Shown piece after piece: positions 1 through 64,000 of a stretch of DNA of 64,000 bases. Both the position numbers and the translations under genes were made by a program. Every line of letters starts with the position of its first letter. The stretch's first letter is position 1. The notes beneath the pieces are model-generated. The model was given only the letters and a program-made list of their open reading frames with translations. It made no database searches and had not been told where the DNA came from. The stretch is from Okamejei kenojei (lineage: Eukaryota). The stretch is taken from the NCBI GenBank assembly GCA_035221665.1, contig CM069159.1, positions 22,196,001-22,260,000 on the forward strand, in the 5' to 3' direction.

Positions 1-150
1 CCTGAAGATGAAAATGTAATAGTGTGTGGCTGATGGAAACCCCTGGGTTTAAATGAAAATAAAGATTGTTGTCAGGATGGCACTTTTCCTTGCACCTTTT
101 CTATAAGAGCATTGGATGCACACCAAAATAACAGTTTAGGCAACAATCAT

Positions 151-342
151 CTTCTTCTTTTCATGTCCATCTTGTTACAAATGTTGGCTTCGCTGTCATC
201 GTCCGTCCTGAAAAGGACACAAGCTTCCGGCAACAATCAGTGGAAGCCATCACGTCGTAATAGAAGATGGTGGTAGCAGAATTTGCTCAGGATGCTTCCA
301 GTTTCCAGCCCTGCGACGTAGCTGCTTCTGCTATGGGGCCTT
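151..342 (-). mobile_element. 5'-truncated non-LTR retroposon 3' end with (AAG)n tail, family unassigned
   Basis: Minus strand ends ...AAAAGAAGAAG; flanked by 12-bp direct repeat GGCAACAAT(C/T)AT at 139-150 and 343-354; richer in CpG than its flanks. Confidence 0.6.
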
Positions 343-569
343 GGCAACAATTATTTATTTGTTCAATACACTACACTGAGAGTATTTAAAACTTGCTGGC
401 GATGCCTCAAGTTTTCAATCGCTGTCATTAATTATGTTTTGGATGACAGGCAGAAAATTCCCGTATAACCTGTTATGAATATTCTGGCAATTAACAATGG
501 TGGGTAGGAATTTTCAGATCCCCCTACAATGATTCTTTTGTTTTCACAGACCACAAACCATCAATGACA

Positions 570-648
570 GGTCAAGTCAAGTTGAGTTGAGTTTTTGATA
601 TCAGTTGCACAATGAAAATCTTGCCTGCAGCAACATTACAGGCACAGC
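570..648 (-). mobile_element. Rex1/Babar-type LINE 3' UTR remnant
   Basis: CAAGTCAAGTTGAGTTGAG tail then ...AATGAAAATCTTGCCTGCAGCA..., an antisense match to the 22540-22627 copy. Confidence 0.4.
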
Positions 649-699
649 GAGAAATAAAAACATAACTTATATATAAATTACATGCCAGAGATGAAAAGA

Positions 700-1088
700 C
701 AGGAGGATGAGGAGTGATCTTATAGAGGTGTATAAAATCATGAGAGGAATAGATCGTGTAGATTCACAGAGTCTCTTGACCGGAGTAGTTGAATCGATGG
801 ACCAGAGGACATAGGTTTAAGGTGAAAGGGAAAAGATTTAATAGGAATCTGAGGGGTGACGTTTTCACACAAAGGGTGGTGGATGTATGGAACAAGCTGC
901 ACGAGGAGGTAGTTGAGGCAGGGACTTTCCCAACGTCTACTAAACAGTTAGACAGATATTTGATAGGACAGGTTGGAGGGATATGGGCCAAATGCGGGCA
1001 AGTGGGACTAGTGTAGCTGGGACATGTTAGCCACATGTGGACGTTGGGCCAAAGGGTTTTTCCATGCCATATCACTCTGATTCTATGA
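700..1088 (+). mobile_element. CR1 LINE 3' fragment (ORF2 C-terminus and 3' UTR)
   Basis: Translates RMRSDLIEVYKIMRGIDRV...TRGHRFKVKGKRFNRNLRGDVFTQRVVDVWNKL, the typical CR1 ORF2 end; CTCTGATTCTATGA tail. Confidence 0.9.
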
Positions 1089-1269
1089 TCATGTGTGAGA
1101 CAAGAGGATTGAAGAGTTGTGAATTGTGAAGTTAGAGGAAGGAATGTAGATGGAGGGGGAGTGGAGAAATAGGTGCTTGTCCAGATATGACTTGGGGGAG
1201 GGAGGGGGAAGGTAGAAAGGGTGGGGGTGGGTTTGTTGTTAGCATTACAGTCCACTGTCATAATATTTC

Positions 1270-1470
1270 CAACCCCACCAATAATCTGCAAAAACGGCTT
1301 ACTTGGCATTCCATCCACCAGCCTACAAAAATACTCCTTTCAACATCAGTGCATTTACACCTCCCTCACCATTCACCAGGGCTACAGCTACAAAATGTTT
1401 AGCCTGTGACCTCAACCACCACAAAACATAAGAGCATCCCTGAACACCACTCCCTGCTGGCTATTCTCTA
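1270..1470 (+). mobile_element. Old CR1/L2-group LINE ORF2 C-terminal remnant
   Basis: Degenerate frame LLGIPSTSLQKYSFQHQC resembles LIGTPSTTLNIHSLHHR of elasmobranch CR1-like LINEs; recalled similarity only. Confidence 0.35.
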
Positions 1471-1491
1471 CCTTGTACCTTTATGATTTAA

Positions 1492-1551
1492 TTTAGTTTA
1501 GTTTAAAGATACAGCGCGGAAACAGCCTCTTAGGCCCACTGAGTCCATGCC
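1492..1551 (-). mobile_element. HE1/V-SINE-type SINE, 3' tail only
   Basis: TTTAGTTTAGTTTAAAGATACAGCGCGGAAACAG...GGCCCACTGAGTCC matches the tail of full copies at 6043 and 41943. Confidence 0.75.
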
Positions 1552-2789
1552 AGGATTCCAACCCAGCTCTTCCAAAATATGTGCAGAGGTTCAAGAATGG
1601 ACGATGGAGTCTGCTGGTTCCACACCTCATCATCCCCTCCACCTCTCCCTCTTCCCTCCTGTTCCTCCAACTCTTTTCGCTCCTAATGAGGCTGAACAGA
1701 GGGGGAACCGCTTTGCTGTCTTGCATGGACAGAATAAAAGATAGTTGCATTCTATAGGCTGTGTTCAAAATGTCTTTGTGATGATATATGGCATATATGT
1801 GGTAACGAGGGAGTCTACTGTCGATCAGATCAAATCAAAAAGGTGGTAGTCATCCCATTCAAACATTGTTAGTAGCATACCTGGCACAGCTCCTGTGGTC
1901 TCTGTTCTTGGATGATTTGAGGCTCCATGTCTCCTGTGCTCATAAGATTAAAGTTGTGGGGGTTTTCTTCCAATAAGAGGAGCCTTTCTTTTATTCTTTG
2001 TCAATTATTTTGCAGGTCGCTCATTGGAGCATTAATACTAACCACATCCTTATTTTAACGCCACTAAAATGGATGCACTGTTATTTTTGGGCAAGAGTGT
2101 TCAGTCTTGCTGTCTCTAATGTTAGATTTCAGAAATGTCTTCAAAAATGTATCAAATGACTGAAGTTATATGCTGTTGCCATTTTCGATAATCCACAGCT
2201 TATTTTATAAATTGTAATTGTTTCTGTGAAGCAGACTTCTTTATTTGAGTCAAATTGGGTTACACTGTTATGTCATGTGCGGAATAAGGCATTAAGTGAT
2301 TACTCAAGGTTGCTTCTATTCAGTGTGTAGGCTCCCAGTATTGATTGATAACCTGCCATTCTTTGTCTCAATAACCTCCACTTATTCCTACCAGCACTGT
2401 TTGCTGACCTGTGCCACTTAAACCATGAACGAGCAATTAACGCTGCAAATAGTAATATGCACTCTTACTTAAATATTTTTTTTCTTAGAATTTTGTGATT
2501 GCAGTGCAATGTACAAATATATTGCACACCTTGTCAAAATTGACAGAAGAGCTTTGTGTAAATATACTAAGTACTGATAGATTAATACTGCACAGTGATC
2601 ACTGGGCCTCAGGGAATTTTGGGAATGCAATATTTTTTACATTTATGCTAAGTTTAAGTCAAAAAAATAATGTTCTTTCTCATTTTTGGAATGTTAGAAT
2701 AATGTGACCACTCCACCAGATGAAACTCTTCAAAATAAACCATCACTTGCATTTTTGGCTCAAATGCTAAATCAAATTCAGTGGGCTGA

Positions 2790-3830
2790 TTGTCCTTAAG
2801 GAACATGGCGCAGCTGACTGACCAACCTGTCTTCTTGGTGACCACGACCAGATTGAACAGGATGTTAATAGGGCGCACTGTTGATGAAAGTTGGTTGACT
2901 CAGAAGGTTGGTTGTCATCTAAGACATAGGCTCTGGTTGATGGTAATTGCATTAGCTGGTTCTGACAGATATTCTGGGCTCATCCCAATAGTTTGGACAA
3001 GATCGGGAAGAGACGATTGTCACTGTACTCGGGATGTGGGGAGCCCAAGGTACATAGTTTTTATTTTTTTTATTTTTTATTTTTTTATTATTTATTTTCG
3101 TTAGAAGCAATTGTACAAAGAGAAAATAATCGACATAACAGTTATACAATTTTCGTACTGCTTCAGTTTTAACATTTTATAAATAACTAGATCGGAAAAA
3201 AGAAAAAGGAAAAAAGGGAAAGAAAGAAGAAAATAAAAAGAAAAGAAAGAATTTCAAGAAAAACACGAAAAAGAAAAAAGGAAAACCCCAGAACTAACGA
3301 AGGAGTGAAAGAAGCGGAGATATATTCCACTGCCCTTCCACACGCCCGCTCACCCGACCCTAGCGTCAGTTTTGAGTTTGTGTTCAACCATTATGTTGTT
3401 GAAGAAATTCAATAAAAGGAGACCATATTTTTTTTAATTGATCTGATTTGTCAGTCAAGCCTTATTTTTTCTAGATGTAGTGTCTCGGTCATTTCTGTGA
3501 TCCACATCTTCACTATGGGGGCGGTTATCTTTTTCCAGAATTTAAGTATGTTTTTTTCGCAGATATTAAACCATAGTCAAGGAAGCGTCTTTGAAATATC
3601 GTTAGATTAGGGCAGCCCTCTGACGTTCCTAATATTATTTGTTTTGAATCTGGCTCCAATTGAGTTTTATGTGTTTTAGAAATAATATTGAATATTTCCA
3701 TCCAGAAGTTTTGTATTTTTATACAGGATACAAAATAATGAGTTTGGGTGGCTTCTTGAAAATTACATTTATCACACCAAGGTACATAGTTAAAAAGGAC
3801 AGGCATTGTAGTGCCCTGCAACTCTGTGTA
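2790..3830 (-). mobile_element. Possible old Ingi/Vingi-like LINE remnant, interrupted by an L1
   Basis: Removing the L1 and one TSD gives TTMPVLFNYVPWAPHIP (cf. Vingi WLPVLxxIAPPHLRR); further on QQCALL..QSGRGH (cf. W.TLNR.RTGHGR). Degenerate. Confidence 0.3.
3060..3776 (-). mobile_element. L1-clade LINE 3' fragment (ORF2 CCHC knuckle, 3' UTR, A-rich tail)
   Basis: CDKCNFQEATQTHYFVSCIKIQNFW is the Cx2Cx8Hx4C motif of L1 ORF2; T-rich tail at 3060; perfect 15-bp TSD CCAAGGTACATAGTT at 3045-3059 and 3777-3791. Confidence 0.9.
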
Positions 3831-4267
3831 GGTTTTTACCTCTGTAGGTAACAACCCCTTTGGCCTCCCTCCCAAAACCTTCCCAAACCTTTATGCTGAA
3901 TCCCAAGGACTTAATATCAACTGTGCTGTGATTACGGTCCTTGGTCATTTTGCCACTCTGTTTCTTGGATATTGCAATTTGTTGCAAAGGCCAGGCGCTA
4001 TTCAGACTATTCATTACATTGTTAATCTAATCAACCCTAAACATTTCAATTTCATGGGTTGTTAAGTTTTCTTGTGGAAGTCAATGGCAAAGTCATAAAT
4101 AAACTTAAATTCAAGTGTTATATTGTGGTGATGGAATTATTGAAGAGGCAACAAAATATTGTGACTGTTGGAAATAAAAAAAAATAGAAAATTGTGGCAA
4201 GTCAGGCCACATTTCTTGGGAGAAAAGCAGTTGACGTTTCATATCATTGACTTGTGGTCAGAACAAG

Positions 4268-4457
4268 ATAGACACAAAATGCTGGAGTAACTCAGCGGGT
4301 CAGGCAGCATCTCTGGAGAAAAGGAATAGGTGATGTTTCAGGTCGGAACCCTTTTTCAGACTCAAGTGAAGAAGGGTTCTGACCTGAAATATCACCTATT
4401 CCTTTTCTTCAGAGATGCAGCCTGACCTGTTGGGATACTCCAGCATTTTGTGTCTAT
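4268..4457. mobile_element. Palindromic pair of Penelope-like terminal repeats (inverted arms of ~90 bp)
   Basis: ATAGACACAAAATGCTGGAGTAACTCAGCGGGTCAGGCAGCATCTCTG... is mirrored by ...CAGAGATGCAGCCTGACCTG...CCAGCATTTTGTGTCTAT; the same repeat lies next to the GIY-YIG element at 39150-40170. Confidence 0.8.
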
Positions 4458-5084
4458 TCAAGGCAATAAAATATCTGTGTGAGTTGCATTTCCTTTGGTT
4501 ATTGGCGTCCTTTACTTACCATCCATTATTAACTTTAGCTGAGTGGTTTCCGAGCACATGGAGAGTTCAGTGCAAACTATGCAGCTTAATCTCTTGTCTC
4601 TTACCTTCCTCCCTGCATTTACTCAGAAGGTACGCAACGTGTGTTCAGTCATTTCCTGCACCTTGCCTGGATGGAGTTGTGCTTGCACTGAGACTAACAT
4701 GAGAGCTGGCCTGATCCTGTGCCAAATGGAAATACTGTCTCCGTTTCCTATGAATATGAATAAAGTTTTTGAACTGTGCTTTACCTAAAGAGTGTTAAGG
4801 ATACTAATAATCAATATTAGGCAAGTTTTTGTCCTTCTACTTTATGGGAGATTTCTTCTCTACCTGAACACACCATAGGACACCTGCATTATGGTCTCTC
4901 ACTCAAACTCTCCACTATACCACATCTTGACCTCTGCTCCTCAACCCACTATAACAACGCTGGTTAGAATTCAAATTTACTTAATGTCTGTATTAGCTGA
5001 GTAGTTTGGGCCAGTATAAGTTGGTGTTGCGTTGGCCCAACATTTGTAAATGTGCCTATTTGTAACAAAGTTACATATTTTCTA

Positions 5085-5385
5085 CTGCTGCTTCACAGAG
5101 TGAGGGACCAGATTTGACCCTTACTCTGGATGGTGTCTGTCTGCAGTTTTCACATTCTCTCCGTAACCCCATTTGTTTCATTCAGGTACAAAGATGGGTT
5201 TTATTGGCTGCTGTAAATGACCCCTTACTGTGGATTAATGGCAAAAGAGAATGAAAGTGTAATGGATGGTCATGTGTGATGGAAATAATATGTTACAAGG
5301 CTGTAGAGAAATAAAGAAAGGAGAAGTGGGATTGCCCCGTGAGCCAGCATGAACCCGATGGGCTGAATTGCCTCCTTCTGTGAAA
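5085..5385 (+). mobile_element. Old HE1/V-SINE-type SINE
   Basis: Degenerate CTGCTTCACAG..GGGACCAG..TTTGACCCTTAC head, V-domain-like body and GATGGGCTGAATTGCCTCCTTCTG CR1-like tail. Confidence 0.55.
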
Positions 5386-6042
5386 AAAGGACCAAATGGC
5401 ATTAAGGTTTTATTCTCTCCTTTTTCCGTCTACTCTTACTCTTCTTTTGCCCTTTTTATATCTCATCCTTTTTTTCGATTCATTAACTTTCTTTGCTCAC
5501 TTTTGCCTAACTGTTGGAGTTCTGATAATTTCTTTAAAACTCCATAGCTCTCCCACAATCTACATGGGTTATGAAGGTTTGCTATTTAAACTATAGGGCC
5601 ATAAATTGCAACAATTGGCTCAAGAAATATGCTCCTAAATGTATTTTTAGTGTGCGGAAACATTGCTTTGTTTATTGCATATTAGGAGGCTTGTTTTTAA
5701 TTAATGTGACCTCTCTCCTTTCTTGAAAGATGATTTAACATAACTGGCTCTTTAAAAAATATATTATACTAATATTAAATATTTTAAAAAAAATTAAAAG
5801 TGAGTTGGGGTATTAATTGAAAAACAATCCTACTGTGCAGAAAACCTGCCGAATGCCTAATACAGTCCCTGCACTTGATGTTGTTATTAAGTACAATTTA
5901 TATATCCATCCAACATGTGGAACGACCTCACATCTGCCGTTCTGTGGATCCAATAATTGAGAAAATGGTTCATCAAGTCTTTCTCAGGACCAAAGACCTC
6001 CAAATATGTCTGGTCTTGATTCAAAACATTGACCAAACTTCT

Positions 6043-6357
6043 TTTAGTTTGGTTTAATTGAGTTTAGAGATACAATGCAGAAACAGGCCATTCGTCCCAC
6101 CGTGTCTGTGCCGACCAGTGATCGCCGTACACTTAAACTATCCATCACACACTAGGGACAATTTACAATTTTACCAAAGCCAATTAACCTACACATCTGT
6201 ATGTCTTTGGAGTGTGGGAGGAAACCGGAGCAGTTGGAGAAAACCCACGCAGGTCATGGGGAAAATGTACAAGCTCCGTGCAGACAACATCTAGGATCGA
6301 ACCCGTGGTTCTGGCGCTGTAAGGCAGCAACTCTACTGCTGCACCACCATACTGCCC
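6043..6357 (-). mobile_element. HE1/V-SINE-type tRNA-derived SINE, near full length
   Basis: Minus strand: GGGCAGTATGGTGGTGCAGCAGTAGAGTTGCTGCCTTACAGCGCCAGA (A box), GGTTCGATCC (B box), V-domain body, (CTAAA)n tail. Confidence 0.85.
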
Positions 6358-7173
6358 TTGCCTCCACAAAGGGGCTTCAAACTCCCAAAGCTGAGAGATT
6401 ATCAGGGTTTTACTGCGGATAAGTGCAAATATTTTTCTCTCAATAAAATATTTGCAGAGGAATAGATGGCTTGATGGGCCAAATGGCTTACTTCTCCGCT
6501 GAAACTATTTAATGATTTTCTTTGTTCACTCATTTAAATTGGAGTTTCTACTAAAACTGGACATAAAAATAAAGTTATTATTTTTTACTGGCTAAAATAG
6601 GAACCGAGCTGTCTGGTATTGCATGCTGTGATAACTGATGTGTTTGAGGGGAGCTGGTCCCTGGTGGTTTTGGGATAATTTATATTCACAAATGCACAGC
6701 AACTAGCATTGTTGCATAATTGTTTTCAGAAGCGGAATCAGTTTGTTGACCTTTAATTCCACATTTACACTGAGATACTTTGTTAATGGATCTCAGTAAT
6801 TATCCAGAAATTACTTTCTGACTTTATTGCCACAGGAAGCATGAAGCACATTTGAAATTAAATCTGATGAGAAACATTTGTTAATGATTCTACTTTGCAT
6901 ATTGGCTTCTTGTTGTTGTCGCAGAACCTTCTATTGTGTTCATTAATATAAAGTGGGAGTAAACCTAAAGACAAGGGATAGAAATTTACCTCATTAAATG
7001 CTAGGAGAAAAATTCCAAACCAACAATAATTAACATGGAAGATAATTAACAAGCAGGAATTTTGTTTGAGTCACGGGTACCAAGTTGAGTAGAAACAAGT
7101 GTTGCCTGTTTTGGCTGCACCGGTCAAGATGCTCACCAATAATCTCTGGAGATACAACAAACCAAAAATGTGT

Positions 7174-7476
7174 GGCATGGTGGCCCAGCAGTAGAGTTGC
7201 GGTAGAGTTGCTGCCTTACAGCGCCAGAGACCCAGGTTCGATCCTGACAATGTGTGGGTTTTCTCCGGGTGCTCCAGTTTCTTCCCACACTCCAAACATG
7301 TACTGGTTTGTAGGCTAATTGACTTGGTAAAATTGTCCCTTGTGAGTAGGATAGTGTTAATGAGCGCGGCGTAAATTGTCCCTTGTGAGTAGGATAGTGT
7401 TAATGAGCGCGGATCACTGGTTGGCGAGGACTCGGTGGGCCGAAGGTCCTGTTTCTGTAATGTATCTAAAATAAAA
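7174..7476 (+). mobile_element. HE1/V-SINE-type SINE with internal 40-bp tandem duplication
   Basis: A box region, GGTTCGATCC B box, V-domain; AAATTGTCCCTTGTGAGTAGGATAGTGTTAATGAGCGCGG occurs at 7330-7369 and 7373-7412. Confidence 0.85.
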
Positions 7477-7542
7477 TTTAAAAAGGTTGCAGATGCTGGA
7501 ATCTGGAGCAAGAAAGCAAACTGGTGGCAGAACTCAACAGGT

Positions 7543-9040
7543 TTTATTCCAAAACGCTATTCATCCTATAATCTGAGACGTCTATTCAATGTCATGTACT
7601 CAAAAAGAGTGAATGATATTGAACTAGCTGTCATATCCTTAGTTGCTGAAAAAGCATTTGACCAGGTTGAATGGCCATATTTATTTAAAATAATGCAGAA
7701 ATTTCAACTGGGGGATAGATTTTCCAAATGGGTAAAAATCATATACTCAAATCCAACTGCAAGAATATTAACAAATCAAATGTTATCAGCAAAATTTAAT
7801 CTCTTTAGGGGTTGTAGACAAGGATGCCCGTTATCACCATTACTATTTGCTCTGGTAATAGAACCATAAGCCGAAATGATTAGATCAGAACCAGAAATAT
7901 ATGGATATAATACTAAAACTACAACGAATAAAATATCTCTATACGCAGATGACATCTTAATTTATATTACAAAACTGGAGATTAGTATTCCCAATCTGTT
8001 TAATGTTATAACTAAGTTTAGTACATTTTCTAGGTATAGAATTAATTGGAATAAAAGTGAAATTATGCCTATAACTGGAATAAAATTAAATATATTAGAA
8101 CAATTCCCACTTAAAATAGTCACGGACAAATTCAAATATCTAGGAATTAATGTATCTAAGTCCTATAACTATTTAAATATAATTACCCTCAATTATTAAA
8201 TAAACTAAAAAAAAAAAATTATATTGGAAAACACTACCTATATCAATGATCGGTAGAATAAATGCTATAAAAATGATTTTTTTTTGCCACAATTGTTATA
8301 TTTATTTCAAGCCATCCCTTTATATCTCCCTAAAATGTTTTTTTTTTAAAAATAGATACTTTGGTTAATAGTTTTATTTGGGACTATAAAAATCATCGAA
8401 TAAGTAAAAAAAACATCTATGTAAATCTAAAATAAATGGTGGACTAGCACTACCAAATTTCTTATATTATTTCTGGGCAGTTCAGATTAAGAAAATGAAT
8501 TTTTGGTTGGTAAATTTAGATCATGAACCAAGCTGGCTAAAGATGGAAAGGGAAGACTGTTTGCCTTTTGATGTAGGTTCGATTCTTTTTGCACCAAGGG
8601 AAGTACAAAAAAAAAAGGTATGGTGACAACCCTATAATTCATAGCAATAGACGTATTTGGAAACACATAGTTAAGACCCTACATATGGATAATTTGTCAC
8701 TTTGTTTGCCAATTATGAATAATCCTTTGTTTAGGCCCTCTGTATTGGACAAGGGGTTTAGACATTGGAATGATTTAGGAATTAAAAGGATAGAACACCT
8801 TTACAAGAAAGGAACATTTCTTTCATTTCAAGAGTTACAGGATATCTATGGATTGCAGTCAAATAATATATTTAGGTATTTACAAATTAGAAACTATATT
8901 AAGTCAAATACGCAAGACTATAAAAATAGAAAACCATGATTATTAGATGAATTGTTTAATAAACACCCAAATACAGAAAAATTAATAGCGTATATATACA
9001 ATACTATTTTGGATAGGGAAATCCACACACATCTCTTGGA
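7543..9040 (+). mobile_element. 5'-truncated L1-clade LINE, disrupted reverse transcriptase ORF2
   Basis: GFIPKR, SLVAEKAFDQVEW, RGCRQGCPLSPLLFALVIEP, LYADDILIY, FKYLGI and GGLALPNF motifs; in-frame stop and frameshifts; degrades into low-complexity sequence after ~9040. Confidence 0.93.
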
Positions 9041-12000
9041 ACTTTCACATACACCGCGCATCCCCCACCCCCCATTCACTCCTCGCCATTCTAACCCTCC
9101 CTTTTCCCATCTCAACACTCTACACTCCCTTGACACGCTCCGAGTACCATCTCACCCACCCCTCACCAGTCCAGGCCATTAATCAACTCGCGCCACCCCC
9201 AATATCATGGGGGTATCACAAGTAAAAATAGGGTTTAAACAATCTCATACTAAATCCACGCATCGCCCAAAAGGTCCTCCCCTTCGGTCCCTCCACCCCT
9301 CTACTTCAACACCCACCCACTTCTACAAATTCACTCACCAGTACGCCAAGGCACGCACCCCAAAACAAGCCCTTACTAGCTAAAAGGACAACCCCCCGCC
9401 TGCTGAAACCCCAACAACCATCACACATCCCCCAAACCCCCTCCCCCCCTAAACCCCAACAACCCCTCCTCCCCTCCCAACCCCCCCCTCTCTCTAACCC
9501 AACCGCGTACACCACCCCCACCCAAACCCCAACCACCGCCACAAATAATCACCCGCCCCATACCCCCCCAATGTCCCGCACCCACAAAACCCCCCACCTT
9601 TGTCCAAGCTAAATATTACCACCCCCCAATACACCCCTACCCCCACCACCAGCCCAACAACAAGTCCCCTGCCCATCAACCTCCGCCTTTCAATACGTCT
9701 GTAAAAACACATGCATAGCACAATCCACCACCTAACAACGAATTACAACCCAGTACAACATCACCACCCTACTAACCCACCCCATACCCCCAGGGCCCCC
9801 CCTCACAATTCCCCTTGCCCCTGCCCCCCGTGGACCCCCACCCCCCGCAACCCCCCCAACCTCCATACTATCGGCGAACCACCTTAACCTTCATACCCCC
9901 AAAGACCCCCCCACACAACAAACCCCCCAACCCCACGACCCCCCACCCACCCCCACACCCCTCCCAAAAAAAAACACCATACACCAACAAATCACCACCA
10001 ACTAAACCCAAAGGTCTAAACCATTAAGTGCACCAGATCCACTTTCCCCCCCACTCACCAATACCGAAAATGGTGCCTTTGCCCCCCCCAACACACACCA
10101 CACCCATCTCACCCCCACCATTCCAACCCACACCACCACCCTCCCACCCCTATCAAATTATTGCCTTGTCCCCAGACAGACCACCCCCACCTCCCCCCCG
10201 CCCCCACCCCACCGCCCACAACTCACCCCACCACCCCGCACAACCCCCCCACCCCCACACGACGACCACCCTCACCCCCACCCCACAACACCACACCAGC
10301 CCGCCAACACACAACACCGACCCCCACCACCAACACACCACACGACCCTACTCACACCACCACCACACTCCACGACACACAACCCCCCCAACAAACACCC
10401 CCCCCCGCGCGCCAACCCCGCCCCATAACCCTACACCCACCAACCCAGCACAACAAACCCTCCCCACCCCCCACCACCACCCCACACCACATACATCCCG
10501 CCAACACACCCCAACCCCTACACCCCCAACCCCCCCCACCAAGTCAAACCCCCCACACCAACCCAACCCCCTCCACACCACACACCCACCCCCCAACACC
10601 ACCCGGCCCCAACAGCACCCCCTCCCCCCCCAACCAACGCCCCAGCAACGCCAACACCAAGACCACCCCACACCCCCCTCCCAACCCCTTAGTCCCGATT
10701 CCCAGAATGTCGCTGTGTGCTCCCCGAAGCCCCCCATATTCCCTTAATCCTCCGCAAAGTCCTACAGGCCCAATATGACCTCTTGTGCCCCAAGATATAG
10801 GTCTCTCCATATACAAAATCTTTGAAGGGGTAGCACTGTGTTCTTTGGCAATCACTAACAAAAAACACAACAAAACTCACTTGGGATACCACCATGACCG
10901 GGACTTCACAGGTGCTTAAGAAGAAACATCCCACCCAGAAAATTTTTTATTTTTATATTATAAATTAATTAATTTTTATATAATTTAATTTATTATTTTT
11001 TTATTTAAAGTTTTATTATATATTATGTTATTAATATTAATAAAATAAGAAAAAAAAACAAAAATATTAAAAGAAAAAAAATAAAAGAAAAAAAAAAAAA
11101 AAAATATAAAAACCTCAACCCCCCGGCTCCACAGCTCCCACCACCCCCGTACCCCCCACCCCCCCCTCTGGTCGTCGTTAAGCCCCCCCCCCCCCCCCCC
11201 CCCCCCCCCCACCCCCCCCCCCCCCCCCCCCCCCCCACCCCTCCCCCCCCGCCCCCCCCCCGGTCCCGAGCCCCCCCCCCCCCCCACCGCCCCCCCCCCC
11301 CCCCACATCCCACCTGCCGGCGAGCCCCCCCAAAACCCAACCAGCCCCCCCTCCCCACCCCCCCCTCCCCCCCGCCCCCCCCCCCCCACCCCCCCGCGCC
11401 CCCCCCGTCCCCCGACCGCACCGCACCTCCCCTCCCTCCCCCCCCCCCCCCCCCCCGCCCCCCACCCCCCCCCCCCCCCCTCCCCCCCCCCCCCCCCTCC
11501 GCCCTCCCCCCCCCCCCCCCCCCTCCCCCGCCCCCCCTCCCACCCCCCCCCCCAGGCCACCCCCCCCCCCCCGCACCCCCCCCCCCCGCCCCCCCACCCA
11601 CCCCCCCGTCCCCCCCCCCCACACCCCCCCGCCCTCCCCCTCCCCGCCCCCCCCCCCTCCTCCCCCCCCGCCCCCCCCCCCCCCGCCCTTCTCCCCAACC
11701 CCCCCCCCCCCCGCGCTCCTCCCCCCCCCCCCCACCCGGCCCCCCCCCCCCCCCCCCCCTGCCCCCCCCCCCGCCCCGACCCCACCCCCGCCGCCCCCCC
11801 CCCATCCTCCCCCAGCCCCCCCCCCCCAGCGACCCCCCCACGCTCCCTCCCCCCCCCCCCCCCCCCCCACGCCCACCCCCCCCCCCCCCCCCCCGCCATC
11901 CCCCCGTCCACCCCCCCACCCCCGGCCCCACTCCCCCCCCCATGTCCCCCCCCCCCACCCCGCCCGCCCCTCCCCCCGCCCCCCCCCCCCCGACCCCCCC

Positions 12001-13764
12001 AACCCCCCACCCCACCCCCCCCCTCTCCTCCCCGCCCCGCCCCCCCCTCGCCCGAACCCCTCGCCCCCCCCCCCTCCCCCTCACCCGCCCGCGCTCGCAC
12101 CCAACCCCCCATGCCCCCCCCCACACCCCCCCCCCTCCCCCCCCCCCCGCCGCACCCTCCCTCCCCACCCCCCACCCCCCCCGCCCCCTTCCTCCCCCCC
12201 CCTTTCCCCCCCCCGCCCGCACCCCCCCCACCGCCCCCCCCCCCCCCCTCCTCCCCCCCCCCCCCCCTCCCCCCCCCGCCTCACCCCCCCCCACCCCCGT
12301 CCTCTCCACCCCCGCGCCCTCCCCCCCCCCCCCCCCACCACCAGCACCCCCTCCACCCCCACCCCCCCCACCCCCCCCCCCCTCCCGCCCCCCCCCCCCC
12401 CCCCCGACCCAGCGCCCTCCCCCCCCCCACCCCACCCCCCTCCCCTACCCTCCCCCCCCCCCCCCCTCTCCCCCTCCCCCCCCCTCCCCTGCCCCCCCGC
12501 TCCGCCCCACCCACCACCCCCACCCCCCCCCCCACCCCCCCTCCCTCCCCCCCCCCTGCCACCACCCCCGCCCACCCCGCCCCCCCTCCCCCCGTACACC
12601 ACGGCCCCCCGCAACCGGCCCCCNNNNNNNNNNNNNNNNNNNNNNNNNNNNNNNNNNNNNNNNNNNNNNNNNNNNNNNNNNNNNNNNNNNNNNNNNNNNN
12701 NNNNNNNNNNNNNNNNNNNNNNNNNNNNNNNNNNNNNNNNNNNNNNNNNNNNNNNNNNNNNNNNNNNNNNNNNNNNNNNNNNNNNNNNNNNNNNNNNNNN
12801 NNNNNNNNNNNNNNNNNNNNNNNNNNNNNNNNNNNNNNNNNNNNNNNNNNNNNNNNNNNNNNNNNNNNNNNNNNNNNNNNNNNNNNNNNNNNNNNNNNNN
12901 NNNNNNNNNNNNNNNNNNNNNNNNNNNNNNNNNNNNNNNNNNNNNNNNNNNNNNNNNNNNGCCCCCGTCCTCCCCGTCCCCCCCCCCCCTAGCCCCCACC
13001 CACCCCCACCCTCGTCCCCCCCCCCCCCCTCCCCCCCTCCCCCGCCCCGCCCCCACCCCCCCCCACACCCCCCCCCCCCCCCACACCCCCCTATCGCCCC
13101 TCCCACCCCCATACACCCAACCCCCGTCCCGCCCGCCTCCCCTCCCCCCCCCCCCCCCCCCCCCCACCCCCCCCCCTACCCCCCCCCGCCCCGCGCCCCC
13201 CCCGCACAGCCCTCCCCCCCCCCCCCCCTCAGCCCCCCCCCCACCACAACTCATCCCACCTCACACGCCACCCCCCCCTCACCACTTCAACCAAATCCCA
13301 TATAACAAAACCCCAAACGCCTGGCCCATATACACCCCCCCCCACACAAAATAAAAAAACCACACACATCACCACCAAATAAAACCAACCCACAACACAC
13401 TCCCCCGTCCACACACCCCCACAAAAAAAACACACAACACAAACACCTACCACACACACACCACCCCCAACAGGACAAAAAACCCACCCACGAACAACAA
13501 TCCAACCCCACACAACAACCAAGCGAGAACAAAAAACCAAAAAACACTCAAACCACACCCCACCCCACGCCGAAACACCTCCAACAAACTACTCCCCAAC
13601 TGACACCAACAACAATCCACACCCTAATTAAAAAATATTACAAATCCCCCCCTCGAAGAACACCCGGCGGCACCGCCCCACCCCACTAAATTAACAGTCC
13701 ATGTTTCAAGCCCCAATGACCACCCCCACAACAACACCCCCACCCCACCCCCCTTATCTTCTTC
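9040..13764. other. C/A-rich low-complexity sequence around a 337-bp N gap (12624-12960); probable assembly artefact
   Basis: Long aperiodic poly-C runs grading out of L1 sequence on both sides of an N run; no stable repeat unit. Confidence 0.85.
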
Positions 13765-14122
13765 GAACTCAACAGGTCAAACAGTATCTGTGGAGGCAAG
13801 GGTATAATCGGCATTTTAGGTCAAGACCTTGCATTCCTTGCACATTTAAAATACATGGATATCAATCTTTTCAGTGATTGGATCCACAGAATGGCAGATG
13901 TGAGGTGGTTCCACATATTGGAAGGACATTAGAGGTGAGTTAACAACACTCTCAAGTGCAGGAACAGTATGGGGCAGCTGTTATATTGACTTCCTTTGAT
14001 TTATGGATTAGTGTAGAGATGGGAAATGTTCTCAAAATGATTTGATGTATCCAAATCGCAGTGTTAAAAATGGGGTCAGATGCTGGCTGGCACTGTAGCA
14101 TGCTAACCCATGACATCTTGCA

Positions 14123-14220
14123 TCTGAAGAAGGGTCTCAACCCGAAACCTCACCCATTCCTTCTCTCCAGAGATGCTGCCTGTCCTGCTGAATTACTCCA
14201 GCATTTTGTGTCTACCTTCA
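14123..14220 (+). mobile_element. Penelope-like terminal-repeat fragment beginning at the hammerhead core
   Basis: TCTGAAGAAGGGTCTCAACCCGAAACCTCACCCATTCC...CCAGCATTTTGTGTCTACC. Confidence 0.8.
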
Positions 14221-14339
14221 CCTTGAACCTCTTCATTTCCATTCAACCTGTAAATATCCTTGAAGAGCTGAGGATGTCTTTCAAAGCAGAAGCTTTCTAA
14301 ATTATCATCTCTACAACAAGGTTCACTTACATCTTGGTC

Positions 14340-14710
14340 ATTCCCCCTTCTCCCCACTCCCAAGCATCAGGCAGAGGATATAAAAGCTTAAAAGCACATT
14401 CCACCCGAATTCAGAAACTAATTCTTGTCCGGTCTTATTAGACCACTGAATGGACCTTTCATAAGCTAAGTGTGTAGTGCTGATCTCCCAACCTACCTCA
14501 TTGTGGCCCTTGTACAATTTCTTTTTTTGTTTGCACTTTCTCTACAGCTGTAACACTGTAATGCTGCAGCAATATACTTTGCACGCTGGTTGTTTCTTCT
14601 CCTTGCACTAGGAGTTGTAGTTGTGTATGATTGTAGTCACAAATGATATAATTTGACTGGATAGCATGCAAAACAAAGCTTTTCATGTGACAAAAATAAA
14701 CTAATGCCAA
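14340..14710 (+). mobile_element. Rex1/Babar LINE 3' end
   Basis: Degenerate FSPLP.SGRGYKSLKAH.TR..N.F...IRPLN matches the Rex1/Babar C-terminal pattern LPSGRRYRS...TTR.RNSFFP..IRLLN; 3' UTR ends GACAAAAATAAACTAA. Confidence 0.7.
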
Positions 14711-14879
14711 AAGTAAAATTCCACATTTTCAAATGCCTCATATTTTAGAAACATTATTAACTCAGTCTTTGTTTATAGTACATGAGAAAGTCTCTTTAAT
14801 TGTATCTTCAAAAGTGACTGCAGAATTGCTATTTTTGGTTAAGATTCTGATGGAAGTTAAATCAGTTATAATTCACCTA

Positions 14880-15272
14880 AAAGGTAACACATTTGAAAAT
14901 ACAGTAACTCTTGCAGATAGATCAGCAGCCAGGTTTTCCAAAATCCCACAAACAATAAGATAATGGCCAGAACATTTGTTTGATGAGGGATAAATATTGG
15001 TCAGGGCATTGGGGAGAACTCCCCTCTTCTGCTTCAGAATGCAGATAGTTTTATAATAATAATAATTCTTTATTTCGAACAGAATAAAAAAATAAAAGCA
15101 TGTATAAAACAGCATACAAAAAAGGTATTTGGTCAAACATCACACCGAAACGTTGCCACTGCCAGTACCTGCAGCACTACACTGAGAGGCTATTCCAGAT
15201 GATGTGTTCAGGCCTCTGCAGAGGGACATGAATCAATCTCATGGATTAAAGAGGAGAGATTGCAAAGACTGA
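14880..15272 (-). mobile_element. Deu-domain SINE (SacSINE1/AmnSINE1-like), degraded and interrupted at ~15048-15120
   Basis: ATCCCACAAACAA..GATAATGGCCAGA..TGAGGGATAAATATTGGTCAGGGCATTGGGGAGAACTCCCCTCTTCT resembles the antisense Deu domain. Confidence 0.6.
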
Positions 15273-15299
15273 GATTTGGATCCATTAAGTGTCAATGTT

Positions 15300-15431
15300 G
15301 AGCACCCAGAGTAAACCCGCGCGGTCACAGGGAGAATGTGCAAACTCAATACAGACAGCACTCGTAGATAGGACCGAACCCGGTTCTCTGGCGCTGTAAG
15401 GCAGCAACTCTACCGCTGCACCGCTATGCTG
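15300..15431 (-). mobile_element. HE1/V-SINE-type SINE 5' part
   Basis: AAACCCGCGCGGTCACAGGGAGAATGTGCAAACTC...GAACCCGG..CTGGCGCTGTAAGGCAGCAACTCTACCGCTGC. Confidence 0.8.
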
Positions 15432-15524
15432 TAGTTGTTGGGTACTGGGTATAAATGACCTTCGAACATGTGTACCACAGATTGATTGGCTGAATCAAAG
15501 GAATATTTTGTTTTAACGATGTAT

Positions 15525-15622
15525 TAACAAGGAACTGTAGAAGCTGGTTCATACCAAAGATGGACACAAAGTGCTGGAGTAACTCAATGGGTCAGGCAGC
15601 ATCTCTGCAGAATATGGATAGG
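15525..15622 (-). mobile_element. Penelope-like terminal-repeat fragment
   Basis: AAGGAACTGTAGAAGCTGG...GGACACAAAGTGCTGGAGTAACTCAATGGGTCAGGCAGCATCTCTG. Confidence 0.7.
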
Positions 15623-15874
15623 CAACCTCTACGATATATAACCTTAGAATTGGTTGATTCATTACATATTAAGGGTGTATTAATCGCTGTATGAGTGGTG
15701 AAGTTTAAGGACCCTGTAACCCCTTTTACATATGAGTGAATAAATTGATAGACATTTCTACTGACTATTGTGAGGTGTACAGAGTGACAATCACGATTTG
15801 CAATGTCATCTGGGGAGGATCGAATATATACCAATTCTATTGTGCAAGTACTATGCGAGGAGCCGAGGTTCTGA

Positions 15875-16155
15875 AGTGTCGATCCAGAGACATAAATTCA
15901 AATGCTTTCTACGGCAGATGTGGAATTTGAATTAAGAATAATTCAATAGAAACATTAAATTAAAAGAAGCTAGTTTCAGCAATAAAAAAATAAAATCTGT
16001 TTCACTAATGCCCTTTAGGGAAGGCAAACTGCTGTTCTTACCTGATTCTAGCCTTTATATGACCCACTGATCTGGTTGACGGTTATTAATGGCAAATTAG
16101 AATGGCAATAAATGCTGAATTGCTAGTAATGTCTACAATCCATGAATTAATAAAT
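15875..16155 (+). mobile_element. Old elasmobranch SINE with CR1/L2-type tail
   Basis: GGCAGATGTGGAATTTGAATT...TTCACTAATGCCCTTTAGGGAAGGCAAACTGCTGTTCTTACCTG...GGCAATAAATGCTG...CCATGAATTAATAAA; tail resembles that of 24030-24335. Confidence 0.55.
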
Positions 16156-16903
16156 TATTTTAAAAAATGGTCGCAGGGATTCATTCATATTCTTACCTCA
16201 TTGCCTGATTTGCTACTTTCTTAAATTAATCTGATTTGGCTTCAAATGAAATCTGTAATTCCTGGAGGAAGGAGCCAGGGTTAAAAAAAAAGTCATGCCT
16301 TTTATCACTACTCCGTTAAAATATCTACATCTTCCACTGCAACAGCAGAACTACAAGGTGATGCATTTCTTTGAAGGTCAAACGTTCAGTTTTCTAGAGG
16401 CTAAATTAATTCTCCCAATGATGAACTTTGCATAGAAGTTAGCCACTTGAAGAATTCTGATGGATTGTAAACTCACTTAGCGAAGTCAAGCCTGTAGTGA
16501 TATTATCCCATTAAAATGTCAGTGAAGGCAGGATATTCAAATCAGGCATCTCTGCAGCGAGGACAAGACTGGATAATTATAGACTCAACATGCCACCGCT
16601 GGTACCTCTGGCTTGTTTTTTAGCTCCTCATGTGACAAATGGGCACTGCTTAGCAATTCTGATTAGCGTAAAATGACATTTAAAATGCTTGCAGAAGCTC
16701 TGTTGCAGAAATGTTCTTTCAAAGTCTCTTAGCCTCTGACAGGGCCAGAGCACATTTTAATTTATATAACATTTCCTGAGCAATGTTTTATATAGTGGAA
16801 GCTTTCTGCTAGACTGTAACCTTTTGAGAGGACATATAAAGTAGAGATTCAGGCTGAGCGCAAACAGGAGGTATTGCATCAGCCACAATGTTAAATAGTC
16901 TGT

Positions 16904-17082
16904 AGACACAAAATGCTGGAGTAACTCAGCGGGACAGGCAGCATCTTCAGTCTGAAGGAGGGTCTCAACCCGAAATGTCACCCATTTCCTCTCTCCAGAG
17001 ACGCTGCCTGTCCCACTGAGCTCCTCCAGCGTTTTGTGTCTACCTTCGATTTGAACCAGCATCAGCAGTTCTTTCCTACATG
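16904..17082 (+). mobile_element. Penelope-like short insertion with inverted 5' arm
   Basis: ~43-bp inverted arm, then TCTGAAGGAGGGTCTCAACCCGAAATGTC...; 15-bp TSD TGTT(A/G)AATAGTCTGT at 16889-16903 and 17083-17097. Confidence 0.82.
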
Positions 17083-17532
17083 TGTTGAATAGTCTGTTCC
17101 ATTGAGTTAAATTGTATCAATATCTACATGGCACTTACACCAGTTCTGATTTAATGCTTGTTCTTGGCATCCCATCAATTTGAATATCACACCAACCACT
17201 TCACCCCCCCCCCCCCCCCCCCTCCCCGCCATTGTTTTTGTCCTGAGACTGCCAGCAAAGAAATGGCAGGATATCTCTCTCCACAATACCATTTTTTTAG
17301 CATTGGCAAATTAAAAGTGTTTCTGTTTCAGAATGAGATCTAGTAATGATCACTGATGGTTCATTTAGCATCATTCCATCATTGACTGGGACTTTTGAGT
17401 GTGAAGCACTCCTGTGCTCCTGATGTGGGATTGTTCGTTGTGCAAGGCTCTTTTTGGACTACGTTATTCCGACAATGACCATCGTTACGAAATCTGGGTC
17501 TTCCCAGTGTAGTGCCAGATGGAGATGTCTAT

Positions 17533-17597
17533 CAAGTTAGTGAATTACCCCATTTAGTGAATTCCACAAGTTGGTGAATTTCACAAGTTAGTGAATT
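17533..17597. repeat. Short tandem repeat, ~17-bp period, about 4 copies
   Basis: Unit approximately CACAAGTTAGTGAATT(T/C). Confidence 0.75.
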
Positions 17598-18081
17598 ACA
17601 TACCTGCACCCTTTGTGCAATCTGTCATTATCCCCTGAGATCCAGTCTGTCTTCCCAACCTTGCAAATTCCTGAGGCCCTGTCTTCTGAATCTTAGAATG
17701 TCTTGGGCCAGGCTTTGACCTCTTGAATTGACACTTTACGGACCTCCCCACGGCATCTCCTACCTCAGTGATGTCCCCAATGCCCCACAAGTCACCATGT
17801 GCTGGTATCAGATCTAAGTCTTCCAGCAATCAAAATACTCCTGGCACTGCTCACACTTCTCCACTGCCATCCAAGTTGCAGAATTTAGATGTCCTCAGCT
17901 TCACTACATTCATTATCATTGGCGATAATAAAGGCCTGGTCACCCTTGGGCCAAAGGTGCAACTGATATTTAGAGTGGAGTTAATGTCAAAATGGTGGTT
18001 GGTGTCTTGTTCTCTCATCTTAGCTGCTGTAGAACTTATAGGTAATTGCCTGCATGCGTTATGAATGAGAATCTCAATAAT

Positions 18082-18384
18082 AGCGGTGCAATCTCACAGC
18101 ACCAGAGACCCGGGTTTGATCCTGTCCTTGGTGCTGTCAGTGCAGAGTTTGCATGTTCTCCCTGTGACTGTGTGGGTTTCCCCTGGGTGCTCCAGTTTCA
18201 TCCCACATCCCAAAACACGTATGTTTGTAGTTTAAATTCCCCCTATAAATTGCCCCTAGTGTGCAGGGAGTGGATGAGAAAGTGGGATAACATAAAACTA
18301 GTGTGAACGCATGATCGATGGTGGGTGCGGCTGGAGTGGGCCAAAGTGCCTGTTTCCGTGCTGTATCTCTAATCAAAACTAAAA
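18082..18384 (+). mobile_element. HE1/V-SINE-type SINE
   Basis: CTCACAGCACCAGAGACCCGGGTTTGATCCTG head, V-domain, GGGCCAAAGTGCCTGTTTCCGTGCTGTATCTCTAA tail. Confidence 0.85.
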
Positions 18385-20093
18385 TAGGCAGGCAGAGTTA
18401 TATGGTGCTGTCATTTTCATCTTCCCTCTGCAATGCTAATGCCGTTAAACAATTGTTGGTGTGTTATTGTTTTCTGATAAGCAATTGATTCTGACAGAAA
18501 GCAAATACAGAAATAATGGATCCTTTGCAATTTCCAAACTATTTATTAGATTGCTCGATGATCTGCATCTGGAACAGCAATCCTGTAAAGCATGGTTGTC
18601 TGAGCTTTATGTCTCTGACAGTAGTTAATACAAAACATGGAGCTTCCAGAGCACTGTGAAGTTTCAATCCTATGGCCCTATTATCTTATGTAAATCTCAA
18701 GAACCTAGAGTCCTCCTTTCACGGTTCGTCTGCCAACAAAACAGCACCACAAACCGTTGGCCTTTTCAAGCCAGCCGTGAATATTATGTACTTGGGAAAT
18801 TGTAACTGGCTGTTTATGGACAGTGAAGTGAATGGTGTCTGTCGGCCATATCATTCAGCTTGGAATGAGTTCTGGTGACAGGAGAATATTATCCCTCCCA
18901 TAATGTGCGGTTACCTGATGTGTAAAGGAGAGAAAATCTGCAATGCTGTGAATCTGAATCAACCTTGATCTGTCCTTCCCCAAATTCTTGGAAATGTAAT
19001 CGGGATCGAGGCTGTCTCGTTATTATCTGTTGACTCGTGTTCTAAGATATAATGGTCCAATTAGGCTTTAATCGTGTAATTTGCTTATTAAACCCAAGCG
19101 AGAAGATATTAGGCGTTAATTATTACTGGCCTTGATTTTTATAACAAATTGTATGGAAATAATGATCAGCTGAACAGAATAAGAGAACAGTTCTCCCAGG
19201 CTGTCGTTGTGTGGGAGGTATGCATTACTTGAGTGCATGTTACGTTTGGCAAGACAAAAGTGGGACTTTCTGTGCAGATGTTATATCACCCCATAAATAC
19301 CCTCACATAGTTTCTTCTCTGTTTAAAGTCTCAACGCTTAGGCCTGAATTTCAATGTGTTCTTACAATTAATGTCAACAAAGTAATGAAACATTCCTGGA
19401 TTTTATGTAAGTATATGTGCTAATCGCCGCTTTTTGATTTGGTCCGAGAAAGAATGTCTTTATTCCTTGGAGATAATTTGGCCAGTTTAAAATTGTCTAT
19501 TGTTTTCTCTGTGAGGCAATTTTACTTTCTTCTTAATTAAGAAGAAAGTAAAGTTGACTCACAGATGTTTCAGTAATTTTACCCTGGAATAAGGAGCAGA
19601 AAATGGCATATGTTGGATAATTATCATCCATTGCCTGTGATAAACATCCCTTTGAAATTTGACTTCTGCTTCTGTAATGTGGTTCAATAATGTAATCTGT
19701 TCTAACCTGACATGTTGCAGCCTAATTATATCTTAGAATCTGTCCCATAATTGTTAGCAATGATATTCCAACCTCCAATCGTGTCAGCTCATAAAATAGA
19801 CCCCAAATAGAACGTTTTACAGCACTTCATGGAAGGGTTTTGGGAATTTCTAACCGATGAACAGATTAACTAAAATTTGTCAGAATGGACTAGTAAGAAA
19901 GTGTCCAGTGCTTTTCATAAATATTATATATTTATTTTCATATAAATTGGCAATGTGCGCAAAAACCACACTACTGGATGTGAGAAGAAGCGTAAATTCA
20001 TCGTGCAGCTGAGCTCTCCAGTCAGGGTTTGACATCTGCTTGACACTGATAAAGTTGATTTCACCAAATATGACTGTAAAGGCAATACAGTGA

Positions 20094-20733
20094 GTTTAGA
20101 GCTACAGCGTGAAAACAGGCCCTTTGGCCCAACGAGTCCGCACCAACCTACGGTCCCAGCACCATAGAACTATCCTACAGACACCAGGGACAATTTATAT
20201 TTATAGAAAGCCAATTAACGTACAAACCTGTACGTCTTTTTTTTAAATCAAAAAGTTTATTCAATTATTAAAAATAGTATTTACAATACAATAAATCAAA
20301 CCAGAACCCACCACCATAATACAAGACAAACAAATATACTAAATAAACTATACAACTATGTTACACTCCTTGTCAAGGATGCATTCAACCCCTCGCGGTG
20401 CTCAGCGGTCCTGGAAATCCTCCAGGGTGCCTGCGGAAAAGGGGCAGGCATTTGGCTCGGGCAGAGCCCTCTTCCACCTGGCGCCATGACTATCGGATGG
20501 CCAGCTTGGCCAGGCCCAGGAGCAACCCAACCAGGGCATCTTCGGCCCTACCCTAACCTGTACGTCTTTGGAGTGTGGGAGGAAACCGATGACCTCAGAG
20601 AAAACCCACAGGGTCATGGGGAGAACGTACAAACTCCGTTCAGACAGCACCCGTAGCCGGGATCGAACCTGGGTCTCTGGCACTGAGAGCACTGTAAGGC
20701 AGGAACTCTACCCACTGCACCACCATGCCACCC
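20094..20733 (-). mobile_element. HE1/V-SINE-type SINE split by a Tx1 insertion
   Basis: SINE tail 20094-20239 and head 20555-20733 rejoin at the duplicated AACCTGTACGTCTTT. Confidence 0.85.
20240..20554 (-). mobile_element. Tx1-clade LINE 3' fragment
   Basis: Minus strand EDALVGLLLGLAKLAI...CLPLFR / GTLEDFQDR*APRGVECIL, a Tx1-type ORF2 end; T-rich tail; 15-bp TSD at 20225-20239 and 20555-20569. Confidence 0.75.
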
Positions 20734-21186
20734 TGCTGCGCCACCATGGAGCGATCTGTAGGAAAGGATCTGCTGTCAGGAAGATGAAAGAAAACACGGA
20801 AGATGGGGGAAATATGTCTTCAGTGTGTCTCATCCCCACACAATCATCTACAGAAGCCCCACATGTCCCATATCACAGGGAGGACAGGCTCATCATATTG
20901 ACTGAGATAGGTGCATGCATTTGTAGTGTGCATTATGTAGAAAGGCAGCAATAAATAATGGCACACCAGCAATGTTGTTTCAAATACTCTTGAACAATGA
21001 AAATAAAGACTGGCCTTTGCCAAACACAATGGCTTGAGGAATAAGTCACCCCATTAAGTCACATCTTCTAGTCAATTTCGGTTTGCCCCTTGTTCTATTG
21101 TGAGGTATAAACACAGTTTGTTGTATTCACTGATTTAACACTAATTTCAGTCAGTAAATACAAAAATTACATTATTATATTCTGCG

Positions 21187-21294
21187 GTAGACAAAAATGC
21201 TGGAGAAACTCAGCGGGTGCTGCCTCACCCGCTGAGTTTCTCCAGCATTTTTGTCTACGTTCGATTTTCCAGCATCTGCAGTTCCTTCTTAAAC
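21187..21294 (+). mobile_element. Penelope-like short palindromic insertion
   Basis: GTAGACAAAAATGCTGGAGAAACTCAGCGGGTG is mirrored by CACCCGCTGAGTTTCTCCAGCATTTTTGTCTAC; 15-bp TSD TTATTATATT(C/A)TGCG at 21172-21186 and 21295-21309. Confidence 0.82.
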
Positions 21295-21309
21295 TTATTA
21301 TATTATGCG

Positions 21310-21468
21310 CTCTGTATCCTCCGCTTTGCTCTATCTATTGTACTTGAGTTTGAATTTGTCTTTGAGTTTGTATCTGTGTATGGTATATCTGATCTGTTTA
21401 GATTGCAAGCAAAACAAAGGTTATCACTGTACTTCAGTATACATGATAATAATAAACCTAAACCTAAT
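21310..21468 (+). mobile_element. Rex1/Babar-type 3' UTR
   Basis: Resembles 14570-14710 (GCAAAACAAAG..TT.CACTGTA...GATAATAATAAACCTAAACCTAA). Confidence 0.55.
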
Positions 21469-22149
21469 TCGATGCTGGGCAAACATTAGACAAGTACAGT
21501 GTTATTTCCTGATGTTGCTTATTAAACTGGAATGATCACATGCTTGATCTAACATGCATAGGAAAGTCATGTGTAAACTGCACGTGAAAATATATGCATA
21601 TATTAAATTTCTAGGCACTACTCACAAGAGCATAAATCTGATGATTACAACAAGGGATAGGTGGGAGCATCTGTGAAAAACTGATAGTGTTTCCAACTGA
21701 AACAATAATCTGTGGAGAGAAAAACAAAATTAATGGTTCAGATGGAAACACTTCATCAAAACCTTTCACAGATGCTGCCTGACTGCTGAGTGTTGCCAGA
21801 CTTTACTGTTTAAAAAAAAAATTCTGCTTTCCCAGCATCCATAGTTCTTGATTTTCATTTTCAATGATCGTTACCATCTTTTCTTAAATTCAAAATATAC
21901 TCGTGCCAGAATCCTGATCTTAACCTTCGCTTTAATAAGGTACTTCATGGAGACGGTTATGAGTGGTGGAAAATGTGGTACAGCCAGGAAATATTGAGCA
22001 AAGCTAAGTATTTGTCATCAGCTCAAGATGACTAGGAGATAAGGAGGATCAGGTGTGGATCATGTGACTGAAGAGGCTGTTTTCATGCTGCAGAACTCTA
22101 TTATTTTTTGGGACTTGGTCTTCAGTTTACGTTTCAGAAATATTCTTGT

Positions 22150-22268
22150 TGGAAGGACCTGCAGATGCTGGTTTACACCGAAGATGGACACAAAATGCTG
22201 GAGTAACTCATTCCTTTTATCCAGAGAAGCTGCCTGTCCCGCTAAGATACTCCAGCAATTTGTGTCTA
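22150..22268. mobile_element. Penelope-like inverted terminal-repeat pair with central deletion
   Basis: GACACAAAATGCTGGAGTAACT ... TACTCCAGCAATTTGTGTC. Confidence 0.7.
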
Positions 22269-22539
22269 ATACACAAACAGTATAGTGTGTGGCAATAAGG
22301 TGCTTTGGAATATGATGGAGCAAGAAAAAAACATATAAATCCAAATCTTTCTTCACTTGAATTAAACCTGTACATTGTAGGAATTTAGTTCCCAATAACC
22401 CAGGCTAGCCCAGGTCTCTTTAAGGGAAAGAAATGAAATCTGGCTAAAATGTTGTGAATGTATGAATTTGTTGAATTGACTTCATTTGTCACCTTCATTT
22501 CGGTCTCTCTTGTGATTCAACATAGCCGTGGGATCAAGT

Positions 22540-22627
22540 AATGTTACATATTCTGTTGTGCTGCTGCAAGTAAGAATTTCATTGTTCTATCTGGGCCATA
22601 TGACAATAAAACACTCTTGACTCTTGA
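22540..22627 (+). mobile_element. Rex1/Babar-type LINE 3' tail
   Basis: GCTGCTGCAAGTAAGAATTTCATTGTTC...GACAATAAAACACTCTTGACTCTTGA with repeated tail unit. Confidence 0.55.
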
Positions 22628-23207
22628 ACAACTGCACCCCTACCCTACCCCTTTGTGTCAGCTCATTTCAGTGGTAAGTATGCAGTCTCTTGGTGTAACC
22701 TATTATTCTTGCGTAAGACATAATTTTCTAGAATAAAAAATACTTCCAGGTTAAGGTTTTTTTTTGCAAAGATTTATTATATCAAAATACAAAACATTTT
22801 TGAAGCAGGACAGTGTTACATGGGTACTAAGCAGCTGAAAATGTCCACACAGTCGCTCCCACGCTACATTGCAGTTAAATGCCCTCTATTGTCTTGACAA
22901 TGAACAAATTGTCACAGGCTCTTCATTGAGCATGTAGGTTTCTTCATGAGCATGCAATGTTTTTACTCTGATTGATTACACAGGTTTGCAATATTCAGAA
23001 ATGGTTGGGTACCAGGACTCCTCCCATCCATACAGAGTATAGTAAATAAGGTGTTTGAAAACTACCATGAGCTTTACTGCCGGTATCACCTGATATTGTA
23101 AGCCTGACTTCCCTGTCAGTAGATACAATTCTCAACTGAGTAATATACTCAGAACTCATACATTTAAAAAAAAAGGAATTGTAAACACACTCAGACGTAA
23201 GTGAAAT

Positions 23208-23862
23208 TAATCATGCAGGTGCAGCAGGCAGTGAAGACAGCTAATGGGGTGTTGGCCTTCATAACAAGAGGATTTGCGTATAGTTGTACGGGGCCCTTGT
23301 GAGACCACATCTGGAGTATTATGTGCAGTTTTGGTCTCCTAATTTGAGGAAGGACATCCTTGCCTTTGAGGCAGTGCAGCATAGGTTCACGAGATTAATC
23401 CCCGGGATGTTGGGACAGTCATAAGAGGAAAGATTGGAAAGACTGGGCTTGTATTCAATGGAATTTAGAAGGATCAGAGGGGATCTTACAGAAACGTATA
23501 AAATTATAAAAGGACTGGACAAGCTGGATGCAAGAAAAATATTCCCAGTGTTGGGGGAGTCCAGAACCAGGGGCCACAGTCTAAGAATAATGTGGAGGCC
23601 ATTTAAAACTGAGATGAGAACAAACCTTTTCACCCAAAGAGTTGTGAATTTGTGGAAATCTCTCCCACAGAAGACAGTAGAGGCCGATTCACTGGATGAA
23701 TTAAAGTGAGACTTATATAGAGCTCTAGGGGCTAGCGGAATCAAGGGATATGGGGAGAAGGCAGGCACGGGTTACTGACGTGGATGATCAGCCATGATCA
23801 CAATGAATGGCGGCGCAGGCTTTAAGGGCCAAATGGCCTCCTCCTGCACCTATTTTCAATGT
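23208..23862 (+). mobile_element. CR1 LINE 3' fragment
   Basis: QVQQAVKTANGVLAFI..., [39 protein letters not shown]...TRGHSL...FTQRVVNLWKSLP; 3' UTR GGCCAAATGGCCTCCTCCTGCACC. Confidence 0.92.
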
Positions 23863-24029
23863 AATCTTTGTAATGTCTGTATTTGGGCACTTTGATTCCA
23901 GTGGTGATGAGAATGTTCACATTAATAATAGGCAGCCCTAACTTTTGAATGCTCCTCACTATCAAAGCAGAGCAACAGGGTCACTTCCCCTCTTTATTCT
24001 GCTCCGCCAGAGTAGTGTTACATTTTGGG

Positions 24030-24335
24030 CTGAAGGTGCCTTGAAAAATAATTCCCCTGAATATCTCACCTCCCAAATCTGTCGCCTCTGTCACCTAGAA
24101 GGACAATGGCAGGATGCGCAAAGGAAATGCTAGCAACTGGAAACTGTTCTAAGGTGCAAATCATCATGATGTGTACATACACTGCTCCTTGTTCATTGCC
24201 ATCTGGTCAAAGTCATGGAGCTGTCGTACACAAGCACCTCAAGAAGTGACTCACAACTGCCTTGCAGGGAATGAGAGATGGGAAATACAAACTGGTCTTA
24301 TCAGTGTTGTTTAGATCTTGTTGATGAATATTAAT
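24030..24335 (+). mobile_element. Old CR1/L2-group LINE 3' end
   Basis: CACCTCCCAAATCTG..CCTCTGTCACCTAGAAGGACAATGGCAG...GGTCAAAGTCATGGAGCT...GATGGGAAATACAAACTGGTCTT; degenerate. Confidence 0.45.
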
Positions 24336-24744
24336 ATATAGCATATGCTCGTACTATGGCATTGCATGTTACTCTCCCTCGACTGCACTGCATTTATATC
24401 CTGGGTATACTGAATATGTCCTTATTTGAAAAGTCTGTGACTTTAGTCTGTTTTCATCACCATTTAATTCCTCTCTGCAGAGGGTGTTCATGTTACATAC
24501 TCATGAATAGATTAAATTAGTGTGCAACTGTTACTCTCTAAAGTCTGCAATGTATTAGTCTAAATAAGAATATAACTTTATACGCCAGAGGTCAGTGGCT
24601 TGGGTTTAAGATGAGCTGGCATGTGGAGATTTTTGCAGTGACGTGCATCAGCAAGTCCCAGCCTTCATGAGAAAAATGCTAATGAAAGGTTTAGGCAATG
24701 CAAGTACTAAGACTGAAACTATTAAATTCATGAGCAAGATGAAA

Positions 24745-24910
24745 TGGATATTTTTAAGGTGGATTGATAGGTTCCTGATTGGTATGGGTGTCAGGGGTTA
24801 TGGGGAGAAGCCAGGAAAATGGGGTTGAGAGGGAAAGATAGGTCAGCCATGAGTGAAGTGGACTTGATGGGCCGAATGGTCTAATTCTGCTCCTATGACT
24901 TATGAACGTA
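24745..24910 (+). mobile_element. CR1 LINE 3' end
   Basis: IFLRWIDRFL...GVRGYGEK then GATGGGCCGAATGGTCTAATTCTGCTCCTATG. Confidence 0.8.
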
Positions 24911-25583
24911 TACATTCCTGAGCTTTGCTAAATATGCTCCATATGCTGCATTTAGTTATTTTCTCTTACAGAATCATATTGTTGTTACTTGTATTTAGTG
25001 CATATTTACATGTAGCTAGTTAAGTATGCATACATTTTAAAAATATATATTCGTGCATGTGATTGAAAAATAAAATTATATAAAAATTATCAAAACTATT
25101 GTTCTAACTGCCTATTTGAAACAGAGGTGTTAACATAGAAAGAGAATAAAAAAAACCTTTGAATTAAATAGATCGATACTGAAATATCAAGATGTAAATA
25201 CCGTAACAATGATATTGTCAATGTTTATCTTAGTAACTGGATGAAGCAAAGTTCTGAATATTATACATTTATTTTAAAAATAATACACCTTTTTTCAGAT
25301 TCTTCATATAGATCGTTGATTTTGTTTGCATTTGATTAAGTCTAAATCACATTTTAAAAAATTGTATACTAAGTCATAACATTTGAGATGGAAAAATTCA
25401 ATCTTAAGAATCTAGTTTGTAATAAATTTTTTCTCATGCTATTGGAGAGCATTTGGCCCGTCAAACAGTTTTTAAAGCATTCCCTTCAGTCCCATTCCCC
25501 CACTTACTTTCTTGTAAACTATGCTTTCTATCATGTCTCTAAATTTCCCTTGATTTTGCTGCCATCGCCCACTTACCTACGGT

Positions 25584-25955
25584 CAAAGATCCTATAGACC
25601 ACTCCTGCTAAATGCAATGGGCAAACGTGTAGTACGGAACGTGGGCCCTTTTTTCATCCATTTCCGTAACCGGACCCGACCCGACTCGCAGTGTAATCAA
25701 TGTTGCAGAGGAACAGTTTGTGTTAATAAATTAAAATTCTGAAAATGAGGAGAAGATTTTTACCAAATAACTTTTATTTTTACGAGGATGTTTCCGTACC
25801 CGGCTTCTGTCTCCGCACTATTATCCTATGGGATCTTTGGTGTGGAGACGGAAGCCGGTTACGGAAATGGGGCCTTAAATTACCCATGAATCTGCCCATG
25901 ACCGTACTACGTCTTTTTCGTCGAGTGGACTATTTTGCTCGCTATAGGATCTTTG
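25584..25955. mobile_element. MITE with 14-bp TIRs and 8-bp TSD (P or hAT superfamily), inserted in an old SINE
   Basis: TIR CAAAGATCCTATAG / CTATAGGATCTTTG; TSD C(C/T)TACGGT at 25576-25583 and 25956-25963; subterminal and internal inverted repeats. Confidence 0.85.
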
Positions 25956-27692
25956 CTTACGGTAACAATTAACCTACTAGCACATCTCAGGAATGTGGAA
26001 GGAAATGGGAGCACCTGAGGAAACCCAGACTTTTACTGGGAGGAGGTGCAAAGGACAGATTGTATCTAGGTCAGAGAATCTGTGAAAGAAGTTATGCTAT
26101 GTCAAGAATATGTTGCAGAAAGACCACAGCTCAATAGTGTTCAGAAATAAAAGAAAACATCTCAAAGAGAAGGCCTCAGGTTAACATGGAACCTTAACAT
26201 TGTCTCAAAGATGGAACTGTGTCATAGGTGGTTGAAATTGTGTAAAAAAAGGCACAATGTGGAACAAAATAATCATCTATCCATGAATTATTTAGCATCA
26301 GTTGTTCAAAAGTATCCACTGTCTTACTATCACTGGCTCACAAATGGGGCAAAATGGGAATAAACTCAGGAGAATGAGACATGATGGGACAAAGCAATCT
26401 ACTGATACCTTCTTCACAGATTCACACACTTCATCCCAAATTAAACTTAGGAATTAAAGGACAACAAAGTTAAATAAAGCACACTAAAACATCATTGTAT
26501 CAATTGACAGAGAGCTTCAGGCTGTTGCACAGATTGCAGTTATCTTTTCTTAAACTAATGACTTTTGACATTTCCTCCTTCTGTTGTACATTATTATTTA
26601 AGTTCAAAGATGAATTAATAATAAACAAGGAAGGGCAATATACATTGTCATTTTAAATCCTTGACATTTATTATTAACATTATTTTTACCAGTGTTTTTT
26701 CAAAAATGTGTCCTTTCGTTACGTAATTTCTTTGGCAATCTTTACACTTAACTTAGTGTCCCCTAATCAAGTCCATATTTCTGTAGTTAGTCATTTAGTT
26801 ATATAACTTGCAATTTTTATTTTTGTTCATTCCTTGTCTATCTTGCATCTCTTCCAGGTAATCCGGCAGTCCGCTGAATCATTCCCTTAACTATTTGAAT
26901 ATTACATGGTTGGGGGAAGAAGAGGGAGGCTAGGAGCCTATGTAGGATATATAGTGGTAAATATTCTACAGATAAGGCTTTGGTACAGCACCATTTTGTT
27001 ATGATCACACACTTTATGGAAAAAAAATCACAACAGTAATACCTGAAGTTGATTCAATTAACCCTCTAGTTGCCATTTTGCAGGCAATGTCATTAAATGT
27101 TAACTGCATAATGCCTGTGTTGGGAAGCCAGAAACAGATTCCCCATTTAAGATCATTGTAAAACTTTTCTGGTCACTTAGCACGTGCAGTGATGCCACGG
27201 CAGTGTATGCTTCTGCCTTTAAAAGTAAAAAAATGATTGCATCACATTGCTTAAGTTTATAAACCAGAGAGAAAACTACAAAATTATTTTATTTTTTTAT
27301 TTTAATTAACCAGTCATTCTCCCCTCCCCCTGAAAAAAGAATTTAGAAAATAGAAATTATGGACTTGTTTCTACACTTTCAGCAATGATATATTTCACTA
27401 AATGTTGGACAAAAGCATTAGCATCAAGAGGGTTAATGTCTCAGCAAAACTGTGCTTACAATTACTTCTTCAAATGTTTGCTATTGTAATATACAAGGCA
27501 TTGATATTCTAAGTGAGGCATTGATAAATAAAACTATTAAAGCTCATGAACTACATCTTTTGGAGGAGATGATTACTACAACACCTCAGCTGCAGCACTG
27601 AGATGTGATTGTGGGCACCAGCAATGGGAAAGATTTTATCCAAATCAGTCACTATCACAAAAGAAGACTTAAATTACACTGTTCAGATATTG

Positions 27693-27781
27693 TCTGAAGA
27701 AGGGTCTCAGCCCAAAACATCACCCATTCTTTCTCTCCAGAGATGCTGCCTGTCCCGCTGAGTTACTCCAGCATTTTGTGT
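27693..27781 (+). mobile_element. Penelope-like 89-bp insertion starting at the hammerhead core
   Basis: TCTGAAGAAGGGTCTCAGCCCAAAACATCACCC...; perfect 14-bp TSD CTGTTCAGATATTG at 27679-27692 and 27782-27795. Confidence 0.85.
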
Positions 27782-30319
27782 CTGTTCAGATATTGGTTTA
27801 GGGTACACGATTTGCTATTTTAAAGGAGTCCACATTCAACTACATTTCTAAAAGATTTGCACTTAGATTCCAATGGAGCAAGTTTCTCATTAAGTTGGAG
27901 GAAGAAAGACATTGTCTGCATTTAAGACTTGAAACTGGGTCAATTGTGATAGGCTGCAGCAAAAATTAGCACCAATGTGCACTTTATATCTAGAACCACC
28001 TCAATCTTTTATTCCAAACACATACTGTAAAATATGGCCCATATATTGTTCAGATAGCATTATCATAACCTAAGATATCTCTCCCTTTGATCAATATGCA
28101 GTAATTCAACAGCTGGTCCAGAATAATTCAAGTTGGTTTCCCAAAGAGAGAAATATAATACTGCATATCGCCTGTATTAAAATTAATTCCACAATTACAT
28201 TAGAAAGACAGCACACATGTTTTTTTTCTGGTTTATGCAGACTGTATATCAAAGCACAAAGGCATTAAAAACCAAATACATGTCCAAATATAAATTAATG
28301 TTTCTGCAAAAATTATACAAATATCTGTAAACCAACTTTTTAAACACTTGTTAAAAACATTTAAAAACAATTACTATATTCAATTAAACATAGGATATCT
28401 TTACTGGATGTCCCTGGCTTTATGTAGACCAAGCTTTGAAATCTCTGCAGTCTATAGGTATAATTTGCACCAAATTCCATCCTTTAATTCCAAAGAATAA
28501 ATATACCATCCAGTCAAATTCCTCAGAAGTGGCTGTGGCATGAATATTAAACCAGTTACAGATTATAAAGTGTATCCCAGTATGGATCATTATTGGTATT
28601 ATGGTTATAATACATGGATGGAGTCAGATAGGTGCCATATTTATTCTTTAACTTTATCAGTCTTTAAAGGCTCTAAAACTATTAAATTCAGGATTCCTTA
28701 CATTGAGTCTACACCATCAATATCAACGATATCTAGATACTTGAATCCTGTTTGTTGTATTGCAAAAGTACATCACTGTCATTTCTTCTATACATTTGCA
28801 AGGAGACCTGCCCAGTTACGATACAAAGGGCTCTCATCACAATGTACTCCTAACAAATGGCAAACAGTTGGAAATTTTCACAATGGTTGATTACAATCTG
28901 AGTTTTTGAGCTAAGCCCTTACAAACTGACAAAAAATCCCAGGTGATTTAAAATAACAACTGGAGTTTTCCTAAAATACTCATAAAATTCTTGAGGTTTT
29001 TTAAAATAATCAAATACAGCCTTGATGACTCAGAAAAGGTGATATTTCTTTTTTTTTTAGACATATTGGAATACCAACAAGCACAAACTAGATTAATTAG
29101 TAAACTAACTTAATTGAAAACCAACATGTATAATTAAACCCTGTATTAAACATTTTATGTAATTGGTGTAAATTGGTGTAGATGATAGTATTTGTATTAG
29201 TGAACTTACGTTTTAAACAATTGTTAACAAGAAATCTTTACCTTTTTTCATGGTTTTATCAATAACTTGTTTCACTAATCTTCATGAGAAAATGATATAA
29301 CAGCAATGACTGTACAATATATTTTATAGTAACCCTAATAGGACAGGCAGCAAGGTGTCAAGAGTAACTTTTGGCCTGTGCTAACCAGTTAATAATCTCG
29401 GTCTAAATGCCTAACTCTTTTAATGAGGAGATGCAGTGTAATTGGTATCATTCATGGCATGGAGATGGAGATGGAGGAAGAGAAATATCAGTTGGCCTAG
29501 TTTCCATTCTTACTGTATATTTTTAATGGGTGTGAAACCTCATATTTACATCAGTCAATAGTGGTATCTGTCCAGACGCAGGTAAATAAGCTATATTCAT
29601 GGCCTGCCAGCTTTAGCAGTGGGGCACTATCCTGCACAAACTTCATCAGAAGAAGCTCCATCAGGGTGAAGAGAAGCCGATTAAATAAATGAAGCCCCAT
29701 CAAAAAGCAAGGTTTCTAATTGACCACTACCAAGATCAAAATGAGCTTTCTTCAATACTGATTGTAACAGTGAGAATACTGTGATTATATTTCAAGCGAT
29801 ATGCTAAGAGATTGTCCTTTGAAGTTGACTGAAGAGATCAGCAAATGAGGCATATTTACATCTAGTTGGCTCTTTACCTCTCTCGACAAGTGTTTCTTTT
29901 TAGAACAAGTAGGAAGGATTCCTATTTAGCATACCCATCCTTGTAAACTTCACTGCTCCTCAATCTCTTGCTTCTAATGATGGTCATAATTTACACACAG
30001 AATTGCTCCTCACCACTGAAAAAGAGCAGTGAAAGTTGAGCAACAAAAGCCTTGACTGGATGTCAGCTCATTATTGGTAGCATGGTGGGCCAGGGTGCAT
30101 ACCACTGCTTCTGTCCATTCACAGTTCAAAAACAGAAAGAGGCTGTAACAACTGCCAGACTAAAAATGATGGTGTAAATAACAATAGAGGTCAAACCTCT
30201 TAGCTCACTGTCGCAACCTGTCTGATTTACCATGTAACCAGTGGCACCATAGTTTACAAATATACTGGCAAAAGTACTGGCATAAACTGGAGATGCGTAA
30301 TAACCTTGGTATCTGAAGG

Positions 30320-30635
30320 TCAAAGCCTTTTTTCCAGAGTAGGGGAATCTAAAACATGAGGACATAGGTTTAAGGTGAGGGGGGGGGAAGTTTAAAGTGG
30401 ACCTGAAGGGCACCTATTTCACATTGGTGGTGAATAAATGGAATGGAATGTCAGAGGAAGCTATTGAGGTGGGTATAATCACAACACTACAAAGATATTT
30501 GGACAGGTCAATGGATAGGAAAGGTTTATAGTGATATGCCAAACACAGGCAAACAGGACTAGCTCAGATGGACATCTTGATTGCCATGGACGATTTGGGC
30601 AGGAAGGCCTGTTTTCATTCTACAACTCTACATAC
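30320..30635 (+). mobile_element. CR1 LINE 3' fragment, diverged
   Basis: TTTTCCAGAGTAGGGGAATCTAAAACATGAGGACATAGGTTTAAGGTGAG...GAAGGCCTGTTTTC...ACTCTA. Confidence 0.8.
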
Positions 30636-30667
30636 ATACTAAATTCAGTGAAGAAAATTAATGGCAA

Positions 30668-30868
30668 AAGAACAAAGTACTGGAGGAACTCTGTGGGCCA
30701 GGCAGCATCTGTGCTGGGATAGGACAGATGACCTTTTGACTTGGGATTCTTCAGTCTGAAGAGGGGTCCAGACCCAAAATGTCCATAGATGCTGCCTGAC
30801 CTGCTGAGTTCGTCCAGCTCCTTGGATTTTGCTCAAGATTCCAGCCACTGCAATTTCTTGTCTCCGAA
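30668..30868. mobile_element. Penelope-like inverted terminal-repeat pair with degenerate hammerhead core
   Basis: Inverted arms meet at TTCTTCAGTCTGAAGAGGGGTCCAGACCCAAAATGTC. Confidence 0.7.
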
Positions 30869-31654
30869 GCAAATTAAGACTTGTCCATTTCAGTGAGGTT
30901 TCTTTTCAATTCTGTGATTGGCCTTAATTTCTGTTAGGAGGAAATGTTTCTGGCACTATGAATGGACTCTTGATAATGTATAGACTCATTTCCTAAGATT
31001 TTATTTATTGTTGAATGTTAAAAGTAATCATTTTTTAAAACAATCTCATTTATCTTTCTTAATGAAATATTTAATTTTCTGTTTGCTTCGGATTTGGTAC
31101 TGAATTCAATATTCTGGCCAAGGTTTCTTGTTATTTTTATCCTGATAGGTTAATTAAATACAAGGGCACTCACACAGCTCAGAGATGCTCTATTGGGGTC
31201 AAATGTACTTTGAGCATTGGGTCAATGGCTACTCTGATGTAAAACTGCCTTGTTAGTCTTCTGTTGCTGTCAGATGGATTAAAACTCCTCCCTAAATATT
31301 TCACCATGATGAATTTTGCATGAAGGATTAACAACTGTGACGCAAGCTCACTGAATGAGGAACTAGTGGGTAAGGAAGATATTCAATACCTGAACTACTG
31401 TATCCTCCGGTACTGTTGAAAATACTTTAAAAGTTTCCACCACATACTTAAGTGCTCCTGGAACAAAAATACAAAATTAACTGTGAACGCATCCACTTGG
31501 AATTGGACTGGGGATATTACAAAGATTTTTGTCTTGGGTTTCTTTCATTCATCGCTTGATTCATAATGAAGTCCACAGAGCAAACAAAAGGAAAAGTTAA
31601 CAGACTACACAGCTTGCCAAAATAATTTGTGACATAAAAATCCTCTCTGGGGAC

Positions 31655-31760
31655 GACTGAGATATAGCTCTTAGGGCTGACGGAATCAAGGGATATGGGA
31701 AGAAAGCAGGAACGGGGTACTGATTTTAGATAACCAGTCATGATCGTATTGAACTGCGTA
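31655..31760 (+). mobile_element. CR1 LINE short 3' fragment
   Basis: GATATAGCTCTTAGGGCTGACGGAATCAAGGGATATGGGAAGAAAGCAGG, as at 23715-23770. Confidence 0.75.
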
Positions 31761-33469
31761 TCGTGTTGAATATTCATTGGAATATTTTTGCCTTCTACAT
31801 TCTTCCTGAATATTCTTCTTCAATTAGCTATTTCACTTCCAGCACGGAAAAAAAAGCCAGGTTTGCTCTGAAATAACTTTAGGACTACCTAATTTAGAAT
31901 ACCAAGCCTTTGAGTCTAAAATGCAATTATCCCCATATAAGTTGACAATGCTATTACATGCTATAGATAGGAATTTGTAATAGCATTGCATTACATGCTA
32001 TTACATGCTATAGATAGGAATTTGCAAGAAAATAAGATGATAAATTAGCAGTGCTTGTAAATGGCTATGATTCAATCAGGAACAAATAGATATTTAAAAA
32101 AAATACATTTCTGCAATAAAGTGGAACACAAGTAAAATTTTGCTTTCCAAAATGAAAAATCAATGTTCATGAGACACAATGCAGCAAAATACTGGCGGGA
32201 TGATGGTTTTCCACAGATTTAGTCCAACAGTTGTAAACATGGTTTCTGGCAATTATTATTCAATGTCACCAGTATGCTAAATATACAAGACTCTCCTTTT
32301 TAATAATTCGTAAATGGAAATGGGGACAGCCATAACAAAACTAGCCAGCTTCTCTATCATTATCTTGAAGAAATAGAACTAAGAATGTAATTAATCCACC
32401 ATGGTATCACACTTTGATGGATCTTCATCAAGGAAAGATATATGATTGTCCACAGTGGTTTAAGCCGATTTCTGTTAATTTCATTTGATATTTCTCCCTT
32501 TTAAATTATTCACCTGACCATTTGCATCACTTTCAGATAATTGATTCCTTAAATGAGATAATGGAGCAACTTAACTTGTCTCTATCCTCTATCAAACACT
32601 TATTTTATGCATTACATCGTTGACCCAAAAGAAAGTGGCCTTGCCTTCCCCTCACGCTTTAGTAAGAAATCTTTGGTGCTTTGTTATATGTTCGAATTTA
32701 ATAAGTAAGTATCAGATTCTGGGAGCAATGCATATTCAAATTATTTTAGTGCGATCTTACAGAATCAACATCTCATTTGGTTTAGCATGACATTGTTATG
32801 GCAACATTCCCAATATGCTGCTAATGATTGCCCTGGAAAGACACATATATCTGAAATACATTTTGGTATGTCAGATTTGACATAAAAGGTGAGATGGAGG
32901 ACATGTAGGACATGTTGAACAAAGAGAAACATATCCAGTGAGAAACTACAGCTTTGCTGTAGTTTTACAATATTGTGGTAAAGAAATAATGGCAAGAGGT
33001 TCTGATTAAACATGTCTTAATAGATGATGCAGCAACAATGCAAATTGAGGTTGAGAATGGTGAAAATAAAATTATTTTTACGGATTTTCTGGACGGGAGG
33101 GGTGCATTGTTCAAAATGTTTTACAAATTATAAAAATCTATGAAAGGGCCAGAACATTTCCTTCTGTGATTTTATTTTTTTAGTTCATTTGCAGGATATG
33201 GGCATTGTTGTCATCATTCATCTCAATGAGGGAAGGAGAGGAATTGGTAAGTGGTCATTCGGGCTTCTGGTACAGTAAAATATCTAAACAGTCAGAACAC
33301 TTGCAAGTTCTCTTTAAACTCACACGCTGTCCTGAATTGGAGATGTATTGCTGATTCTTCACACTCTCTGAATCTAAACCTTGGAACTCCCTCCTCAATA
33401 ACCCTTTGTTTTTTTTAAAATCCCCAGTGCAATTGGCATCTAAAGTCCATGTGTAAAATTAAATTTTCA

Positions 33470-33662
33470 GGGCTGGACAGATAATTTGATAGTAACAGAT
33501 GGACAGAAATACTTTCAAAAGCAGACTCACTGTCACATCTTTGTGAATGGAGGTAATCGAGGGATATTGGTTATGTGCAGTTAGTTAAGTAATGGTCGTG
33601 GCATCATGTTCAGCTCATAGATTGTGGACCAAAGGGCCTGTTCTGTTCTATTTTCTATGTAT
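33470..33662 (+). mobile_element. Old CR1 3' end
   Basis: Ends GGACCAAAGGGCCTGTTCTGTTCTATTTTCTATGT. Confidence 0.55.
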
Positions 33663-36600
33663 TCCTAAGAGTACAGTTAATATTGGAGATGTAAGAAAAA
33701 GAAGCGTTATTTGCAATTTTTCTGCCTTTATTTTCACTTTCGATTAATCCCAGTTTTTGCTCCTGTTTATTTTAGAATTTAGAGAGACAATTTGTCCTCT
33801 GTTGCTCATTCTGAGTTTTGATCGATTCAATTACTTTGTACACGATGTACACAAGTTATGGCCTCCTCTGTACATTTGATACAGAGGAGAAAGGAAGGTA
33901 GTCTGGTGGGATCCTTTAGCAAAGGAATATTGGAGCTCTGAAATAGTATTACCAAAATAAGCCCATTAAAGTGACAGAAGAGATGCCTGGAATTAGGAAA
34001 CATTTATCTGGTGGTAGAATTGACTGAAACAGTAGTTGGGAGAGTGGAAGCATGAGATTGCTGAGTCCCAAGCTCTTTATGTTTTTGAAACAACCGTTCC
34101 TGTAAATGCAACAGTGGGATAATTTAATGCACAGAAATGCACACCAACATTATTGAAATTCTCATTATTGTCCTAATTTTTCATATTTCTCAGGTATTAT
34201 CGTTGTCCTCATTTTATTCTATGAATGCTATTGTGTAACAGGCAGGTTATCCAATCAATGTGTAACTTAGCCCATCGTAGTTTGTTGCCAATATATAGAT
34301 AGATGGCCTATCAAGCTGCGGCCTTGTAACTGTCTGGCAAGCCACTCGAACAGATAAAAACCTATTTGGTCTGGACACCACATGCTGGCCTGTGTAACTG
34401 AGGAAAGATTATTCAAAGTGGCATTGAGTCTGACATGAACAGAGGCACAGGCTTAGGCTATCAAGTTTGTTTCGCCTTCTGACTTTTCAATTAGATCTTG
34501 GCTCATCCATCTCACTTCCTATTGCCCAGGTTCATCCTTTCCTTACTAACAACGGACTTGTTGTATCGAAAGAACAAACTTGGGTAAAAGAAAATGTCAA
34601 TCGATTCATCTGCAACCTCTTTGGACAGTGAGTTTCACACTTACACTGTTCTTTATAAGATAAAGTGTTTTCTTATTTCAATTAATAATCTTAACATCCA
34701 CAAGCAAGGAAATAATTTTCCTCTAGGTACATTACTGAATCCCTTAACCTTGATTAGACTCACGTGTTTACCTTGGAAATTGTATAACACAGCATGATAC
34801 TGAGACTTTAGGGATGACATGGTAAGAATAATTTATATGGTTGAAAGGTGATCTGACCCAGGTATGATCAGTGTCTAATATTATTTTGCTCAGTATGTAT
34901 ACAGAATAAATACTTTACATTTCAGAACTCCTCCGTTTATGCAAACAAGCCATCGGCATTTTGAATGAGAAATGCCAGCCACGTTGAAAAAATGTCCCAA
35001 AATCTCATTCCCCACGTCTCACATCAACAAATACATCCCAAAGCTCTATCATGCAGCAGAATATTTTCTGCTAAACTACTACTTTAATATCCAACAGTAA
35101 GTTTCTTTATACATTTTTCCTGACTAATTTCACTTTCATTTTCCCCTACATTTCTTCAAAGTCTATTTACCTTTCAAGCTGCATGCATCATTAATAAAGC
35201 ATCTGTAAAAATGTATCTCTACATAAAGATTTCTGGTACAAAGAGATAATGTTCCTATCCAATATTTGTTGAGGCAGATGTCACATTAATTACACAGTAC
35301 TATAAATATATCTCTCATATTTATAACCAGTACTTTTCCGAATAAACATTTTTTTCTCTCTTTAATCATGTTTTCACACTAAGCCAAAAGGAATTTAAAC
35401 ACAGAGGAGGATGTCATTATTCAAGTACATTTGCCCTGAACTTTCACACTGTTAGATTTATGAGAGAAAGCTCTTGTCTCTGTTAACATTATTCAATGAT
35501 TTCTCAAAAAGTATTGCAGACTGTCATGAGTGGGATACTCTCACTAGTTCATTAACACATGTTTCATTCATACCATATACATTGTTTAATAAATCTCAGA
35601 TTGCGCTTTTGTTTAGTATAATGGCAATGGGAACCAACGGAGAGATGGGAGTCACATTCCACACTTTTATAAATCATCGCAAGCTATTTAATGGATATCC
35701 CACCTGAGACATTGAGTTATGGCAGACCTTTTAAAAATGGGTCACTTCGATAAACTCATATGCTTTCCATTTATGGCCCTATGAAAGGAAACCAATGCTT
35801 CATTATCAATTATTACAAGGGCAATTTTTCACTGTAAATGGATTTTTGCAAATTATGCATTAAATCGTTATCTGAGCATTATCATTCTGTTCAATGCCAA
35901 AATGACATTTTATTGGCCAACGTAAGTGTTTTGATATAACATGCAAGTCCAACATTTATTTACTTCCCTAAATCACTTCAGTTTTGAGGTTTCACCAAAG
36001 TTGTAACCAGGGTAACTATCCAAGTGATAGGTCAATATCCATTAACAAGTCTTGCACATTAATAGAAACTGATGGAAAGGATAGAGGAAATAAATTCTAG
36101 CAAGAGCAATACTACTTCATATCAATAAACCATCCTCTCTTCACTTTTTCCCAAAGGCATTTAAATAGAGAAACAGCTAAATCTGAAAATTTACTTTTTG
36201 ATTGCTAGTTTATTAAATGCCAGATCTATTGTGACAATGTGAATATTCCATTGACATTTTATTAATTCATATCTGAGTATTAGGGGAAGCTTACTTTTGT
36301 AATATCCAATTGGTTATCAGAACTGCAATATTTAATTACGTTTGTATCTGCAATATTCAAAGGTTTGCCCTGGAAATTCTGATATTGTAATTTTCAATCA
36401 ATTTCCTTGATAAAAAATTCATTTGATCCTCTTGAAAGCCAAGGAATTCAAACATCAATTAGATTATGGATCTCACACAAACAAGCACTGATAACAACAG
36501 GACGTTTGCTGATTTAATAAAAATTGAAAGTAAGTAATCAGATTTGTTACCAGTTCTTTGTAATTGGACATCATACCAAAGAATACCAACATTGATCTCC

Positions 36601-37914
36601 ATATATAATTATATAGGTCACAGGATTGATGAAGGGATTTTCTGTCCCAGTGATAGCATTCAACTTCATGGATAGAAACCTGCTTTATTGCCATTTTTAT
36701 ATTGTAAAAATTAATACAGGGCTTTGCAAGTACAAGAGGAGGAGGCGAAGGAATGAATTAATCCGCTAACGATTATTTAACTTGGCAACACGCACCTGAC
36801 AAACTATCAAATGTGATTTCATTGATAAAAACATAATGGGTTAATCAACTGCCAAAGGCAGGTTTTCAAATTGAAAACTCGTGGGATGATTTAAAGACAA
36901 TGATTGTCAGTCTTGTCAGCGTAGTAATAGTTTTAAAATAACCTTGAACAAGGTGAACAAATTATTTCCTTCACCTCCTTACCTGCCTTAATAGAATGTT
37001 TGACAGCACCGTTTGGGTGAATCTCTCATAGTTGCTATGCACCTCCTAAATTCAATTTGTCACACTCATTCAATATACAATTGTGAAAATTGTGATGTTG
37101 AGCTAAAGTGGAAACTATAAAAGCTAATAAATGAATTAGAACCACCTTATGCAGCATTTAACATTTTTCATGTCCGATGGCATTTAACAGAAAGAGGTTT
37201 TTCTTAATTGAGACTAATAAAATTAATATGAGGGCCTTTCAGTAGAAATTAGAGAAAGGCCAGACAAATATTAACAAATGGCAACAAGCTTGTGCCATTC
37301 CGCATTAAATTTCCATTATAGATCTTCCCTTTCTTGACGTATAACTTCACTGGTTAGATGTACTGTACATAAACAATAAATTCAGCACTGGAATGATGCC
37401 ATCTTAAATGGTAGTTTGAGATGGAGCATATGTATCTATTAGAAACGGTGACATTGCAAAGCAGCAAGATCTGGAGAAACACACAAACCATTTCACAGGA
37501 TATATGCCATCAGTGACTGACCTGTTATGTTGATACTATGAAGTCATCTTGGAGGGGATATAGTATTGATGGACAGATAAATATTCCCCATTTAGATGTG
37601 TTTCCATATTCTTGGCATAAACTTATTACAAACTACATGTTTCTTCACAGCAATTTCTTCAAGCACTTAAACTAAGTAGGTTGGCAAATCAAAATATTGC
37701 CACCCTTTAATTAGACCTTTCCAGGGATATATACGAATATGGTGCTGATAATTTGAATGGTGGCAAAGGTAGCTACGAAAATAGCACTATAATACTAGTT
37801 TCCATGAGGCTAACTTCTACCACGGGGTGTGTACTTGACTTCTCTGAGCTGTGAAACACATTCTGTACATTGATTTCACAATTTGTGTCAAATATTTTGT
37901 TAAACTAATATCTA

Positions 37915-38144
37915 TTACTTAAGCAGGGTTGTCTGCCCTTGTTGTTCTTCATGATCCACCTTCCCCAGAATGGCTACTTCATCCTCAGGCTGGTGTCTGT
38001 ACTTGTGAAACTCTTCCTTCATGGCAGAAAAATAACCATACGGGTCCTGACGAGAGTGTCTCTTCTTCCTTTGGAGGTAGAGAATGCCTTGGGGCTGGAG
38101 AACCTGAGATTCACTGGGCTGCTGGACCTGTGAGATTAGAAAAC
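37915..38144 (-). CDS. Candidate terminal coding exon of an unidentified gene
   Basis: Acceptor TTTTTTTTCTTTGGTCAG| at 38144 (alternative CTCACAG| at 38127); frame FLISQVQQPSESQVLQPQGILYLQRKKRHSRQDPYGYFSAMKEEFHKYRHQPEDEVAILGKVDHEEQQGQTTLLK ends TAA TAG; GC-richer than flanks; phase matches the 42381-42260 exon. Confidence 0.45.
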
Positions 38145-38269
38145 CTGACCAAAGAAAAAAAACAATAATTAGTCCTCACTATCTCTCAATTAGAATTTTT
38201 GGGTTTGGGGGACCTTAACTACTTTGGAAAAATAATTACCATTGATCTTTTTGCAGGCTGCTCTTTTGC

Positions 38270-38540
38270 AGGAAAAGACTTAGTAGGAATCTGAGGGGTA
38301 ACCTTTTCACACAAAGGGTGGTGGGTGTATGGAACAAGCTGCCAGAGAAGGTGGTTGAGGCAGGGACAATCCCAACATTTGAGAAACAGTTAGACAGGTA
38401 TATGGATTGGACAGGTATAGGGGGATATGGACCAAACTTGGGCAGGTGGGACTAATGTAGCTGGGAGATGTTGGCCAGTGTGGACAAGATGAGCCGAAGG
38501 GCCTGTTTCCACACTGTATCACTCTATGAGTCTATGACTA
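38270..38540 (+). mobile_element. CR1 LINE 3' fragment, same subfamily as 700-1088
   Basis: AGGAATCTGAGGGGTAACCTTTTCACACAAAGGGTGGTGGGTGTATGGAACAAGCTGCC...; (ACTCTATG)n tail. Confidence 0.88.
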
Positions 38541-38696
38541 TAACTACAGAGGGACAGCACTAATTTAAAAATTAAATCTGCAGCACGGGACTTCGCTGCA
38601 GAAAACATCATTCTATTTCCCATACCCAGTCACAAAACCGAATAATTAAAATACCGGTAGAAAATAGCCTCTTTGATGAACACATTTTCTCACACA

Positions 38697-39017
38697 GAAG
38701 GACACAAAGTGCTGGAGTAAATCCGCGGGTCAGGCAGCATCTCTAGAGAACATGGGTAGGTGATGTAAAGAAAGAGCTGCAGATGCTGGTTTAAATCGAA
38801 GGTAGACACAAAATGCTAGAGTAACATGATCACATTCGATCAGCCATGATCACAAAATACTGGAGTAACTCAGCAGGACAGGCAGCATCTCTGGAGAGAA
38901 GGAATGGGTGACCTTTCGGCTCTGAATGTCTGAAGAAGGGTCTTGACCCGAAATGTCACCCATATCTCTCCAGAGATGCTGCCTGTCCTGCTGAGTTACT
39001 CCAGTATTTTGTGTCTA
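38697..39017. mobile_element. Cluster of nested and inverted Penelope-like terminal repeats
   Basis: Three minus-oriented CACAAA(A/G)T(G/A)CT(G/A)GAGTAA starts followed by a plus-oriented copy beginning CTGAAGAAGGGTC. Confidence 0.8.
38930..38957 (+). ncRNA. Minimal hammerhead ribozyme core, best-preserved copy (Penelope-associated)
   Basis: CUGAAGA, an extra A, stem II GGGUC/GACCC, GAAA, UG, UC cleavage site; matches the CUGANGA...GAAA...UH consensus. Stem I is only ~2 bp. Confidence 0.6.
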
Positions 39018-39029
39018 TGATAGATGATG

Positions 39030-39140
39030 TTAGTTTAGTTTAGTTTGTTATTGTCATGTGTACTGAGGTACAGTGAAAAGCATTTTGTTGTGTGCTATCT
39101 AATCAGCAAGAAGACTATACATGATTATGATCAAGCCATC
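39030..39140 (-). mobile_element. Rex1/Babar-type 3' tail
   Basis: (TTTAG)n then TTATTGTCATGTGTACTGAGGTACAGTGAAAAGC, an antisense match to 21410-21468. Confidence 0.55.
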
Positions 39141-39149
39141 TTATATATC

Positions 39150-40170
39150 TCTGGAGAGCATCGCTGGAGAGATGGAATGGGTGACGTTTCGGGTCGAGAC
39201 CCTTCAGACTGATGTCAGGGGAGGGGGTGGGACAAAGATAGAATGTAGTCGGAGACAGTAAGACTAGTGGGAGAACTGGGAATGGGGACAGGATAGAGAG
39301 GAAAGCAAAGGCTATCTGAAGTTAGAGGTCAATGTTTATACCGCTGGGGTGTAAACTACCCATGCAAAATATGAGGTGCTGTTCCTCCAATTTGCGCTGG
39401 GCCTCACTCTGACAATGGAGGAGGCCCAGGACAGAAAGGTCAGATTGGGAATGGGAGGGGAAGTTGAAGTGCTGAGCCACCGGGAGATCCGGTAGGTCAA
39501 GACGGACTGAGCAGAGGTGTTCAGCGAAACAATCGCCGTGCCTGCGCATGGTCTCACTGATGTAGAGAAGTTGACACCTAAAACAGCAGTAACAGTAGAT
39601 CAGGTTGGAGGAGGTGCAAGTGAACCTCTGCCTCACTTGGAAAGACTGTTTGGGTCCTTGGATGGAATCGAGGGGGGAGCTAAAGGGGCAGGTGTTGCAT
39701 CTTCTGCGGTTGCAGGGGAAAGTACCTGGGGAGGGGATGGTTTGGGTGGGAAGTTACGAACTGACCAAGGTGTTTCGGAGCAAACGGTCCCTGCAGAAAG
39801 CAGAAAGGGGTGGAGATGGGAAGATGTGGGCAGTACTGGGATCCCGTTGGGGGTGGCAAAACATTTGGAGGATTATATGCTGTATGCGACGGCTGATGGA
39901 ATGGAAGGCGAGGACAAGGGAGACTCTGTCCTTGTTATGAATGGGGGGAGTGGGAGCAGGAGTAGAGCTGCGGGATATCGAGGAGACCCTAGTGAGAGCC
40001 TCATCCATAATGGAAGAGGAGACCCCCGTTTCCTAAAGAATGAGGACATCTCCGATGCACTGGTATAGAACACCTCATCCTGAGCGCAGATGCAGCGTAG
40101 ACAGAGGAATTGGGAGTAGGGGATAGAGTTTTTACAGGAAGCAGGGTGGGAAGAAGTGTAGTCAAGAAAT
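39150..40170 (-). mobile_element. Penelope-like retroelement 3' half (RT thumb and GIY-YIG endonuclease), Neptune-type, decayed
   Basis: Minus strand FLDYTSSHPASCKNSIPYSQFLCLRCIC (PLE thumb) and FTCTSSNLIYCYCCFRCQLLYISET..R...F.EH...VAQHFN..E...I..GIN (GIY-YIG); followed by the terminal repeat with hammerhead-like core at 39183-39207. Confidence 0.92.
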
Positions 40171-40175
40171 GTAGG

Positions 40176-40219
40176 TATATATATACATATCCATACATAT
40201 ATATATATATATATATATA
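40176..40219. repeat. (TA)n microsatellite, imperfect
   Basis: TATATATATACATATCCATACATATATATATATATATATATATA at the 5' break of the Penelope element. Confidence 0.9.
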
Positions 40220-41942
40220 GTGTTCATGGTGAAGTCCATTGATCGGTAATATTTGAAAATTAAATTAAAAAAAGACACCTTTAATCATCATTTGTAATCC
40301 ACAAACGCCTGAGGTCATCAGTTTTCATGCATATAATAACTGTAGGTCTCTGGCCATGTCTTAAATGTCTTACAAGCACTACTGATACTGACGTTATATC
40401 ACTAATTCAATGTGCACGCAAAATTCGCTTCAAACTGACCCAAAATTGGAAGCAGAGCCCTCGACTGAAATCTCAACGGAGCCATATGTTGCTCTTGGCT
40501 TTGTCAGCGGTCAATAATTATAGTGGACATATTCACTTATTTTCTTTTCATTTAAAAAAAAAACTTTTTATGACCCTGAATGGACTCATCAAAATCTCTG
40601 GCAAAGAGAACAGTAAGAGGATGGGAAAAAATTAATTTAGTACAAAAGCTTTACATATGTAGTAAACAATTCTCTGAAATACAGGGGTCAAAGTAACAAC
40701 AAAAGGAAGTCAATCTTTGTGATCGAGACCCATTACTGTTCCAACACGCAAGAGCTCACGATGTTGCGGAGCTCACCAGGAACTGGTAAATTAATAGAAG
40801 GTTTTGAAAGAGCAATGCTCTGGAGAGGGTCACATCTAGGAACTATCTACTTATGAAATAATAAAGGTCATTAAGGCTCCCCCTGGCCAAATAATAATCA
40901 ATGACAGTGTTTCCTAAGCACACTGTAGTGGTCTCTTTAGAGAGCACTCTTTAGTTTTCTTATTGCCAAGCACCAATGTCTGGAAATGCCTGATAGTCCC
41001 ATAGATGTCAACGAACCATGGATCAATTGATTCATCACATACTCTCAATCCTTTGGAAAACACTTGAATAAAGTGCATATCCCAACTCTGTACCAATCTT
41101 TTCTTAAATTTAATTTCGAACCCTCACAATTTTCTTCTTATAATATTGAATAGTGAGTGATCGTGACAAAGTTCAACATCCATTTCTCATTCTTTTTTAC
41201 CTACCTGCAACTTTTGACTTGTTTGACCCACCATCCTCCCCCAACACCTCTCTGCCATCACCCACCAGGTTAAGACCCGTCTCTGTCCACACCTAACCAG
41301 CTAAGCCAGAGAATGATTTCTCCCTGGTCCATTACCTCAAGCATTCCCATGGATTCTTGGGGCTCCCCTACATCAACATGCTGCCCATTGACAAAGTTAT
41401 TTAAAAATGCCACTTACCACAAGCATGCTGACAACCTCATCACCACCTGCGCTGACTGTTTTTTGCATCTAAATTTCAACATCCAGATTTGGATCAACAG
41501 ATATTCCCTTCAATTAATTATATGGAAGACCTTAGCTATTATTTTTAGTTCTTGCCAAATACTTTATTCTCTTCCCATCAATTTTGTCACTATTATTAGG
41601 GCTGTCACATCATTAAAAGAACACTACTGAAACATATGAATTGCAGTTTGAGATATAAGTACACCAAAATAGTTATCAGCATTCGTTAAAATGCAACATT
41701 AAATTATTTATACTAACTGGATTAGACAATGGGTTATAGTGTCAGGTAAAAGAATGTTATATAAATGGCCTAAGTGCTCCAAAGTAATAATAAACAGCAC
41801 CAAAAATCAATGCTGAAGATATAATGCACACAGTTAAACTATCTCTGAAGGAAAAACTTATGAAAGATATGAATGCATTATTCATTCGCTTTCAGCCCTC
41901 TTTGAAGTTATCTAATACCCGGCCCTATTTCTGTTCATCAAA

Positions 41943-42245
41943 TTTAGTTTAGTTTAGAGATACAGCTCAGGAACAGGCCCTTCAGCCCACTGAGTCTGCA
42001 CCGCCAGTGATAATACACTAGCACTATCCTACACACTAAGTACAATTTACAATCTTTGACAAAGCCAATTAACCTACAAACTTGTACATCTTTGGAGGAT
42101 GGGAGAAAAATGGAGTACCCATGGGAAAACCCATGCAGTCATGGAGAGAGCGTACAAACTCCATACAGAGAGTACCCATAGTGAGGATTGAACCCGGGTC
42201 TCTGGCACTGTAAGACGGCAACTCCACCGCTGTGTCAGCCGTGCC
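41943..42245 (-). mobile_element. HE1/V-SINE-type SINE, near full length
   Basis: (TTTAG)n tail, V-domain, GGATTGAACCCGGGTCTCTGG (antisense B box), head ending GTGCC. Confidence 0.87.
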
Positions 42246-42259
42246 AATGAGTCACTCAC

Positions 42260-42381
42260 TGTTTTTTCGCCGTGGTTTTGAGGGGAGCTGGGTTGCCTTC
42301 TTGGGCTTTCTCACACGTTCATATCTCAGTCCTTCAAAGCTCGCAGGTACAGCAGCCTCACCATGTGTATCTGGAGGCCTC
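42260..42381 (-). CDS. Candidate internal coding exon (122 nt) of an unidentified gene
   Basis: Strong acceptor TTTTTTTTTGTTTCTCTTGCTCTTGCAG| and donor ACA|GTGAGT; only one frame is open: RPPDTHGEAAVPASFEGLRYERVRKPKKATQLPSKPRRKN. Confidence 0.55.
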
Positions 42382-44917
42382 CTGCAAGAGCAAGAGAAAC
42401 AAAAAAAAAGGGATGGGGAAAAATTCAACTGTACCAGTTAATCTGACTTACAATTAATTACTCATCGTCACTGAGCAATAACATGCGATAGTAACACATT
42501 AAAATATGTTAACTATAGAAACTGAACCAAAATTCAACGATTTGTTTGGACAGACCAGATTTAAAATATTTAAAGCAGTGTAATATTACAGTCATGTTGC
42601 TTGAATGCAATTAGGTTTTTAAAGTGTTAACATTTTGATTTTTTCTAGTCTCTTCATTCCCTTGAACCCGACTGATCATCCTATCCAATATAAAGCAAAG
42701 TGATGATACACTGATAGTCCTTGGGCTTTGCCTGATTATAAAAAAGTAATTTGGCATTGCAGAGGAATGATTTCATGAATGTTATGAAGAGATAGGTGAG
42801 TGGTTAAGGCAATGGACTCTGTACTCTGAACACCCGGATTCAAATCCCATTTTGTATGCACACAGTTATCTATGGAAATATTGTCTACAAAAATATTTGT
42901 GTATACAAAAAGAGTACTAATTGCTTCATCCTCACAAGAGATGCCTGCCTTCTGATGGGTATCTTGGCCTAACAAAACAGAAACTGAGATCTAGAAGTTA
43001 CCAAGATTGGAACTGAAACATTAAATGTCAAACTCTACCTGGCAAATTGAAGTCCAGATCACTGTGCACTCTGTCAGATGCTGGTTCTCTGTAAAGAGGA
43101 AGGAGCATGAAGGTGGAAAATGATCATGGTCAATTTTCAGGCACATGGAGTATGTATCCCATGAGTGAAGCCTGAAGTTCACCTTAAATTGGATTTTGGG
43201 CTTTGTAGGGTTAATTTGGGCAAGTTTGCCATATACCTTTCGTATACCTCCACGTTAAACTTGTCTTCTTTGCCTGCATGAAAATATACTTAAGTTGTCC
43301 ATAAACAGAGGCTGTAAAACAGGGATAATACAGGAGAGAATGGGAAGACGATGTCACCTAAAATGGGAAAGATCCACTTGCTCCACTGCTTGGAACCGAT
43401 TTCTGAGCCAGTATTTACATGAGTAATGAATCGTTTATTTAAAGTGGTTCCACAGGTCACTGAGAAAAAAAAAAACTGGTTAGATATTTATCAGAGTCTA
43501 CAGGAACCAGGCCCACTTCCCCTGAAATAGGTAAACGGCGATATGATTTCCTTTTTTCTAATCTTTAAAACACATTAAAAATGCACCAGAATTAATGCGA
43601 TAGAGTGCTGGTACAAACTATAAATCCCACTCACTGGCTTCTTTCTGAAAATAAAATGTTCCTAGTTATGTGTTCATTTACATCCGTATGCTGTTTCTAA
43701 TCATACAAAGCCTTCTCTCAGGTGAGAGGATACAATGATGTCTCTGACCCTGTACCTGGTAGAAGGGCATTTGGACATCTCTCTTAATTTCACTTACATG
43801 TCCTCTCGCTGAAGTCATAGAGCCTACAGTCTGGTAACACATGTATGACCCTACAGCACACACGTCAAAACACTTGAGAAGTCATTGATGGAATATTCAT
43901 ATTTTTAGTAATCTGCGTGGGGTTGGATCAAAGAAAGTAGTGGAAATTATTTAAAGTAGTTTTGATCAAATATTACCCTGACATAATTGTACTAAACCAA
44001 ACAGTGATCATAGGTTTGCAGGCCAGGAGTTAAGTTAACAATGCTGAGAAAAACATTACACAATGCTGGCCAATTCCAATTTTGCCGCCAACTTTAATAG
44101 ATCTACCCGGAATTTATTCATATCACTGATATTACAAACACTGAATTATTTTATTTCATTTTCTAAAGCAGATTTTATTTATTTACTAATCATCAAGTCA
44201 ATATATAAATTTAAAAAGATACGTGGGTAACAACATTTCATTTCAATGGATAGTTATTATATTCACTACAAAGTGCCTATAATTAAAGCCACAATGGTTA
44301 GTGGTGCTGAGATAGGCACTTACAGTGGTAAACTAACTTAAACTTTATAGCCAAAGCCACTGTAATATTATTACCATATTACAAACTTCTAGATGGTACG
44401 GGAAGATTTCAAGTGCTTACGTACTTTGCATGATGATCTAGTGTTTCTCTCCACCCCTCACAGTGCCATTTCCAATGTTCAACACTCGCCTCCTATCTCC
44501 CAACCTTGTCTGCCATTTTGTCCTTTGACTCCCATTACTTTGACCTTTTCACTCTCCACCTCACCGCCTTCCTCATGCCACCCTTGACCTCCTGCGTTTG
44601 CCCATTTCTTGGTCCAACTGTCTTAATCGATCTGAATAGGGACTATCCAGTCTTGGTGTTAAACGCATGAGTATCCGCTGCTGGTTGTACTCTCCATCAC
44701 ACCTATGGTTCTATTTTGAACCATATGCAGCGAGCTGAGAACCACCACCAACTATCGCCAGACACACTTGTGGTATTTCCCCATGTCACCAATGGCACCT
44801 GAGAACTTTGGCGAATAAATGTAGCTGAATGTATTTGCTTTGAGTTTCTTATGTTTTCTGCTTTGTTTTTGATTTCCTGCCTAATCAAAGCATTATTGAA
44901 TGCACAATTAATGACAT

Positions 44918-45393
44918 GATTGATTCCTGGCATGTCAGGACTTTCATATGAGGAAAGACTGGATAGACTTGGCTTCGCTAGAATTTGAAGACTGAGGGGG
45001 GATCTTATAGAAACTTACAAAATTCTTAAGGGGTTGGATAGGCTAGATGCAGGAAGATTGTTCCCGATGTTGGGGAGGTCCAGAACAAGGGGTCACAGTC
45101 TAAGGATAAGGGGGAATTCCTTTAGGACCGAGATGAGGAAAACATTTTTCACACAGAGAGTAGTGAGTCTCTGGAATTATCTGCCACAGAAGGTAGTTGA
45201 GGCCAGTTCATTGGCTATATTTAAGAGGGAGTTAGATGTGGCCCTTGTGGCTAAAGGGATCAGGGGGTATGGAGAGAAGGCAGGTACAGGATACTGAGTT
45301 GGATGATCAGCCATGATCATATTGAATGGCGGTGCAGGCTCGAAGGGCCGAATGGCCTATTCCTGTACCTATTTTCTATGTTTCTATGTTTCT
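44918..45393 (+). mobile_element. Young CR1 LINE 3' fragment
   Basis: IPGMSGLSYEERLDRLG...RLRGDLIETYKILKGLDRLDAGRLFP...TRGHSLRIRG...FFTQRVVSLWNYLP; (TTTCTATG)3 tail; possible TSD ATGACAT at 44911-44917 and 45394-45400. Confidence 0.93.
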
Positions 45394-46004
45394 ATGACAT
45401 AGTGAAAATATATTTTCAGTAGTTTTAAACCAGTAGTGTGCTAATCACCTGGAATGTGAATGTGTGGGCTTAGCTGATGAGCCTTTATACTGAGCAACCC
45501 CACAATACAGAATTTATATTTCACAAACAGGCCAAATTGTTCAAATGGTGGAGATAGTGTTTACATCTGCTCAAGACTCCCCCATTCCAGTATCATCCAA
45601 ACATATCACTATTTATTTATTTCTCCATCATGTGCACCCAGTTTTCTCTTAAATATATATTGTTCTGTTCACCTCAACCCCACCATTCAACCATTGTGGG
45701 TACATTGTTCTCCTGATTTGTTGGAGACTACCTCAAAATCATGGCTTGAGGTGAAAAACTGAGGTCAACTTTAATTTTTAGATGACAGACTGAGCAAATC
45801 GCAAGGACTGGCTGGCTGCAGTGGCCCTGTGGTTTTAGGGTCGAATGCTCATAAATTGGACAGGGATGCTGCAAAGCATTAAGAAGATGGCCTGCTGGAC
45901 GAGAGCTCTTGCAAGTAAATTTAGTGTGTGTGGAGAGGACTGGAGAGAGGTTTTAATCATGGAGGTTCAGGTTCCTGAGTTGGTAGCCACCAGAACTTTG
46001 AATT

Positions 46005-46490
46005 ATATTTGATCACTCTGCTATAGAAATGGTGTTGTTAAACTGGAAAGGGTGCAGAAAAGATTCACCAGAAAGTTACCTGGACTCGAGTGTTTGAGAT
46101 ATAAGGATTGGTTGGGACTTTTTTCCCTGGAGAATAGGAGGTTAAGAGATAAGCTTATAGAGGTATACAAAATGATGGGAGACAATGATAAGGAGAATGG
46201 TCATAGCTTTTCCGGAAGGGTAGGGAAGGCCAGAACCAGTGGATAGGTTCAAGGTGGAGGGGAATGATTTAAAAGAGGGCAACCTCTGCACTCAGAGGAT
46301 GGTGCACATATTGAATGAGCTACTGGAACAAGCTGCAGAAGTGGGTACAATTGTGATATTTAAAAGACATTGAGGCAGGTACATCAATTGGAAAGGTTAA
46401 AGGGATATGGGCCATAAATACAAGCAATTGGGACTAGCTCATTTTAAAACCTGGTTGTCGTGGGATATTTCCATGCTATATGAATCCATG
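46005..46490 (+). mobile_element. Older CR1 LINE 3' fragment
   Basis: LERVQKRFTRKLPGLECLRYKDWLGLFSLENRRLRDKLIEVYKMM. Confidence 0.85.
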
Positions 46491-49271
46491 ATCTGTTTTA
46501 AATAGGTGAATGCTTTGGATAAAAAGTTATTGCTGTAAATCAGCAAGTAAAGCTACTGACCCCAATTTGAAGCACTACAATCCTTTAATAATCAGAGGGC
46601 AAATAAGAACAACCTCTCTGAGTGAAGGTCAAAGATGGCCCTTTAAGCAAAGGAAGAATCATTATTCCTGAGTTAACCAGAGCCTCAGAACCACACTGAT
46701 GGGAGTACGGAGAGTAGACTACCCAGTTACCTCTTTGGTTGAAGGATATCACATTTCAAGAAGGAGTTGGAGGAAATACTCAAGAAAGAAGAGTATATGA
46801 CACTCAAAAAAATGACATAAATTCAAAAGAACTGCTGAAAAAAATCTTTCTCTATATTTCTGTACCGAATATTATCTTTATAGCTTGCATGTGTAATTTT
46901 GTTGTGTTACATGCAGGCTGCAGAGCTAGGATTGGATGGATTATATCAGATTCCATGGGCTTTCTGCCTGGCATTTTGGATTCTACCTTACCTCAGTGTC
47001 TCTACATTAATCCACAGTGCTGGCGCTCTTTGAAATATTGAAAACATTGCTCATTGGAGCAAGGGTGAAATGGGCCATTTGCTAAAAACACAAAAGTTGC
47101 TCATACCGATTAGGCAGCCCATTCTACAATACACCTGATTTTCATTCCCATGTCTGATTATTATATCAAAATCAACCGTTGTGTAAAAAGCAGCTGATTG
47201 ACTACGACAAGCCCAAACTGTATCACTTGGGAAGGACAATTGCATCTTCCAGAATCCCTTCTTATTCAAAAGTTTTATCTGATTGCATATATGTTGATTC
47301 TTTGCTATAAATGCAATGTTTAGCTGATAGTTGGGTATTCTCATCATAATGCAGACAGCCTCATTGAACACTCTCTGGCAGTTAAAGTGAGGAAATTGAG
47401 AGCTTTTGTCTAATTTGTTATTATATTTCCATTTTTGTTATGGCTTGTCTTTCAAGAGATTACAAGAAAATGAGATGCAAGTTTATGGTTAACAATCTTC
47501 GAGTTTATTTACTGCAGCCATTGAAACCTGATATTTGATTCCTGTAATGTATGGAGCTTTGTGCCAAACTGCTGATCAGATTTCCGGGATTGAGAGTTCA
47601 CTTGGAAAACTTAGGAAAAAACTGTTTGTCTATGTTGACTGGCTGAAGTTAAGTGTGGGAGCCTTTGGAGAAGGATGAATGAACAAACTTTGTCACTGAG
47701 TGACTGGGTCCAGCTCTGCTGCCACAACTGTTTACAGAGGCTCACAAACCTGGTAGGGCTGTTAGTGGGTGGGACAAAGAGAGGTGGTGGTGGTAGGACA
47801 GGACACAGGTAAGTGGGGCATCAGTGAAGTGATAGGTTGGGTGTCACCACTAGCCAACTGTGAGCACTTCACCTACAGGGAAGCTACAGAGGAGCATGGG
47901 CAGATACCTGAATGGAGTTTGCCAACCCTGCCTCTCAGCAAGGAATGCCAAGTGCTGTAGAGGAACCTAAAGAGGAGGAAAAGAAATTATGTGAAGCAAT
48001 AAATGTAAGTAAATGGAGAAGAGCACTTACAACACACAATTTATCAAATATTGGGCTGGATCATGCTCGATCTGACCCTCTCCCTGCACTCGATCTTCCT
48101 ACCACCCCCATTGCCACTCTTACATGTTGCGGGGCAGTCAAATGACAAGAGGCCACAGTTCCACAGCCACCTTGCAAAGTGATGAGCAGGTCTCCAGCTA
48201 CCTCATCCTAAAAGGCTGCACTCATACCCCCACCACACACAACCCTAGCCCAGCCCAGCCCACACCGAAAATGTTGAAATCCGTTGGAATAATTTAAAAT
48301 ATATATTTTATAAAACCATTAAAAAAGACTGGAAGCTGGTGTCAAATAATTAAAACTCAAACATATAGTGAATAAAATTAAAAAAAACTAAAATCTCTTG
48401 ACAACGTTTCCCTTTTCTTGATGGGATACCCTAGTGAGATGAAGTGTGTCTCACGCCTCAGCTCAGGACTTTGTGGATCATCCCTACACTCAGTGGCCTG
48501 TAACAGAACGAGAGGTCATCAGACCTCCCATGTATTCTGTACTTTCCTATTGCAATGCATTGTTTGGGGGTAGTTCAGAACACTCTGACGCGCAGACTGC
48601 TGTTCGCCACCATTTTTCTACAAGGTTACTCACTAAATATTAGCAGGAGCTGGCCTTTTACCTTTGCTGCCTGGGGGATCTGACATTTAAATGGACAAGC
48701 TATTGGGGAGGTGTTATGCGAGACTTGCAGCTTACCGTATGTCCAATGGTTAATCTTGTGCTAAACAAGTGGCTGAGGGGCACACAACCAGCATTGCCCC
48801 AATTCTGGTCTGGATTATGTCCTCATTTGCTCTTCTTAATGGAATTTACAATTATAAATTGAGAGATTAAATAGAACATCTTCACTTTAGGATTCATAGT
48901 CTTTCCTGACATTTCAGTTTAACTCACATATAATAGGACAAGCCCAAAATTAATAAAAAATTCAAATCCACATAACTGTACTCAGAATTTATAATCAAAA
49001 CAAATCCCGTTAATAGAATAACATGAAATACGTTACAAATCTTAGGCAATTCCCAGCTTCCTGTTTTGCTCCAGTGCTGCTGTCATGGCAATTAGTTATC
49101 ACGTTATTATTTTTAATTAAAGATAAAGAAATGATATATTTGTAATTAGAAATAATTAAAGATTATATTGTTAATAAATGAAAGATTTTCAGAATAGTTT
49201 CACCAGTTCCTTTTTTTAAAATACCATACTCTATCTTATATATAACAAAAGCAGAAAAAGAAAACCCCCAA

Positions 49272-49468
49272 AACAGATGCTGGAAATTCAGTACAGGGAA
49301 AGTGCTGGAAATATTCAACAGATCAGGAAAGATCTGTGGAGAGAGCAACAGAGATAATGTTTCAGTTTGATGACACTTGCTATCTGACCTGATGAGTATT
49401 CCCAGCATTTTATGTTTTTACATGATTTCAAAAAGTTATTTTATTTCCAATATCCAGCATCTGTAGAG
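49272..49468. mobile_element. Old Penelope-like inverted terminal-repeat pair
   Basis: ACAGATGCTGGA...GTGCTGGAAATATTCA ... TGAGTATTCCCAGCAT...TCCAGCATCTGT. Confidence 0.55.
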
Positions 49469-50256
49469 CTTTGTTTGTAAATATTCAATTTCATTGTTGT
49501 TTAAAATTAGCTGTAGAAACGGAATAAATTATTATACCCCAAGTAAACTTGAATGTTGTTGATGTGAATGCAACGAGATATGATGGCGGGGCAGTGGAGG
49601 AAACCAGAGGGTAAATGGGATGATGTAAAAGAAGGTTGAATTGAAGCCACTCCAAACCAATTAGAGGTTACATTCATCCTTGGTTATTTGCATCAAATGC
49701 ACAGTGTAGTAGTGTTGCCACATTGCAATCCACTCCTGAAATTCGTTTGCATTGACTAATCTTGAAAATGGAAACCAAGCTGTTAGTATTATTTAGTATT
49801 ATTCATGCTATGGACTAGGTTCTAGTCTTGAGGTTGGGGAATTATTTTAATCTAATTCACTGAACGTGGTAGACCTAATCATTACCTACTACTGTCCAAA
49901 GGGAGCAAACTAGATGGGAGGCAGGTAAAACGGCATTGTGTTTAAACATATTACTATTGCCCAGACATTGCGCAGTTCAGAAATGCTTCATCCCACACAC
50001 TAATTTTCTTTATATGCAAGCTTGATAACTCTCAATCTCAGATATCTCCAAAAATTAGAAATTTGCTATAGTTGGATAAGAGTTGGGCTTCTATGGCATT
50101 TGCCTCCAGAAACAAATTTCCATTGGTGTGTATACATGATTTAAGAGAAAATACATGAAGCACAACATCCATGAGTAACATTTATCATGCACGCCACTTT
50201 TTAGTTATTGATTGCATATTACTCTATATAGTTCACATCCTATCACCAATCTTATT

Positions 50257-50425
50257 CACAATCACAATAATACTTTATTAGCCAAGTATGTTTTGCAACA
50301 CACAAGGAATTTCATTTGCCAAGTCAGTCATACAAATAAAAAGCAACAAAACACACAAAATACATTTTAACATAAACATCCGCCACAGTGGCTCCTCCAC
50401 ATTCCTCACTGTGATGGAAGGCGGA
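50257..50425 (-). mobile_element. LINE 3' tail, Rex1/Babar-like
   Basis: CACAATCACAATAATACTTTATTAGCCAAGTATGTTTTGCAACA..AGGAATTT: repeated tail unit and antisense AATAAA. Confidence 0.5.
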
Positions 50426-50447
50426 ATTGCATCTAATCTATCAATGT

Positions 50448-50488
50448 CTCCCTTATACTAGTATGTGGCCTCCCTTATACTAGTATGT
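50448..50488. repeat. 19-bp direct duplication
   Basis: CTCCCTTATACTAGTATGT at 50448-50466 and 50470-50488. Confidence 0.85.
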
Positions 50489-51182
50489 AAAAATGCAAAT
50501 ACATAAAAACAGGAGAATTATGGAGTTGACTTATCAGCTACATTATAATTGTTAGACTACAATGTAGAAAAAATCCATTAATAACTAAAATAAATAAAAT
50601 ATGGGACATGACAAACAGCGAAAACTCACCTATGTTAAATATTTTCTGTGCAACACATTTAATCAAGCATATATCTTGCACAGAATATATTTAGAGGAAA
50701 AATTCTGTTTGCCATTTAAAACACAGCTGTCAAAAGTGACATTAATTCTTGCTCAATCATTTAAAACTATTATTTTAAGTTGTAAATTGTCATAAGCATT
50801 TAGCAAGTAGTCCAGTTGCGATGTTAATGAATCCTTAAGAGATCATATCATTTTGTTTAGGTCGCCTGGGTGAAGGCAATGAAGTAAAAATACAATCTGT
50901 AACTAATGGGAACACAGATACTACATCAAAGAAAATAATGTCTTGAAAAACATGTGATTTATCATTTAAGGATTGTGTCTAAGGATAGGGTTTATTTACT
51001 GGCATTGGCAACCAATTGTTCTTTTTACCCAATAGGACGAGTGCAACCGTGATAATGAGGTGAACAGTTCCTCTTTAAAACTGTAAGATCTGTTAGCATG
51101 AAGGTACATGAATGAACCCAGATGAATAATTACACCAAGCAGTGCAAAGCTCTTTAACTTGTACTTTTATAGCTGTCATAGT

Positions 51183-51321
51183 GGGGTGGGAGATTGCAAC
51201 CTTCACGTGGTCCGCCCCATTTCGACAAATGCAATCAACCTAGCGTGCACAATCAAATAAGATCAAATAGAACAAGTTGTCCTACAACTTTAGGGTGTGC
51301 ATGCCATACGAAAGAAGAAGC
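51183..51321 (+). mobile_element. Short retroposon insertion with (AAG)n tail, family unassigned
   Basis: Ends CATACGAAAGAAGAAG; perfect 12-bp TSD AGCTGTCATAGT at 51171-51182 and 51322-51333. Confidence 0.7.
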
Positions 51322-51764
51322 AGCTGTCATAGTCTTAGGAAGAGCAATTAGGGAATGTCAATGTCTTAGATACCTTGACCCAGCAGTACCAACACTATGA
51401 TAATCTATGAAAAATGAGGGGTAGATTGAGGCAGCGACATGATAGTTCTGCTCCGCAACTGGACTATTCAAATCGTGAATGGGACCTACTGATGCCTTTA
51501 TGAATTCTTCGTAGCAGTGCCAATTTTTAAACTTACTAAGCATCAAAGTGTTGTACAACTACCAACAAAACTTTATTTCCACACTCCCCTTTCCTCTGCA
51601 TGCAAAACGGTATTTATATTTCTTTTTAGATCAGGCGTTTATTTATCCAAGTTGAACCTCATCAGCATCAGAATCATAACTGGGTTTAGTTACAGGCGAC
51701 ATTGAGTATTCAATGGAACCTTAATCTGTTTGATTTATGCCACATTTTTTTTTTGTTTAAGACT

Positions 51765-52057
51765 TTAAGACATAGGAGCAGAATAAGACCATTCGGCCCC
51801 TTTGAGTGCTCCACCATTCGATCATTTTCTCTCTTAACCACATTCTCCTACCTAACAATCTCCATATTATAAATATCCATTTACGGCCACCACCGTTGTC
51901 TGTGCCAATGAATTCCACAGATTCACCACCCTTTGGCTAAAGAAATTCCTCGTCATCTCCATTCTAAAGCTATGTCCTTTTATTTTGATGCCGTGCCCTC
52001 TGGGCATAGACTCTCCCACTACTGGAACATCCTCCCATTTCCACCCTATCTAGGCCT
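51765..52057 (-). mobile_element. CR1 LINE 3' fragment
   Basis: ATAGGAGCAGAATAAGACCATTCGGCCC...GAATTCCACAGATTCACCACCCTTTGGCTAAAGAAATTCC (antisense of FF.QRVVNLWNSL). Confidence 0.8.
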
Positions 52058-53284
52058 ATTTAATTTAATTTAAGTGTACTATTTTCATTTTATCAAACCT
52101 AGTTTCTCACGAGTCTTACCTAATGTATTATTTATCATGAATGGATAATTTATTATAAATGAATTTAAATGTCTTTCAATGCTTTGCCCACATTCTGGGC
52201 CAAAGTTTGCCTTTAAAATGTCAGGGGTCTGTGAGAGAAAACTGGGTAATATTGGTTGCTTTGCTTTCACTCAGAAAATATTCGTGAAGTTTAGACTTTA
52301 GTAACTAACTATACAGACCTGCAAGAAGTGACTAAAAGTGAGAAGCTCGAGTCCCCATTGCCCACTTCCAAAGGCTTAAGCAGGAGAAGGGAATGGGGAT
52401 GAGGAGAGTAACCATTTATGGTCCCACATTCTTAACTGAGCATTTTACATAAGTGTTTAACATGTCCCTACAAAAATGGTCAAACGTCATCTCATGTGTA
52501 TGTCCCCTGCTCTCTTCATTATTCGCTCAACTGGGCTTTTGCTTGCTTGATGAATGTCCTCACTGTTTCCAAGAGTTATTAGTATTCCTACAACACCTCA
52601 AATTAAACTTATTTTAATTTCGGTAGGTGTCCAAAAGGAGGATATACTCTACCATTCTTGAGTGTGCTTTTCAAGGTGAAGGATGACAGTGCCGAGGGCA
52701 AGTAATCATTCAACATCTGAGCTGGAAGATTCATGTTTCACTATGTGGAAGCAATGTAGGGTTGCTTCCACTCTATCATGAGAGGCAAGCCTCTGGATAG
52801 CACCTGCTATCCTATATTAATGGTACTTCCACAACCTGCTCCTTCAATCCTCCAGCACAAATCTGTCAAGGAAAATGGTACACTGCATACCAACTCCCTG
52901 ACTTTTCAATGAAATAATTTTCCACTGCAGTCTCTGCAAAAGTTAACTCCAGTTTAAACCTGTGGCTGCTAAACTGGGTAAAACTGGTAACTTCATTGCT
53001 CACTGGCATAGGTCCAGAGAGGAATGTATATTAATGTGGCAGATACTGTAATTACATCCAGGAAAGCAAAACATTATCTTTCCATGCAGCTTATTAAAGA
53101 GCACATTCTCCACCGTTCTTTCTTATTGAGGAATAGTGAATGAAACTTCAAAATGGGGATGAGAAATCTAAATAAAGAGAGGGTAAAATTAGACCTATAG
53201 TGAGAATGACTACAATTGTATAAGAAATTCCAGTTTTCACATGCCAAAAATGTTTTATTTTACACAGATTAACGAAATTTCTGT

Positions 53285-53467
53285 TAGCACCTACGTCTTC
53301 AAAAGTATCGATTTTCTCCATGGCGACCATACTGAGGCCGTGACTAGTTGTCAGAATGCGGGAGCTCCTCTCGACCATGAAGGAGACCACCTGCGACCAT
53401 GTGGCAATCTTGTGGCGAGTGCAGTCTCATATACTCGCCTAAGAGGTCGCCTAAGTGGGACAGGCCT
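53285..53467. mobile_element. One end of a PIF/Harbinger-like MITE
   Basis: CpG-rich block ending GTCGCCTAAGTGGGACAGGCC, the reverse of a GGCCTGTCCCACT terminus recalled from fish Harbinger-type MITEs; no matching left TIR seen. Confidence 0.45.
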
Positions 53468-53634
53468 ATAGACACTCTAAAATCCAGTTCTCTCAAGAAC
53501 TACACCTAACAACATCTAATCTTATGACCATCATCTGATCTTCATGTACTGATCGACAAGCTGAAGCTCCAACTGCAACTGGGAACACACTAACACCTGA
53601 CCTGAACACCAATGCCCACTCTGGTGTATTGACT

Positions 53635-53795
53635 CACAGAGTCATAGATCTGTACAGCACAGAAACAGGCCTTTTGTCCCGTTGTCCATACTGACCAAGT
53701 TGGCATTTTGGGCTAATTCCTTTTGCTTGCATTTGGTGCATATTCCTCTGAACCCTTTCTATCCATATATCTGTCCAAATGTCATATAAAAGTCA
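53635..53795 (-). mobile_element. CR1 3' end
   Basis: CACAGAGTCATAGA..TACAGCACAGAAACAGGCCTTTTG...CTATCCATATATCTGTCCAAATGTC. Confidence 0.7.
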
Positions 53796-54194
53796 TTTCT
53801 TGGATGAGCAATTTCAGCTTCAAGGCAGGATCTGGTCCGGAAGATGTTGTCGCATGGAGTAGATATGATCTTCCATTTGTTTGACCAACCACTTGCTGAC
53901 TACTGATCCATGGCAGATTGCATTGAACCTCTCCCATGAACTGAGCTGTCTAACTGGATAGTCAAGCTCCACCCCATCACTTCACCATTCCTGGCAGGCA
54001 ACGTTCCTCCCACTTGCCTATCAACCCCTCTGCCAACTTACTGGCATTGAACGTACCTTTCTAATCCTGACCCTCCACAATCTCCCACCATCCCTGGCTC
54101 TTTGTCCTCTTATAACCCCAAGCCTGTTACCTGACCCTAACTCTAAAACTAGCTGAATTCCTCATGCAAGATCTGATTAGTAGCTCTAGAACTT

Positions 54195-54790
54195 ATGAAA
54201 ATAGAAGCAGGAGTAGGCCATTAGGCATCTGAGTAGGCCACTCAATATCATCATGTCTAATCCATGCTGCCCTCAACTCTTCAACAGTATCAGTTCCGTG
54301 GCCCTCAACTTGATGTATCAAATATTTATCGATCTCCATCTTAAATATTTTTAATGATCACTATCCTCGGGGGGCAGAGAATTTGGGAAATTCTCTCCCG
54401 GCTGTGAGAAGAAATGTTTATGTACCTCAGTTAGATTTTAGACTTTAGAGATGCAGCATGGAAACAGGCCCTTCGGCCCATCAAGTCTGCGCCGACCAGC
54501 GATCACCCCATACACTTACACTATCCTAAACACTATGGACAATTTACAATTCACAGAAGCCAACTAACCTACAAACCTGTAAATTTTCGAGTGTGGGAGG
54601 AAACCGAAGTTCTCGGAGAAAACCCATGCAGTCACAGAGAGAAGGTACAAACGCTGTACAGGCAGCACTCGTAGTCAGGATCGAACCCGGGTCTCTGGAG
54701 CTGTAAGGCGGCATCTCTACCACTGCGCCACTGTGCCATTTTAAGTGACTATATTGTAACTAGTTTTTCTTGATTCTGACTCTTCCACGA
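54195..54790 (-). mobile_element. Old CR1 3' fragment interrupted by a SINE
   Basis: ATAGAAGCAGGAGTAGGCCATT...GGCAGAGAATT...GTGAGAAGAAATGTT; resumes after 54737. Confidence 0.6.
54431..54737 (-). mobile_element. HE1/V-SINE-type SINE, near full length
   Basis: TTTAGACTTTAGAGAT tail; GTCAGGATCGAACCCGGGTCTCTGG; CTCTACCACTGCGCCACTGTGCC head. Confidence 0.88.
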
Positions 54791-55931
54791 TGCTCTGGGC
54801 TTTGAATGCTGACTTTCCCAGCGGTAGGTTCACAAAGAAAATATCTCTCATCCTGCTGCAAAGCATCTATTAAATATGTCCCCTTCCAATTTCTTGACTA
54901 TATGGTTACAAAATGTTTTGTTCCTGCTGCTGCAGTGCACAATTAGTGCCCCGTCAATAAAGCATAGATGAATTGAGCCGATAAATGGCTTAATCAGAGG
55001 TGACTTTCTTTTTCTATATTTTCTCTTGCTCAGAATAGAAATGTGCATTTATTGCAAAATGGCTTCAGTTTCCAGCATCACAACATCTCGGGCACTGTTC
55101 ATGATAAATCATGCTGAAAGCAATCTTTTATCGGGTCAAATGTACTAATTAATGAGGAACTGATAAATGGATCCATGTGGGGAACAGAATGTATTGAAGT
55201 TTTATCTTCAAGGCCTAAATCAAATATGTGCAGCCAGGATGTGATCAATGGGTACATCGAAGGATATGTTGTCACTATGACTAAATTCTCATGGCAACCT
55301 GCCCCGAGATCGAAAATCAAACATCTCCGATGCCATTTAATGTTCTCTCAGAGACATACTGCATCAAATGGTCAATGCAGGAATAGCTATTTGACCTTTT
55401 GTGTCCCCTTCATCGTTCAACAAGACCATGGCTGATCTTTTACTTCAGTGCTACCTTCCTGCAGTAATCAAAAATCTTTTGATTTCCCCAATATGCCTGA
55501 ATCTACCAATCTGTGCCTCGATATAGTCAGTGACTAAGCTTTCACTGCTCTTTTATGTAGATAATTGAAAGGATTGACCAAATCCTTGATGAAGAGATTC
55601 AGTGTCCTTTCAGTCTGGAAGCTTCGAGCCCTTAAGTTGAGATTCTGACCCTTGTTTCTGGACACCGCACTATCCCAGCATCTATCTTACAAAGTCTAAA
55701 GGAAATGTGTACAATAGGATCATCTCTTATTCTTCTAAACTCTGGGGAGTACAGGCCAGTCTATTTATTCCTCCTTGGGATAAAGCCTACCATTCCAGAA
55801 ATCAACTTTGTGAGCCTTTGTTGCGAGTACATCGGTTCTCAGGTAAGGAGACCAGATGTGTAAATGATATTCAAAGAGCCGTCTCATAAGGGGCTGATAT
55901 ATTTGCATTAAAACATTTTACTCTTGTGCTC

Positions 55932-56044
55932 GACCCGAAACGTCACCCATTCCTTCTCTCCAGAGGTGCTGCCTGTCCCGCGGAGTTACTCCAGCATTTT
56001 GTGTCTACCTTCGATTTAAACCAGCATCTGCAGTTCTATCCGAC
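55932..56044 (+). mobile_element. Penelope-like terminal-repeat insertion inside the CR1
   Basis: Begins GACCCGAAACGTCACCC; perfect 14-bp TSD TTACTCTTGTGCTC at 55918-55931 and 56045-56058. Confidence 0.85.
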
Positions 56045-56178
56045 TTACTCTTGTGCTCAAATCCGCTTGCCTTAAAGAACATTTCATCTGAGTTCCAGGT
56101 TGCTTACTAAGTCTGCATGTTAATGTCAGTGATGTACATGGAGACTCAAGTATCTCAAATTGCCAACATCATTCAATC

Positions 56179-56445
56179 TTTAGACTTTAGACAAACAGTG
56201 TGGAAACAGGCCCTTCGGTCCATGGAGTCGGCGCCAAACAGCGATCACCCCGTACACCAGCAACATCCTATATACTAGGGACAAGTTGTAATTTTACCAA
56301 AGCCAATTAACCTACAAACCTGTACGTGTTTGGAGTGTGGGATGAAACCGGAGCACCTGGAGAAACCCCACACAGTCACAGAAGAATGTGCAAACTCCAT
56401 ACTGACAGCGCCCGTAGTCAGGATCGAACCCGGGTCCCTGGAGCA
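56179..56445 (-). mobile_element. HE1/V-SINE-type SINE inside the CR1
   Basis: TTTAGACTTTAGA tail, V-domain, GTCAGGATCGAACCCGGGTCCCTGG. Confidence 0.85.
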
Positions 56446-59400
56446 ACACAATCTCTTCCCATTTAAAAAAAGTATACTTTTCTATTTATTTACCAAAATG
56501 GATAACCTCACATTTCCCACGCTGTATTCTGTCTGCCATTTCCTTGTCCATTCACTTAGCATCTTTATATCTCCCTGAAGCATCTCTGCATCCTTCTCAA
56601 AACCTATACCAGCACCTGGCTCAGTACTATGAGACAACTCAGATATGTTAAGCATGATCCTTATATCCAATTCACTAACTCCGTTTTGAGCAGCAGAGGC
56701 CTCAGCACTAATCCCTAAAGCAGCCCCCCCCCCCCCCCCCCCCCCCCCCACTAATCACAGCCAATATGAAAATGATTTGTTTATTCAAATCCTTGGTTTT
56801 CTCTTCAACAGCTAACCCTTCCATGCAAGAGAATACTCCAGTTCCATGAGTGCCAGTTGTTAAGTAATGTTATTTGTGACATCGTGTTGAAGGCTTTCTA
56901 AAGGTACAAATACACCACACCTACAGGTTCTCCTGTATCTATTCCACAAATTACAAATCAGATAAATTCTAACAGATTTGTCAAGTTGATTTTCCTTTCA
57001 TAAATCCATGCTGACTCTGAATTTTCTATGATTTTCTAATTGCATTCTTAACATTTTAAAACAATATATTGTTCCTTACATGTTCTGTACAAAGGACGTA
57101 AAGCTCTGTGGTCAATGATTCTCCATTAATTTTATCTCCTTTTATCTTGATTATGGGGGTATATTTGCTATCTTTTAATCTTTATGCACTGTTTCAGAAT
57201 CTGCAGAAATGATAACCACTGATTCCATTAACTCCATTGTCGCCTCTTTCTCAGGTCTCAAGTTCTGGAGATTTATTAAGCTCCAGCCTTATTAATTTTT
57301 CCAATACCATTTTTTGACAAATGCTACTTTCCATCAGCTCTTCTTTCAAAAAAGACTGTCCTTCACAATTCCTTGAGAATTTCATGAAGGCTTACACTGT
57401 TTTTCTGCTGCGTCCTTATTCCTTGATGTCACTTCTTCTAATTTCACTTTGTCAATGAACCGCATTAATTTATCTTCACATATTGATTGAACCTCTCATG
57501 GTCTCTTTATACGCTTCTCACCAGAATATTTCCTGATAGAATAGTAGAAGTTGCTGCTTGACAAGTGCTGGCAAAACCATCCACAGTTTTCAATGTTGGT
57601 GAGGTGGGTATTGATATCTCTGTCATTCTTTTGCACTCCAACAGCATGAAAGTACTTTGAGATGCACTTCCCCAAAGCATTTCCACTAATCAGCAACCCA
57701 TGTCTCTCTTCATTCTTTTCATTAGCAGCTTGAAAGTATAAAAAAGCTGCACACAACAATATGAAAATCTCTATTTGTTACTTCTCCCTAATTGGGAAAT
57801 GGGACACGGTGATGGTCAATTGAACCTGATGCATTGGAGGAAACGCTGCCTTGGCTGTCTTTTCTCTCTCTCGTTGAAGCCTTGCGCTCATACACTCCGA
57901 AGAGCTTACAGCAGCCAATACTAAACCTTAACATTAATTGTTTACAGTTCTTTTCCTATTTCTTTTCTTTGCAGCACACACAGACTTTCCATTGGACAAG
58001 GAGCTGAAAGAGGACAGTGACATCACGATTTATAGATTGGTGCTCTACTTGGCTGGAAGGGTCTGAATACAGAAAATTAACTAATACTTGTCCTCAGGGG
58101 TACAGATCAGAAGCTACGTAACTGGTGAAAAAGATGGGAATGAAATCTCAAAAGATGCAGCACACAGAACAGTAACATGACTGAGTGACACTGGTTCCAT
58201 GGATGACTTAAGTACCCTTGCCTTGTGTCCCTATTAAAAGAGGCCTATCATGTGAAATAAAGGAGCTATGTGGACATAAGTCCATGTCCAAAGGTTAGGT
58301 GGCCTCAATTTCTCACGCCTACATGATGTTAAGACTGCCAATGCTACGTTGAGGGTGTTCCTGCACCATTAATACAAGGTAAGGATAACCAATATAACTC
58401 CCATTTGTGGCTATCTAAATAGATCAACTTGTTATGCTCTATCATCCAGAAGACCACTGACATTCACCACTCAACTTATATGTGAAGGTATGCCCTCTGT
58501 CAATACACTAAATAGCAGCCACCTGTTGAAGCTTACTCCAGAAACAGGTAATGCATGCTAAAGGGAAGAGAAAAGCAACAAGAGTAGAAAAATGGCCTGT
58601 TAGAACGAGACCTACCAATCATACAACATCAGGGTTACTAACCAATGACCTGTGTTATGAACCACACTTTTTGTTATTTTAAAGCTTTTGAGAATTTCAA
58701 GAAAATGTAACTATTTATGCACCACCTTTTATGACTAAGTTTGGATCAAACATAATGCTTAGAGTTCAGTCATTAATTTCCAGTTACAATACCCAGAAGT
58801 TGAATCTGTTGGTATTGAAAGACTATTTGGCTGGATTCAAACTAATTGCACTCATTCATTTGTTAGCTAGCAAAGGAGAGAATGGTGCATGTACATTTAT
58901 ATGTACAGTTCATTCTTCTTCACAAAACTATCAGATACCTCATACATCTGCAGTGCCGGCAGTAAAGATGTACAATTGAACAAATGAAATATAAAGACAA
59001 AGCATGCAATTATCAGTTGGCACACATGCAATTAAACAAAAAAATCAGCGCTAGTAACAAACCAGTTTCATTGTAGGAGGGAAATTACAAAAAAAATCTG
59101 TCATTATCTTGACTCCTGTCATAGCACCGGAGTCACAATCGTTTATCTGTTTGGCTTTGTTTCAAAGCGTTTTTCAGACGTGTAATTAACATGTCCACTT
59201 TTATTTCATTACATAATGCGAGTTAATTGTTACTTAATCTTAAGGATGGGCTGCTGTTGCTTTCACAACTTTGTAGCCTTTAGACAGTACTGAAAAATGG
59301 CTCTCACCTAAAATGAATAGGACACTGACATAACATAGTACAGACTGGATTACCAATTGGGCCTGAGGATACTTTGACGTACAGTTCTTTGATTATGTCG

Positions 59401-60409
59401 GTCCTATACTTCCTCCATTAAGAAGATTGCATGAGAGGGAAATTGTTCTAACTTTCAACAGACCCATCAATCACAGAAAGTTTATGATATTTTATTTAGT
59501 TTAAACAATATCATCTCACAAATTCAAAATAATTCCACTGAATTTCTTTGACACTTTCTAAATTTGCTGCAATGTGAAATTAATGATGGTTAATAAATGA
59601 TTACACTGCTGTGCAACACTTCTATGTGTCTAACAACTTAAATATTCATCTATAATGGGCTTCACCATGCTGACAGGGGGGAGGAATGGCAGGATTAGGG
59701 AAAATGGTTAGGAACAAACACATTGCGTCACTCAAAAGACAAATGCAACAATGTTTAACTAGCGAAAGCATGCATTGCTTTAGCAGATGTGACTTTAAAG
59801 GGGAATACCTGAATTTGAAATAACAGAAGAGTTTTGTCTCTTGAGTCAATTTTTTCTGTTTTGGAATAACAGAAAATATGACAGTCCAAGTGGATAGAGA
59901 GTGAGCCATGTCATGAGAAACGAAGGTGTTTCAAAGCAACAATTTAAATTGAGGAAAACATGTTGATGACTATCATTAACACCTGAAATATTTCAAATCA
60001 GAAAGATAAAACGCAGCAAAGAGCTTTTGAACCATTTGCCTGGTACTAAATTGGGCAAAACAGTGGGAGATTGTAACAGCTTTGAAGAATCCCTGCCAGC
60101 TCTGCTTGGCTTCAGGAACTGAGGACTGAGTTGTGTAAACGCCAAGTCAAAAAGCTGCATTATGTTCCACAATTTACCTAGATTCAATGTTCTTTTTTTG
60201 GAATTTGTGCTTTTTTTTGACATATCCACTGAAAATATCACTTTGAACCTCATATAAAGAACTTTCGTATTCGGATATGAAACTGCAGAATACATGTTGA
60301 GAGGAAAATGATTTTTAAACAAATACATGTTTGGGGGAATTTCACCACTTGGTAATTGGAAATGTTGCTCTATATGTTTATAAAACAATGCTATTTTTTT
60401 CTAATTCGA

Positions 60410-60740
60410 TTTAGAGTCATAGAATCATTGGAACCAAGCCATTCGATCCACCGAGTCCATACTGACCATCAGACGCTCATTTAGACTGATGCCATTTTAT
60501 ACAGTCAATACACCCACAGATTCTACCACTCATCTACACACCAGGGGCTATTTACAATGACAATTGTAAATCCACCTACATGTTTTTGGAGTGTGGGAGG
60601 AAACTACGATCACCCATGGGGAAATTCATGCAGTCACAGGAAGAACGTGCAAACTCCACACACAGACTGCACTGGAGGTCAGGATTGAACCAAGGCTGCT
60701 GGAGCTGTGAAGCATCAGTTCCACTGGTTGCACCACTGTG
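60410..60740 (-). mobile_element. Older HE1/V-SINE-type SINE
   Basis: AGAGTCATAGAATCAT tail; GGAGTGTGGGAGGAAAC..GTCACAGGAAGAACGTGCAAACTCCACAC..GGTCAGGATTGAACC. Confidence 0.8.
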
Positions 60741-63614
60741 ATATCAACACAGAATCTTATCAGAAGTCCACTGGATGAAGTAGAATTGGGGAGGAAAGTA
60801 TGTGGACCTTCTATCCATTGTGCGTGTTCGACTCTTTGAATGAACTGAGCAAATAGCCCATTCTCGTATTACAGTTTGAAATAAATGAACAATGTGGTAT
60901 CATTCAACAGGCCAATAAATAATACTGCTTTTCTTTCGTGAGTGCGTTCAGGGAGGAATATTTCTGCCTGTTAGGGAAACACCTGATCACAAGGTTGGCT
61001 GGAGTGGTTAAACAGGACAAAACAAAGAAAACGGACCAGTTTACGACCCACCTGAAGCAGCAACTCTGCTGGGGTTGCGCGATGAAAATCATGTCTCATT
61101 CCATTCCCATCTAACCAGAAATTGAATGGAGCAGAGTGTTCCACAGTTGCGGATTAGGAGGAAATAACATGGGGAACATTAAAGAACACTGAATATGAAG
61201 GGAAGTGATGGAGGATAATGAAGGTTCCAGGTATTGTATTCCCCTTTAAAGGAAAAATGAGATTAAAAGCCCCTCCTGCTGCCCCCCTTTCAGACATGGA
61301 TTCAACCCTTACCTATTGAGGTGTTGAGGACCTGGTCACAACAACACTGCCGTGATAGCTGAGATTAATCAAAAACAAAGCAGTTAAGACTCTGAATGAT
61401 CCATTTAATTTGAAGAAAATTCATTAAACGAATGATGACATTCAGGTACATGAGAAGAATGCTCAATAATGTCCGTGGGTTCCACATACACAGCATCTGA
61501 CATCAATGAAAATGAAACAGGAACCTGAACACACCAAAATACACTGTAATTTTTCTTTAAAAAAAAAAAACTACGGCAGGGTTTTCACGCACAACGACAA
61601 GACACGACACCTTTACCTGCAGCTCACTTTGGAAAGAGTCAATTGAGAAAATGGAAAAGCGGAACACATACGCGGTGACTGGGAACTCCAGGCAGCCTTG
61701 GGTTACAACATTTCAAGACTGATTAACATCATTCTTCCCGTCCATATTACCACACCCTGCTTGGTGTGATCAGATTAAATGGAGAACTGAGCCTTGACTC
61801 CAGGAATTCAAATTGTGGAAAAGGACTAATTCAGATCAGCAATACAAAATCAAAGTATTTTGCTTGACATTCCCTCCTTAAATGAAGGAGAGAAGAGTAT
61901 ATCACAATGCATGGAATCATAAATGTAAAACACAGTGTCCCTCTGTCGTATCTCTATGCAATGCAACACACATTCATTCCCATTTCTACGGTCACACAAA
62001 GAAAATCATGTTAATTTCCTTTACAGTTCCAATTAGTGAGGATCCTTAATTAACACTTGCAGGCATTAGTTATATTTCTCATTGAGTTCAATGGGAGATA
62101 ATTTTCTTTGCACTTCTAAGGACTCAATGTAACAATCCTAAGTCACGTGAATACACAATTATGACACTGCAGTAGTCCATGGATGCTGTTAGGTCGTGGT
62201 TGTGCTTCCAATCTGTTCTGCAACCTGTATGAGATACACGTACTGCAACCTGCCTCTGTTATTGCCAGGAAGAAGAAGATGAATGACAATAAAAACAATA
62301 GTTTAAGGGGACCTATGTCCAATGCATTGAAGATTACAAAAAAAATGAACAAAAGAGTTCAAAAGTTACCACATTTGTGGTTCATAACATGCAAGAAACA
62401 GAAGACAATCATTTAATTTCAGAGGTTGCTGTTTGCTTTGAGTTAGAATTCAGCCCATGGCTAAATTGGGATTACACCAGTAATTCTGAGTAAAATGAGA
62501 TAAAGATCTTGTGGCGTGGACCCAACAGAATATATTTTAAGATTGGTGGGCATATCTCAGGACCTCTACTCAAGCATGTTTTCCTTTAATTACAATGCTC
62601 AAGCTAATATATTGAAGATTATTTCCCTGATATTTGAACATCTGAATCATTGCATGCACTTAATGGCGAAGACTGGTGCAGACATAACTATTTAAGGAGC
62701 AGGTTGAAAAGACTTTGAAGTATCATCCCCAAATATAGAGAAATAACACAGCTGGTATAACATCCTTTGAGATGGAACAACAGCTGTGTCTGAGACATCC
62801 ATGGATAAATACTAAGTGACTATATAAGTGCTTAGACCATGTTAATCTGACATTGGTTATTTCAATATTTATGCCAGTATATATTCAGAGTAGAAGGCAA
62901 TTATCAACCTGCCAATTTAAGCAAATAAATGCCCACGTCTACTAAGCCATAACTATTTCTCCAGCTTGCCAGTGTACGCACCTTAGAGGTCTGGTACTAC
63001 TAATTACCAGCCTCAAAATAAAATAAGACATTCAAAATCCCCTACCTCTCTGCAAGGAACCTTTAAACTAAACCTTCTGGGTTTCTGACTGCACATCTGG
63101 TGCATCTAATTCGGTATGGTATGAGTTTACACTCTGATACCTTAATACAGCAATTACTCAAAAAATTGAATCTGCTGCTCTATTGATGAGGGCAATTATT
63201 TATTTACTTATTTTGGCCATGCTTTAAAACTAAGAAGAAATATGTGATTGTCACAGTGCACACACAATTATATATTTTCTTGCTCACTGATTCATGACGG
63301 AGTATGTTTTCTGAAGCATGTAATGTAGAAATCAAGCAAACAGCAAATACACACACAAAGGACACGAATTGACTGAACTATACACAGCACTTGATCAAGC
63401 TTCCAGCAAGTGAGCCCCACCTAGCTGATAGCTTGCTAACTGCAGGTGCTGTGTGGAATACTGTTGAACCCAATGCACCTACAGCTGGAGCTCAATGCAA
63501 TGCATGAATAGCACTCTCTTGAGTTCTTGATAAAGAACAAGGATTCTAAAAATCTAATTTCTAGTCGATCTAAAGTATCAATGTCTGATCTTGTATGGTC
63601 AAAGGCAAAAGATT

Positions 63615-63912
63615 TTTAGTTTAGTTTAGGGACACAGCATGGAAACAAGCCCTTCGGCCCATGCCAAACCATCGATCACTAGTTCACGCTAGTTCTATGT
63701 TATTCCACTTTTGCAGTCACTCCCTACACATTAGGGCTGATTTATAAAAGCCAATTAACCCACAAACCTACACTTCTTTGGGATGTGGGTGGAAACTGGA
63801 GAAGCCGGAGGATGTCCATATGGTCATAGGGAGATCATACAAACTCCACACAGACGTTCCGGAGGTCAGGATCAAACTGGGGTGTTTGGTACTCCACAAG
63901 CTGCGCCATTGT
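63615..63912 (-). mobile_element. HE1/V-SINE-type SINE
   Basis: (TTTAG)n tail, GGAAACAAGCCCTTCGGCCC, CAAACTCCACACAGAC..GGTCAGGATCAAAC. Confidence 0.82.
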
Positions 63913-64000
63913 ACCCCCCAAGCAATGCCACTCTACCATTCCAAATAAGGATGAGACATATAGAAGTGTGTCTACAAGAGCAATAAGTTGTTGTGGATGA

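What the first reader, a model, noticed from the sequence alone, without database searches (positions are those of the whole stretch)
38930..39207. Minimal hammerhead ribozyme in the Penelope terminal repeat, dispersed across the window
Seen: the consensus CTGAAGA-A-GGGTC-TC-GACCC-GAAA-CG-TC, with copies at 38930-38957 (core intact), 14124-14151, 16952-16979, 27694-27721, 30756-30783, 4331-4394 (both strands) and 55932-55944 (partial). A further copy at 39183-39207 (minus strand, 3-nt deletion) lies in sense downstream of the GIY-YIG ORF. Known: the hammerhead core is CUGANGA...GAAA...UH, and Penelope-like elements carry minimal hammerheads whose palindromic stem III (here ACGU) permits dimeric activity. 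Inference: a high-copy ribozyme-bearing retroelement system with autonomous and very short non-autonomous members. Stem I is only ~2 bp, so cleavage is not guaranteed.
Basis: partly seen in the sequence, partly recalled or inferred. Interest (0 to 1): 0.7.

Follow-up and report, generated by a model that had tools for sequence, protein, structure and literature searches.

The report
Penelope end-pieces carrying a minimal hammerhead
This is the end-piece of a known kind of jumping gene (a Penelope-like element) that carries its usual stripped-down, predicted self-cutting RNA motif; the very many short copies begin just ahead of that motif rather than at its cut site, so they are likely by-products copied from uncut RNA, and the finding is ordinary in kind.

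Summary
The motif is real. It is the minimal type-I hammerhead of an endonuclease-bearing Penelope-like element (Neptune/Nematis-type linker), a published class. The genome holds 49,828 exact copies. Corrections: the interval holds two unrelated insertions on opposite strands, so no cis dimer can form. The 39183-39207 copy has a broken core, and only 38930 keeps both the core and a pairable stem III. Copy ends ignore the cut site: 186 of 395 5' ends lie within about six bases of the core's first base, 6 lie near the cut, and 0 of 68 3' ends fall there. 3' ends cluster at two sites, the known 'tail'. Head-to-head pairs join one short and one long end in 48 of 61 cases. The short copies are likely run-off cDNAs from internal priming on uncut RNA, not a cleavage-defined non-autonomous family. 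Cleavage is untested. This scan has already reported the family many times on other DNA of this genome.

The parts
38930..38957 (+). Minimal type-I hammerhead: core 38930-38936, extra A 38937, stem II 38938-41 with 38946-49, GAAA 38950-53, stem III A-T-G-T 38953-56, predicted cut after 38957; 2-bp stem I from 38928-29 with 38958-59
   Evidence: sequence; alignment with related families
38928..39020 (+). Right arm of a head-to-head short insertion; starts 2 bases before the core and ends at the first (short, about +91) 3' site
38768..38922 (-). Left, inverted arm: starts at about +16 (no core), runs to +87 at 38851, then after an interruption of about 25 nt continues through the tail (38825-38768, long 3' site). 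No TSD found around the pair
38701..38766 (-). Adjacent older, core-less piece of a related subfamily (+24 to +93)
39157..40145 (-). Separate 5'-truncated Penelope-like copy: RT end, zinc linker and GIY-YIG region (aa 614-883 of P0001, frameshift near 40017, YIG read as YIS), 3' UTR, hammerhead; its 5' end lies beside a (TA)n run
39183..39207 (-). Hammerhead of that copy, with a 3-nt deletion inside the catalytic core (predicted dead)
14124..14219 (+). Solo short copy; core intact, stem III pair lost
16903..17075 (.). Head-to-head pair; core of the + arm (16952) altered
27692..27783 (+). Solo short copy flanked by a 14-bp target-site duplication; GAAA altered
30672..30824 (.). Old head-to-head pair; cores altered
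4268..4457 (.). Head-to-head pair; both cores altered
55929..56040 (+). Solo copy truncated inside stem II, with tail and a 14-bp target-site duplication

Best explanation
The motif is the minimal hammerhead in the pseudo-LTR of an endonuclease-bearing Penelope-like retrotransposon, and the short copies are likely by-products made when the element's own enzyme primes inside the 5' leader of an uncut RNA and runs off that RNA's likely start just ahead of the core. Shown: the hammerhead lies about 110-140 nt after the ORF stop and about 165 nt before the ATG of the next unit; copy 3' ends cluster at +84..99 and +117..136; copy 5' ends cluster at the core's 5' edge; 9-16-bp target duplications flank many copies. 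Inferred: a transcript starts at the initiator-like YCAGT; the protein nicks the target and primes at one or both internal sites; priming at the 5'-proximal sites gives a cDNA of about 95 or 135 nt; priming on both target strands, one site each, gives the head-to-head pairs such as 38768-39020. The ribozyme is kept by selection in the master lineage but likely cleaves only with protein help or as a dimer, and it does not set the ends of inserted copies; most genomic copies are decaying passengers.
For: Position: hammerhead upstream of the ATG in 25 of 30 N-terminal loci; tandem units about 3.96 kb apart. Selection: 30 descriptor hits in 25 of 80 related loci, against 1 reversed and 1-3 shuffled. 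On 15 chosen rows the covariation score is 0.79 against 0.19 shuffled (0/500); stem I is 75% paired and stem III 97%, and neither was part of the descriptor. Ends, in an unbiased 1.26-Mb sample: 186 of 395 5' ends lie at the core edge, 6 of 395 near the cut; 0 of 68 UTR-bearing copies end at the cut; 189 and 158 of 395 3' ends lie at the two sites. TSDs in 42 of 221 non-inverted copies, against 0 of 221 in the control; where found, the insertion edge is mostly within 14 nt of the core, with no host exon between. Pairs: 48 of 61 classifiable pairs join a short and a long end, 29.5 expected, p about 1e-6. Literature: the anole PLE primes at two internal sites on both strands, uses uncut RNA, and its hammerhead needs protein (PMC11167929).
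Against: No raw RNA reads were available, so neither the RNA start nor cleavage is shown (hold contigs only). The 5' edge is graded over several bases, not one. An excess of G before the start (13 of 23 non-C bases before AGT; background 19%) could be cap copying but is confounded by short fold-backs. In D. virilis the same place is a 3' splice site rather than the start (PMC4209133, PMC2377424), and this family's upstream sequence also looks like an acceptor. 179 of 221 non-inverted copies had no adjacent TSD. Folding prefers other structures by about 5-8 kcal/mol, and the predicted dimer does not form the hammerhead.
Confidence: 0.7

Rival explanations
1. The short copies are a non-autonomous family (retrozyme- or SINE-like) whose RNA is cut out by the hammerhead and mobilised in trans.
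For: About 445 pieces per Mb, TSDs, and retrozymes derive from PLE pseudo-LTRs (bioRxiv 10.64898/2026.07.22.740005, parts 1-2 read). Two copies share the same extra 5' bases and a variant, which hints at some re-amplification (L143, L197).
Against: Ends avoid the cut site. Copies are solo or head-to-head rather than tandem units. Junctions of the 75 pairs are heterogeneous, as expected if each pair is built afresh. Short copies carry the same subfamily variants as long ones. A ribozyme-headed repeat in the same window does start at its predicted cut in 10 of 10 copies examined (best hits, so biased to full length).
Confidence: 0.12
2. The 5' edge is a 3' splice site (pyrimidine tract, then CAG|T); copies come from spliced RNA, or the enzyme stops at a splicing intermediate.
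For: An acceptor-like sequence precedes the core in all subfamilies seen. The D. virilis intron ends at helix I (PMC4209133). Base use before the core (G 104, A 76 of 130) resembles exon ends (exon consensus recalled).
Against: TSD-bounded copies hold no upstream exon. No GT..AG joint to that site appears among the joints shown for the contigs (tables cut, 16 and 20 rows hidden). Related families lack the AG.
Confidence: 0.1
3. The enzyme simply stalls at RNA structure or at the C-rich tract upstream of the core on long read-through RNA; no RNA start is involved.
For: 49 of 395 copies continue well upstream, so longer templates or template jumps exist; the upstream tract is C-rich.
Against: The stop comes after the enzyme has already passed the hammerhead stems and before the C-rich tract, which fits a stall poorly (inference).
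Confidence: 0.08

Closest known systems
Minimal hammerheads (min-HHR) of metazoan PLE pseudo-LTRs (Cervera and de la Pena 2014, PMC4209133; main text parts 1-2 of 4 read, supplements not seen)
   Same: Core, extra base between positions 9 and 10.1, G10.1-C11.1, palindromic stem III without a loop, location in the pLTR, mostly single dispersed copies.
   Different: Stem I is 2 bp (like their D. virilis variant) and stem II is 4 bp. Copy number is far higher: 49,828 exact here, against about 4,000-9,000 motifs in coelacanth and Xenopus. The parts read name no cartilaginous fish; their supplements could.
PAc/Poseidon of the green anole (Frangieh et al. 2024, PMC11167929; parts 1-2 of 4 read)
   Same: Two internal priming sites that give the tail, extension on both target strands, a protein-assisted hammerhead, uncut RNA as template, no RNA ends at the cut site.
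   Different: PAc is Poseidon clade, with its ORF starting inside the hammerhead. Here the ATG lies about 165 nt downstream, both 3' sites are in the leader, and the protein has a zinc linker.
Neptune/Nematis EN+ PLEs and inverted-pLTR insertions (PMC8557442 and PMC3846280; passages read)
   Same: CX2-5CxxC linker, CCHH endonuclease, partial tandems, inverted 5' copy, a 30-40-bp tail at one end, TSDs of about 10 bp, microsatellite targets.
   Different: Here the ORF-less end-pieces dominate overwhelmingly and share a fixed 5' edge; the passages read do not describe that edge.
Non-LTR retrozymes (bioRxiv 10.64898/2026.07.22.740005; parts 1-2 of 5 read)
   Same: Type-I hammerhead, pLTR-related, protein-less, reported in one chondrichthyan.
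   Different: Defined as tandem units each with a hammerhead; these copies are solo or head-to-head, and their ends are not set by cleavage.

Membership tests
min-HHR (type I) of PLEs | CUGANGA ... GAAA ... UH core | tested here: met
   38930-38957; invariant in 15 of 15 aligned rows (rows were picked by this core)
min-HHR (type I) of PLEs | Extra base after A9, and G10.1-C11.1 closing stem II | tested here: met
   G-C in 15 of 15; the other three pairs change on both sides (stem II pairing was required by the descriptor)
min-HHR (type I) of PLEs | Palindromic stem III | tested here: met
   Family ACGT; relatives ATAT and AGCT; one relative unpaired; the window copy has ATGT
min-HHR (type I) of PLEs | Helix I of 4-5 bp | tested here: not met
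   2 bp in all three subfamilies folded; many relatives have 3-4 bp; a 2-bp helix I is described for D. virilis
min-HHR (type I) of PLEs | Self-cleavage as a dimer or with protein | not testable with these tools
   only contigs available
Rfam hammerhead families | Score against a curated model | tested here: not met
   no hammerhead hit at E<=10 in the window
EN+ Penelope-like element | RT with a C-terminal GIY-YIG endonuclease in one ORF | tested here: met
   110 full-length relatives, most with PF00078 and many with PF01541; RT and endonuclease motifs in L039; the Pfam GIY-YIG hits are below cut-off
EN+ Penelope-like element | Partial tandems forming pLTRs, a tail, and TSDs | tested here: met
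Neptune or Nematis clade | CX2-5CxxC linker before the endonuclease | tested here: met
   C-x4-C-x2-C in the window ORF and L039; feature per PMC8557442
Neptune or Nematis clade | Placement in an RT tree with named references | not tested
   no named reference proteins in hand
Autonomous active element | Intact full-length ORF | tested here: inconclusive
   0 of 6 full-length regions intact; longest open frame 780 aa; not searched exhaustively
Non-LTR retrozyme | Short tandem units with a hammerhead in each, and ends at the cut site | tested here: not met
   solo or head-to-head copies; ends avoid the cut; no genome-wide tandem search was run

The most novel reading that the evidence does not exclude
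The roughly one million short copies are integrated 'strong-stop' cDNAs: the element primes in the leader of a capped RNA that starts just before the hammerhead, and the run-off cDNA either inserts, pairs with a second cDNA primed on the other target strand, or jumps by homology to the 3' pseudo-LTR. That jump would regenerate partial tandems in a retrovirus-like strand transfer and give the missing mechanism for pseudo-LTR renewal; starting there would also leave the 5' hammerhead without enough stem I to cut.
Probability: 0.3. Interest if true: 0.6.

Novelty: new member of a known kind. Interest (0 to 1): 0.25.

Why it matters
As a ribozyme find it is ordinary: one more family of a published class. 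Its value is as a footprint record. With several percent of a genome made of these end-pieces, the fixed 5' edge and the short/long pairing of ends give a genomic read-out of how Penelope-like elements prime and join their cDNA, and they argue that the hammerhead does not set insertion ends. Both hammerhead function and pseudo-LTR renewal are called unresolved in the papers read (PMC8557442, PMC2377424).

Tried and rejected
Rfam: no hammerhead hit. Pfam on the window ORF: none. Scan of viral contigs: 26 pattern matches, none a relative. RNA evidence: all 24 runs listed were contigs, and only 3 were on record as RNA. Seven runs were laid over two calls (45, 60); they cannot show starts, ends or strand, and no splice joint to the core edge was among the rows shown. 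Host-exon capture: distant TSDs were rare. Cap-derived G: suggestive but confounded. TSD around the 38768-39020 pair and around the long copy: none convincing (best 7 bp in TA-rich DNA). Per-position conservation within the genome's copies mostly shows CpG decay and was not used as evidence of selection. Seven U3-A8 variant hits and one further hit (L264) in related loci were left out of the alignment as likely chance, as were 9 redundant members of one family. L039 looked like a tandem but is a truncated copy beside an independent short copy. Luense et al. on PLE hammerhead dimers was not held and is known here only through a review's passages (PMC6765202). A search for 'hammerhead ribozyme' + 'cartilaginous fish' + 'retrotransposon' gave 0 papers, and no listed PLE paper contained 'strong stop'; these searches cover open-licence papers only.

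Full report
Observation. Every listed copy is present. The 38930 motif finds 8 sites in the window and none in 30 shuffles. The window lies in a 2.76-Gb animal genome; earlier scan notes call it a skate, which I did not test. The consensus pattern has 49,828 exact matches, and the control has 0. A profile of the first 100 bases finds 562 pieces in 1.263 Mb (120 ten-kb stretches at round coordinates plus the window; reversed control 0). That is 445 per Mb and 3.6% of bases, or about 1.2 million pieces if extrapolated, each arm of a pair counted once. Rfam has no hammerhead hit.

What the interval holds. It holds two insertions. 38768-39020 is a head-to-head pair: the + arm begins two bases before the core at 38930 and ends near +91; the - arm begins near +16, lacks the core, and reaches the tail after a short interruption. 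40145-39157 on the - strand is a 5'-truncated element with the end of the RT, the zinc linker and the endonuclease. Its hammerhead has lost three core bases. The two hammerheads lie on opposite strands and cannot pair as a cis dimer. In the sample, 51 of 395 well-aligned copies pass an intact-motif test.

The parent element. The ORF's relatives in the genome are followed after about 110-140 nt by the motif in most of 40 loci. A 479-aa piece finds 110 full-length RT-endonuclease proteins at up to about 50% identity. Walking 5', 25 of 30 loci with the ORF start carry the same motif about 165 nt before the ATG, and tandem units repeat every 3.96 kb. This is the pseudo-LTR layout of Penelope-like elements. 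The C-x4-C-x2-C linker points to Neptune or Nematis; no tree was built. None of 6 full-length regions had an intact ORF.

Is the hammerhead under selection? In 80 metagenome loci encoding related proteins, a descriptor found 30 hits in 25 loci, against 1 in reversed and 1-3 in shuffled DNA; 23 have the standard core. Those checked on the coding strand mostly sit about 95-300 nt after the ORF or 260-780 nt before it. I aligned 13 of them (about 9 families) with 2 own copies. The covariation score is 0.79 against 0.19 shuffled, with slid controls at or below 0.15. Stem II pairing was demanded by the descriptor, so it is not independent. Stem I (75% paired, all four pairs with two-sided changes) and the stem III palindrome (ACGT, ATAT, AGCT; one exception) were not demanded. 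The fold is therefore real across the clade. In this family stem I is only 2 bp, and the energy model prefers other folds, for monomer and dimer alike.

Do copy ends show cleavage? No. Of 552 aligned pieces, 395 passed a score filter and lay away from stretch edges. Of these, 186 begin at the core's 5' edge and 6 near the cut. A uniform spread of the 355 starts from -30 on would give about 30 and 18. Of 68 copies carrying 3' UTR, none ends at the cut. 3' ends cluster at +84..99 (189) and +117..136 (158), the 30-40-bp tail known from PLEs. 42 of 221 non-inverted copies have a duplication, mostly of 9-16 bp, against 0 in the control; two rows were listed twice, and two of the matches are internal element repeats. 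125 of 395 pieces belong to head-to-head pairs. Of 75 pairs, 61 could be classed, and 48 join one short and one long end, against 29.5 expected. As a contrast, a different repeat at window 150-340 starts at the first base of its HDV-like ribozyme in 10 of 10 best-hit copies.

Mechanism. The anole element primes at two internal sites, extends both target strands, uses uncut RNA, and needs protein for hammerhead cleavage (PMC11167929). Applied here, priming near +93 or +130 on an RNA that likely starts at the initiator-like sequence just before the core gives the short copies; one site used on each strand gives the pairs; priming in the downstream pseudo-LTR gives the long, mostly truncated copies. 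Four of the 30 ORF-start loci also begin at the core edge. The RNA start is inferred. The initiator consensus is recalled, no raw reads were available, and a splice acceptor or an enzyme stall remains possible.

Comparison and verdict. It works like, and by the tested features is, a minimal PLE hammerhead (PMC4209133), with a short stem I like the D. virilis variant. It does not meet the retrozyme definition. The scan has reported this family repeatedly in the same genome: 60 notes fit the look-up, and the 8 shown include the fixed 5' edge and twin priming. I reached those points before the look-up, and such notes are not independent support. Supplements of the papers were not read and may list cartilaginous-fish examples. 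Verdict: a new member of a known kind, interest 0.25.

Noticed in passing
window 150-340, minus strand: A repeat of about 190 bp that starts at the first base of an HDV-like ribozyme resembling the mammalian CPEB3 ribozyme (27.6 bits here; 2 of 9 other copies pass Rfam's cut-off of 35), ends in an AAG-rich tail and shows target duplications; 1,620 first-look candidates in the genome. No CPEB ZZ-domain match lies on this contig. Earlier scan notes link such heads to Vingi elements.
   Followed up: partly
G000:C5:64,990,900-64,999,300 (L311, L312): Three same-strand hammerheads spaced 3,962 and 3,969 bp in a full-length tandem, with an inverted copy in front; the natural place for a cis dimer.
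   Followed up: partly
window about 7393-8939, plus strand; 3525-3890, minus strand: Broken LINE reverse-transcriptase pieces (RVT_1 hits at 7393-8199); the piece at 3525-3890 had no Pfam hit.
   Followed up: no
window about 10000-13400: Long C-rich low-complexity stretch around the N run at 12624-12960; possibly poor-quality sequence.
   Followed up: no
window 19498-19575: Long AT-rich hairpin with weak miRNA-model hits far below cut-off; likely an inverted repeat.
   Followed up: no
L075 (G000:C10:7.35 Mb): A short tandem repeat of variable copy number lies inside the PLE ORF after the N-terminal domain.
   Followed up: no
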